The notes under the pieces are model-generated. The model ran no database searches. It was not told the origin of the DNA and saw only the letters and a list, made by a program, of their open reading frames with translations. Made by a program: the position numbers and the translations under genes. A DNA stretch of 57,913 nucleotides, counting the filler, from Porpidia crustulata (lineage: Eukaryota): the NCBI GenBank assembly GCA_964255105.1. It is 6 parts of 6 records of this genome, joined end to end, with 100 filler letters (N's around TTAATTAATTAA, not from the genome) between each part and the next. Parts side by side here need not be neighbours in the genome. Positions count along the whole stretch, not along the records: positions 48,355 to 57,913 come from CAXUWE010000921.1; 5 more parts are not named here. One strand, 5' to 3'. This document shows, piece after piece, positions 1 through 57,913 of this stretch (position 1 is its first letter; every line of letters starts with the position of its first letter).

Positions 1-448
1 ATCTCGGTGCGTCCTTGGTTCTTGGAGGTTTTTGATCAATTCGTTCAGGGAACAATTATAGATATATGAATTTGACGATAGCTATTGCTTCATCATCTAT
101 CGTACTTAGAATGTGATTCAAATCTTCAAAGACGTCGATTTTGTACTTTAACCTCTCGATCTCATATCCCTTTACACGACGGCAGCTATCTACGCTCGGA
201 GCTGTAGACCTTGGCTTCAAGCCCCGGAATTCTCGCACAAAGCCTGTCCTTTAGTGAATATCTCTTTGAGAAACGATCCTCTATATTTCTACAGAGAATC
301 CTTCTCGTTTCGTCCAAGTCTGCAGGGCTTTATGATCCTTTGCTGCAGTATCAATCTCTGTACAAGCCTGCTTCTCTTCGCAAGAATTGTCGAATTGATG
401 CTCTAAAACCGAAAAACTTTTCTTCCGAGATCCGACGAATTTCCGTAG

Positions 449-2396
449 AAGTCTCAAGTCCTTCAAGGAGCAGCAAATAGTAAAATTCGCGTTGCGGAAT
501 GGGTGAACACTCTGGAGTCTATACGCCGAGACCAGCGACTTTCGGATCCCTCAGACATAGTCTCCAACTTCCCCTCCATCTTCTCTGGGGACGAAGCTCA
601 TACCGTCGTGACGAGCGCAACTTCTGCACAACGTGCTGTGCAGGAGCGCGAGGCTTTTGATGAGGAAGGGGACGACTCTGACAATGATTTGGACACTGAT
701 CTTGCCAAAGCAGCGCTAGACACCGGCACAAAAGCTTTTGAAGCGCAAGATTGGGAGGAGGCCGATTCTTTTCTTCAAGAAGCTCTACGAGTACTACAGC
801 AGCTTCCAAAGCAACAGCGATCATTCTGCGACATCTTTGGCCTCCAGTATAAACTTGCTGTCTGTGCGTATCATATCCAAGAGCCTGCGGATGCCGAAGA
901 AGCCCTCATGAGCCTGATCCAACAGTCAGCGAGCTCCGATGAACAACGTAGGTACATCTACGACGTGGCACACCTACTGTCGCATTTGTACATCCGCATG
1001 GGCCAGATTGACCGTGCACGATCTGAATGTGAGAAAGCTTTACAGGCCCGAAGGCGGTTACTGGGTAAGCGGAGCGACGCCTCGTTGGAGTCAACACCAC
1101 TCATGACACACATATATATCTTGCTCAACAACCGTGCTCGTGCTAAATCATACCTCGCCATGATCCCAGAAGCACGCAGAGACGCCTTCCTAAAAATTGT
1201 CGAAGGGTCACTGGGCACGAAGGTGGAGCATCTTGATTCTTCGTTACTACTGACTCGGTCGATCTCTGGAGACTCAAATCTGGCAGTAAAGCGCACTCAG
1301 AGCAGGCTCTCCGCATGCTCTCTCGCGCAGCCCATGGTAGACCGTTGTTACGGCCCTGTATCTGCGATGATCCTCGCAATCACCAGCTGCTAGTCTTCGG
1401 CAACCACATCGATGCATCTCGTCAATCAAAGTGGATTTTGAGGATCTGCAGTCCGTCAAGATGACATCTTTTTCATCGGTAGAGGAAAGACGCAAGTCGA
1501 GAGCCACGGACAAAGAGAGCGCGAATAAAAAATACTCTGCAGACCCGGAAACACTTGGTGCCGCAGCACTGAGCCTGGGCGAATCTTCAGAGGCAAATGA
1601 AACCTTCAAGGGCAAAACCCTGTCACGGAAGGAGATACTCGACAAGATTGGATGTCAGCCCAAAGATCGAATCGAAGACGCTGTCTGCGACGGTGACCAT
1701 TCAGCTTTCGCCAGTCTTCTTGACAAACAAAAAGATTTTTGGCGGTCAAGGTTGCGCAAGCGCGTCCGTCCAGAACGCGTGACAGCGCTGCACTTCGCCG
1801 CACTCTTTGGCGAGATTGATATGGCGCGGCGCCTTCTAAGCTCAAATTTCAACATCAACGAAGTCCCGTATGAATACTCAACAAGACTTACCCTCTTGAA
1901 GTTTGCTATTGGCGCCCGACAAGTGGATATGGTCAAGTTTCTGATTGCAAATGGCGCCAAGCCGTTTGAGCCCGATTCAGGGTCGACTTTAGCTGGGCAA
2001 TTGATGAACCGCTCATGGTTGATGAAAACCATGTCGGAGGCTGAGAAAGAATATGTTCCAAACCAAATAATTGCGATCTTCAAGATCTTACTCAAGCACG
2101 AGTGGAACGTGAACGCGCCGTTCGAAACATCCGGCGGAACGGTACTTCATCAGGCTGTCACTTTTTGGACAGGTTCATATAGGTGGTATCTAAATCTCCG
2201 CGCCGCCATAATTTCCTTCCTGTGCGAATGCGGTGCAGATCCTTTCCAAGCAAATATGGAAGGGAAGACGCCCTACGACATGGCTTTGACTGCCGGTCAT
2301 CAAGAACTCTTGCTGGTTCTCGATCGAGGCTCAGAAAAGAAAACACAAGAAGATGGGCCAGCGGAGCTTTCCAGTGAGCTTAGTGGTACGGGATGA
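449..2396 (+). pseudogene. TPR-like helical repeat + ankyrin repeat protein, split by a +1 frameshift near 1372; no ATG start seen
   Basis: The frame is open from 449 (after TAG 446-448) through ORF 503..1393, with TPR-like helices (AKAALDTGTKAFEAQDWEEADSFLQEALRV; RARSECEKALQARRRLLG). Removing one C in 'atgatcctcgcaa' (~1372) joins it in frame via SQSPAASLRQPHRCISSIKV to ORF 1431..2396. That ORF has ankyrin repeats (TALHFAALFGEIDMARRLL; GGTVLHQAV; GKTPYDMA). Confidence 0.7.
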
Positions 2397-2742
2397 ACGG
2401 TAGAAATGGCATAAAGGTCACCATCGACAACTGTCACCATAACATAGCATTCTTTCCGAGTGGTATACCACGACTAAGCTATCGTATGAATGGTAGTCAC
2501 CTGGTCAATGGTATTGGGTGGAACTTCTAGTGTTTGGTATGGTATGAGATCCCATACCATTACCACCATACGATTAAGCTCACTAGAGTTTTCCGACCAG
2601 AACCATAGCTGAGGCGTACATCCGATCAGGTAGCCCGACAGCAGGTCGAAGAAGCGGATGCAGTGGGACCATGGCCCAACGACACGCGACAAATCCAGTG
2701 AGACCAAACTTGTGTTGCTAAGTAGACACTAGGTGCTTAATA

Positions 2743-3948
2743 TTAGCGCTCCCAAATGTAATCCTTTTCTTGAAGCTCAGCGATGAAGGTATCTACTGAG
2801 GTATGATTTGAGGACATTGGCACACTGATTTGAAGCGCTCGGGCTAAATAAGGTCATACCCAGCTGAGCGAATTGCATTGTTGTCAATTTGCTGCTCGTC
2901 CAAGCCGAACTATCTGCTGTACATATTCTGCTATGGGGTTTCTTTTCGATCGTCCTCTAAGATATATGCAGCATCATTTAGCAAATTCAGAGCTTGATGC
3001 TTTACATCGAAAATCGACGATTCAGCGTATCGACCCAAATCTCAACGCTTTGCTTCAGTGCTAGTCCATCTCTAGCATGAGCACCGAGCTCATTGGCGTA
3101 TCAGGCTAAGGCGCTGCCTCGGAGGCAGGTATGTAAGTTGGCGCGGATTACCTGTGGATCCTTGGTCATGGTGGCATATTGGGCTTACTCCGCAAAAAGA
3201 TGAACATCGCGATGTATAAGCTCTTGCCCTACTGTCATCAAAGCGCCTATTCCAAAGGAATCGTCCAGATGTGGATTGAGCAGGCCGGTTTCCTGATATT
3301 TGGATTTGGAATGATGGTTTGTCATAGGCGGTGTAGAGCGGAGTTGCTGATAGGGCTGGTTATGGTAATATAGCTGCTGAGGCTACCGCTCCCGCTGATA
3401 GGGTTGGTGTCGGTGTTGATTTGGGGTCCTAAACATCGGCTAGGGAAGGGGAGCTTGATCAGGCTGTTGCCTAGGAAGTGCGGTATTCAACCTCTCATCG
3501 AGCCTTTCAACGATGAGTCAGATACCTCCCATTATCGCCCGCATGACGTTGAATTTCGTATCTAAGCCTCTTATGTTTTGATTCAATTCCTGACTCTGAG
3601 CTTGTAATTCGTGAAGCCTTGGATTCTGCTGCTCATAAATATCATCTATGTGCCCGTACATATCTGGTCCATATTGACGTCCCTTATTGATTCTTTCAAT
3701 GATCGCTGGCAGGAGATCTTTAATCTTCTCTTTGGGCGTTAGAGGAGCAGTTTGGTGCTCGGTGGTGACCTCAAGCATAGTTTTCCGTGTTCATGTTTAG
3801 AGCGATGTGTGGAAGGAGGTGTAGGAGCGAATGAGAGAGCTCTTAGCGAGCTAGGTGACTCGCTGCTATTGTCTTTCAACGTCAGATCGTTGACTGCTTC
3901 AACAAGCTCTTCAGTCACTGCCAACGCTTCTCCTGATGGTCGGATCAT
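2743..3948 (-). mobile_element. Degenerate LTR-retrotransposon (Ty3/Gypsy-like) gag relic
   Basis: Manual minus-strand translation of 3298..2743 gives GALMTVGQELIHRDVHLFAE*AQYATMTKDPQVIRANLHTCLRGSALA*YANEL...WVDTLNRRF, then after frameshifts QALNLLNDAAYILEDDRK and AEYVQQIVRLGRAAN*...SVDTFIAELQEKDYIWER*. I recognise this as the capsid pattern of Pezizomycotina Gypsy gag proteins. ORFs 3518..3948 are tentatively the gag N-terminus. No pol or LTR was recognised. Confidence 0.7.
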
Positions 3949-5214
3949 GTTGAGAGGCTCTAGGGTGATCCTTGGCTTTGCCTGGCGGAAGGGGCAAAGG
4001 CGGTGTGAGGAGGACGACGGGAGAGTAAGCTGCTGTTTCTGGGAGCTGAGTGACTAGATATGAAGATCTAGCTGGTAGTAGAATTTCATGCTACCCTTTA
4101 TCACGGCACTACCATAAAGGATAGTTCATGATTGATTTATTGAAGGGTAAAAACATGGTGATGGTCTAAAATCTAGGTGAGTGAAATTTAACATTGGTGG
4201 GCGATCAGCCTTAGAGCCGGGTAGGCTAGGTGCCTCGGCACCTGGTTAAAAAAGAGGAAGCATAAGCGGCGGCCTAGGGAAGCCCCACCAATTTTATGCC
4301 TCACTCTAATCGTACTCAATTCGATAAACTGCTCTTTATCATGCGTCTCATCAAGTCTCTCCATTGAAAACCACTGACAAGATTCTCAGGCCAGATGCTT
4401 CGAAAAGACCGCTCATTGAAATTATAGAACGACTACACTATTAAACTGATTCGTGACAGCTGCTGAGCAACAACAGTCAGTAAGACATATATATCGATAA
4501 AAAATCTGTCAAGTTCATGACCTGACCGAGTTCGAGAGAAGTCATCGCCGGACGAAGAGATCATGACAAAATGATGGATTTGATAGGAATTGATCGATTT
4601 TTGATAATGGTTCTATTAGGATCTTAGCTAACTAGCGACGAAACCCTCATTATCTAGACCAGATCTATCTATTTACCCATCGTTTGTACCTTCATCCCAC
4701 CAAAACACCATTGTATCAGCTTGATCTAAGTTCTCAAATCCCCATCCGATCGAACCTCCTACATTAATTTCTTGAAGGGGACGCAGAATCAACGAGCCTC
4801 GCGGCTTTATAAAGGGTCAGTTCAAAACAGACGATTTACCCCATATCGATTATATCATCCTTTATGAGAATTGTCTCGAAGGATTATCCAATCAAAGAAG
4901 AAGAACGACGGGCCTCGCTTGGTGAAGCTTTCTATGTTACTATTTGACGATTCATTTTGCCTGGTGGCTCCACAAAAGCAAGATCAGGATTGCTAGAGAA
5001 AACGACTTGTTGACACAGGAGTGAATTGTGCATTGGGCGAAGAGACAGGATAGTAGCAGGAATGCTGGTGGTTTGTGGATCATTGCTGGAACGGTTTGTT
5101 CTTCATCGCGAGGCTAACTTTTAAAAACACTGCCACTCTGAGAAATAGTCCAAGCTACGTACCCAAAGAGATTCATCACCAAACCGCTCACCACTTTCAC
5201 GACTCAAGACCCAT

Positions 5215-7812
5215 CTACAAATTATCACCATATCCAACATCATAAAACCCCCCATGCTCCGCCCCCATATGATCATAAACCTTACCACCCTCCGCAAACG
5301 TCTTCATGCACACCCAGCACAGATGTGTCCCGCAGACCTTGCACTGCATGTGGTTGCAGCCGTCTCGCTTCTGTATCGTACAGCCGCACTTGGGGCAATC
5401 CCGCGCGTCGTTCTTCTTTTTCCACTCCGCAAACACGTCGTCACCGACGCGGGCGATCTTGTACTGGGCGCAGGTAAGGCCCTCGTGGCTGATAGCGCCG
5501 CACTGGGTGCAGATGGAGGCGAGGCAGGTGGCGCAGGTAAAGATGCGGGCTTCCTGTGATACTTTGTAGACCTGGACGCAGTCGGCTGTGGAGCAGTATT
5601 GGTACTCTGCCGGGTGGGTGCGGATGTGGCGGGTGAAGGAGCGCTCAAGCAGTTGATCGAGTTGGTTGCGGGTTAGGGTAGCTTCGAGCTCGGAGAAAGG
5701 CAGAATGGCTTGGCATTTAGCTCCGGAACCGAGGCACCGAATGGGGATGTTCTCGTCGCCCGAGGAGAGACATTGGTTCACAAAGCACTCCTTGTCGTAT
5801 GAGTGACCGCACGGAGTTCGGTATTCATCTATGATTCCACACCAGCACACAGCGCACGTAGTGGACTCTTCGACATTCAAATGGGGCGAAGATGATTGAG
5901 AAGACTCCTCCTGAAGAACAGCCTTGGCCCAATTGGCATCCTGGGATGATCCATGTATTACAATTGTTTTCCGACTCGTTGTGACGTTGAGACGCACGGC
6001 GGTCTTACCTAATCTTTCAACAATCCTCCTATATCCAGTTTGATGTGCTGATAGAGATACGCTGTCTTCCAGATCAAGAGTGGTAGTGGATGTTGCGAGA
6101 TCATCAATGGTTTTGATTAGGACCGACTCGACAATGGTCATATTTTCCTCGCTCCCATACAAGCTAAGGATACTCTTTTTGGCGTTGCGATAGATAAAAA
6201 CCTCATGTGTTTTTCCAAGGTCATTCAGAAAAGCCATACCTTCTGATTTCAAAAAGAACTCATGCCAAATAATGTCTGTGGCCCCTCTTGCCGTATGCCC
6301 ATTGAGGATCTTCTCCACTTTAGCTTTAGCCTTCCCCAGCTCATGAGCAGAACTAGAAATGATGTGTAAGATGGTATAACGATGCGACTGATCTGCAGAG
6401 GGATAAGTTTTTATTTCGAGATAGTCGCTTGTTCCATAGCCTCGCTGTACATTTGCGAGTTCCGATGAGATCGCAGTATGCATAGCGGTCATGATTGAGA
6501 ATTTGGCCTTGACCATATGTGACAGAAATATTTTCGAACCCCCAAGCTGAGGCAGCTTATAGCCATGAAAGTCGGTGATTGCTTTCTTGGCTTGATCCAT
6601 TGTTGAAAAGGACGCAGTCGCCTTGATCTGCGGACCTTTGTTACTGTCAGGCAGAATCCAAGTCTCAACAGTTCCTACTGAAGATAAAAGTATCTGGATA
6701 GCTTGGCCAATTTCTTCGGCACTGGACGAGTACGAAGGATCTCCGAATGTGATATTGCGGAGTTGGCGACTCCCACAAGCCTGCTTTAGATTTTTTGTTG
6801 TGGTAGATGTGTCCAAATTGCCTACTTTTACAAAACACTGCCATGGCTTTACGTCCTTGTTGACGGTTATTCTCCAAGTCGGCATTCTATTCAAGATCTT
6901 TGTATCATTTAGTCTTCGTGCAACGTCTTCCATGGATTGCGTCGAGGAAAACTCCATGGTTGCAACTTTTGAGGGCTGATACCATGTACAGCTAACATTA
7001 CACATTTGCAGGCGTGCTGTGGACGAAGCGGTAGGACTGATAGTTAGAACAGCTCCACCAGGGCCGAATTTGACGAGAGCTCCACCTAAGTCTCTTGTGT
7101 TTGACTCCAAAGCCTTTGTTGATTGCAACGTCTCCTAATTCTGTCAGTCAACTCACAATTTAGTTGAGCGGATTCTCACCTGATCTGGAGTCAAATCGAG
7201 CGACTTGTCTCCTGTATTCTTGACATCATGCTGAAAGCGACATTGGTCTCCATTTTTACATGTCCCACGGATGTAATACACACATTTGACTTGAGCAAGA
7301 GGACCAGAGTTATCAGCCAAGGGAACTGTAGCCAGCGTTTCGATCGCCTGGCATGAGATCTCTTCTTTATCTTTGACATCGTGCCGGAAGCTACAGCTGT
7401 CTCCGCTCCTACAGCCACCCAAATTGAAGAAACGACAGCTAACTTGGGTAGCAGGTTCAGTTGTATCAGACAAGGGCGCTTGGTTAGGCTGATTCAGGCC
7501 ACGGTTCCTGGCTTGCTGGAAATTCGATTCGTGCAGAGACGCTTCTTCACCTGTCTCATCATGTCGAAACCGACACCTCTCGCCGTATTTGCAGGTCCCA
7601 GACTTGAAGAAGCGGCAGCTCACTTGAGCAACAGGGTCCGAAAACTCAGTAGATGGCTTTCTGGCATCCTCTGTTGAGAAGCCATTGATGATTGCGGTCG
7701 CAGATGTCTTAGATTGCTCCTGGTTATCTAATCGAATATGTTCGAAGTGACATTGTGCGCCCCTCCGGCAGCCACCCTCGGTCAAGAAAAACTTACAAAC
7801 GGACATTATCAT
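5215..7812 (-). CDS. CCCH zinc-finger (x4) + RRM-like + RBR (RING1-IBR-RING2) E3 ubiquitin ligase; 2 exons (7812/7806..7180, 7134..5215)
   Basis: Four CCCH fingers lie in ORF 7153..7812. A 45-nt GT..CTGAC..AG intron (7179..7135) joins it in frame to ORF 5215..7128. That ORF has RRM-like segments (FVKVGNLD; ATASFSTMDQAKKAI), RING1 (CAVC..CGHSYDKEC), IBR (CSTADC..CATCLASICTQC..HEGLTC) and RING2 with the catalytic GCNHM motif. Confidence 0.9.
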
Positions 7813-8818
7813 ATAATATGGATACTATACCTGTTACGCGAATGTCGAAATAGATAGAGTAATATGGAGATCGTAAATCAAATCTTATAATAAGCACAAT
7901 CGCCGAGATCTGTTGACACAGTTTATGTGATGGTATATGTGTCATGACACAACGTCTCAAGCTACAGCCGGTATATTCACTATGCTTGTAATGTGTTAAC
8001 CAGATTGTGATGTTGTTACTCCTAAGTTCCACATCCGATGAGCTGTGATTGCTTGCTTGGCCAGGTAGAAGCCTCGTCTGTTCGTCACGGCCAGATTCGT
8101 ATGTCGCTCTGCCACAGCCTAGAGAACTGGTTGAGACATCTAAACTAGAACATGAACTGAAACATCATTGACGTATCTCGACAATTCAGCAGTTCAATAA
8201 ATCAGGTAGTCGATACTGTCAAGTATAGATCGTCACATTATTAGGACAGCAATGGCAAGAGCCTTCTTGCCGATTGACTTATTCCCTCTGCAGTGTTGAA
8301 AGTTAATATATATAATGGATTAGCAAAGAGCAAATTGCGTTCGCATTTTGTCTAATATCAGAATTGTATAAATTCGGTGAGCAAGAGCGAGGGAAGACGG
8401 CAAAGCGAGGAATTGGTCAATAAGTGAAAGAACGATCAAGCCTCGTAAGGTGAAGGCCAGATAAGACACTACACTAGTGCCGGGTAGCGCGGCTGTTGTA
8501 ATGATGGGATTGACAGGACTAGGTAGCTTTTAAACGCCGCGATTCTACCAACATTATTGCTCCTACATATTACTAGAGCATTCGATAACCGCCAGGACTG
8601 AACAAAACAAAATCGAAGCATAGTACTTAGCTGACAAATTGACAGCAAAGACATAAAGCCCATATACATGCAGGAATGCGTGGCGCGTTACTACTCGCAG
8701 ATCATACGCGTAATCAGCCGTCTTCAACCCAGTGGCGGCATCCTGTCTTGTAAGAAATTGACAGGCACTAAGTATCTGGCTCATGAAGTCCGGTGGCGAG
8801 CTTTTCGCCGAAGACGTA

Positions 8819-8846
8819 GGAATCTTCAGGCCGGAATCTTCAGGCC
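8819..8846. repeat. Perfect 14-bp tandem duplication (GGAATCTTCAGGCC x2)
   Basis: Read directly from the sequence. Confidence 0.85.
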
Positions 8847-9576
8847 AAAATGTTGCATGCGGGAGAAAGATTCGATAGAGCTGGGTAACAAGACAGAGCA
8901 CGAACATGAGAATTTAATTGCGAGTAGTGGGATCAGAGTAATTGCTTGTTTAACACATCTGCGGTGTGACAAAAAATATGAAGCAAAGGTACTAGTAAGT
9001 CTGGAATAAAAAGAGCTTTCCGGTCGGGTGCATCTAGATGAGAGGGAAAAGGTCTGCTGTGGCTCAACCCTTTCTTAGGAATCCTCCACATCTAAACATC
9101 TTTTCATATTTTTCGGTCCCGTTGTAACCCAACATATCGACTGCTTTCTCAAAGTATACAGTAGATACCGATACTCTAATCTTCAATGATCTTCTACATT
9201 GTCATTTGTCACGGAAATTCATCATTTACCACTCGTAATCACAAACAACCGTAAAGACGATTCATTAGGCTACGTTATTCAGTCTTTCCATTTCGACATG
9301 TCGCTTCATTCAAGTCGGCAATCAATACGCCTTTCTTTCCACAACATATCGCCATACCCTACGTAGAACTAGTCACTGAAAACTTTTATCCTTCGCCTCC
9401 GCATTTCCTTATTGCACCAAGAAATCGGGTTTGCTACAGCTTCCTTTATTTTACGTTCTTGTTTCGAAGATACTATCAGCCTTAATTTGTGACATTTATA
9501 TCACAAACTACAAACGAGTACCGGCCAGCGATGAAACCCACCTGTACGCGGTGCTGGCTACGAACCTTCTGTTTAT

Positions 9577-9676
9577 NNNNNNNNNNNNNNNNNNNNNNNN
9601 NNNNNNNNNNNNNNNNNNNNTTAATTAATTAANNNNNNNNNNNNNNNNNNNNNNNNNNNNNNNNNNNNNNNNNNNN
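9577..9676. other. Artificial contig spacer (44N-TTAATTAATTAA-44N)
   Basis: Identical 100-bp linker occurs five times; its core has stop codons in all six frames. Confidence 0.98.
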
Positions 9677-9700
9677 GCACATGAAACGCAATCAACACAG

Positions 9701-9716
9701 ACACACACACACACAC
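9701..9716. repeat. (AC)8 microsatellite
   Basis: acacacacacacacac near the contig start. Confidence 0.9.
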
Positions 9717-10805
9717 TACAAATTCTAGTAATGGTCAAATCAGCTCCTTTGTTTCGGGTTGGATTTTATTTATTTCTGATGGTGCACGGCGTGTTGGGCG
9801 GGTTTTGTTGGAGGGAAAGTTTTGTTGTTGGTCTCGTAGTTGGTTGGAATTGCTTGAAACATGGGTTTGTATGGGTGGTGGGCTATGAGCCTCCCAAAGA
9901 AATGCTAGTGTGCTGGTACCTGCAGGCCACGGCGCAAGACTCACTTGCAGACTGCGGCTGTCGATGATCGGACGTCGCGTTTGATCTGCAGGGCAAGCAA
10001 GAAAAACTAATCTTATTTTTACTTGTTCTTTTCGAGGTAAATGTGCGGGAGTGCTGGGTTTCAATCAATCAATCTGGGACGCCTGGATTGGTTTGTTGAG
10101 TGGTTTTGACCGATGACATTGGGCCCTTGTCCTATCGTGATGACTGATGAACGGGTAACTATTAATTTCCGTGGGCTTCCGAATTATGGGTTTTCTCCAT
10201 GACAAGGGTTACGACACAACTCGCTCGAGTGTCAGCAATCAATGGCCATCTGGTGATCCGAGGACAGATAGATACCTACTTCCAGAGCGCACGTAAGTCA
10301 AACGGCGCTTGTCATACCCGCTACGCCTAGGCAAGCCCGAAAACTGCATCTTAGTCAACCTTCGTTTGATCGTCCCGTGGGCTCTTGTGTTTTTGCCGCA
10401 GTCCACGTCTCTGCTACCCTTTTGGTGCTCGCAGAAAATTTCCAACCATCTTGACGGAGGCACAAGAGGAATAGGTAGACCCACATGCAGGGAAGCGTGA
10501 CGAATCAACGGCGGACGGATTCGTCAACGGAGACGGACTGAAATCTAAGGATGACTTCCCCTTTCATGACGAACGTCCACGCGTCCAATCAGGCTGGGAT
10601 GCTCGAATCGTTCATGTTTCCCGGCATTTTGCCCCGTGTGCCTGACTACGCTGCTATGCTGCTATTAAACAGAGGCTTCGCTGGTTTTATCCTCGGTTTC
10701 TGTTCCGTTTCCATTCCTCAGAAATACCAAGTACATTCTTTTTCTTTGCTCTCTGTACATCGATACCCCCTCGGCGCATTTGATATCCAGCCTTGATTTT
10801 CCAAC

Positions 10806-11474
10806 ATGAAATTCCAAAGTCTCTTTGCCATCGCTGCCCTAGGGTCTAGTACCCTAGCCTTTCCAGCGTGGCCTCAAAAAATGTCCAAAGGGGACGAGGG
10901 CGAGGTGATGCCTCATTATCCAATATCAGATATAAAGTGGCAACCGACCGGTATCGTTCCCACGAAGATTCACCATACCGGCGGCTATCCCACCGGCGGT
11001 CATCCAAAAGGAACAGGACATTCCAAGCACACCGGTCCTCACAGTACGGGTCACCACACACACGTCTACCCAACTGACAAACCCATCCTCCCCCGCCACA
11101 AGAAACATCCTCACCCAACGGGCGGCTACCCCATGCCGACTGGTATTTTCCCGATGCCGTCCGGCGGATTCCCCCTCAGCTCTCTCAAGATCGAGCACGA
11201 CACTGAATCACACACGAAGGCTCACCCGCCGGGGGGTCCTTGGTTCGGGAAACGTCATACCTCCGCGCCTTATCCGTACGAAACCGAGGGAGCGGCAGAG
11301 AAAACGGAGGATTGTTCCAGTGAGAAACACGCACACAAGACTGGACACAAGACTGGATACAAGACCGGGCACAAGACTGTACACAAGACCGGCACACACC
11401 CTCACCCAACCGGCGTTAAGCCCACTAAATCTCACCCAATTGGAAAGCCGACAGAATTTCCTATGACTTACTGA
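10806..11474 (+). CDS. Secreted His/Pro/Thr/Gly/Lys-rich low-complexity protein (222 aa)
   Basis: Single ORF with a signal peptide (MKFQSLFAIAALGSSTLA), recurring PTG and HxTG motifs, an HKTG-type tandem array and a KR dibasic site. Confidence 0.8.
   Translation: MKFQSLFAIAALGSSTLAFPAWPQKMSKGDEGEVMPHYPISDIKWQPTGIVPTKIHHTGGYPTGGHPKGTGHSKHTGPHSTGHHTHVYPTDKPILPRHKKHPHPTGGYPMPTGIFPMPSGGFPLSSLKIEHDTESHTKAHPPGGPWFGKRHTSAPYPYETEGAAEKTEDCSSEKHAHKTGHKTGYKTGHKTVHKTGTHPHPTGVKPTKSHPIGKPTEFPMTY
11334..11393 (+). repeat. Coding minisatellite, 5 x 12 bp (HKTG/YKTG/HKTV)
   Basis: cacaagactgga cacaagactgga tacaagaccggg cacaagactgta cacaagaccggc. Confidence 0.9.
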
Positions 11475-11989
11475 TTCTTTGTTCTTGAACTATGGTTGAT
11501 CCATGGGGGCTGCATTTAGCGTTGGACTGTATATTTTGGGAGGATGGTTGTTTCGGCTCACTGCATTAGACTAAACGGGCTTTCTTGAGAAATAAAATCG
11601 ATCATCCCCGGGTCTGACATTATCCATGAAACGTGAAGAGTGGTTGTGTGTTGCCGAAACACCTGGATCAACCTTAAATGTCGTAGCGCACCAAGGCACT
11701 GGTGCAGATCATTGAAGACATGGAGCCAGAACGCCTACACGAAACAAGCCGTCTAAGATGTCTGTTTCAGTGACAGGTTTAAGTCTGGTTTGGTCAGCTC
11801 CGCAACTGATGTGATGAACATCTCCAATTGCGGTTGAGTCTTGATACTAAAGTTAGTGCGAGTTGCAATGGTTCCGGTACACTGCCACACAACGTATATG
11901 TCGCAGTAATTCAGTTTCATGGCCGTCTGACTTTCGTCATACTCAAGTCAAAATAGAATAGTTCATGAATCAATCGATTCATCCTAATC

Positions 11990-13300
11990 CTACTTCTTCT
12001 TTGTCACTGCGCCTTTACCGAAAAAGTCGCTCATCTTCTTCATGCCAGACGTATCGACCTTCTTCAAATCTCTCAAGCCTCTTGTTTCTCCCAACTTCTT
12101 TTTCTTCTCTTCTTCCTCTTTCTTCCTCTTCTTCTCCGCCCTCGTCTCTGCTGCCTCGTCATCTTCGTTCATGCCTCTTTTACGGCTGAAGTCGGATAGA
12201 GAACGTGAGGCTAGTACCTCGGCTCGCAACTTGGAGATATGTCTAAGGTATTCGTCGAGGGGTTTGAAATCAGTTGAACCCTCGACGGAAGAGAGGTGAC
12301 CATTCAATGTCGCCGCAAGGGGCACAGGAATGTATGCGGAAATTATGTATGACAGGGCCGTACGAATTCGGAAGAGGTGCTTGATATCGTCTGTCGCTGT
12401 CGGGGTATGATTTGAGTCTGGTATGGTAATAGTTGTGTGTGAGGAGTCAGATACTGCAGATTCAATAGTGGAAGTGCTCGATTGCGAGTCTGCAATATCG
12501 GATGGTAAAGGAGTATGAGCAGTCGCCTCATTTTGAGATCCACCCGCAGTATCAGACAGGGAGCTTTGTTCGCGTTTGAGCCCCATTACTGGCATCTCCA
12601 GAGCTTTACTTATGAATCTCTCCTCCATAGTCGACGGCAATCCTGTAGCGACCATCGTCTTAGCCTTATCAAGGAGCTCTTCCAATAACTTTTGAGTACT
12701 CAAGCGGTGCATTTTCTCATCGCTAGCTTTGACTATATCGCACACTGAGATCATTCTTTTTTCCAGAAGATCCCTTTCTTGTTTATTGCTCGACACATAC
12801 TTGAAGTGTTTCGAGTTCTCGCAAAGGTCATCAAATATGTCGTCAGCCGACAGAAAGAGCTTCTTCGAGTGCAGTGAAGGAAGCAACAGGAATAGTGGAT
12901 CAATGGGAGTTGCAATGAGCAATTCAGGACTTTTAATGATGTAGCCTTTAGACACTGGGCGATCATCGTGAGCTCCTCCATCAACATCCGTTAGAGCATG
13001 TTTCTCCAGGTGTTCGTAGGAACAGTGATCTGATTTGGACGGTTTCCCAGCACTTGGATTCGATGAATTGTTTTCATTTTTCAACTGCGACGAAAGCAGC
13101 CAACTGTGATGGCTAGACTTGGGTGCTGCAACTCTAGTGAACTCGAAAATACCCTTGACAGGACAGAAATAATATCGACTTGGCTTTGTTGATCGAGGAT
13201 GCGCCAGCGTACATATCCGAGCGTTGGGAGACGTCCCTTCTGGTAGTATTAGCAATTTCAAGGGCTCTGAGGCCTGTAATTCGCTATCAGTTCTCAACAT
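11990..13300 (-). CDS. RNH202: Ribonuclease H2 subunit B (Ydr279/Rnh202 family)
   Basis: Intronless ORF; first in-frame ATG at 13300. Motifs: LLILP..ICTLAHPR..RYYFCPVKGIFEFT, LLIATPIDPLFLLLP, and C-terminal LKKVDTSGMKKMSDFF (PIP-box-like). Confidence 0.88.
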   Translation of the reverse strand: MLRTDSELQASEPLKLLILPEGTSPNARICTLAHPRSTKPSRYYFCPVKGIFEFTRVAAPKSSHHSWLLSSQLKNENNSSNPSAGKPSKSDHCSYEHLEKHALTDVDGGAHDDRPVSKGYIIKSPELLIATPIDPLFLLLPSLHSKKLFLSADDIFDDLCENSKHFKYVSSNKQERDLLEKRMISVCDIVKASDEKMHRLSTQKLLEELLDKAKTMVATGLPSTMEERFISKALEMPVMGLKREQSSLSDTAGGSQNEATAHTPLPSDIADSQSSTSTIESAVSDSSHTTITIPDSNHTPTATDDIKHLFRIRTALSYIISAYIPVPLAATLNGHLSSVEGSTDFKPLDEYLRHISKLRAEVLASRSLSDFSRKRGMNEDDEAAETRAEKKRKKEEEEKKKKLGETRGLRDLKKVDTSGMKKMSDFFGKGAVTKKK

Positions 13301-13502
13301 GTTCTTATGCGCTGAAAGAATCTTTGATTTAGTCCCTATATCGGTGAAGATCTTGAGGGAACCATGAATGAGAAGACGTGACGCGATCAATTTCGGGCGA
13401 CGTGACAGCCGCCCGGGGGCCGTTTTGACGAGCGGCTACCCCTAGGGAGCCCTGAAGACTCTGGAGTTGAGGGGCAAGTGGTTACCACTTCACCCATTGA
13501 TA

Positions 13503-14698
13503 ATGTCCGCTCGCGACTCCCAGCGCTCCCAACATCGCTCGCGAAGCCCAAGATTACGCTCTACTTCACCGAATTCTAGGGCTCGCCAACGGTCTCACTC
13601 TCCCCGGTCTCATCGTCACCACGGTTCCTCCCACCGTCACAAACGCCCAAAGCCAATCCAACCTAGAGTCCTCCCACTCAAAGCTTTATCAATCAGCAAG
13701 CATGAATTCGAGTTTTATGGACCAATGTTTGCACTCTATCTTGACATCCAGAAACAACTTGTTCTGGAAGATCTACCTGTCGATGAAGTGAAGGGCCGGT
13801 GGAAGAGCTTCGTTGGTAAATGGTATGTTAGAATCATTGGTGCAGATACATCATACTCTTTTCGTGCGGGTTGAAAATCGCTTCCAGAAGATATAAAAAA
13901 CTAACATCTGTGAGGAATCGTGGAGAGTTAGCCGAAGGATGGTATGATCCAGCAACACTACAGAAAGCGCAAGCATCTGCTGCATCAACTTCGACTGCAG
14001 CAGGCTCAACGAGCGTCCGAAGACCATCACCAGATTATGCCAGCGGAATGGATAGCAGTGGTGATGACGGCCCAGGCCCGGCACCTCCAAGTCGTGACAA
14101 TACAAATTATAAGGAGCGCAATAGATTAGGGCCTGCCATCCCAAACCTGCAAGACCTAGAACTTCAACGTGGTAAGGGTTGAGGTCCCTTGCACTGTCTG
14201 ACACTGCGAAGCTCAGATTAGGGCGATTATTTTCCGAGATCTATAATCACTAACATTCTACTTTTAGAGTTGGAAGCGGAAGACAGTCTCGATCACCGCG
14301 AACAACTACGTCAACGCCGCCTCCTCGATCGCAAATTACAAAAGGAACAGCTTGATGAAATTGTCCCCCGCGCCGAAGCAGGTTCGAAAGACCGCATGTT
14401 GGAAAAGAAGCGCGAGAAAGCTGATAACAATCGAGCATTTGCTTCTGCCAAGACCGAAGCTGGAGGCGTAGTAGAACTGCCAGATGCAGATCTGCTTGGA
14501 GATGAAGACGGAGGCGTCGAAGGATTCAAGAAGAAAAAACAAGACATGGAGCGGAAGAAGAACGACCGGGAGATTAGGAGAGAAGAGATCCTAAGGGCAA
14601 GAAACGAAGAGAGGGAGGAGAGGGTTCGGGATTACAAAGCCAAGGAGGAGAAGACCATGGCTGGATTGGTAGCACTGGCGAAAGCGAGATTCGGGTGA
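13503..14698 (+). CDS. Conserved hypothetical nuclear protein (RS/H-rich N-terminus, SCI1-like central motif, charged C-terminus); exons 13503-13822, 13915-14171, 14268-14698
   Basis: Two GT..CTAAC..AG introns join three ORFs in frame, giving RWKSFVGKW|NRGELAEGWYDP and LELQRE|LEAED. Confidence 0.8.
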
Positions 14699-15570
14699 TT
14701 GTCCACTCGACGATGTCGAGATCTGTCGCACTGGGTTTGTGAACCCGCATGAGACGCGATTGATTGGTTATGCTATCCATATCTACCCTATCGAATATGC
14801 CCAGTACCCATGAAATCAGATCAAGTCCCATACGTCCCTGTAGTAGACGGCACCCTAGCATTCCTCTGGAAATGATTCCTGGGATAGGAGCCTTACTCAT
14901 GCACTGTACTTAGTAGTGTCTGCGTTTTGCCATCTCACAGCCTCCATAGACTTCGTGACAAGACACCGTCGTCGCAATGCGCCACAATTTAAAGCTATAA
15001 AGCTAATGACCATCAGGCTGAATGACTCGCAGATTCTTGAGGTACACCTGATCAATAATTCAGTATTATCTTCCACGGCTTCACCGCTGCGAAGGCGGTT
15101 GCTTCATTGCTCAGTGATCCCAACAGAGCAAACCTTTTGAGTAAGACAGCTGTTACTGTTGGGACATGCATATCCTGTCTCTGAGTGAGTTATAAGTGAC
15201 ATTAGAACAATGTAATGGACGATGATGGCTGTTAGTAGACCTTTGACTCAGATACAACAACAGTGGAGTGAATGCAGGTGGAAGTTTGGTTGTTTGCGAC
15301 AATGTAATAAAGCCGAAATGAATGAATAAAGCGGCATGTTTTATTCTTAGCGTCAAACTCTGCGCGTGCTCGATACCTGCAAGCGGAGCAATGTGAGTGG
15401 AGGACGAGGCCCCTTATTCCAGCAGAGCAAGGGAGAACCACTGGATCGGGCTCGGCATTTGTAGGGTGTAGTGGCGCTAAATGCGCGATTTTGACGCACT
15501 AAGACTAACTCGCATTAGCTTTTAGGTGAATGTAAAAACAGCGAGTTACAGCCCAGAATGTGGGCGCAAG

Positions 15571-15578
15571 TATATAAA
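15571..15578 (+). promoter_or_regulatory. Candidate TATA box (TATATAAA) upstream of the TBP gene
   Basis: Consensus TATAWAWR ~670 bp upstream of the TBP ATG; a probable 5'UTR intron (16038..16181) lies between them. Confidence 0.45.
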
Positions 15579-16236
15579 GGCCGGCGATTCCCACTCCGAA
15601 ATATTTCAAAAATTCGGCTCGCTTAGAAGTTGTTGTGTTGACGTTCAATTCCCAACGTCATTCACCTTCTCGCACACAACCCCACACTTCATCCTGGTCC
15701 TACACACAGATCAGTTAGATTTTGTGTCTTCTGTACTACCGTTACATTTTCTAGTTTAATACATTGAAAGGCACATTACCCGTGTCCTTTCCATTCTCTC
15801 ACGAAAATCTGTACTGTTGACCTTCCGATTTGAATTAGCGACTTGAATCCTAAGAACTCACTTTTCTCAACTGACAATACTGTCACTGCAACCTTAAGCA
15901 TAAACACAAGGGTCACAGAAGCGAATCCAATCAGATCGCGAATTTGTGTTGCACATGAGATAGGTCGCCGGAAGTATCCAGAAAGTGTTGGGCAGCGGCT
16001 GTAGGGGAGACATTCAGTTGTTCATCTCTCACATACGGTACGAATCCACCTCGGTCGATTTCCATTGTCGAAAATCGCATCCTTCTTACCTTCGCGATCT
16101 CCAAACCCCGATTACGCGACCGAACTTGGAACCATACAAGATATTGGAATCCATCTGCAGTTCTAACCTTGACCATCACAGACTGCCAACTCTCACAACA
16201 CTCAAATATCATTTGACTTTGTCAACTTGAGCCAAG

Positions 16237-17206
16237 ATGGATAGTCTCACTACCCACCCGTCCACCGCACTGCAGGCCACGGCCTTCACCTCGCCTGCCT
16301 CCCTGTCCTTCCCTGGTGGAGCCGGTGACTTGACGCCGCCCTCTGAAAAAGATGGCAACACCCAGGCGAATGGTATTTCCGGGCAGACAAATGGCGCGAG
16401 CGCGTACACCAATGGGCAGCAGCAACAGCAAGGAGGGAATGCCGCATCTACTGGCAACGGGGTGACTCCCACAACTCCTGCTGCGACGCCTGGTGCTGGA
16501 CAGGGTGTAAGTGGGATTGTACCAACCTTGCAGTGAGTATAGCCTTGACGCCTCTTTGAATTCAATGAGGCTTAATGGCAATTTTCAAAGAAATATCGTC
16601 GCAACGGTCAATCTTGATTGCCGTCTCGATCTTAAGACGATTGCGCTCCATGCGAGAAATGCTGAATACAACCCCAAGGTACTGCTGATTACTGTGCGAT
16701 AGATTTCACATGCGCTAACATGAGTCAGCGTTTTGCCGCCGTCATCATGCGTATCCGCGAACCCAAGACCACAGCTTTGATCTTCGCCTCTGGCAAGATG
16801 GTTGTCACCGGCGCAAAGTCGGAAGATGATTCGAAGCTCGCATCACGCAAATACGCTCGTATCATCCAGAAGCTTGGATTTAACGCCAAGTTTACGGATT
16901 TCAAGATTCAGAACATAGTCGGCTCCTGCGACATCAAGTTTCCAATCCGTCTTGAAGGCCTTGCAAGCCGTCATCATCACTTTAGCTCTTACGAGCCGGA
17001 GTTGTTCCCTGGTCTGATTTATCGAATGATCAAGCCTAAGATCGTGCTCCTCATCTTCGTGAGTGGCAAGATTGTCTTGACTGGCGCCAAAGTTCGCGAG
17101 GAGATCTATCAAGCGTTTGAAATGATCTACCCTGTGCTTTCCGGTTTGTTTTGTTCGTTCACGCTGTTGATCTCGGCTAACTGCCATAGACTTCCGTAAA
17201 GTCTGA
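16237..17206 (+). CDS. SPT15: TATA-box binding protein; exons 16237-16532, 16591-16678, 16729-17143, 17190-17206
   Basis: Core sequence [58 protein letters not shown]...YPVLS|DFRKV*; all introns GT-AG. Confidence 0.98.
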
Positions 17207-18048
17207 ACTACCCTTTACAAAGGCGTTCTCGAACAAAGCCGACCCTGGTCCGTTGTATCAACATCTTACATTTCACCTGTACTATTACAAATACCTATTT
17301 CACGTTATCACGACCATTTTTGAAACTCGATCTGCAAGCACGGCTTGAAATGGAACCACCGTTACGCCAATAGCCTACCTTGGCCATCCGTCGCTTTGCA
17401 TATCCGATACCACAATACTTGCATCAAAAAGGAGTTTTTCGGTTTCAGTATCTCAACCAGCAAGGCGTTCGGGAAGCATACACTACTAGAGAACCGCACT
17501 ACCGCAGATATCAGGGTGGTTTTTGTGCGCTGGTCGATGGGTGCCACGCTGGTATCTGCACGGTGTCTCAGATGATGGCAAATTGTGCTATTGTCGCCAC
17601 CGATGCGCTTCAAGTGAGGCACAGATAGATTGATTTCAGGATGATAGGAAGCGTGCGGCAAGTCTGCAAAGTGGAAGACTTGATCGCATGTCTTGGCTCT
17701 GAGTGGGCGTGGTACCTGCGACATGCATGGTGCGAAGCGATGTGCTTTTCAACAGATGTGGTAGCATAGAATCAAATTCCTTCTACCAGTATCTGTGTAA
17801 TTTATAGGGAATGTCGTCGTCGCATTTCGAGATCTTCGTATCCGTGTCTCACTGACTTCCGCGTCCCCACCACTCCCACATCCCTATCGTAGAATATCTC
17901 CCCATTTCCCTCTACCAGGACATCAAGCCCCGCTTAGACTCCGTCTGTCCCTCCGCCAAACCACGATTTTAACATCTTCATAAATGATCTGAGTCTCGTA
18001 AGTAACCCAGCACGCTCACAGTTTAATCATTCAATCTATCCACAAGGA

Positions 18049-19248
18049 ATGACTGTTCCACCCGCTCTTCACCAACCACCCTCTTCAATCCTCATCGTCG
18101 GCGCCGGCGTCTTTGGCCGTGCGTCCCCACGCCCTTCGTGCCATCCAGCCATCCCAACACCAATCTCTTAAATCATACTCGATCCTAGACTGACATTCTC
18201 ATCCAGTCTCAACAGCTCTCGCCCTTCTCGAGTCTCCCGGATACATCCACACGAAAATCACCCTCCTAGATCCATCTCTCCCTTTGCCCGGCCACGATAA
18301 TACCCATCCACACCCTAACGCCGCATCCACCGATAGCAGCAGGATCATAAGACCCGACTACGCTTCTCCGGCTTACTCGGCTCTCGCGGCCCAGGCGCAA
18401 GAGGTTTGGCGCAGGGAGTATACGAGAAATGGCATCTATCATGAGAGCGGGTTGGCGGTTGTAGCAGATGGAGTCAACAGAGAGGGAGGGGAGTATGTAG
18501 AAAGAGCAAGGGAAAATGTTTCTGACGGATCTGGCATTGGTCAACGGCAACTGGTGGAAGGACTAGACACCAGAGAGGACATCCAAAAAGTGCTGAAAGG
18601 TGCGGAGGGAGCAAGCGGCGAGAGTGGCTACGTGAACTGGAATTCCGGATGGGCGGATGCTACCGCCGCCATGAAGCTCACCATGAATAAGGTCCTTTCC
18701 CACGGCAACAGGATAGAAATTCTTCGCGGCCAAGCATCCCGCTTGCTTTTCGAACCCCAGCGCACAGGCCAGAAGAAGAAGAAAGTCATTGGCGTGCGCC
18801 TGGAAACAGGAGAGGAGAAAACCGCCGCTCTGACGATCCTCGCCACTGGCGCCTGGACTGGCGCCCTCATCGATCTTCGCGGTATCGCCGAAGCCCGCGG
18901 TCAAGCCGTCGCCTACGTCCGCCTCTCGCCATCCGAGCGCCGGTGTCTGGCGAACATGCCTATCCTTCTGAACCTCGGCACGGGAATGTTCGTGATCCCG
19001 CCCCCTCCTCCCTCGACGGACCCTCATGACCAAGAAGGTGCAATCCTGAAAATCGCACGCCACGGTTTCGGCTACCGTAACCCCGTCGCTGCGCCTGCGC
19101 TGGACGGGGTTCAGGTATCTCTGCCCTCGCCCGCGTCCACCACCCTACCTCACGAAGCCCGCCGCGCCCTCCGCGCCTTCCTGGCCCAAGTCATTCCCCT
19201 GGCTGTCGGATCGGCCGTTTTGCGAAGAGCGCGTGTGTTGGTACACGG
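18049..19248 (+). CDS. FAD-dependent oxidoreductase, sarcosine oxidase / L-pipecolate oxidase / fructosyl-amino-acid oxidase family; 3'-truncated by contig end
   Basis: Exon 1 (18049-18118) ends in ILIVGAGVFG (GxGxxG) and is spliced to 18207 LSTALAL. Motifs: ASTDSSRIIRPDY, SGWADA, ILATGAWT, LKIARHGFGY, and RPFCEERVCWYT after a 1-nt slip at the C run 19196-19199. Confidence 0.9.
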
Positions 19249-19348
19249 NNNNNNNNNNNNNNNNNNNNNNNNNNNNNNNNNNNNNNNNNNNNTTAATTAA
19301 TTAANNNNNNNNNNNNNNNNNNNNNNNNNNNNNNNNNNNNNNNNNNNN
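19249..19348. other. Artificial contig spacer
   Basis: 44N-TTAATTAATTAA-44N. Confidence 0.98.
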
Positions 19349-19779
19349 CAATTGGCTCCCGCTCGTTCTCGTTCCTGAATCCACCAGATCGCAACGAAAA
19401 TTCTAATCCTAATCCAAATCCATCCAAATCCACGTCCACATCCAACATGAACCGCCCAGCTGCATAGACGACCGTCGTGTCGATCGGGCGGAGGCATCTA
19501 GACTTTCCATTCCTCTCCTCTCCTCTTTTCTGTACACCGATGATCATCATTTTATTCAAGGGTAGATGCAGCAAAGTCAATGAACCTACTTCAAGTTGTA
19601 CGGGAGTACAGATGCGGCGACTACGGAACTCGACACCGTCAAAATTTAATCGAGATCCCGTGTAGACAGTAGACGTCTGTTCAATAATCTATATCGTCTA
19701 GTGCATTCATTATCAACCAAGATTTGATGCAACCACTCGTGCATGCACTGCGACACCCCCCACGCGTCGGTATCCAATC

Positions 19780-22575
19780 CTAGCGTGCCAAACTGCTCAA
19801 TTCATCCTCACTCTCGTCATCCTCGCTTTCGTCAACTTCTAAGGGTCCCGCCGTCGACCACTGCACCTTCGATTTCATATCTAGACACAGCGCTCTACGC
19901 TTACATGTCATGATACTCTGCTTGCATGCTGCAGCTCTCTTGCGCGCCATACTTGCTCTTCCGTTGGTGACCTCTCGAAGCTGAGGTCGGGAGGTCTGTG
20001 ACGGTTCTTGCGAAGCATTGGGCGTTGATAGCTCGTCTTCAGTCTCATCGTCTGCTGTCATCAACGGATTTCTGTCCTTGTATACCATGCAGGTTTCATT
20101 GAAAGGTTTCGTCAACTGGTCGACCTGGCTACTGCTGCCGATGGCCTGCGGTGATTTGAAATACGAACCATCTGAGACGTGACCGCGCCCTGAGCCTGAA
20201 ACCCGGCCTGTCCCGGGTACTTTTCCACTGGAGCACGGCGAAGTGTGTAGTAGACTCAGCAGGCTTTGCTTCGATTGACATACGGTTGGGGGTGGGCAAT
20301 TACCATCAGGTTCATTATCGCTCAGCAAGGCGCTTGCACAATAAATAGTCTTTGGTTTGGACCAAAAGGTAGCCGGCGTTTTAGCTACCCACTCACAGAT
20401 ACCCTCTTCCCACCTGTAGCCAGACTTGGAAGTGAGCGGCCTCCGTGCTGGCGTTTTGTTAGGAGTTCGGTAGGTTGTGTCCACCGTCGTGCCCGTTGTC
20501 GTTTGTTCCAAGTCCAAAGCCCAATCCAGGTGCTTTGGGTGGTTAGTCTCCTCCGAGTATTCGAACGCCGCAGCTACGGCAATTCTACCGCACAGTATTC
20601 TAGTTGCTTTTTCAACGTTTGGAGACGTAGAGATATCCGCAAGTGGTTGGATGATGCCTTGCATGTAGTCGAAAAGGTCGGTGGATGTTGCGCGCTGGCA
20701 GCAATGCGCGACGGCGCAGACAAATGATGCTGCGCTACTAGCAACTGTTTTACTACAATCGAGTTGGGCCATGGCGTCGAGAGGGCTAGACCCTCTCGAA
20801 AAAGCCGTCGCTTCAGATTGAGCCACTACGTCTTCTGCCAACACAGCTGCGAGGAACGGTAAGTATAGATGCTCCATACAAGTGATAGCGTTGGGGCTCG
20901 GATCAGCGTCAAGCTGCCTAATAGTCAGAATTTGATGGGCTCTTAGACCTATATCTTGAACCACAATCAAATTCAGCGTTCTTGACGGATTAGATGCCGG
21001 CGACGTGGACCGTCTGAGGAGGCTAACTGCGCAAAGAACCGTCAAGACATCCGATATGACACCACTTAGTGCTTTGCCTGGCGCAAGGGCTTGGGGTTGA
21101 CTGCTGAGTAGTGACTGCGAAGGTATAGACTTGATCGACTGAGGAGAATTGGGATCATAAACGTTTGATATGCCGTGTACCTGCAGGCGAGTCTGGTGTA
21201 TGCGATCATTAAGTATAGAGTTTCTTTCATTATAAGTCATTGATATGACAGTTTGAAGCAGTATTGTCGCTGCTCTTGAATGTTCATCCTCCTGCGTTAT
21301 AGACCGTATGACTCCATTCCAGCAGCCGACCATACCTGGAGTCGAGATCCACTCAAGCGGCAATAGCCCACGATCAAGAATCGTCGCTAGTTGTTGATAT
21401 AGGAAGCGGAACCTTCCGGAAGCGGTCACAAAATATTGCAAGGTGCTCAATTCGACAGAACATTCGCGCGCAAATAGTCGCTGGTCTGTAAGCTGAGACC
21501 TTCGGAGAGGTTTCATCGAACTGATGATGCATTCGACAAGATGCTGTGCCTCATCAAAGGCTCGATAGTGTAGACAAATGGTGATTAAGCCATGACCAAT
21601 AGATGGACTGAGCAAGCCCTCCCTGAAAGCGTTTCCCAAAATGGAAACACCATGAGCTCTGACGACCACTCTCAATGGTTTCCAGCCACTTGTAGGTGAG
21701 CAAGCAAGCGCCTCGAGGTCACTGTAGACAGCTGACGCTACATCTTTATCAGTCTCGGGATCCTCAGCTGTTGACAGTAGTTGCTCTTCAGTAATGTGCT
21801 GCGGTATTTTTCTTAAACAAGTTGAGAAGAGCGTCCGGGCCCCCGATTCAGGGCCTGTCTTACCGTCTTTGGTAGCTCTCAAGAGAGTATCGAGTCCGTT
21901 GTAAAGTCCATTGATCAATTTCCAATGACTGGGTTTGACAAACTTTGCGTGTTGAGAAAACGATACCTGTGCTGGCCCATGAACACTGTGCCATGATTTA
22001 GGACACCGTTCGCTCATTCCTGGGGCGGATGGCGCATTTTTGCCTCCAGCTACTGAGCCAGTAACGCATGGAAACGCTTGTGTCTCATAGTGCACAGAAC
22101 AATCTCGGGCGTCCGGCATCTGTATAATAGCCTCATCTCGCAAAGGCGGCTCGTTACCTTCGCTTTCACGCCTTGATTGTTTTGCGGCGTGTCTACCGCC
22201 CTTCGAGTGGTAAGTACGTTTGATCCTCTTTCGAGCGACAGGACTCGGTATCCACTCCTGATCGGCTACCTTCACTATTTTTGAAGATTGAGCCACCGTA
22301 TGCTCACATGGCAAGGCTTTAATATTTGATGGATCGAGACGTTCTATCCGTTTTGACTCGACATTGGACGCTTGCGCTAGACCAGAATTTTCTTTTCCAC
22401 ATCGTAACTCATGTTGATAAGCCTTGCGGAGGCAGGCGATCTTCGACGATATGGGTCGGAGGAGTCGGTTGCACCGTGCTGTGTTCCATGGCGGTTGAGC
22501 GGTTCTTGCGGGCGATTGGACATTCTGCGATTTGCAGCTTCGGTGTGTTGGCGATGGATACAGTGGCGAGTCCAT
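19780..22575 (-). CDS. Hypothetical protein (931 aa), helical core with disordered ends
   Basis: Long intronless ORF with motif-like blocks PWNTARCNRLLRPISSKI, LFSTCLRKIP, WKPLRVVVRAHG and YRWEEGICEWVAKTP; no function recognised. Confidence 0.8.
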   Translation of the reverse strand: MDSPLYPSPTHRSCKSQNVQSPARTAQPPWNTARCNRLLRPISSKIACLRKAYQHELRCGKENSGLAQASNVESKRIERLDPSNIKALPCEHTVAQSSKIVKVADQEWIPSPVARKRIKRTYHSKGGRHAAKQSRRESEGNEPPLRDEAIIQMPDARDCSVHYETQAFPCVTGSVAGGKNAPSAPGMSERCPKSWHSVHGPAQVSFSQHAKFVKPSHWKLINGLYNGLDTLLRATKDGKTGPESGARTLFSTCLRKIPQHITEEQLLSTAEDPETDKDVASAVYSDLEALACSPTSGWKPLRVVVRAHGVSILGNAFREGLLSPSIGHGLITICLHYRAFDEAQHLVECIISSMKPLRRSQLTDQRLFARECSVELSTLQYFVTASGRFRFLYQQLATILDRGLLPLEWISTPGMVGCWNGVIRSITQEDEHSRAATILLQTVISMTYNERNSILNDRIHQTRLQVHGISNVYDPNSPQSIKSIPSQSLLSSQPQALAPGKALSGVISDVLTVLCAVSLLRRSTSPASNPSRTLNLIVVQDIGLRAHQILTIRQLDADPSPNAITCMEHLYLPFLAAVLAEDVVAQSEATAFSRGSSPLDAMAQLDCSKTVASSAASFVCAVAHCCQRATSTDLFDYMQGIIQPLADISTSPNVEKATRILCGRIAVAAAFEYSEETNHPKHLDWALDLEQTTTGTTVDTTYRTPNKTPARRPLTSKSGYRWEEGICEWVAKTPATFWSKPKTIYCASALLSDNEPDGNCPPPTVCQSKQSLLSLLHTSPCSSGKVPGTGRVSGSGRGHVSDGSYFKSPQAIGSSSQVDQLTKPFNETCMVYKDRNPLMTADDETEDELSTPNASQEPSQTSRPQLREVTNGRASMARKRAAACKQSIMTCKRRALCLDMKSKVQWSTAGPLEVDESEDDESEDELSSLAR

Positions 22576-23273
22576 CTGTCCAACCCAATTGTCCGTCTCT
22601 ACTCCTCCAGGTACTATGTGGGCCCGCTATGGTACGGCGTCCTGGTTAGATTAATATGTACGGCAAATCGAGCTTTTGTCGATGAAAAGCTATAGATGCA
22701 TAATAAGATAAATCAGTGATCAAAGCACGTGTAACCAATGTTACTATACAGAATACTGTCAAGTGCTAGCTGATGCGACGCATTGTTATACTCTGTAATC
22801 GTTTGCTTGTTTTGATGTTTTGATGTAAACATGAAAAAGCCTATGCCAAGACTTATTTATGGCGAGGCTCGGCCCGGACCGACCCGCGTTTAGATCGAGT
22901 AAACTTGATCTTGAACATGGTATTTTGTAACAATGAGGAATCTAGATATCTTTAACTTCAATTACCATTAGACCTGATACAATTCATCTCGATAAACCAA
23001 GACAGATTGCAATTGAAAGACATAGGTGCCCTTCGAGATGATATATGTACATAAGCTACTAACCTGAGAGGCGATGTGGAAAGAAATCGATCCGAACACG
23101 ATCGACATAAGATGGAAACATCTTCCTTCTAGACAAAAGATATATATACATGATGTAGGCTATCCCGGAGTGGGCATGCAACATCTAAACCCATTCCTAT
23201 TGTACACATCAGCTGCCACCTCGATCAATTGTGATACCCTACTGGTCTTCTTGAGATACTTTCTCAAAGCCCA

Positions 23274-26200
23274 TTACTGAGGACGACGAGTTCTTGGACC
23301 ACTTCGTCCCATGCGCTTCTTCGTAGGCGTTTTTTTCGATGCATCCCCACCTCCTTCAATAAAACTCATAAGCTCATCAATGCTGCGGGAATCTAGTCCT
23401 CTGCTAAGCCGAGCGTCTCGGCCAGTAACCACATCTGCGGGTGATTGCCCAAATTGTGGGGGTGGCCTTGTACCTAATGTTACTCTGGGTGTGAGTAACA
23501 CTTTACGCATTCTTCGCGCCTGTATGTCCTTGGCATGTTTGGCGATAGACACGGCATTCTGGGTCAGCTGCTCGAGCCAGCTTTCTGACTCCTTTGTATT
23601 TCGGTCATCTGGCCCGAGCTTTGCCAGGAAGATGCTGTAGGCATCGCGCATACGGTTGACAGCGCCTTTCGGATCTTGATCCAATGCCAAAGCCTGCGCA
23701 AGCTGGAAAGAAAGAGTAGCAGTATTTACGGATTGCTTGCCAGAGACCTCCTCGCTGATAGCAAGGGACATTTCGAACCACAATCGCGATTCATGGTAGT
23801 ATTTCAAGTGCTGGAGCATTACCGCCGCGTTATTGATGGTAGTGATCGAATCTGGGTGATTGAGGCCGTATATTATTTTCCAGAGCTCGAGTGCGTGTCT
23901 CATGCACGATAATGCAACTGTTGTATTGCCGTTACCGTGCTCAAAGAGACCGAGGTTGAGATAACTTAGGATAGTCTCGTTCGAGTCTATGCCAAGCGTC
24001 CGTTCTGATATTATGACTGCCTTGTGAGCTAACTCAACGGCCGCGTTCTTCTCGTCAAGCTGATAATACAGCATAGCGAGCTGGTGATAGACTCTAGCAA
24101 CTTCGGGATGTAAGATGCCGTAGATTTGCTCATGTAAAGAGAGCGACTCAAGGAGAAGCTCTTGCCCAATCTCTTTCTGATTTTGCATCATCGACATCCG
24201 CCCGGCCTCCAAAGCCTCTTCGGCAAGAGCACTCTTAGCGCTTGCATCTTTGATTATAGGTACCAAATTGACTATGTCATCCGATGTGAAAGTGACTTGT
24301 GGCTCCAGCGTGACCGACTCGTTCAAGGAGCTTGGGGAATTGCGACCGCCATTCTTTCTTTTCTTCTTATGGCTTCCACAGTTCGTAACATGACCATTGG
24401 ATGCAGAATGGCCAACATCACCATTGGTTGACGGAGCAGACTCATCGTGTTCAGATGAGAACTCTTGGGCAAATCGATAATCCCTGGCGATGAGCTGTAG
24501 ACCCAGCTTTAACGCAATCTCACGTAACGTTTGTACACGTTTGATGCTAGCAACCCAATCTGCTTCGAGCACATATCTGTATCGAAGCTGCACTTGGGAC
24601 TCAATTTCGGACTGTAGCCTCTTTGGATCAAGTTTTGTAAAAGAGTAATTGGCATCTTTGTAAAAGAATTTGAGGTCTTCATCAAGCTCTGCGCGTGGTG
24701 CCTTATTTAGGCTTGCGCCTAATAAACAGTTGAGGAGATGGGCTAGACAAGCGGTCGCAAAAGCTGTGGGTAAGTCCTTCAAGTAATGATTCGCCAAGTG
24801 TTTGAATGCTCGTGCAACCATTTCCTGGGTAGCTAAGGCCGTTAGGGCACGTAGTCGAGAACCTTGCTCTTCAGCGAGAGTAGCAAGCTTGCCCAGATAC
24901 CGAATATTTATACCTCGCTTGTGCATCAGCCGACCCAGGGATTGGCCGTCCATAGGAAAGCCAACTTCTCCTTCCTTCAGATCTTGTACCTATAGTCATA
25001 TCTGTCAGTGAACGTTTTGGGCAATTATCGATATTCCGAAGCTCACTAATTCGGGTATGATATTTTGATGAAGATAATCGCAAACTGCTCTGACAGCTTG
25101 CTCGTCGTTGGCCCATTCCTTCTTCTCCTCCTCTGTCTGGGGTACCTGCCCACAACAGACATCCGGATTTAATGTTAATGAGAACGCGGAAATGTCGACA
25201 CGTTCATGATCCTTATCGGTCTCTGCCGACCCAGCTTCAGTGGCCGACAAAGCAATTTCTTGGCCGCTTCCAGTGCCAATAGGAGTTTCGGATGTTACTT
25301 TTTCACCCTTTTTGGAATTTTCATCGCTTTCAGAACTCTTCCTTCGCTTTTCGACCTCGTCCCGCACGTAATCACCCATTTTGAGCCTCCAATATGCTTC
25401 GATGAGCTCTGGTCTCATCACCGTCATACGATGAGGGTAATTGCGCTCTTTAGGTTTTGAAGCTTGATCATCCACATCCGTCCAATAAGCCTCGAGCCAT
25501 TGAATGTCAAGTGGTGTCAGCCTGTACAGGTCTAATATGTACTTCCGGCCATCGGTGCCCAGTAATCCTTTGGTTTCCACGCTACCTTCAAGGTCGTGCT
25601 TCTTTCCTTCCTTATCCCAAACTGAGTGTGGTTTGACTCTAAAAGCTTTAGAGACTTGCGAAAATGTAGGCACGAATGCAGTGTTCACTGCCACAACATC
25701 CCGACCTTCAACTCCACCATAGTCAACTTGGTGTTCTTCCGGCTCTCGTTGCTTGAATATGCCCGGCACTATGCTCTGCGCAACGAGGCGCTTGCCTAGA
25801 TAATCTACGATGATAGTGCCAGGCGTTGCCAATCCGGGAACATCGAGCTGGTTGACGGCTTTGACACCAATCACATCCTTTCCAACTGCCACACGGGCTG
25901 CTTCATCCCCGCCTTCCGAGGTGAAAGTGCCGACGCCGTCAGCACCAAAAGAGTAGAAAATGTTGTTGTAAACAAAAATTTGAGCATTCTTACTCTCGGT
26001 AGGGTTCAGGGGCGAAACCTCGCCACGTGCGACCATCACGGCTCCTCGAGCAGCTGCCTCATTAAACTCGGCGAACACCTTTGAAGTCAGACGTTCCCTA
26101 AAAACTCGATCTTGAACAGTCTCTCGAGGAAGCTCTCGAGTGGTCTGTATCTCTTCGTTCCAGTCTCGTAGGGTCTCCGTATTTTCTATACCAGACATGA

Positions 26201-27444
26201 GATAGGTCTCCTGCGTCCTGGTAGGATCCGGTTGGTGAGCACCGAGCGAGGAAGCTGCAGGAGCAACAAGCCAAGGACTAGAGGGTATGGCATTTGTAAG
26301 CTGGAAGTTTGCCAAAGGATCCCGCTTGTTGTTCTGTTCAATAAGAGCAGCGAATAAGCCATCAAACGACGGCGAAAGCATGGAGATCAAAGAAAGGAGA
26401 GAATGTGCCGAGGCATTCTTGGGAGGCGGTCGGGGGAATGGATCAAATCTACTGTTCGAAGATTTGTTCACGTAGAAACCAGAGACATGAGAGGTTATTT
26501 GATATTGTTCACCCTCGTTTGTGGTCAGCTGCAAGTAGAGGTGATGGCCTTTCTGCCGGAGATGGTGGGGGGGAGGATTCCATGCCGACGCAGTAATTGA
26601 CTTGATTGTTTTCGATAGCTGTTCTTGGATAGGGGGGAGAAGGGTGCGTATCGAAGCTGGGGCATCGAACTTGTAATCTGTTAGAGCATTGGAGGCACCC
26701 ACCTGCTTTGTATCGGCAGGTTTCTCTTTGGAGTGGGAGGCATCTTCGGGCTCTGTCCATGGCGACACCGTATCATGCAAAGATAACCCAGCAGAAATGC
26801 CATGGAGAGTGTCGACCCGGTTCCCAGCAGCCCCAATGATTTCTCGTACACGGACCATGTGCATTCGCGCCTCCTTCTCGTTGTACGGGTCTTCTATCAA
26901 GGTGAACACAGACCCAGCAGCAAGCCCCTCGACCTCTGACAGCTCGATGAAATCATTGATTCGTTGACCGTTGTGTTCGAGGTGGAAACAAGAATATTGA
27001 AAAGTGCTCGGCTTTTCGACTATAGATTGTCTCAGGTCTTGTACCTGCTCTTGGGTTGAGACCTAGTTGCGGGTGAGCCAATGCCTCGGGGAAACGGAAA
27101 AGGAGATAGCCACCATAATCTGAGTCTCATAGGGTTGATGAGGTAACTTGACCCGGACTGGGAAGACAGCTACAAGAGGGTAAGCCATTGATCATTACAA
27201 CCATATCCCAACTCACGATCCACGTTTTGCTCATCTTTGGTTCCACCTTGCGGGGACGTCCGTTTCCCCTCATCTTGAACAATATCTTTCTGCTCGGGCA
27301 GATTGGCTTTTTCGGGGTTTGAGGTATCTGCGTGATGAATTTTGAGTTAGATACCGTACTGAAGGATATACCTGTGCGTGTCAAATACGCATGCAAACAC
27401 AAGAGCTCACCGGGAGATATCAAGTCGCTATTTTGCTCTCCCAT
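23274..27444 (-). CDS. CLU1: Clustered mitochondria protein (CLU/TIF31); exons 27444-27411, 27327-27217, 27169-27114, 27062-25047, 24989-23274
   Basis: CLU_N (VKLPHQPYETQIM|VSTQEQVQDLRQSIVE), CLU domain (RDWNEEIQ, DYLGKRLVAQSIVPG, GTDGRKYILDLYR), central PMDGQSL..HKRGINIRYLG and C-terminal TPRs; introns are GT-AG and keep frame. Confidence 0.96.
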
Positions 27445-27992
27445 TATTAGAGTTCTTAGACACCAGAATGTATAGTACAATAGAGAAAAGAGAGGGTGTT
27501 TTGCAATTAGATATCTCAATTAAATGACAGACTAACAACTACACAGACTCGAATATGTTGAAATGATATTATTGTACAACGCAAAGGTAGGTAATTAAAA
27601 GACGAGGAGGCAGTAGTGAATGAACAAGCTCCAACTGAACTTATAAAAATCTCTCACTTCGTACTACTCAGAAAAAACAAACGCTAAAGAAGTTGGTGAC
27701 GTCCGGGACAATCCGGCCTAGACTTCCCTACGGCTTCCGGAGCAAGGGCCGACAGCGTGGGAAACCTTGACTGGGATTAGGGCGAATTGGCGGTATATCC
27801 CTGTCAGTCTTCTCTACTATCATCGCATTTGGACACATTGCAGATGCGGCAGTGGTAGTATCATTGAGAGCACAAGAACCTCACCAACAGCTTCTTCTTA
27901 TTCTTTTTATATTCATGGACATAGTCTTTCATCCTCATATTCCCATGTCTCCCATATAGAAAGAGTCACATTCAGGATTGTGGACAGCTCTC

Positions 27993-28919
27993 ATGGCCAG
28001 ACGAAAACAAGCAGCTCCGCTGCAGAGACAGCCCTCAGACTTTGATCAAGGACCGCCTGAATCACCTGGTCATGGTTGGAAACAATCGAATGGCAATTCG
28101 CCAAAGTCTGAAGCTGTGACAAGTAATGGCAATGCGAAGGCGCCATTGTCCAGAGCATCCCAGGAGCAAGCAGGTCTTAGCCAACTCGTCATCTGCATAG
28201 CGGGAATCTACGCTTCATTGTACGGACATCTTTCTCCCTGATCATGCCATTGACCTCCTGCTGATTGCCTTCAAGTCTCTCCTGGGCCCTCCTCCAAGAA
28301 CGAATAACGACCACCCCCTACGGCCCATCCGACTCACCCACCCGCTTTACCCACTCCATCTTCCTCAACACCATCCAATCCACCTTTGCCGCCCTGACCG
28401 GCTACCTATACCTCATCTTTTCCGTACCCACTTCGCAGAACACCCCTCCGATCTTCCCCTCAAAATCCATCCTCTTTCCCCTCATCCTCGTCGCCATCAC
28501 CTCCTCCCTCGCCTCCCCTTTCGGCTACGCCAGTCTGGCGCACATCGACTATATCACCTTCATCCTCGCCAAATCCTGCAAGCTCCTCCCGGTAATGTTC
28601 CTCCACCTGACCATCTTCCGCAAACGCTACCCCCTCTACAAATACCTCGTCGTCTTCCTCGTCACCGCCGGCGTCGCCGTCTTCACCCTCCACCACCCCT
28701 CGACGTCCAAAAAATCCGCCAGCTCGAGCGCCGTCAAGCAATCCTCGACGTGGGGCCTCTTCCTCCTCGGCATCAACCTCCTCCTCGACGGCCTCACAAA
28801 CAGCACCCAAGACCACATCTTCGCCTCGTACCGGCCCTACACCGGCCCCCAGATGATGGTCGCCCAAAACCTCCTCTCCACCCTTCTCACAGCCGCCTAC
28901 CTCCTGCTATCCCCCCTCC
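27993..28919 (+). CDS. HUT1: UDP-galactose transporter homolog (UAA/SLC35B1 family); exons 27993-28219, 28276-contig end; 3'-truncated
   Basis: ICIAGIYASF|LSWALLQERIT, SPFGYASLAHIDY, LAKSCKLLPVM, LDGLTNSTQD. Confidence 0.93.
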
Positions 28920-29019
28920 NNNNNNNNNNNNNNNNNNNNNNNNNNNNNNNNNNNNNNNNNNNNTTAATTAATTAANNNNNNNNNNNNNNNNNNNNNNNNN
29001 NNNNNNNNNNNNNNNNNNN
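28920..29019. other. Artificial contig spacer
   Basis: 44N-TTAATTAATTAA-44N. Confidence 0.98.
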
Positions 29020-29389
29020 ATGTGGGGATGATGATTAGGATTTGGTGGTTGGCAGGAGTTGCGAGGGACTGCTGGCGTGGAGTCTGGAGGTGGTTTGTGG
29101 GATTTGAGGGTGGTGTTGTGCTTTTTATGATCGTAGGATGTTGGATTACTAGTTATGAAAAGGTATTTAATAATAATGTATATTATTTTATAGAGAATTG
29201 TACGATTTAGTCGGTAATGTTGGTGTTTTTGAGTTGAGGTTAGGGGTAGCGTGGGGAATGGTAATTGGCTTTTGCGAAACCGGGGATAAAGGGCGCTTTG
29301 TAATGTAAGCTGACCAGAGTCCGACAAGCCTGGCAACCCAGCATTTTCTATACTTGGAGTTGGATCGAGAAAGATGAATATCTCATACC

Positions 29390-30926
29390 TCAGATCCACA
29401 TCACCTCCAAAATCACTCTCCCCACCCCATCTCCTTCCGTCTCCCACACGACTTTAACCTCTCCTCCCATCTCAGTCAACGTCGCCACAAAATCATCAAC
29501 CCCACCGCCGACACCAAAATACACTTTTTTCGCCGCGATCCAGGCCCTCGCCCTGCCACCCATCTCTTCTGCCGCTTGGAGCAGGCTCAGCAGAGTTTTC
29601 ACGAAAGGAAGGATACTCGAGGGTGAGTAGATGGTTTCGCTGGCTAAGATCAGGGTGTCACACGGTAGTCTCGGTTCTGCGGCAGATGGTGAATGCTGAG
29701 AGGGATATTGCTGCATTAGGAGGTCTGCGAGGGCGGGGCCCCAGCCACCGGAGACGGCGGAGATGTTGATGTGGAGGTTTTTCAACGATTCGGCGAATTG
29801 CTTTAATAGGCTTTGAGAAATTTCCAATTCGCCGGAGCTTGGGACTTCGAGGTTGGAACTAGTGGCCCAGCTGAGCAAAAGGTTAGGTATGGTGGAGAGT
29901 TGAAGGACTGAAGGATTGTAGTCCGTAACGGTCAACTGAATATTCCGAAATCTTTCGGGTTCGTTGTTGAACATGAGATGGCGAAAAAGCGAGAGCGATG
30001 GAAGGCCTGTGCCAGCACCAAGCTGATTAGTAAGTTCATTATTAACAATCCTTGAGAACATAGCTGCGCTATATCCATAAATGCGTAGCGAAACTTGAAC
30101 CAGGACTCAGGCATACCTCAATGATATGCAAATCTGCCGGTGCAAATGGTCTCTGAAGCTCCAAATCTTCGAGGAAATGAACATCATTGCTAGCAAGATC
30201 CAAAGAGCTTTCCCAAGTTTTAAACCCGCCTTCGTAAATGTTTGGCCTGATATCATCCGTGGAAAGACCCGCTGCTACGGACTGGTCTAAGCCGGTATCC
30301 TCAGCCATCAATTGAGCGCGGATGTCGAACAATTCGCGGCGGGGAATATATTGGACGTCATTGTGATCCTGATATTGTACCTGGCCGTAAGAGATGGTAT
30401 CAGGGAGATCTGATAGCTGGTGACATCAGCATCGACTCATAAAAGATGATACGAAGGTCTATGAGCGTGGAGTTGCTAGATATGCTAAAGAGCAAGATTG
30501 AATTCGTCACAGAAGAAGTCGTAAAAAGTATGAGATGTCAATATATATGGCAACATGTCTTTCAAAGTGGAGATGTAGAGCAAGTTTTTCAGAACGTCAT
30601 AAACAGGAGGGTCTAATTGAAAATGACAAGTCTCAGAAATATAAAATAATATTCGATTTGATACAGGGCGAGTACTACAGCATAATCTAGAGACTAAACT
30701 TCATTAATATCGTAATATCATTCTGAAATTGCAAGGAGTTGAACTTCTGGGAACAGGACATGACAATCAAGTATCGTACCAGTCCCTCGATTGAATGTAA
30801 GGTAGGGATCGCCAATTGATGTGACTCAGCTGGCGACTCTCTGTTCTCTCTAGCGGGTAAGTGGTCTTCAGCTCCATCATCCTCAATGTCTTCGTTGCTG
30901 AAACCGAATCCGAACGCTGGCGGCAT
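29390..30926 (-). CDS. HPM1: Protein-histidine N-methyltransferase (Hpm1/METTL18 family); exons 30926-30780, 30416-30117, 30022-29390
   Basis: FGFGFSNEDIE, PRRELFDIRAQLMAED, YEGGFKTWESSLDL, IE|LGAGTGLPSL (SAM motif I), ILASETIYS, AAKKVYFGVGGGV. Confidence 0.92.
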
Positions 30927-31139
30927 ATCAACGGGGACTGTGCTGATGCACTCGCTAGGTTGGGTCGGTCCTATTGTCCTGCTATAACACACAAACCCTC
31001 TGTCCCTTGAATTGAAGAGCTAGATCATGTGCTTTGTGTGATGGAGATATTCTTCAACTCTTCAGCTGAAATGGATCAGCTAATGGTTGGGGAAAAAAAT
31101 CCTCGTTTTACTGGTCATCGTGCCTTTTTGTGCTTACTC

Positions 31140-31359
31140 GTTCTCACCCCCTACGCGTATCTACCCCTCAGTCGAATACACTCCTCAATCGAACATGACA
31201 CCTAGGGTTAGGTCTCCACGCTTCTCAGGCCCTAACCTTAGGTACCCTGTTCGATTGAGGTAAATATACTAGTAACAGGCCACACTAATCAAAACTAGAA
31301 GGTATAACCCTAACCCTAAAATGTGCGGCCGGCTGAGTGGCCGGTTGAGGGGTGAGAAC
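31140..31359. mobile_element. Putative MITE-like / foldback element (220 bp) with 11-bp TIRs, an internal 30-bp hairpin and telomeric motifs
   Basis: GTTCTCACCCC (31140-31150) and GGGGTGAGAAC (31349-31359) are perfect inverted repeats. An internal inverted repeat spans 31183-31212 / 31231-31260 (26/30 match). TAACCCTAACCCTAA lies at 31305-31319. No clear target-site duplication. Confidence 0.5.
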
Positions 31360-32117
31360 ATTTACCATGTCATAGCCACATCGGGAAGTGCCACCAGAAG
31401 ATACAACTCGCAGTACGTGTCCTGCCCACGCTCCCAAATCCCCATGCTTCCATGATTCTGCTCAGTGTCAATGCATTTGGCCTTGGAGCTCCTACCCAGG
31501 GTTGTACATTACCACTTCCGCCGCTTGGATTCTGATCACTCCTCTTTGGGCACTGAACATGGCCCGTGTGTGCGTTCCGCTAATGCTCTCTTATCTTGAA
31601 ACTGGCCGTTCGTTCGCATACCATGTCTCGCCCTATGTTTCAAGCTCTTAAAGGGATGCTGAAACATTGTTTATGGCTGCCAGAGTGTCAAAGCTGTGTT
31701 CGAGACCCAGCACCGACCGCTAGAGCCAGTCTTGCGAAATCAGACCCTCCAATGCATTCCATGTAATGCCTCATCAGACCAGCTAAAAGCCTAGTCTCAC
31801 GGAGACTGCTACGTAGACAAGCGTGTGAGGTCCCTACAAGCACCAAACACCAAGTCTGCTTCAGCGCAAGAATGACTCAACCGTGACCAAGAGTAGAGAC
31901 AAGGCAATCCAGGCGCAAAAGTATGGCTCGTTCGCCTCTCGAAGCATCACACATCCTCATAGAACCTGTGAGTAAGGTATCATTTCAGCTGTCTGATGAT
32001 TCTACTATATTTATGTCCGATTACCTTTGCAATCTTAGTTCCAGTCCCTCAAGTCATAGCGTCTTGCACAATACTACCAGCAATATGATCGTATCTATTT
32101 ATCTCAAGTCCTTTAAC

Positions 32118-32842
32118 ATGAACCATCTCCTAAATGTATCATTCTTCTACTTGATAGTTTGCTTTCTCCCTTACCATAGTGCTGTGGTCGGTACCGGTAT
32201 TCCTCCTTCCAGCACAACCACTACTTTCAATGCAAGCGGACCAATGAACGTTCCTGTTGATGCTCTGGCCCGCTGTACAGACTCGACAGACTGGATTAGC
32301 CCCGCCTATGTACAAGAAGACTGCGAGACTGCTGTGAATAGCATCTTCGGCCATGACGTACAGCGGTATGGCGACATCAAGTTGGAATTCGTCGACCAAG
32401 GCGCTGCATTTTCCGGCAAGCTCCCTTTCATACAGACCCCTCGGGGCTATCGTTTTCGTTCATGCACCATGGCGATTGTAATGCTTCAACACTTTTCAAA
32501 CTCTCCTCCGGGGACGGTACCCGGAATGCGTCCTGGGCATTCATCAACGAGGGATATCTCGAATCTCCGTGAGGCTTCCACGGCTGCCGCTAATACACTC
32601 TATCGGTGTGTGCACACGCAGCGCCAGTTGGGATGGACAGAATTCGGTAAGAAATCCATGTCTTCCAAGTCATTTTACTGGTGTTTTGGTGACTGTTAGG
32701 TGCAGGGAATGAGAACAGCATTGGAATCTTCATCTGGGCGACGGGTTCGGTGATTGATGCTAGTATTCCCTACGATTATCCGATCGTTACTTTACCATTT
32801 CTTCCTCCATCTCCGCAAGGTACAAACGTTCCAACCGAATGA
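32118..32842 (+). CDS. Small secreted cysteine-containing protein; exons 32118-32646, 32700-32842
   Basis: Hydrophobic N-terminus (MNHLLNVSFFYLIVCFLPYHSAVVG) and four Cys in the predicted mature part (RCT, EDC, SCTMAIVM, RCV). Intron 32647-32699 gives GWTEF|GAGNENSIGIFIWATGS. Confidence 0.75.
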
Positions 32843-33440
32843 CAGAAGAGAGAATAGGAGAGGAGAGGAGTCAAGAATATGCATGCAGAGAGACTCAATC
32901 TGGTTGGGTAAGAGATTCTGAATTAGAACCGAGCAGCGTCTTACTCTCTTTCCATTGCTTTTGAGTTGTTCAGTCTGAGCCACTGGGTCTTTCCTGGCTA
33001 GATGACACGCGGAGGCTATATACTTCCACACCTTACCTTCCCACCTGTGCTGATAATCTATTGACATTCTTTGCTGGCCATTTGGTGATTCGATGTATGA
33101 CCTTATTAAGTAGCTCAGAGACAATATGATTGGCTCGGATATCTCGGAACGATCTTCAGGCTAATCCCTGTCTGGACGACTTCGAGATTCAGGGTCTCGA
33201 CTAATCTCGACTTTGGTTCCTGACATCGAATTTCAACCCCCAAATCCCAGAAGCCCATCTCGTTACTTTTCTGTTCACTTCATGTAAAATCCTTATTTTT
33301 TCTACCGCCTTTATCGCTTCTGATCCACGCGCTCTTCCCATTTCTACCTTCTCTTGGAAACAACAACTCAATATATAATTAATCAATCCAGAGTACAAGC
33401 GCATCTTCTCCGTGTTAGATCAACCGCCCTCGTATACAAT

Positions 33441-34223
33441 ATGCGCTCAACACTGTTCGCCATTGCTGCCTTTTCCACTATCATCCTCGCGCAAACATCT
33501 GCCGGTCCCAATCCTTTCAAAGTTCCCCAAGGGTTCTCACTTACAGCAGGTAAACCAACCACACTGCAATGGGACCCAACCACAGGAGGAACAGTCACCA
33601 TCCGATTGCGCGAGGGTGCCAACAGTAACCTGACTCCAGGTACTATCATTGGATGTAAGCCAAACTCGATATCTCTTCCCTAAGCCTGCTTAAATATGTC
33701 AAATACGAAGTTCACTAATCGGTCTGTAGCCAACATCCCCAATAATGGTGCTTTCACCTACACGCCCCCCGCTGATACTGTCCGCAACTCAGACTATGCC
33801 CTTGAAATCGTATCCGACTCCGACCCCACGAAGGTGAACTACACCCCGCAATTCGTCATCGAGTCTAGCAATACCGTCGCCTCGGTGTCTAGTTCTGGTA
33901 GCGCAAGCACAACTGCAAGCAGCAGCGGTACCTCATCTACCTCCGCCAGCAGCACCACCTCTGCCTCTACCACAACTTCTGGTAGTAGCAGCATGTCGAC
34001 GATGACATCAAGTACGACGACTGGTAGCTCCATTTCCACCGACTCAACAAGCATGACTAGTGGGACTTCGTCGAGTATGAGTCCAAGCTCGACGGGGTCA
34101 AGTACGGCGTCTGCTACGAGTGCATCGGCGACCAGTGCGCCGAAGAGTGGGGCGGTGGGGAAGAGCGTGACTGTAGGTGGGATAGTGATGGCCTTCGGGC
34201 TGGTAATGATGGGTGTATGGTAG
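33441..34223 (+). CDS. GPI-anchored Ser/Thr-rich cell-wall protein with Kre9/Knh1-like N-terminal domain; exons 33441-33654, 33730-34223
   Basis: Signal peptide, AGKPTTLQWDPTTGGTVTIRL, IPNNGAFTYTPP, NYTPQF, S/T stalk, hydrophobic C-terminal GPI signal after KSGA. Confidence 0.9.
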
Positions 34224-34643
34224 ATGCTATTATATTGGAGTTCTCTCATTCTTCATGTATAGTTTCGTTTTGGAAGAATTATTGGGAGGGAGCATCATAT
34301 CGGCTTGTACAGCCAAGGATATGGCGATGTATTAATTTGCAAATGTACTTTGTTCATCTACTCCGCCCTCTACTTGTACAACGTGCGACTTTATTGCCAC
34401 AGTGACTGTGCCTTCAGGGGGCGATAGCGTAGTCCACCCTGGACAACTATTCCAACTCCAGTAGATGCGGAGACAACAGACCGGAAACACCGCTTTAATG
34501 CCCCTTCCCATCCCACATGTCCAGAGCATTATGTAGACTGCGCAGATCTCCCTTCTCTTCCTGCCAATTTTCGAACCTTCCTCCCATAAAATCGAGCAGC
34601 TCCGCCTGCCACAGTCGTAATACCCTTCATGGTCCCGCCCACT

Positions 34644-35053
34644 TCATCTCTTGATCGGCTCGGCCACCCTCTCAACCGCCACATTTGGCGTATGCGGCGA
34701 CTGCACGGGTGCATCGGGGATCTCGACGTCCGAGAAGTCGTCTTGGCTGACAGCACGGATGGTCATTACATCTTCACACAATCGAGTATCATCAGCGTTT
34801 ATTTTTTCGAGCAACTTCTATAAAGAAATAGAAACCAAGGGACTCACAAACACCGATAGTGAAGGTAAGAAGACCAGCAAAGCCAATCATATTTTTGACA
34901 AGGTAGGGTTGACGGGCGCGGATCAGGGCGGCGGATGGCCGGTAGTGTTTGTCATAGTAAGAGGAGCGGGGGAGACTGTATAATTTGAGCAAGTGTATAG
35001 CTAATATATTTTGTGGGTCAGAAAGCTCACGGTAGGCGCTTATTTGCGGACAT
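34644..35053 (-). CDS. COA3: Cytochrome c oxidase assembly factor 3-like small protein; exons 35053-35031, 34975-34848, 34771-34644
   Basis: Spliced product MSANKRLP|LPRSSYYDKHYRPSAALIRARQPYLVKNMIGFAGLLTFTIGV|YVMTIRAVSQDDFSDVEIPDAP...; single transmembrane segment followed by the QDDFSDV motif. Confidence 0.82.
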
Positions 35054-35425
35054 TGTAGATCGACTTGGTGACCTATAAAGGTAACGCGAACACTACGTTT
35101 TGACAAAACTTAGATTCGAGGCTCTGCGATGATGTACGCTAGCGTATCATCGTCGGACGCTAGTATAATCCTTGTCAGGAAATCGATTAAGCTTTGTTTG
35201 ACTTCGCGATCTCTTCCGTTCAACACAACCCAGTTCTGTAGATTCCTCTCTTTTCTGGACCAGTGGCTAGAGGGTAGGCTGGTGTGACTTGTGTACTCAC
35301 AGGCTCTGACGTGAATGGTTGTATGAATCGCGCGATTCACGGCGGAAGCCGAGTTGTACGAAATAGAAGTGGTTGAACTAGGTTGACGCAGGTCACGCTT
35401 CAAATTTCAACTAGAATCATCCGAC

Positions 35426-37828
35426 ATGGCCCTCTCGGTTACAGATCAATTGACACAGCTCGAAGCTGCACGCAAGCTGGTCCTCGCTGATTCCGTACTC
35501 TATCCACAAATCGTCCAAGGCATCCTACCTATCGTTGGCGCCAATGCCAGACTCGAGCTTCGTAGATGGGGTGCTGAGTTCTTGGCGGAGACATTTGCAA
35601 GCCCTACAATTCCAGTGCAGCAAAAAGAAGGATTAAGCATCATAGTCTTGCAGACTTTGCGGGAGTTGCTTGATATACCAAATGGGGACACGGGTGTGGT
35701 CAAAAGCGTGGTACAGGCTGCGGCGAGTATCTACGGCTTAGTCTTTCGTTACATGTACGTGTAAATCCCTGTCCACATACCTGCGTAGATTCCTGCCCAT
35801 TGCCGCGTCCACAAAATCATTTCAATGGAAGATGGACCGAATCGTATCTCATGTTGCATTTCCGCCAGTATATCGAATCCCCAGGATACGCAAACGTGGG
35901 ACAGAATGGCTGCCATCAAGCTGGATATATTGAAGAGATGGGACACCGCTTCAACGGGGATCCGAGTATGTTGCATCAAATTCGTGCAGCGGGTTGTCCA
36001 GGTCCAGACGCCAGGGGTAATTGCAGATCCTCGGGTGCGTGATGATAAGGTGCTTAGATTTTATGCCAGACTGATGATACCTCCAGCGGCCTGAACAGAG
36101 TGAGATATCCCTTGCTCTTGTCCCTCAAGACCATCCCTTGATTCCACCACCACGACTTGAACCGGAGACCTCAGGACTCTTGGACAGGCTGCTAAACGTC
36201 TTTCACGAAGAGCCAAGGTATGCGATATGACCGTAGACGTGATCGACTCATCCTGATTCGTGATTTTAGTAATGCTCTATTGGTCAACCCAACTCTTAAT
36301 TGCCTCGGCGTCCTGATCAGAAGCCGTCAAAGTGTTTCAAACAAGATTATTTCGGCAATCCTCAGTTTCAATCCATTAAAGCAGGTCAACTCGCCAATGA
36401 CTCCTAGGATCAAAGTCCAGGTAAAATCCATGGAAAGGACTACGCGTGCTTTACTCGTGAATATCCTTAGAAGGTACGCGTAGCAATCAAGGCTGGGAAA
36501 TCGCACTAACAAATGCAATAGGAACGAGGGTGGAAACTTCGCGCCTAGAATCAAACAACACATTGATCGTCTGATGCAGTCTCGCCTCGAATTGTTCGAG
36601 GAGGGAAGCCGTAAGAGGGCAGCCCCCATGGAGCCGACAGATGGTCTTGATAGTGCCAAACGTCAGCGTCTCGGGATTGACATCCCAATGGCGATGACAT
36701 TCCCTCCGCTACCAGCTGGGCCTATAAGTTCAGCGCAACTCTTTACGCTTACCAACGATGCAGGTCTGTCTTCTTTTGACGTGACCCAGCTACCTATCGA
36801 CCTCGTGGTAAGAATAGCCCTACCTGTACTGCACAGCATCAATCAAGACGCCCTCAACAAAGCCATCAATGGTGTTCGTGCTCGCTATCTCGCCTTGGGC
36901 AAAACCCAGCACACCGTGCCTCAATCTCCAAATCTTACTCTTGATGACGAAGAGGAGGACTATGAGCCAGATTTTCAGCCTACTGAAGATACAGAGCAAT
37001 TGCTTAACAAATCAGATGTTTTGCCCCCCGAAGACTCACAAGAAGCGTCTACAGAGGTTGCTCTAGGCCCGTTCAAACTCCCCCAACCACCACCCTTAAC
37101 CCCCGAGGAGACAAATTACGCAGGGAAAGCAGCAATAAGTCGAGTCTTTAGCATGATGAATGTCCTCGACGAAATATCTGCAGCGAAGAGGCCAAAACCA
37201 GGCTTGAATCGATTAGCCGGCAGCAACTACGATAAAGAGGGCTGGATCACTGTAATTACAAGATTGGCGACGCGCGCTTCAGCGGGATTAGAAGACGATG
37301 AGTCAAACAGCGAGGATTCAAAATCCTCCCTTCAAAAGCCTGCGATAGAGCTTAGCCTTAGCGATGGCATACGAGAAACCCTATTCAAATACATCATTGA
37401 AGATTTCCGCGTCCGAATCAACATTGCAATTTCCTGGCTGAACGAAGAATGGTTCAGCGATCGCATGCAAATGATGTCTTGGGAGCAGCAAAAGCAAAAG
37501 AGATTGCATCCGCCGAAGCAGCATTATGAACGATGGTTGTTGAAGGTTCTGGATGGTATCGTGCCGTATCTGGATGCCAAAGACAAGGTCTTGATTAGGT
37601 TTTTGTCTGAGGTTCCGGGGCTCGACGAGAAGGTATTAGAACGTGTCAAGGGGCTAGCGAGAGATCCGGAAAGGGTTACGTTGGCAGTCAGTGCATTACA
37701 GTAAGCTTTGTTCCCTCATACCCCTTTCCAGAATAGTAAATTAATCAAACGATCCAGCTACCTAATCCTACTCCGCCCACCCGTCCGCGAAATCTGTCTC
37801 GACGCCATCGAGGACCTATGGCGCAATA
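35426..37828 (+). CDS. PTA1: mRNA cleavage/polyadenylation factor subunit Pta1/symplekin; exons 35426-35754, 35869-36034, 36087-36217, 36270-36473, 36522-37700, 37758-37828; last exon unreadable
   Basis: IKFVQRVVQVQTPG, SLALVPQDHP, SGLLDRLL, KSMERTTRALL, AISWLNEEW, KVLIRFLSEVP, LARDPER, YLILLRPPVREICLDAIEDLW; canonical introns keep frame. Confidence 0.9.
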
Positions 37829-38588
37829 GTAAGTTCTCCCCTCCCTATATCCCCGTTTCGCTTTCCAAAATCACCTAAACTTCTACTGCCCCCCCCCCCC
37901 CACCGACGCCCCGGCCAACCCACCCACGCCCAACGTCCGCCCCAAAAGGCGCCCCCACATCTTCCCAGACTCGAAACCCATCACGCACACAAACATGCCC
38001 GTGAACGGCAACCTCACAAATCCGGGGAAAGACCCATCGACGGCACCAACCGGGCACGAACAAGCGCCGGAGATGGGGCACGAGATGGCTGAGCGGAAGG
38101 AAAGCGCGCAGGTCGCTGCTGGCAGCTGATGTGGTTTCTCTCTCAGGGAAGGGATAAAGGGAGAGATTTGTATTGCTAGATTAATTTTCCCCGGCCGATT
38201 CTATGGCTCGAATGTCTTATTAGCTGGTCCTCGCTTAGGGGAGTCGTATGCTTCAGTGAGGCGGATGGATACCCCGGTCGAGCTTATTAAGAAATTCCAA
38301 CATATCAAATGTCTTACCACCTTCTATATTTTGCCCTTAGCTGACCGCCGCAAGATTCGAGGCTGAAAGAAGCTCGGTCGTGCATTGCAATCTGATAAAA
38401 AAAGATAGCACGAGTTCTTTTGTGCCTTTTTTTGGGGTTTTCGCGTCTGTGTTTCTGCGTCCGGCTCCGCCTACGTTTTAAGTTTTTTCTTCTCTTTTTT
38501 ATTTTTTTTACGGCTTGTTTTTATCATTCGATACGGATTCCCATCATCCTTCAGGGCCGCTTTGTCCGGCCGGGCCATTTTGCTGGAT

Positions 38589-38688
38589 NNNNNNNNNNNN
38601 NNNNNNNNNNNNNNNNNNNNNNNNNNNNNNNNTTAATTAATTAANNNNNNNNNNNNNNNNNNNNNNNNNNNNNNNNNNNNNNNNNNNN
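38589..38688. other. Artificial contig spacer
   Basis: 44N-TTAATTAATTAA-44N. Confidence 0.98.
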
Positions 38689-38689
38689 C

Positions 38690-38992
38690 TCCTACACACA
38701 ACCCGTCACAAACCGAAATACCCTCTGGCTGAATACAAAGCCCGTTGAAACCGGATGCAAAGGTACAGCTTCTCTTTTTCTTTACGTTTATTTACCTGCC
38801 TGATCTGCATATAAATACACACATATATATATATATATAATTCGAAAATCTGATTACTGTGGTGTCTGAAAAGAAATCATCTTCGATTCCAGCAAGCTGC
38901 CGCAGCCGTTCCTGAACCCGGCGGTGTTGGAGCGGTGGAGGAAACAGCAGGCAGTGAAAGCGGCGACAACGACAGCAACAGCTAGCAGCTAA
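38690..38992 (+). CDS. 3' fragment of an unidentified gene (exons 38690-38762, 38874-38992)
   Basis: SYTQPVTNRNTLWLNTKPVETGCK|EIIFDSSKLPQPFLNPAVLERWRKQQAVKAATTTATASS* via a GT..AG intron; the 5' part is lost at the contig start. Confidence 0.55.
38823..38838. repeat. (AT)8 microsatellite inside the predicted intron
   Basis: atatatatatatatat. Confidence 0.9.
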
Positions 38993-39267
38993 GGAATTAA
39001 CATAGTATGAGGGAAGAATATAATGAGTTTGAGATTCATTTCCCGTACGATAAGCTACCTACTCAGGAAAAATGATGGTACAGAAAAACTACCTATCCGT
39101 GAGCTTGTACGCTCGCTGACTCCGTTATTTCATACCCCATCTCGTAAACGGTCATCAGACATTTCGACATCCGAAAAAAAGCGCCGAGAAGATTCCTTTC
39201 ATCATATATTCCGTTAGATTTCATCGCGACGTAAAAGTCCCTTTTGTACATCCACACCCCGCTGTCC

Positions 39268-42093
39268 TTACCGTCTCCAATCGCCGACCTCGCCGTCATT
39301 GGCAGGAATCACCATGCCGATGCTCCCTCTCAGCTTCTCCCTGATCCTCTCCCTCTTCCCCTCCTCGCGCCGCTCCTTTCTCTTCTCCATCCGCTCCTGC
39401 AAGCCCTTGAAGCCGACGAATTGCACCTGATATCCCAGCCTCGGTATCATCATCCCGCTATGCGGTCTTTCCATGCTTCTGTCTGATTGTATAAACTCGT
39501 AATCGTAGTTCTGGCCGTCAAAAGCGTCATTGTAGCTCTGTCTTCTAGACTTTCCACTTGGCCGACGCGCATCCGGCGACCAGCCTGACCTCTGGCGCCC
39601 CGGCATCCGCATTGATCCAAAGCGCTGTCTTAGAGACGAGGTGCGAGATGGCGTGGTGTGCTTTGGCTGAGGCATGCCGATCGAATTCCCCACTAAAACG
39701 CCCGAATTTCCGAATTCGCTGTCGCTATCGGAAAGGTCGTCCCAAAAGCCGCGCGGACGCCAGAATGGATGTAGTTTATTCTCCGTGCTATCGCTTACAC
39801 TTGGAGCACGAGCGCTGATTGTCCTCCTCCTTGAGAAAGACCGGCTCAAGGGCGAGACGAAAGACTCCGAATAACGGCGAGCACTAAGGGCACGCTTCAT
39901 CCTTGAAAGCGGACCATGGCTTCTTTGACTCGAGGATGAATCTTGTTCGCTACGACGTCGATCTGGATCATCTACCGGGGTATTATTGGCAGGAGTAGGT
40001 GGTATGATCTTGAAATCCGGTGGTTGCGGTGGCTCGCGAGGATTCTTCAAAGGAGAATTGATCAGATGCCTTTCCTCGAATACCGGGTCCTCTGACGTAG
40101 GAGGGGCCTGATGGATGATGGCAGATTTAGTGTGCCCGGGAATAACAAAATTTGCGTTGCCGGCCACGATGGTGGCACGCTCTGCTGGTTGGGAATTACG
40201 TCTGGGCAACTGTTGAACCACAAGGATGGATTTATTAGTGTGCGGATAGATACTAACCGCTGTTGCTTCGTCAACCTCGAGGGTTCCCGGAGTAGAAGAG
40301 CGGGCAGAGCGTAAGGAAAATGGAGTAACGAGGGCGGAGCGAGGCCGCAAAGTTGACCAATCGCCAGTGCTTGATCGGTCAACGCTTGTGCTGTATGTGT
40401 CGTGGGGTTCTGTGATCTGTAGTATAGGTTGCGACTGAGACGACTGTCCTTCCTCAACATCATGGGCCACTATGCTGGCAGACTTTACGGAAGTGGTCTG
40501 AGAAAAGTTTCTGCTTGTTGGTGCAGATGGAGAGGATTTCTGGGCGGAAGGAGATGCTCTCTGAGTAGAAAGAGCTGGAGGTGTCTCTCTTGCAATTCTC
40601 CCTTCAGGCTTCGAAGGGGTGGCGTCGGGCAAGATAGCTGACATGATTCGGCGATCTCGGTTTGGGAGGTCAAAATAGCCGACGGTTTCGTCCGGCGCGG
40701 TTGTTGGTCTCGAAGATTGCTGGCGAGCAGAAGTAAGCGACACAGTCCTCGAAATGTATCTGCTACTGGGGGCAGATGTAGCAGAAGACCGGCGGTCAGG
40801 GATCACAATTACCGGAATAGAATCTTGCCGTACCTTGACCAGGTTTGAGGTTATACTGGTGGCACTGTCTGATGCGTAACTTTGTTTTGGCCCTCCCTCT
40901 GGACACTTACCATGGCGGAGGAGACGTCGATTTGACTGATGCGTGGAGGTCAAGGAACTTCGATTCGAATGACCGAAGGAATTGTCTAGCGAATTTAGGG
41001 TAGAGATTCTACCGGTACGACGAAGTGTCCGTTCCCGTTTCGGAGGCGTATCAAATACCATTGCTTCCACTACTGTAGATGTCGCCGACATTTGAGATAA
41101 TCGGCGATTATCAACCTCACGTAGTTTTGCATCAATATCAAGACCATCGTCCCTGAGGGGCCAATGGATCTGCTCGGCAAACCGCTCCGTTGACATGCTC
41201 GGCGGACTTTGCCAGCTTTGCTCAACTCTTTCACGTAGACTTGAAGACTTTGTCAAGGCGTTAGGTGTTTCTTCGCTGACCTTTGGTGACGTTGGTGAGG
41301 AGCGATTAGAAATTTGTGGCCGTTTCCTCCTTCTCACTAAACCAATACGTGGTGAATGCTGGTTCTCGTCCGTGTCAATACTATCTAAACCATCACGACT
41401 ATCCCCCCAAGCGCCATCGAAGGTGACAAAATCGTACGTGTCCGATGGAAGCCGGTGCGTTGCTTTCTTCAGTGGCCGGTCATCCTCCTCCGGCTCCAAA
41501 TCCAGGCCTAAACCAATATCTCCTAGCTCCTCACGACCTACAGTCCTCAGCCAGTGCTTTTTGACCGGATGCGGTGTAGAGCTGTCCTGATGCTGAGCTT
41601 CATGATCAGGTAGAAGCTCCTCCTGCGCAGTCTTGAAGGAATCTGCGCGACTCGACAACTTGCGAGATGGGGTATGTCGTATGGAAGGATGATCGGGGTA
41701 CGTGGTCCTTGGAGGAGTTGTCTCAGGGGTTGGGGGACTCCGCTGAATAATAGGTGTAACAACTCCAGAGCTGCCGCTTGTATAGGTTGTCGTAAACGCC
41801 CGATCTTTCGATGGGGAATCTTCGATCCAGCTCGAATCGAATTTCTCCGAAGAATTCGAGGGTGGCGTTAAGGGCATGCCACGTTCCGGTGTGATTTGGA
41901 TGGACGAAGGCTCCGGAATCCACGACCTTATTCTCTCAGACGAGCTACAACTATAAGCGTCACTCAATTTGTCCAAGCTGCGCTCAAGCTTGACTGAGGT
42001 TCCGGGCTTGACGGGCCCTGAAAAGGCCGTTCTCCTCGGGAAGGCCTTGTGAGACTTCAGCATGCCGATATTCGACGACGGTACGACCTCCAT
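39268..42093 (-). CDS. Hypothetical Ser/Pro/Arg-rich, largely disordered protein (941 aa)
   Basis: Long intronless ORF with short motif islands (TVVEAMVFDTPP, EATAVSIYPHTNKSILVVQQ, LHPFWRPRGFWD, YQVQFVG) and a C-terminal charged helix. Confidence 0.82.
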   Translation of the reverse strand: MEVVPSSNIGMLKSHKAFPRRTAFSGPVKPGTSVKLERSLDKLSDAYSCSSSERIRSWIPEPSSIQITPERGMPLTPPSNSSEKFDSSWIEDSPSKDRAFTTTYTSGSSGVVTPIIQRSPPTPETTPPRTTYPDHPSIRHTPSRKLSSRADSFKTAQEELLPDHEAQHQDSSTPHPVKKHWLRTVGREELGDIGLGLDLEPEEDDRPLKKATHRLPSDTYDFVTFDGAWGDSRDGLDSIDTDENQHSPRIGLVRRRKRPQISNRSSPTSPKVSEETPNALTKSSSLRERVEQSWQSPPSMSTERFAEQIHWPLRDDGLDIDAKLREVDNRRLSQMSATSTVVEAMVFDTPPKRERTLRRTGRISTLNSLDNSFGHSNRSSLTSTHQSNRRLLRHGKCPEGGPKQSYASDSATSITSNLVKVRQDSIPVIVIPDRRSSATSAPSSRYISRTVSLTSARQQSSRPTTAPDETVGYFDLPNRDRRIMSAILPDATPSKPEGRIARETPPALSTQRASPSAQKSSPSAPTSRNFSQTTSVKSASIVAHDVEEGQSSQSQPILQITEPHDTYSTSVDRSSTGDWSTLRPRSALVTPFSLRSARSSTPGTLEVDEATAVSIYPHTNKSILVVQQLPRRNSQPAERATIVAGNANFVIPGHTKSAIIHQAPPTSEDPVFEERHLINSPLKNPREPPQPPDFKIIPPTPANNTPVDDPDRRRSEQDSSSSQRSHGPLSRMKRALSARRYSESFVSPLSRSFSRRRTISARAPSVSDSTENKLHPFWRPRGFWDDLSDSDSEFGNSGVLVGNSIGMPQPKHTTPSRTSSLRQRFGSMRMPGRQRSGWSPDARRPSGKSRRQSYNDAFDGQNYDYEFIQSDRSMERPHSGMMIPRLGYQVQFVGFKGLQERMEKRKERREEGKRERIREKLRGSIGMVIPANDGEVGDWRR

Positions 42094-43329
42094 TGTAATT
42101 TCAAACTCTTTTGCCAGGCCTCTACACGCAACCTTATTCCAAGTCTACCAATACACTCTGATGTTGAAGTGCTGCAGTATGAGAGCAACTCATTGCTCGC
42201 AGCTGAGAGACGATCCAATGTCTCAGCTCGAGTCCGGTCCAGTCTCACCGATGTACCGTCTTACGCGACAAGTTCGAGCACATCAGCTGAACGGCCAAAG
42301 CGGTGTCCTAATTTGTTACTCCTGGCCGCTAGAGTGATTCAGTGGTGGTAATGCTGAGATGACAAGTCGACCGAACCTCCTGCCTGCTACGTCTTGGCAT
42401 GCATTCACGGCCGTGTTTCGAGCACAGAGCCTTAGGTAGCGCACCGACGTAATCTTGGCCGTGATGGTGAGGATGGGGCGCGCGGCGCCTTGTGCTGTGA
42501 GACTGCTTCAAAGATCGCAGAAAACCAAAGAGCCCTTACAAGAGTCGTTAAAGGAGAGGTTCGAAGGTGGAGGACGTGTTGTGTTGAAGGTTGATGGGGT
42601 GCGGAGTACTGGAACTTGCAATGGCTGGCTTGTTGATGACCCTTGAGTAGGAGAGTAGGCAGATAATGGGGGGAGAGTTGCGACGCTAAGAATAGTGGCC
42701 AATAGCGGCCCAGGAACCGCATTATCAAGTGTCAAGGGTCATCTACTGAGGTGCGTCCCCATTCTCCTGACTGAACGTCTTCCCACCATCGTTGAGATTT
42801 GAGAGGTTCCTCTGATTGCATTAAATCATCATCATGAGGGCACCTTGCTATTTCTATGAGGCCAGGGCTACCATCAGAACATGGGCAATTGGATGGAGGA
42901 AGATAGCCAAGCATGTGCGAGCTGCAGCTATCGGTAAAGACATAAGTAAAACTGGATCGCGGAATAGTGCGTTACATTATATTGTCAAAGTGGAAATTAT
43001 CAGTGTTTAGTTCTTGGCCTTGGGTCAGGAAATCATGGATATTTATATGATCTCACAGGGCTAATCTATCCCGACACTCTTTCCAGTCTTTGACAGCCAC
43101 GTTTCCATTGAACACTTAATGGCGAAAAAGATATAGCCCTCACAAGATGGGCAATCTTCAATAGAAAACCCACACCTCATGGTCAAGCACTAAATCTCCA
43201 CCTCTCAATGAAGCAGTGATACATGGAGGTGAAGCTATTGCTACCAAGGAGACGTCGTGGAGTTGACTACTCCTCAGACTACCAGCAACATTCATAGCTG
43301 CTGCAATTTGATTTCTTTATCGTTCACCG

Positions 43330-44004
43330 TTATTGTGATGATGTTATCTTGTCCGCCAATCCATAGTGGATGAAAGAAAACAGCGTCGGTGAATCTCCAG
43401 CCTTCTTCGAGAATACTTTCAGGATCCGCCTTAGTGGTACTGGTGGCGGTCGGACCAGAATTCTTATATCCGGTCCACGACACTGGGAGCCATTTGCCGC
43501 ATAAGGTGAGACGATAAAAATGCGATTCGCCCAGATTCTTTCCATCAACAATGTTTGATTCGCCACACTGTCGAAGTGGGTCGCGAGTCAGCGTATGCCA
43601 TCGCAATGATCCGGATTGAATACCTCCACCATATCCCCTCGCCTTTGAATTTGAAACGTTGGCCGTATACCAGATCTTGAACCGTTGAAATAACTGAAGG
43701 CATGGCATTGTGGGTCGAGGAAAGAAGTAAGAAGTCTAGTGCTATAGGCGAAAAGGGTAGTTACAACTGCATCTGCAATATGTAGCTGAGGTTTTATAAT
43801 CGCCTCTACATATCGGGTTAAGTCGATGAAATGAGCGAAGCCGCGCGGTGTGCTGATTGGAAATTGCGGGCTACGCTCAATATACGTGTAGCTCGAATAT
43901 GCCGGATCATGGTGGAAGCGTGGCGCTGGACGGGTGGCCAATATTGTCCGGTATAATTGTTTTTCCTCATGGGAACGATCGGGCCTCTGCTCGACATTAT
44001 CCAT
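43330..44004 (-). pseudogene. Degenerate ORF with an in-frame stop
   Basis: ORFs 43588..44004 and 43330..43566 share one frame and are separated by a single TGA (43588-43590); no family recognised. Confidence 0.35.
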
Positions 44005-45548
44005 TACGAAGAAAATGTATAATTTGTCTGTAGAGCCGAGGGTTCAAAGATGTTATTTAAGCATGAACCTCAACTGTTATGATAAACGCTTTGCGTTCTG
44101 ATGAAAAAAGTTAGGACTATCAAGAACGAAAGAGCTCATGCACAAGACTTCACGTGTGTGCTCGGCGCCAGACAATTCACTGGAGACTTGAGGCAAATAC
44201 GAACTAGGGGAAACAGCAGTAGGAGCATATTGCAGCCAGACTTCAGTACATGATCTGTACCGTCTTTTTGGCACTAGAAAGATGGCTTGCAATCGACGAA
44301 AGTCGCTCGAGCGTGGCAAGATGAATATGTCAATTGACATTTGCTATAAGTAGAGTTGAAGGGTCGAGCAGGTATTCAGTTCGCATAGAATCGAGGGGAT
44401 CGCCCGTAGGCTACGACTTATCACTATCGCGCTGGTGGGAGAGTGTAGCATAGACGAAGGTCGGAGACGAGAGCGTGCCATCCTATTGTTTTCACAATCC
44501 AGCGTAAAGAACCGTGGGCAATGACTTGTTTGTGAACACACGGTCAGCCGTTGCCATTGTTCGCACGGTTTGTATCACAATGAAGGTAGGTGTCTTGCTG
44601 GCGTGGGATCATGAATCTTGAAATCTCTTCAAAAGATCAGAGGTGCTCGTAGAACGTTGTAGTGATCAATGAGAGACAGGGCCGTAAGCACACAGACAGT
44701 GAGAGTGAGGGTCATGGGGGATGATCTTGGCTTAGAGAGAGAGAATCTTTTTGTTGTTCTCTTTGCAGTCTTCCTTCTTTTCCTTCTTTTGTCCACTTCA
44801 ATCTTCAGGGAACAGGTTATATGTTTCATTCTGCGATTGCTGCCTTGTTGGTGGACGGGAACGTCGAAGTATGAGCGAAGGAACAGAGGATCGCTAAGCA
44901 ACGACGCAGCCACGCAGCCCACTATCCCTGCGATTCAATACGTACGTCATTATGCAGCTCACCTACGCCATCGGCGTCAGGGGGTTCAAACTAGAGTAAG
45001 ACTGAATTCAACGCTGGAGGATCTGAGATATACCCGTCAAGGAGGGCATTCGTGATTACCATCCACCATCATTTCCAGCTTACTGAATCAATAAAGAACG
45101 AGAACAACAACAATTACCATCCACCATATATGCAAGATTCAGCCACCAACGACCTCCTTCTCTCATGCCGTTGCAGAAATTACGCTATCCCGGGCGTGTT
45201 CTGCAACAATTATCAATTGCTGCTAAAGTTGTTTTGTGCACGTAGGCCAAATCATCGTCATCGGTAATCTTCGCATCGGCCGATCTTCCTTCATCAGTCT
45301 GCTGCAATTCCAGCTTGGCCTTCGACACTCCTCACCCATCCAACATCATCTAACGCGCCAAACGAGGCTACCTCACTAACACATACCTTTCTCGCTACTC
45401 ACTCCAGCCACTCAACGTGCTTTGTTCCAACCCAAACTACCGGAATACCTCCACTTAGATCTGACTCCTTTTGCTGCTAGAGTCCTAGAGCACTTGGTCG
45501 CGAAATCTACGGGTCTTACGTTTCCCCCGTTATATCATATCTCCCATC

Positions 45549-47882
45549 ATGTCGACAATTCAGAATCTCAAGAATTTTATTCGACATGGAAAGCAAGCTC
45601 GAGCGTCTAACACTCCTCATGCCGATCCAACCACAACGGTTTCGCCAGTCAACGTTCAGCAACAACGCTACAATCCATCACCACCGCAAAATCACTATGC
45701 ACTAAGCGACCCCAATATCCTAGACCACAAGCCTCTTCAAGCTGCAAACGTACCCGGAGCAGACTTTTCTGCCGCCAATATCGACAACAGGAACGTGGCT
45801 GCTCAAGCAGGTGGGGCCGCTGCCAAGGCAGCTGGCGACAAGCAAAGAGTTGGAAACGGAGGGGCGACTGAGCGGTCGAGCGATTATGACCCTACAGTCA
45901 TCGAGCGAATAGTCGCCGAGGAGAGAGAGAGTAAAGGGAAGCTACCCAAATACCCAGGACTGGAAAGATGGACGCTGGTGGAAAAGATGGGAGATGGTGC
46001 CTTCAGCAACGTGTACCGAGCACGGGATAGCACAGGACAGGCGGGCGAAGTGGCCATTAAAGTCGTCCGAAAATTCGAAATGAACTCAAGTCAGGTAAGC
46101 TTAGGCTAGCCACCTGGAAGTGGCCGTTTCTTTGAGATTTGAGTTGCGCTATATTGTCTATTTGTTCATTCTTGTGTTTTTGAACTCTCTCGGGAGTCTT
46201 GAAACTTTGCCAATATGTCGTGCTAGGGCGACAACCATCTTCATCCGGACTTCAAAAAGCAACCTAAGGTTGTCGAGGTGCGCATACACTTTCCACATGT
46301 GCATTTTTGCGCCATGATCTTGGCGTTCTGCGTTGCCAATACATTCCTCTGAAATATAACAAGCTGCTGACATTAACCGACTACTACAGCGGGCCAATAT
46401 TCTCAAAGAAGTCCAGATCATGCGACAACTAGAACATCCTAATATCGTCAAGCTCATCGACTTTTCCGAATCACGTCAATACTACTACATTGTTCTCGAG
46501 CTCTGCCCAGGTGGAGAGCTGTTCCATCAAATCGTAAGATTGACATACTTTAGCGAAGACTTAAGTCGTCACGTCATATTGCAGGTCGCTGAAGCGTTGG
46601 AATATTTGCATGAAGACCGCGGTGTTGTTCATCGGTATGCTTGGCTAATCTATTATATAGGGCATGCTGACAATGCATTAGTGATATTAAGCCTGAGAAT
46701 CTCTTATTTTACCCAGCACCATTCATACCCACAAAACATCCAAAGCCCAGATCTGCCGAGGATGAGGACAAAGCAGACGAGGGTGAATTCGTCAAAGGTA
46801 TCGGAGCCGGAGGTATAGGCAAAATAAAGATTGCGGATTTTGGTCTTTCGAAAGTTATTTGGGATAGCCAGACAATGACTCCCTGCGGAACCGTAGGGTA
46901 CACGGCTCCCGAGATTGTGAAAGACGAGCGATACTCCAAATCGGTAGACATGTGGGCTATGGGCTGCGTACTCTACACCCTCCTCTGCGGGTTTCCCCCG
47001 TTTTATGACGAATCCATTCAAGTTCTTACCGAAAAAGTTGCCAGAGGTCAATACACCTTCCTCTCCCCATGGTGGGACGATATCTCCAAGTCTGCCCAAG
47101 ACCTCGTGTCCCATCTCCTAACAGTCGACCCTGAAAAACGATACTCCATCCAACAGTTCCTCGACCATCCCTGGATTAGACAATCCAACGAGGAAACGAA
47201 CGCCGCTGCCGATGCTCCGCCATTGGCCACCCCTCTATATACCCGCCAAAAAGAGTACGGTTTCAACTCCGCCGTTTCCAAGGTCGCTGATCAGGAACCC
47301 ATGTCAGCGCAATTTTTGGAGACCCCCGGAGGCCACCAACGCCGCATGGATTTCCGCTCCCCCGGCGCGGTAAATTTACGAGAAGTCTTCGATGTCAGCT
47401 ACGCCGTGCACCGCCAAGAGGAAGAAGGCAAGCGCCGCAAGAACTTCAAGCAAGGGTACCGCGGCGCGGCCGGCATGAACGGCCTGAACCCCCTTAACGA
47501 AGACGATGACGACTACGACGACCTCGACGACGAATCCCTCGCTCCCTCCGGCAAAACCCAGACCATCCCTTCCAAAGTTCCCAAAGGCACCGCCGACGGC
47601 CTCAGCAGCGTCGAGCAGAAAATGCGCAACACAAATCTCGGCGTCCGCAGCGCGGCCGCCCAAGCGCGCCAAGCCGCAGCGGCCCCGAAAGCGGTAGCGA
47701 CGCAACAGGATGGTGGTCGGGGATACGGCCAACACAGCCCTGCTGTCGCTGCGGCCGCGAAGCAGCAAGTGAGGAAGAACCGCGGGGCTTTTGAATTGAG
47801 CTTGGATAACGCCACGCTATTGGGCCGGAGGGGCAAGGGACCGCAAGATCCAAGTAAGTTGAGGGAGCAGATTGTGCAGTAA
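45549..47882 (+). CDS. srk1: CaMK-group MAPK-activated protein kinase, Srk1/Rck2 (SrkA) family; exons 45549-46094, 46227-46277, 46390-46634, 46682-47882
   Basis: N-terminal MSTIQNLKNFIRHGKQA, MGDGAFSNV, VAIKV, HR|DIKPENLL, Gly-rich insert GIGAGGIG before IADFGLSK, TPCGTVGYTAPE, and C-terminal FELSLDNATLLGRR. Confidence 0.93.
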
Positions 47883-48254
47883 TGGAGTCGAGTTCGAAGA
47901 AGGCAGTGTAATGAAGGGGGTGAAAAGGGGGCTATGGGGTGGCCGATAATAGCTACGTGTGAAGCGGCTCGAAAATGAGAACGTAGTGCATGGCTAATTG
48001 ACTGGCATCACGAGGAACGGATGGATGGACGGCTGGCTCTCCGGACATACGATAGAGGAGAGAGCTTTTCCACGTATATGAGAGCGTGTGTGCGTGTGCG
48101 TTTTAGGTTGCATAGGAATGGAGTTTTGTGGTTCATGATTTGCAGGTGTTTGAAGTTTTATGTGAGATGGTGTGGTGACGTTTTCCGTCGCTTTCCCCTT
48201 TCCCTTTCCCTTCTCCCCCCCCTCCTTCACCCTCAAATCCTCAAAACCTAACCC

Positions 48255-48354
48255 NNNNNNNNNNNNNNNNNNNNNNNNNNNNNNNNNNNNNNNNNNNNTT
48301 AATTAATTAANNNNNNNNNNNNNNNNNNNNNNNNNNNNNNNNNNNNNNNNNNNN
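48255..48354. other. Artificial contig spacer
   Basis: 44N-TTAATTAATTAA-44N. Confidence 0.98.
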
Positions 48355-51300
48355 CGGCACATCTATACCCCCCACCCGATTTGATCCATCGATAGCCCAC
48401 CGGACATACCCCCATCTCCTTCAATTTCTGCTGCGCCTTCATCTCCTTCTCTTTCCGCTCCTGCTGTTCCTTCCTCACCCGCTCCAGCTCCGCCAGTGCC
48501 GTTTCCCGTGCGATCCGCGCCATCTGCTCTTGGAGACGGGCTTCTTCGCGTCGGCGCTTAAGCTCGTTGAGTTCTGCGTCATCTGCGGCGGCTTGAGCCG
48601 CGAGCTGAGATAGGTGGGTAGACCTCGCGGCTTCGAGAGTTTTCGCGTTCGTGAGAGCTTCATCTCGGCTTTGGATTTGCTGGCCGGCAAGCTTTTCATT
48701 GTGAATGGCGGCTTGCTTGTCTGCTTGGAGCTGATTCCAGATTGAGTCGGAAACACCTGGGTCTCGAGTTTCCGAGGCGTCGTTATGGTGACATTCCTGA
48801 TCGTCCTTATTAGGGACATCCCGTTCTGTGACCGTAGACGTAGAAATAGTGGGCATATGTGGTTGCGGGTTATCTAGGCTTTGTGTTAATTCTCGTGGCG
48901 ATGCCGTTAAGCTCGATATTGGCAAATCAGTTGATCTGCCTTGCCGTTCTTCAAGCATCCTTTGCGTACAGCCAATAATATCCTCTGAAGATATGGTAAG
49001 AGGCCCTGTTGCTGGTGAGCTAGCTTTATACACGGCGCCTATCATATTTCTTGCTAAGGTCTGAACATCTCTAGCATTTCCCCAATTCCGAGTACGAGCA
49101 AGCTTTTCCAGCAGGTCTGCCATGAGTTTGCAGGTAGGGCTTCTGCTGTCCTTCAAGGCTTGTGCTTCTATCTCTTTATCTTTCAGGCAATTCTGTAGTA
49201 TCTGCAAACAATGGCGTGGAGTCAAATTTGGGAAGGTGATCTCTTCTGGGAAACGGCTTGATAGACCAGGGTTCATGGCCATCAAATCATTGATTTCTTT
49301 GTCATATCCGGCAAGGATGACAACTATTTTCCCCATAAACTTTGGTTTTGTAAGTAGATCAACAAATTCGTCAAGTGCTTCTTTTCCAAATGAACTACCA
49401 GAAAGCCGGTAGCTTTCATCAACCAGAAGAACTTTACCAAGTGCCTTCTCAAGCACTGCTTTGGTCTTGGGACCTGTCTGTCCAACAAATTGCCCGATGA
49501 GCTCAGAGGCTGAGGATTCGATGACTTCGACACTGGACAGAAACCCCATGTCAAAATATACTTGACCTATCTTTCGAGCCGTGGTTGTTTTCCCAGTACC
49601 TACAATCGTTATTGAAAGTGCGATCTCACGCCGGAATGGCAAGAGATTTGATAAACATACCTGGAGGGCCTTTGAATAAGAAATTCGTAGGAATCATCTC
49701 ACGCGAGCTTATACCACGAGCCTTCATAACTTGTCGCATGTGATCGTATCCTTCCAATTTTGCAATAATCAGCTCGCAGCCAACCACGTCCTCAAACAAT
49801 TTCTGTAAATTAGTGGAGGCTTGAGCTCCCCTTTCAAAATCAGGATCAAAATCTTTTGGCTCGAAGACGACATCAAAAGATTGATCAACCGAAGGTTTGG
49901 CAGATTGTCTGGCTTGCCAACGACCTTTCGCAGAGCCAATGAGGTTTTCTATCTCGCCAGCGTTGCCGAAATTTGGTCGAACTCGAGCACGACTTAGAAC
50001 CTCAATGGCTACAGATTTTGCTTCTTTGGTGGCCGCAAGATCTTGGTGTTTTAATTTCAAATCCAGAATTTCAAATAGCTCTTGATCTGTAAAGTCTTCG
50101 AAATTGAAAGCATTATCAATCGCAAACCTGATTTATCAGCTAAGTAGGTGCGTGAAAAGTCTAGGATGCTTCCCGGATTACCTTCGTGATAGACCTGGAT
50201 TTACATTCTGAAACATTGTGGTCATCTGTTCTTTATATCCGAGTAGTAGCACGCATCGATCCTCCCCTGGGACGCTCTGTACCTCGGCCACAATCGTATC
50301 AATTACAGCGGTCTTGAAAGGGTCGCTTTGGTTACCGGTACCACCACTGCCCGAATAAAGGCCGTAGAATTCATCGATGACTAGTATCTTGCCTACCGTA
50401 TTTGTTAAGATCGCCTTGGTATTCTGCTCTGATTGTCCTAAGACACTACCAGTGAAATCCGCAGGATTCTTGGTGACGACTACAAGAGACAGTGATTAGG
50501 ATGACGATTCAGGATTCTTCAACGCCGAAGGATTAGCTTACCTTCGCCATTGCTCAGGAGACCAATATCAGCCAAGATTTGACCATATAGTTTAGCGACA
50601 GATGTCTTCCCAGTACCTGGAGAGCCGAGGAAGATGCGGTTGAGTGAGACTTCAATAGGAGACTGTTCGGCCAATTCTCGTTTGTAATTGATCTCGATGC
50701 GGCCAATCATTTGCCGAATCGATTGCTTGACAGTACTAAGGCCTGTCAGCTCTTGCAGCTTCGCCCAAGCTTTACTCTTCAAGATGGCGGACGATGGATT
50801 GGGACCTATGAGATCTTCCTTGGAGAGCATGTAGTCATTTGGGGTTAGCCCGTGCCGACGCTCATGATTGACTCGTTCAGCTTGACGTTCGGTGACCTTA
50901 GAAAAGCTGATTTGTAGCGCTCGCGCGTTGCCAAAGCCAGGACGACCTCGACTGTTGCCGACACGCCGGGCAAGTATGCGCAAATAGAGACCATTTCTTC
51001 CACCTTCGACTTCCATCTTCCCACCGTATTTTTTATCTATGATTTTGCCCAACATCCATAAAAGTTCGTTATCTTCGTAGTCAGCGAATTGCAGTCGGTA
51101 TGGGACTCGACTATTCAGTCCTGGATTGTGCTCAAAGAGTTTTTCCATTTCCTTATTGTAACCAGCGACGATAAAAACGATCTTTCCAACATTTTCTTCC
51201 ATTTCAGCTAGCAAAAAGTCAAGTACTTGGCGTCCTCCAAAATTGTGCTGATCCGCAAGTTGGTAGCTTTCGTCGACGAACAGGGCGCCTCCTCCAGCAT

Positions 51301-54300
51301 TTTGGATCTCTTCCAAATGCTTCTTGACCCCACTCACGCCATCATTAGCAAGACGTGAACCTGTCGTTTCGATAAATGAAAGCCCTGGGAGCACCCCCAG
51401 AGACGTAAGAGCTTTGGCATAAAGTCGAGCAACCGTTGTTTTTCCTGAATGATCGATTAGAAAGGCAGTGAATCGAAGCCATCTTTGACATAAGGAGTGG
51501 TAGATTCAAAATGAGATGACAAATAGTATCATTCCATGCGTCATAATTCGAATCAATTGTGCGAGATACTATGCTTGAGGTGAAGAACATACCTGTCCCT
51601 GGGTTTCCTAGCAATGCTACGTTGAAGCGCTCTCCCTTGACATCTGTTCCCTGCCGTAGGCTCAAATCGACCTTAGATTTTATTCGCAGGATTTGTGACT
51701 TGACTTCTTCCAATCCGACCATATCCATGATCGCGTCAATCGCTTCATTGCTCACACTTTCTACACTCTTCTGGCGTTGCCACTCAAGTACCGCGGATGA
51801 TAGTTCTTCAGGGCCCGAAGACTGAGTATCAGCAGGCGTAGATAGTTGAGGCAGCTCCGTTGATTCTTGCGGAACCGTCTTTGGGTCATGGGCCGTAAGT
51901 TGTTTCTCTGCCGTCGCTTTTGGCTCCATTACTAGGGTGGGTGGCTTGTGATCCAAGGCAAGAATTGCTGCAACGTCCTTTTGCTTTTGCTGAATGGCCT
52001 GCAATCTTTCCTTTGCAACCTGTTGGTCGCGCAAATTCTGGGTTGCAATATCCATCTGGTCCTGCAAGTCCGCCATCTGCCTCGCGTGCTCTTGTGCTTT
52101 CCTGTCACGTTTCCGCTGGTCTTCGAAAGCCTTGTCCAATCTTTGCTGGAGATTCTTCGCTTCCCGTTCACACATGGGACACGCTACAGGAGCAGCTGCG
52201 TGGCATTTCCACTGTCGTATGTGACCTTTTGGACAAGCCGCATTCAATATATGTTCACAAGCCATTTTAGAGTGATCATGGAGCTGGTGGCACCGCTGGG
52301 GGCATAGATGGTTTCCGCAACTGAGCATTGTGCCACATGGCTCTTTACACCCTCCATCAGGACACTCGGTCTCGAAGTCGATTGATTCTCGTAAGAGTGC
52401 CCTTCGGTCTGTATGCCTCTCACATTGGACAGGAAATCCATCGTAAATGTGCCCGCCATTCTTTAGTAAATCGAAGAACCGGGTCCAAAGACCTCTCCCT
52501 TTGGGGGATCTAATAAACGTCTGCGCATTTCCGATCAAAATGAGCGCATTGCGTGCGCGAGACAGCAGTACGTTAAGCCGCTCAGGGGAAACCATGAAAC
52601 CGATATCGCCGTTCGCATTACTTCTGGTCAAGCTTGCAATAACAATCTGTAAGAATTTAAGTTTGGTCTGTTCTACGGATAGAGCTAGGGGAAGCTGCCC
52701 ACCTCGCTTTCTTCACCTTGGTAATTATCTATTTGGGGTTTATTAGCCATGTATTCGCGTAAGAATTCATAGCTTAAGGATGACAAAAGATCGAGACTCA
52801 AAGCCTCTTTACAAAGTGGAGGAGCGATTTTCGAGTAAAGGCTCGAGGCAGCCGGCATGACCTTAAAACCACAAGGATTCTAATTACGCAGAGAAGGGGC
52901 CGGCCACAGTCATAGAAATGGAGTAGAGCTACGTACCGATCGTTGAAAGGTGTATGGGTCGCTTTGACAACGTTGCACTTGCGGCAGGAAGAAGACCGGC
53001 ACGCACCAAATCGAAGGAGTCTAGATCATTTAAGATTGGGTCGTTTTCTTTACTCAAGAGATTTCGCAGTAGCTGTAGTTGGCCAAGATATGGTGTTAGA
53101 ACCACGATCTTGTCGGTACCATACCCTTGCTGCGCGAGGTATCGCACACATTTCAAGACCATTTCAGCCTCGAAAATATTACGTTTCGATGAGAAAGCAG
53201 TTGTCTCATTCGAGTTCTTGATTTCTTTATTTTCATCTTCTGCATTGTTGTGATTGACAAATATGAGGTTGTCGCTGAAGCCGCGAAGGTCAGCGCGATC
53301 CATTGTCTTCGGTGCATCCACAAGGTCAGGATACGTCAGAGAGCGAACAAGCGAGGAAATCTCGGGGCGCATTCGATGTTGCTTCAGAAGTGTCTGGTGC
53401 GGATATGCTTTTATGAGGAGTCTCTCAAATAGTGATCTATTCAGGTCATATCCTTCTCCCTTCTCTACACTAAGGAGATAATTACTGACTTTCGGCCTTA
53501 GCTGCTTGTGGTCGCCGATAAGAATCAATTGTTGTGTATTAGGCCCAAGAGCTGTGAGAATGTGGCTTTCGAGGATTTCGCCGGCCTCTTCGACTAGGAG
53601 AACGTCACGGGATGCCGCCTGAAGATCACGACTGTACTTGGCTGCTGCTGTGGTTGTACAGCCAATGATTCGTCTCTTACTCAATATATCCGCGTTATTC
53701 TTATTGAACATACTTTCGAGCTTACTCTGGCTATTGTTGTAGGCTTCGATAACATGGTAAAGATCTGAAACTTGCTCTTTAAGCATTTCAAGCTTCCAAG
53801 ACGTAAGTGCTGCATGTCTTGCCGGAATAATCATTTGCCATACGCTACGCGAATTCTTTGACACGTTCTTCTCAAATATACCTGCATCGAGGCCCCTAGT
53901 CCACCTGTCCAGAAGGTAAAACTCGTCGACAGATTTGCCCCGTTTCCCCACCCGGGTCATCCCATCCTGTGCTTTTGGTATAGTGAAAGCCTCATAGAAC
54001 GATGGACCGTCAGAAAGAAATTCAAGATACTCCATTATATCGCTCCTCTGGACGTTCGTTGCCTTGTATCGATCGAACGCGGTTCGGAGACGACCTTCCA
54101 ACAGGTTTGTCTCAGACTTCAGGTCATCGATCAAGCCCCAGGGTAGTTTACTCTGTTTGGATGTATTTCCCTGTTCGTAAAGACTCAAGGGTTTCGTCCG
54201 TTGTGTTGACTTTCCACCAATTCGGACCATGTCTTTTGCGTCTATCCCGATGTCAAGGAGATCTTCGAGAAACTGATCCAAAGCGTGATTAGTAAATGTC

Positions 54301-55906
54301 ACGACAAGAATAGTTTTTTCTGAGAATTGCAGGATAATCTTAGCAATCAGTGCTCCAATAAATGATTTTCCAGTTCCTGGAGGGATGACTAATCAGCATT
54401 ATGATTAAGAGCCATCAAGTATAGGAAGTGATTACCTGGTGGACCTTGAATCAAGCTGACCCGCTGCCGGATCCCCATTAACAAGGAGGCCCTTTGCGAA
54501 TCATCTAATTGGACTGATTGAGGTGTTTTAAGCATGGATTGGAGATCTAGATTGGGATGAGACTCAATTCTTTCGATCAATCTAGTCGGTAGATCTGACG
54601 GTTGCTTCATGACGCTTTCAAGACTCCAAAAGAGCAACTCCTCGACAAGCGGCAGTTGAGTTAGGTCTTGCAGTCTCTTCAGGACTGGCTCATAAGAGAA
54701 AACGGCGGTGTCAATCTGTATCAATCGAAATTCTTTTGCCATCTTCAGTCTGAGCATTGCTTTGGACGTGCTCTGTTCGCCTGTGAATTGCACTATAACA
54801 ATTGGGGGTTTCCTTACCAGAAGATCGACGTCCCGATATATGGTTGGGAAAGCGGCAATTTCACCATCTAGGATAAGACAGGCTAAGGACTGATGCTTGA
54901 AGATGTTGCGATTTTCTAGCAGAAAGGCCTTGCGGTCTTTCGGCTTTACCCGGCTGAGTTGAGGTAAGTCGGAATTACACTGCAGTTTCATACCCCATGG
55001 GCGACGCTTCGTTGGAAGCCCAGAATCCATGTCCACAATGGATAGCCCGTTCACGACAATGCCTCTGTGGCGCCCTTTTTTCTTACCCATCGCAATCTGG
55101 AGCTCTTCCCGCATATCGCTCAGCATATCTTCACGGAGGAGCCGAAATTGATTGTCAAGATGTAACGCTAGCGTCTTGCTGTCTCCACCTGATTGCTCAA
55201 CTGTATCAGCAACTCGAAGAAATGGCGATTCCAGAGAGGTAAGCTCATCAGCTGTAGGCGGAATTGATATCTGTCGGAAATCCACGAAGTCGTTGTCATG
55301 CCGTCCTCCGGGCCCTGCTACATCGGTGGAATGGCTTGAGGACTCGAGAGCAGAAAGAATGTGTTTAATCTTCTGGCCTACAGTGCGGATCTCAAATACT
55401 GGGGATCCGAGAAGGGAGGCTTGTAGAGTTGGCCCTCTCGCGACTTCCAGGTACGTTATACGCACGTTAGAAGGTAGCGAGATCAATTCTAACAACAACC
55501 ACCCAAAGCACTGCTGTCCGTCCAAGGACAATTCTCCTTGAATATACGATCTGGCAAAGGCATTCCAAAAGATTGGCGGCTCTACCATTTGCAAGATTAT
55601 ACGTTGTAAAAATTCCCCTCCACAGATAACCTTCAGTGCTGGGTCTTGAATGTACTGAAGTATTTTCGTCGTTGGGCCATTAAAGAATCTAGGAGAAGCA
55701 TCGAGTCGCATGCAGGTCTGTATGGACATAAGACCCTGAGGCTGAGATAAAATCTTTTCTATACTTGTGGCTGGATCTGGTTGCCCACACAGAGCTTCAA
55801 TAAACAGATCTCCATCCTTGGCACCTTTCAAAAGTCTTTCTCCGCGTATGACGGAGTTGAAGAACTTTGAAAGCTTAGAGTCCCGCAATGACAATGTAGC
55901 CTGCAT
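48355..55906 (-). CDS. ZNFX1-like UPF1/SF1 RNA helicase + NF-X1-type Zn finger + three CbbX/SpoVK-type AAA+ modules (~2300 aa; last residues lost at contig end); exons 55906-54436, 54376-52937, 52728-52703, 52646-51593, 51444-50542, 50479-50182, 50127-49661, 49599-48355
   Basis: Seven GT-AG introns give one continuous frame. ZNFX1-type blocks: RHDNDFVDFRQISIPPT, HLDNQFRLLREDM. Helicase motifs: QGPPG|TGKS, TNHALDQF, VEEAGE, IGDHKQLRP, QHRMRPEIS, TI|DNYQGEE, RLNVLLSRAR. Cys/His cluster: CGNHLCPQRCH. Three AAA+ modules: GNPGTG|KTT/FVDESY, GSPGTGKTS/VIDEFY, GPPG|TGKTT/LVDESY, each followed by NPGLxxR and [FW]GNA. Confidence 0.93.
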
Positions 55907-56584
55907 CTTTATCGTGATACTTCCAGAGGCTTGCAGTCTTTCTAAGTGAACCGAATCTATTAATCTGTATCAGTGTGGCCTCGTCTTCTTCTTATTCAAG
56001 GACAAGCAATATGGAGGTAATGATCATCGAAACAAGAGAAATTTGTTTAAGAATTCGCGTGATATCTAGACCGCGTTCCAGCGTAAGCAAGCAGAATGGT
56101 GTGAATGGTAAGGATGGTCGTTTGTGAATGCAAGCTGCCAGGGTTCACATGCTGTGCGACGCGAGCCCGCATATACTATTCGTTATCCTCCACCAAATCG
56201 TAATTCTTGATGAGGGTATGGTAATCTTTCCTATTGATGCTCGAGCGTAAGTAGTATTCCTATCACAATATTGAAGGCTTAGGTGACCCATCCAGTCAAT
56301 CACCTCGAGTCTGACATGGCTCCGCAGAGAAGCTGATCGAATATTTATGCAGTTTTTCATTTGCCTGACACAAAACTAAACATGTCGGACGTTCCACCGT
56401 GTACAATACTTGCTCGACATACAGATTTCTACTGAGAGACTTGGAAAAAAACCAACGATTTTGGAAATAACGATTCCCAATATGCCACGATATCTTTTTG
56501 ATTTTCAATCGAATTGTAATAACATCGCGCAATTGGGTGCAATTATCGCCCTTAGCTTTACATACCTGATGTCGTATCTTCTCA

Positions 56585-57457
56585 TTATAATTTATGCCTC
56601 TTTTCTCCACTAGCAATTTTTCTAAACTCATCCTGCGGTATTCCACTCACAAATCTCTCTAGGCCGCCCAAGACTTCCGCGACCGTTTGCCCGTCCATCA
56701 TGTCTCTCTCCGGCTTCCTAATTAAAGCTTTGATCTTGACCAAACTATCACTATTCAAGTGATCTCCAAGCTTATCCCCCACCTCTTTCAACACCTCTTC
56801 CAGAAATATATCTCGGTTATCTTTGCTTGTCTCGAATATCTTATTGACGAATCCAACCTGTAGCATCTCCTCAGCCGTGATTCTCTTGCTCATGATCAGC
56901 GCTTCGTTCGCTTTGCTGATACCCAATCTCTGCACAAAAGCTACACTTGCGCCACCTTCGGCAACGAGCCCTAGACTCGAAAATGGCGTAAGGAGGAACG
57001 CATGCGGAGCAGCATAGATAAAGTCGGAGAAAGCGATAAGCGCAGCGGAGAGACCGACTGCGGGACCGTTAAGTGCGGTGATGAGGATGTTGGGATGGGT
57101 ATAGAAAGCGTTGGTAATCTCAAGGTTGTTGGATACGAAATTGCGGAGTGACTCGCGGCGGACATCGGTTCCTTCTGAAATCGTGCGAGACATTGTAACG
57201 TCTGCTCCTCTGCAGGCTATGTCAATTGATTGCCAATGCCGGATGTTACTAGGAAGTGCTTACGCAGAAAAGAAGCGTCCTTTGCCAATCAAGATAGTGA
57301 TGTAGATTCCATCACGCCTTCCAGCTTCGCGCATCAAGCTGGAGAGGCGGTAGTAGAGATCTTGGGTTAGGGCGTTGAGCTTCTTCTCAATATTGAGTGT
57401 GATGATAGCAATTTTGCTTTGAGTGGTTAAGGTGATCTGCTCCTCAAGGGTAGACAT
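56585..57457 (-). CDS. ECI1: Peroxisomal delta3,delta2-enoyl-CoA isomerase (crotonase fold); exons 57457-57264, 57209-56585
   Basis: GKGRFFSA|GADV, ALNGPAVGLSAALIA, PFSSLGLVAEGG; C-terminal -HKL resembles a PTS1 signal. Confidence 0.92.
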
Positions 57458-57913
57458 CGTTGGAATGGGTAAGTTGAAGTTGCTCCTGGAGATGGAGAAA
57501 GCAGTCGTTAAGCGCGAGTGAATAGAAAGAGTTGTTGAAGGCGCTCAGGGAGGCAGGAATACAGTGTATAGTCTCAAACCACCGTCAAACAAATAAAAGT
57601 GATCATTCATGCTGCTATTCTAAATTATATCTATGTCCGAGCCGTTGTGACGAATTGGCTGGTGGTGTGGGGTAGCATGGGAAGGTAAGTACATTCGGCG
57701 GAGAAGAAACTAATTGTGGACATCATCCTCCGGTCATTGATGCCCACATCAGTTCAAGACACGGCGCACGGTGTGATAGTCCACCAGCCTCATGATGATG
57801 ACTAACTATCGCGATTTATTAGGTATGGCATTATCGACAAAATAGTTCTTGTATAGATTTAGGGAAAGTATAACGGTACACCCCCTTTGTTTACACGTAC
57901 ACCCCCCTCCCAC

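Follow-up and report, generated by a model that had tools for sequence, protein, structure and literature searches.

A giant ZNFX1-type helicase fused to three CbbX-type AAA+ modules in Porpidia crustulata: a candidate RNA-coupled remodelling machine

Gene structure

The stretch of Porpidia crustulata DNA analysed here (the window; 57,913 nucleotides of assembly GCA_964255105.1) consists of six ~9.57-kb pieces (9576 to 9559 bases) linked by N44-TTAATTAATTAA-N44 spacers. The sixth piece carries a gene on the minus strand, at 55906..48355, which when spliced reads from an ATG at 55906 through 2301 codons without a stop. All features described below lie on this strand. The coding region has eight exons (55906-54436, 54376-52937, 52728-52703, 52646-51593, 51444-50542, 50479-50182, 50127-49661 and 49599-48355) and seven introns, 54435-54377, 52936-52729, 52702-52647, 51592-51445, 50541-50480, 50181-50128 and 49660-49600, all of which are GT..AG and measure 59, 208, 56, 148, 62, 54 and 61 nt, respectively.

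The gene is cut at 48355, the end of piece 6, and the spacer between pieces 5 and 6 (48255..48354, strandless and not biological) marks the cut. Alignment with 100 full-length homologues reveals 13 columns, kept in >80% of the homologues, that are absent from the window protein. As the gene runs off piece 6, about 13 residues and the stop codon have been lost, and MGVCPVGYRWIKSGGGYRCA represents the first part of a motif. The original prediction gave the coordinates exactly and described an intact spliced reading frame, which is confirmed, but it took the Cys motif for the end of the protein, which lies about 13 residues further on.

The fourth exon is a single open frame that leads from helicase motif VI through the zinc finger into the first half of the AAA1 P-loop. 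To judge from the reading frame, the helicase and AAA+ parts belong to one gene. No private insertion of >6 aa was found in the gene model relative to the 100 full-length homologues. E-values of homologues range from 1e-157 to 1e-248, which excludes chance similarity, and fusions of this kind are indeed widely auto-annotated in fungi, as had been proposed. The P. crustulata gene, that of a lecanoromycete-like ascomycete, is near-complete and apparently functional. The encoded protein consists of a helical N-domain, a ZNFX1-type SF1 helicase, an NFX1-like zinc finger, a coiled-coil/linker region, three CbbX/EccA-type AAA+ modules, long helices and a Cys/His motif; this order, and the families assigned to the parts, agree with those first predicted.

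The helicase half

The N-terminal domain (aa 1-190; 55337..55906) is predicted to be all-helical and armadillo/HEAT-like. This is based on the AF2 model of homologue P0122, which has 11 helices at residues 7-188 (pLDDT 81-92). No Pfam family matched the domain. It is followed by a ZNFX1-type SF1 (Upf1-like) helicase with its 1B/1C region (aa 200-1045; 52449..55309), assigned by Pfam, profile and motifs. The first three introns fall within this region, and one of them splits motif I, GPPGTGKS (54445-54363). Motif II, LVEEAGE, is at 53597-53577 and motif VI, LSRAR, at 52565-52551. Motifs I-VI are intact and are kept across 101 aligned proteins.

A profile check that had been suggested gave a divided result. 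When the seven larger exons were searched with Pfam, AAA_11/AAA_12 were matched in the helicase and three AAA matches were obtained. Further Pfam scans found neither zf-NF-X1 nor the RZ finger. In comparisons with solved chains, the helicase matches ZNFX1 (9q9z_A) with an E-value of 2.5e-43, Aquarius with 2.6e-17 and Upf1/Nam7 with 1e-9 to 6e-11, and by fold (Foldseek) homologue P0122 also has 9q9z ranked first (E 5e-25). Among SF1 helicases of solved structure, ZNFX1 is the one closest to this protein. The N-terminal exon aligns with ZNFX1 417-476 and 666-708.

The zinc-finger stretch (aa 1073-1140; 52164..52367) runs from CPDGGC to CPMCERE. Its CPDGGC..C..H.C..CH pattern aligns with residues 1370-1425 of 9q9z_A, within a stretch of E 6.1e-16, although Pfam zf-NF-X1 gave no match here at E up to 5. 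The Cys/His columns are kept among homologues and would make up about two putative zinc-binding fingers only. Beyond it are a charged, helical, coiled-coil-like segment, assigned by its sequence appearance, and a variable low-complexity linker of low conservation (aa 1141-1269; 51777..52163).

The front 1140 residues appear collinear with animal ZNFX1: human ZNFX1 (9q9z) has an Upf1-like SF1 RNA helicase and NFX1-type fingers in the same order, preceded by a helical N-domain like the one predicted here. The two proteins part company after the finger. The C-terminus of human ZNFX1 is formed by Miz and RZ ubiquitin-ligase domains, whereas the fungal protein continues with three CbbX-type AAA+ modules, helices and an unrelated C..C..H motif. 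A full ZNFX1 orthologue was rejected on these grounds: AAA+ modules occupy the region after the finger, and the tail matched no Miz or RZ domain in the Pfam and PDB profile searches described below.

The helicase is also matched by MkoA of the Mokosh system (PADLOC PDLC03920/03921), with E-values of 3.3e-34 for exon 2 and 1.6e-69 for homologue P0128. Part of this similarity is generic Upf1-like likeness; exon 2 scores 151.9 bits with ZNFX1 vs 116.4 bits with MkoA. It should be pointed out that Mokosh is a bacterial system in which MkoA has a partner or fused nuclease, and the fungal protein lacks either.

The AAA+ modules

Module 1 (aa 1270-1548; 50792..51776) has a Walker A motif, GNPGTGKT (51608-51437), that is split by the intron 51592-51445, and a Walker B motif, LFVDES (51283-51266), with NPGLNSR and FGNARAL also present. 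Module 2 (aa 1549-1832; 49824..50791) is interrupted by the fifth and sixth introns and has GSPGTGKT at 50626-50603 and LVIDEF at 50384-50367, together with NPGLSRR. Module 3 (aa 1833-2105; 48944..49823) has GPPGTGKT, which is split by the last intron, and LLVDES at 49429-49412, together with NPGLSSR and WGNARD. Walker A, Walker B, the NPGLxSR arginine and GNAR are kept in all three modules across the 101 aligned proteins, and thus the claim that the Walker and helicase motifs are intact holds for the homologues as well. From these motifs, each of the three modules appears capable of ATP binding and hydrolysis.

The three are CbbX/EccA/SpoVK-type AAA+ modules, i.e. an AAA core with AAA_lid_6. 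Pfam gave three AAA (PF00004) matches, although the 98-aa exon with the AAA2 core is weak (17.1 bits vs a cutoff of 21.2). AAA_lid_6 is clear in module 2 (41.2 bits, E 1.7e-10), below cutoff in modules 1 and 3, and above cutoff in homologues P0128 and P0124. The best solved relatives of modules 1 and 3 are CbbX and EccA1 (E 5e-21 to 7e-27). CbbX is also the top single-module fold match (VIA; Z 21, rmsd 3.3-3.8 A over 271-276 residues, 30% identity), and Vps4 is next (Z 17.6). CbbX, the red-type Rubisco activase (3syl/3syk/3zuh), and EccA1 (9lur) have the AAA core, AAA_lid_6 and NPGxxSR in common with each module. There is only one AAA module in CbbX and in EccA, whereas the fungal protein has three, concatenated and fused to a helicase.

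Module 3 alone keeps the CbbX pore loop, GQ[YF][VI]GxTxPKTK, as GQFVGQTGPKTK (49495-49460), and its segment LIGQFVGQTGPKTKAVLEKALGKVLLVDESYRL matches the CbbX segment residue for residue; modules 1 and 2 are without the pore-loop aromatic residue.

Modelling suggests a resemblance of adjacent modules to the stacked D1-D2 pairs of ClpA, Hsp104, Cdc48/p97, Rix7 and NSF. In one single-chain AF2 model of homologue P0028 (pLDDT 82, pTM 0.61), modules 2-3 superpose on the pairs of ClpA, Hsp104, Cdc48 and Rix7 over 464-486 residues at a moderate rmsd of 5.4-6.8 A (Z 16-17). If the model holds, there is still a difference: type II unfoldases have two tiers and belong to the Clp or classic Cdc48 families, whereas the fungal protein would have three tiers of the CbbX type.

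The C-terminal region

A conserved RDPGVSDSIWNQLQ motif (48766-48725) and a long helical, coiled-coil-like segment, recognised from alignment and AF2, make up aa 2165-2280 (48419..48766). In the AF2 model of homologue P0028, long helices at 916-937 and 949-994 precede a three-strand C-terminal motif. Of the two coiled coils in the original prediction, the second corresponds to these modelled helices; the first, before the AAA+ modules, has the sequence appearance of one.

The first 21 residues of the terminal motif are at 48356..48418, as placed by the family alignment, and the rest lies beyond the cut. The consensus is MGVCxxG[FY]xWIKQxxGYRCAGGSHxVSDxxLG[LIM]-COOH, ~35 residues, in which no more than three possible metal ligands (C, C, H) are invariant, and the C..C..H beta-motif is family-specific and located at the extreme C-terminus. 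Three tail pieces matched no Pfam family at E up to 10, and a 12-sequence profile searched against the PDB, again at E up to 10, retrieved chains of neither RNF213 nor ZNFX1. An RZ-type finger, which had been put forward for a check, is therefore not supported. The idea of a small terminal effector is a guess for an element of this size and ligand number. In other proteins the C-terminus has another Cys motif, of which there are at least two, present in 57 and 10 of the best 150 representatives.

RNF213, with which a parallel had been drawn, may be looked at as analogous: it is also giant, and its AAA array is combined with a small Cys/His element at the C-terminus. A single RNF213 chain contains six dynein-like AAA units, as well as E3 and RZ domains. 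An RNF213-like protein was rejected, since the fungal modules are three and of CbbX type rather than six and of dynein type, and RZ is not matched. The AAA array is of a different kind and no RNF213 chain is matched by the tail, and thus the parallel is by analogy only. Of the proposed comparisons of structures, the one with ZNFX1 gave it as the best fold match of P0122.

Distribution and other heads on the AAA triplet

Full-length relatives of 2200-2440 aa are found across Pezizomycotina and Agaricomycetes; identity to the Sticta homologue is 63% over 2217 columns. Many fungal ‘helicase-only’ and ‘AAA-only’ database entries appear to be one gene split at conserved introns. A 101-row tree, drawn from the best 120 hits of one search, separates Ascomycota from Basidiomycota cleanly (support 100) and largely tracks taxonomy, with few duplications. 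Within this sample none of the species in the 35 ascomycete rows appears twice, and 11 basidiomycete species have two rows each. A taxonomy-tracking, low-copy tree combined with conserved catalytic motifs suggests a conserved core gene rather than an immune receptor with fast turnover. The claim that the fusion lacks a functional characterisation stands: no functional study of any member was found in the literature searched.

The AAA triplet is also found behind other sensor-like heads, which include NACHT_N, a URGCP/RHD3-like GTPase with VWA, ankyrin and MSP, and some of these proteins carry the tail motif too. In Trichoderma guizhouense A0O28_0032020, NACHT_N (PF17100, E 1.6e-35, residues 611-838) is followed by the triplet and the tail, and the N-terminal part is otherwise common to NACHT-WD40 and NACHT-ankyrin NLRs and to a protein with NACHT_N and Peptidase_C14. 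This fusion is one protein, which could be a merged gene model.

A fungal NLR (STAND NTPase) as such was rejected for the helicase fusion, as Pfam gave no NACHT or NB-ARC match; nSTAND3 (36-43 bits, profile positions 21-100 of 155) falls on the AAA3 P-loop, where it overlaps a stronger AAA match.

These other heads raise the question of whether the protein is an innate-immune switch with the logic of an NLR, in which the helicase would sense non-self RNA, the AAA triplet would be the oligomerising hub in the place of NACHT, and the coiled coil and Cys/His tail would trigger death or shutdown. The NACHT_N protein with its NLR-like N-terminus, the further heads and the alternative Cys motifs all speak for such a switch, as does ZNFX1, termed an immune helicase in the portion of a recent preprint consulted here (10.1101/2025.10.14.682297). 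Yet in the sampled tree the gene is inherited vertically and most species have one copy, the case with NACHT_N comes down to one gene model, and the ~35-residue tail matches no recognised effector fold or family. In addition, three catalytically complete AAA modules, one with an unfoldase pore loop, suggest mechanical work and not a nucleotide switch. We consider the NLR-like explanation unlikely.

Fungal relatives and Neurospora NCU09357

Neurospora, for which knockout and virus systems exist, offers a gene of interest: to go by its annotation strings, N. crassa NCU09357 looks like a probable family member. In the part of one study that was available, NCU09357 (‘ATPase, DNA/RNA helicase...’) is listed among fast-evolving sex-associated genes with a dN/dS of 0.349; QDE-2, an RdRP and the NF-X1 helicase NCU05861 stand next to it in the list (PMC3571971). 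Extracts from two others describe it as highly expressed in late conidiation, dependent on ADA-6 (PMC6468284, PMC11708020).

The fungal helicases Hrr1 (S. pombe), SAD-3 (N. crassa) and RnhA (Mucor) belong to the same broad family, and RnhA has an NF-X1 finger too, as far as the sections seen of their source indicate (PMC5384783). The same sections suggest NCU09357, NCU05861 and SAD-3 as possible paralogues, and place NCU09357 and NCU05861 outside the Hrr1/SAD-3/RnhA cluster. A cofactor of RNAi or heterochromatin, comparable to these helicases and to nematode ZNFX-1, would mark RNAs for RdRP-based small-RNA amplification, with the AAA modules as an added chaperone for silencing complexes. Membership of the ZNFX1 family, which Hrr1 and SAD-3 share, the possible paralogy and the company of NCU09357 in the sex-associated list are in keeping with this, but SAD-3, Hrr1 and RnhA have 1160, 999 and 1231 aa, according to the sections consulted (PMC5384783), and the fusion is about twice as long. 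On the same figures, the fusion is distinct in architecture from the far shorter SAD-3 and Hrr1, as was originally stated. A silencing cofactor strikes us as quite improbable.

Late-conidiation expression of NCU09357 is also compatible with a role in development. An RNP remodeller of the housekeeping or developmental kind, with no part in defence, might act in mRNA decay or storage, or in the release of stored mRNPs in conidiation, sexual development or germination. The protein is conserved, low-copy and largely vertical across Dikarya in the sampled tree, its helicase is Upf1-like, and some records bear the automatic name ‘nonsense-mediated mRNA decay protein’, all of which suits a remodeller of this type, as does the ADA-6-dependent expression (PMC6468284, PMC11708020, in extract). 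Against it, these names are automatic, NCU09357 is a member by annotation strings only, and both the modular way in which the cassette recurs behind NLR-type and GTPase heads and the dN/dS of NCU09357 (PMC3571971, from the part available) fit a conflict role better. A housekeeping or developmental remodeller without a defence role is, in our estimation, a distinctly doubtful prospect.

Proposed function

Observations touching on defence point both ways. The MkoA match, the other sensor-like heads, the basidiomycete double rows and, in the part available of its source, the dN/dS of NCU09357 (PMC3571971) were counted as hints of genome defence. The vertical low-copy tree, the conserved motifs and the late-conidiation expression of NCU09357, as given in the extracts (PMC6468284, PMC11708020), were counted against it.

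The explanation we favour, to which we give an even chance, is an RNA-coupled protein-remodelling machine that acts in RNA surveillance or in genome defence vs viral, transposon or aberrant RNA, possibly most of all in spores and sexual tissue. In such a machine the helicase would bind and translocate on RNA. The AAA+ cassette, if the model is a guide, would self-assemble into rings and remodel protein or RNP. The pore loop kept by module 3 alone is the one that carries the substrate-threading tyrosine in CbbX, and the tail helices and Cys/His motif may serve assembly or targeting. The modelled stacking suggests that the three modules may form a three-tier AAA+ assembly, of which we know of no earlier description.

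A bolder thought, and one with a slim chance of being correct, is that the triple AAA+, coiled coil and Cys/His tail constitute a swappable immune execution module, a three-tier unfoldase ring, placed on varied sensors such as the ZNFX1-type helicase, NACHT_N, GTPase-VWA and ankyrin. If true, the helicase fusion would be a fungal counterpart of animal ZNFX1/RIG-I-like antiviral sensing, with a mechanical output that replaces ubiquitylation.

To our knowledge, little is established on foreign-RNA sensing in fungi beyond RNAi and heterokaryon incompatibility. A ZNFX1-type helicase wired to a three-module ATP motor provides a testable candidate RNA sensor in Pezizomycotina and Agaricomycetes, and points to an apparent swap on one sensor scaffold, between a ubiquitin-ligase and an AAA+ output.

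Gene structure and integrity

Five N44-TTAATTAATTAA-N44 spacers (9577-9676, 19249-19348, 28920-29019, 38589-38688 and 48255-48354) split the window into six pieces, which follow in falling size order from 9576 to 9559 bases. Where a feature meets the end of a piece, it is the assembly and not biology that cuts it. The fusion gene is in piece 6 (48355-57913), and its low-coordinate end is the first base of that piece. From an ATG at 55906 a series of open frames runs along the minus strand to 48355, in which GT..AG introns account for every change of frame; taking them out brings back a conserved motif each time. There are eight exons and seven introns (59, 208, 56, 148, 62, 54 and 61 nt), and the spliced coding sequence of 6904 bases has 2301 codons without a stop. 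In an alignment with 100 full-length homologues the protein shows no private insertion of more than 6 residues, and the only conserved columns that it lacks are 13 at its extreme C-terminus; thus the contig end has cost the gene about 13 codons plus the stop codon. The fusion gene of the original prediction is confirmed with this correction: the Cys motif that had been taken for the protein terminus is only the beginning of a longer motif. A pseudogene is rejected, as the reading frame is free of stops and every motif is preserved.

Three phase-1 introns (54435-54377, 51592-51445 and 49660-49600) split the same P-loop glycine codon (G-x-P-G^T-G-K). They sit in the helicase and in the first and third AAA+ modules (AAA1 and AAA3); the introns of AAA2 are elsewhere. 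By the alignment consensus, most of 17 ORF-called relatives carry the helicase P-loop intron as an in-frame insertion, so that its position seems to be conserved.

The possibility of two adjacent genes was also considered and is rejected. Exon 4 is a single open frame that takes in helicase motif VI, the Zn finger, a linker and the GNPGT of AAA1, with no stop or intergenic space between the two halves. Many 'helicase-only' entries in the databases (~970-1100 aa) stop either at residue 970, where exons 2 and 3 meet, or at 1082. Among the 'AAA-only' entries, several have their first residue at 1331-1346, directly behind the P-loop intron of AAA1, or else at an internal methionine near 1286-1288. 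In one contig the fusion is divided between the adjacent tags LTR50_007101 and LTR50_007102. These fungal entries look like split models of one gene, divided at conserved introns or internal methionines. Apparent halves among the database proteins are P0121-P0134, P0178/P0033, P0147/P0039 and P0232/P0048, and several of the pairs share a contig.

A repeat or transposon origin of the gene is rejected, since comparison of the six pieces within the window found no DNA similarity among them and the next gene upstream, which has the same orientation (56585-57544, minus strand), is an ordinary enoyl-CoA hydratase/isomerase-like gene (ECH_1, E 6e-16). The product of this neighbour ends in ...HKL, which resembles a peroxisomal targeting signal. 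Genes on the other pieces are likewise ordinary fungal ones, among them a Clu1/TIF31-like gene with CLU, eIF3_p135 and TPR domain matches (23274-27062, minus strand), a homologue of RNase H2 subunit B (11990-13435, minus strand), an IBR-domain protein gene (5215-7134, minus strand) and a kinase gene.

The helicase half

Pfam places AAA_11/AAA_12 in exons 2 and 4. Among solved structures the helicase core best matches human ZNFX1 (E 2.5e-43), with Aquarius (2.6e-17) and Upf1/Nam7 well behind. The helicase end and the Cys/His stretch that follows align to ZNFX1 1281-1425, where CPDGGCKEPC...CGNHLCPQRCH of the window protein lies against PEGGCSLPC...CG-HVCTRACH, and the N-terminal exon aligns to ZNFX1 417-476 and 666-708. 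An AlphaFold2 model of the homologue P0122 (17-row alignment, pLDDT 69.7) has an 11-helix domain at residues 7-188, and a Foldseek search with this model returned ZNFX1 (9q9z) first, at E 5e-25. In the protein atlas the leads for P0258 were all below 0.8, with ZNFX1-named clusters first. All helicase motifs and Zn ligands are conserved when the window protein is aligned with 100 homologues. The ZNFX1-type helicase with an NFX1-like Zn finger of the original prediction is borne out.

A preprint on ZNFX1 describes an armadillo dimer interface, 1B and 1C insertions in the helicase, NFX1 fingers that form a rigid stalk, and E3 domains of the Miz and RZ types (10.1101/2025.10.14.682297). Whereas human ZNFX1 has a ubiquitin-ligase tail, the window protein has a triple CbbX-type AAA+ cassette in that place. 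The window protein is a ZNFX1-family helicase in which this cassette replaces the ligase tail.

The AAA+ triplet and the C-terminal tail

The three tandem AAA+ modules with Walker A and B motifs, also part of the original prediction, are borne out by domain matches and motif conservation. Pfam AAA (PF00004) gives three matches, the one to the short AAA2 core exon being below the cutoff, and AAA_lid_6 is matched too. AAA1 and AAA3 match CbbX and EccA1 (E 5e-21 to 7e-27). Walker A (GxPGTGKT), Walker B (DEAY), NPGLxSR and GNAR are conserved in all three modules of the window protein and of its 100 aligned homologues; the window protein has DESY, DEFY and DESY for the DEAY of the family. The motif GQ[YF]VGxTGPKT is kept in module 3 only, and there it aligns residue for residue with a CbbX segment, whose tyrosine is presumably the substrate-threading pore-loop residue.

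The fold was modelled with P0028, a 1026-aa database entry that comprises the triplet and tail (AlphaFold2, 50-row alignment, pLDDT 82, pTM 0.61). The best single-module match is CbbX (Z 21, rmsd 3.3-3.8 A, 30% identity). In VIA alignments modules 2-3 superimpose on D1-D2 of ClpA, Hsp104, Cdc48 and Rix7 over 464-486 residues (rmsd 5.4-6.8 A), and modules 1-2 fit NSF more loosely. This moderate fit of a single-chain prediction is a hint that the modules are stacked in tiers, like those of type II unfoldases, instead of lying in a planar ring of six. Chains of RNF213, dynein or midasin are not among the Foldseek and VIA matches listed for the triplet model, but this means little, as VIA left 71 of 1000 chains unaligned (shorter than 30 residues, longer than 3000, or missing from its library).

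Beyond the triplet a variable linker is followed by a conserved motif, RDxGVxDxxWxxLQ, then by long helices and finally by the tail, with the consensus MGVCxxG[FY]xWIKQxxGYRCAGGSHxVSDxxLG[LIM]-COOH. The strict pattern is found in 91 of 120 listed relatives and in 90 of the 100 that are full length, most of the remaining 10 being variants or cut. P0028 is modelled with three short strands in the tail (pLDDT 81-91), where the only invariant possible ligands are C, C and H. An RZ finger, for which the tail had been proposed to be checked, is not supported: Pfam searches with three tail pieces at E up to 10 gave no relevant family, and a 12-sequence tail profile matched just two PDB chains, both fluorescent proteins and chance matches (E 4.6 and 5.6). 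The protein atlas gave no usable match to the tail piece. Complex prediction with two copies of P0028 905-1026 and zinc scored 0.03, which is evidence in neither direction.

Distribution and swapped heads

A search with the N-terminal exon found 1053 proteins at E <= 0.001. About 100 of the best 120 are proteins of 2200-2440 aa, which agrees with the earlier statement that similar fusions are automatically annotated in other fungi; the taxa are Lecanoromycetes, Leotiomycetes, Eurotiomycetes, Pezizomycetes, Geoglossomycetes and many Agaricomycetes. The 101 rows of a FastTree are the top hits of one search and not a census; the tree mostly tracks taxonomy, with Ascomycota and Basidiomycota set apart at support 100. 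The proteins of Sticta and Pseudocyphellaria form the sister group of the window protein (support 96, 63% identity). Two rows each come from 11 basidiomycete species, and no ascomycete species has two in this tree. Mycena shows two old paralogue clades, and two rows are also found in Armillaria, Crassisporium, Hysterangium, Gautieria and Leucogyrophana. There is in addition a shorter subfamily of ~2000 aa; Tricladium, for instance, has both P0207 and P0078.

The cassette is also found in other protein contexts. A full scan with P0028 gave 5055 representative proteins at E <= 1e-30; in the best 150 of these, 41 have the helicase and 57 the tail motif. A different C-terminal Cys motif (C..CGRAD.PYI.CYV.P.IVRYE) occurs in 10, half of them with the helicase; it ends a separate triple-AAA branch (P0301, P0326, P0332, P0333, P0340, P0348, P0357, P0359, P0360 and P0367). 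Between five and seven Walker A motifs are present in eight of the 150 (P0261, P0294, P0309, P0343, P0356, P0364, P0038 and P0327), which suggests that CbbX-like modules form longer tandem arrays there; P0327 combines its many Walker A motifs with the helicase.

Pfam scans of 16 long representatives revealed other heads on the triplet: NACHT_N directly ahead of it in one (P0287, A0O28_0032020 of Trichoderma guizhouense), a URGCP/RHD3-like GTPase with VWA in another (3438 aa), ankyrin repeats in two and an MSP domain in one. Representatives with these heads are P0287, P0276, P0324, P0325 and P0357. The N-terminal part of A0O28_0032020 is common to NACHT-WD40 and NACHT-ankyrin NLRs and to a protein with NACHT_N plus Peptidase_C14. 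Such a pattern of swapped heads, here read from single gene models, would be typical of conflict systems. The fusion had been put forward as a candidate RNA-sensing immune effector; that it acts strictly as an immune switch is unlikely.

Relation to known fungal helicases and possible function

Fungal helicases of the RNAi context are shorter: SAD-3 has 1160 aa, Hrr1 999 aa and RnhA 1231 aa, and the same report places Neurospora crassa NCU09357 and NCU05861 outside the SAD-3/Hrr1/RnhA cluster (PMC5384783). That the fusion is an RNAi cofactor is unlikely. Two further papers have NCU09357 as 'stage V sporulation protein K', a late-conidiation and ADA-6-dependent gene (PMC6468284, PMC11708020). 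As the name strings are the same as for family members, NCU09357 is probably the Neurospora member. A role for the fusion as a developmental RNP remodeller is about as unlikely as one as an RNAi cofactor.

Literature searches found no paper on the fusion architecture, in line with the earlier remark that no functional characterization was known. The architecture is widespread in fungi, automatically annotated and apparently unstudied. The best reading, to which we give an even chance of being right, is that the fusion would be a machine that remodels proteins in a manner coupled to RNA and serves RNA surveillance or genome defence.
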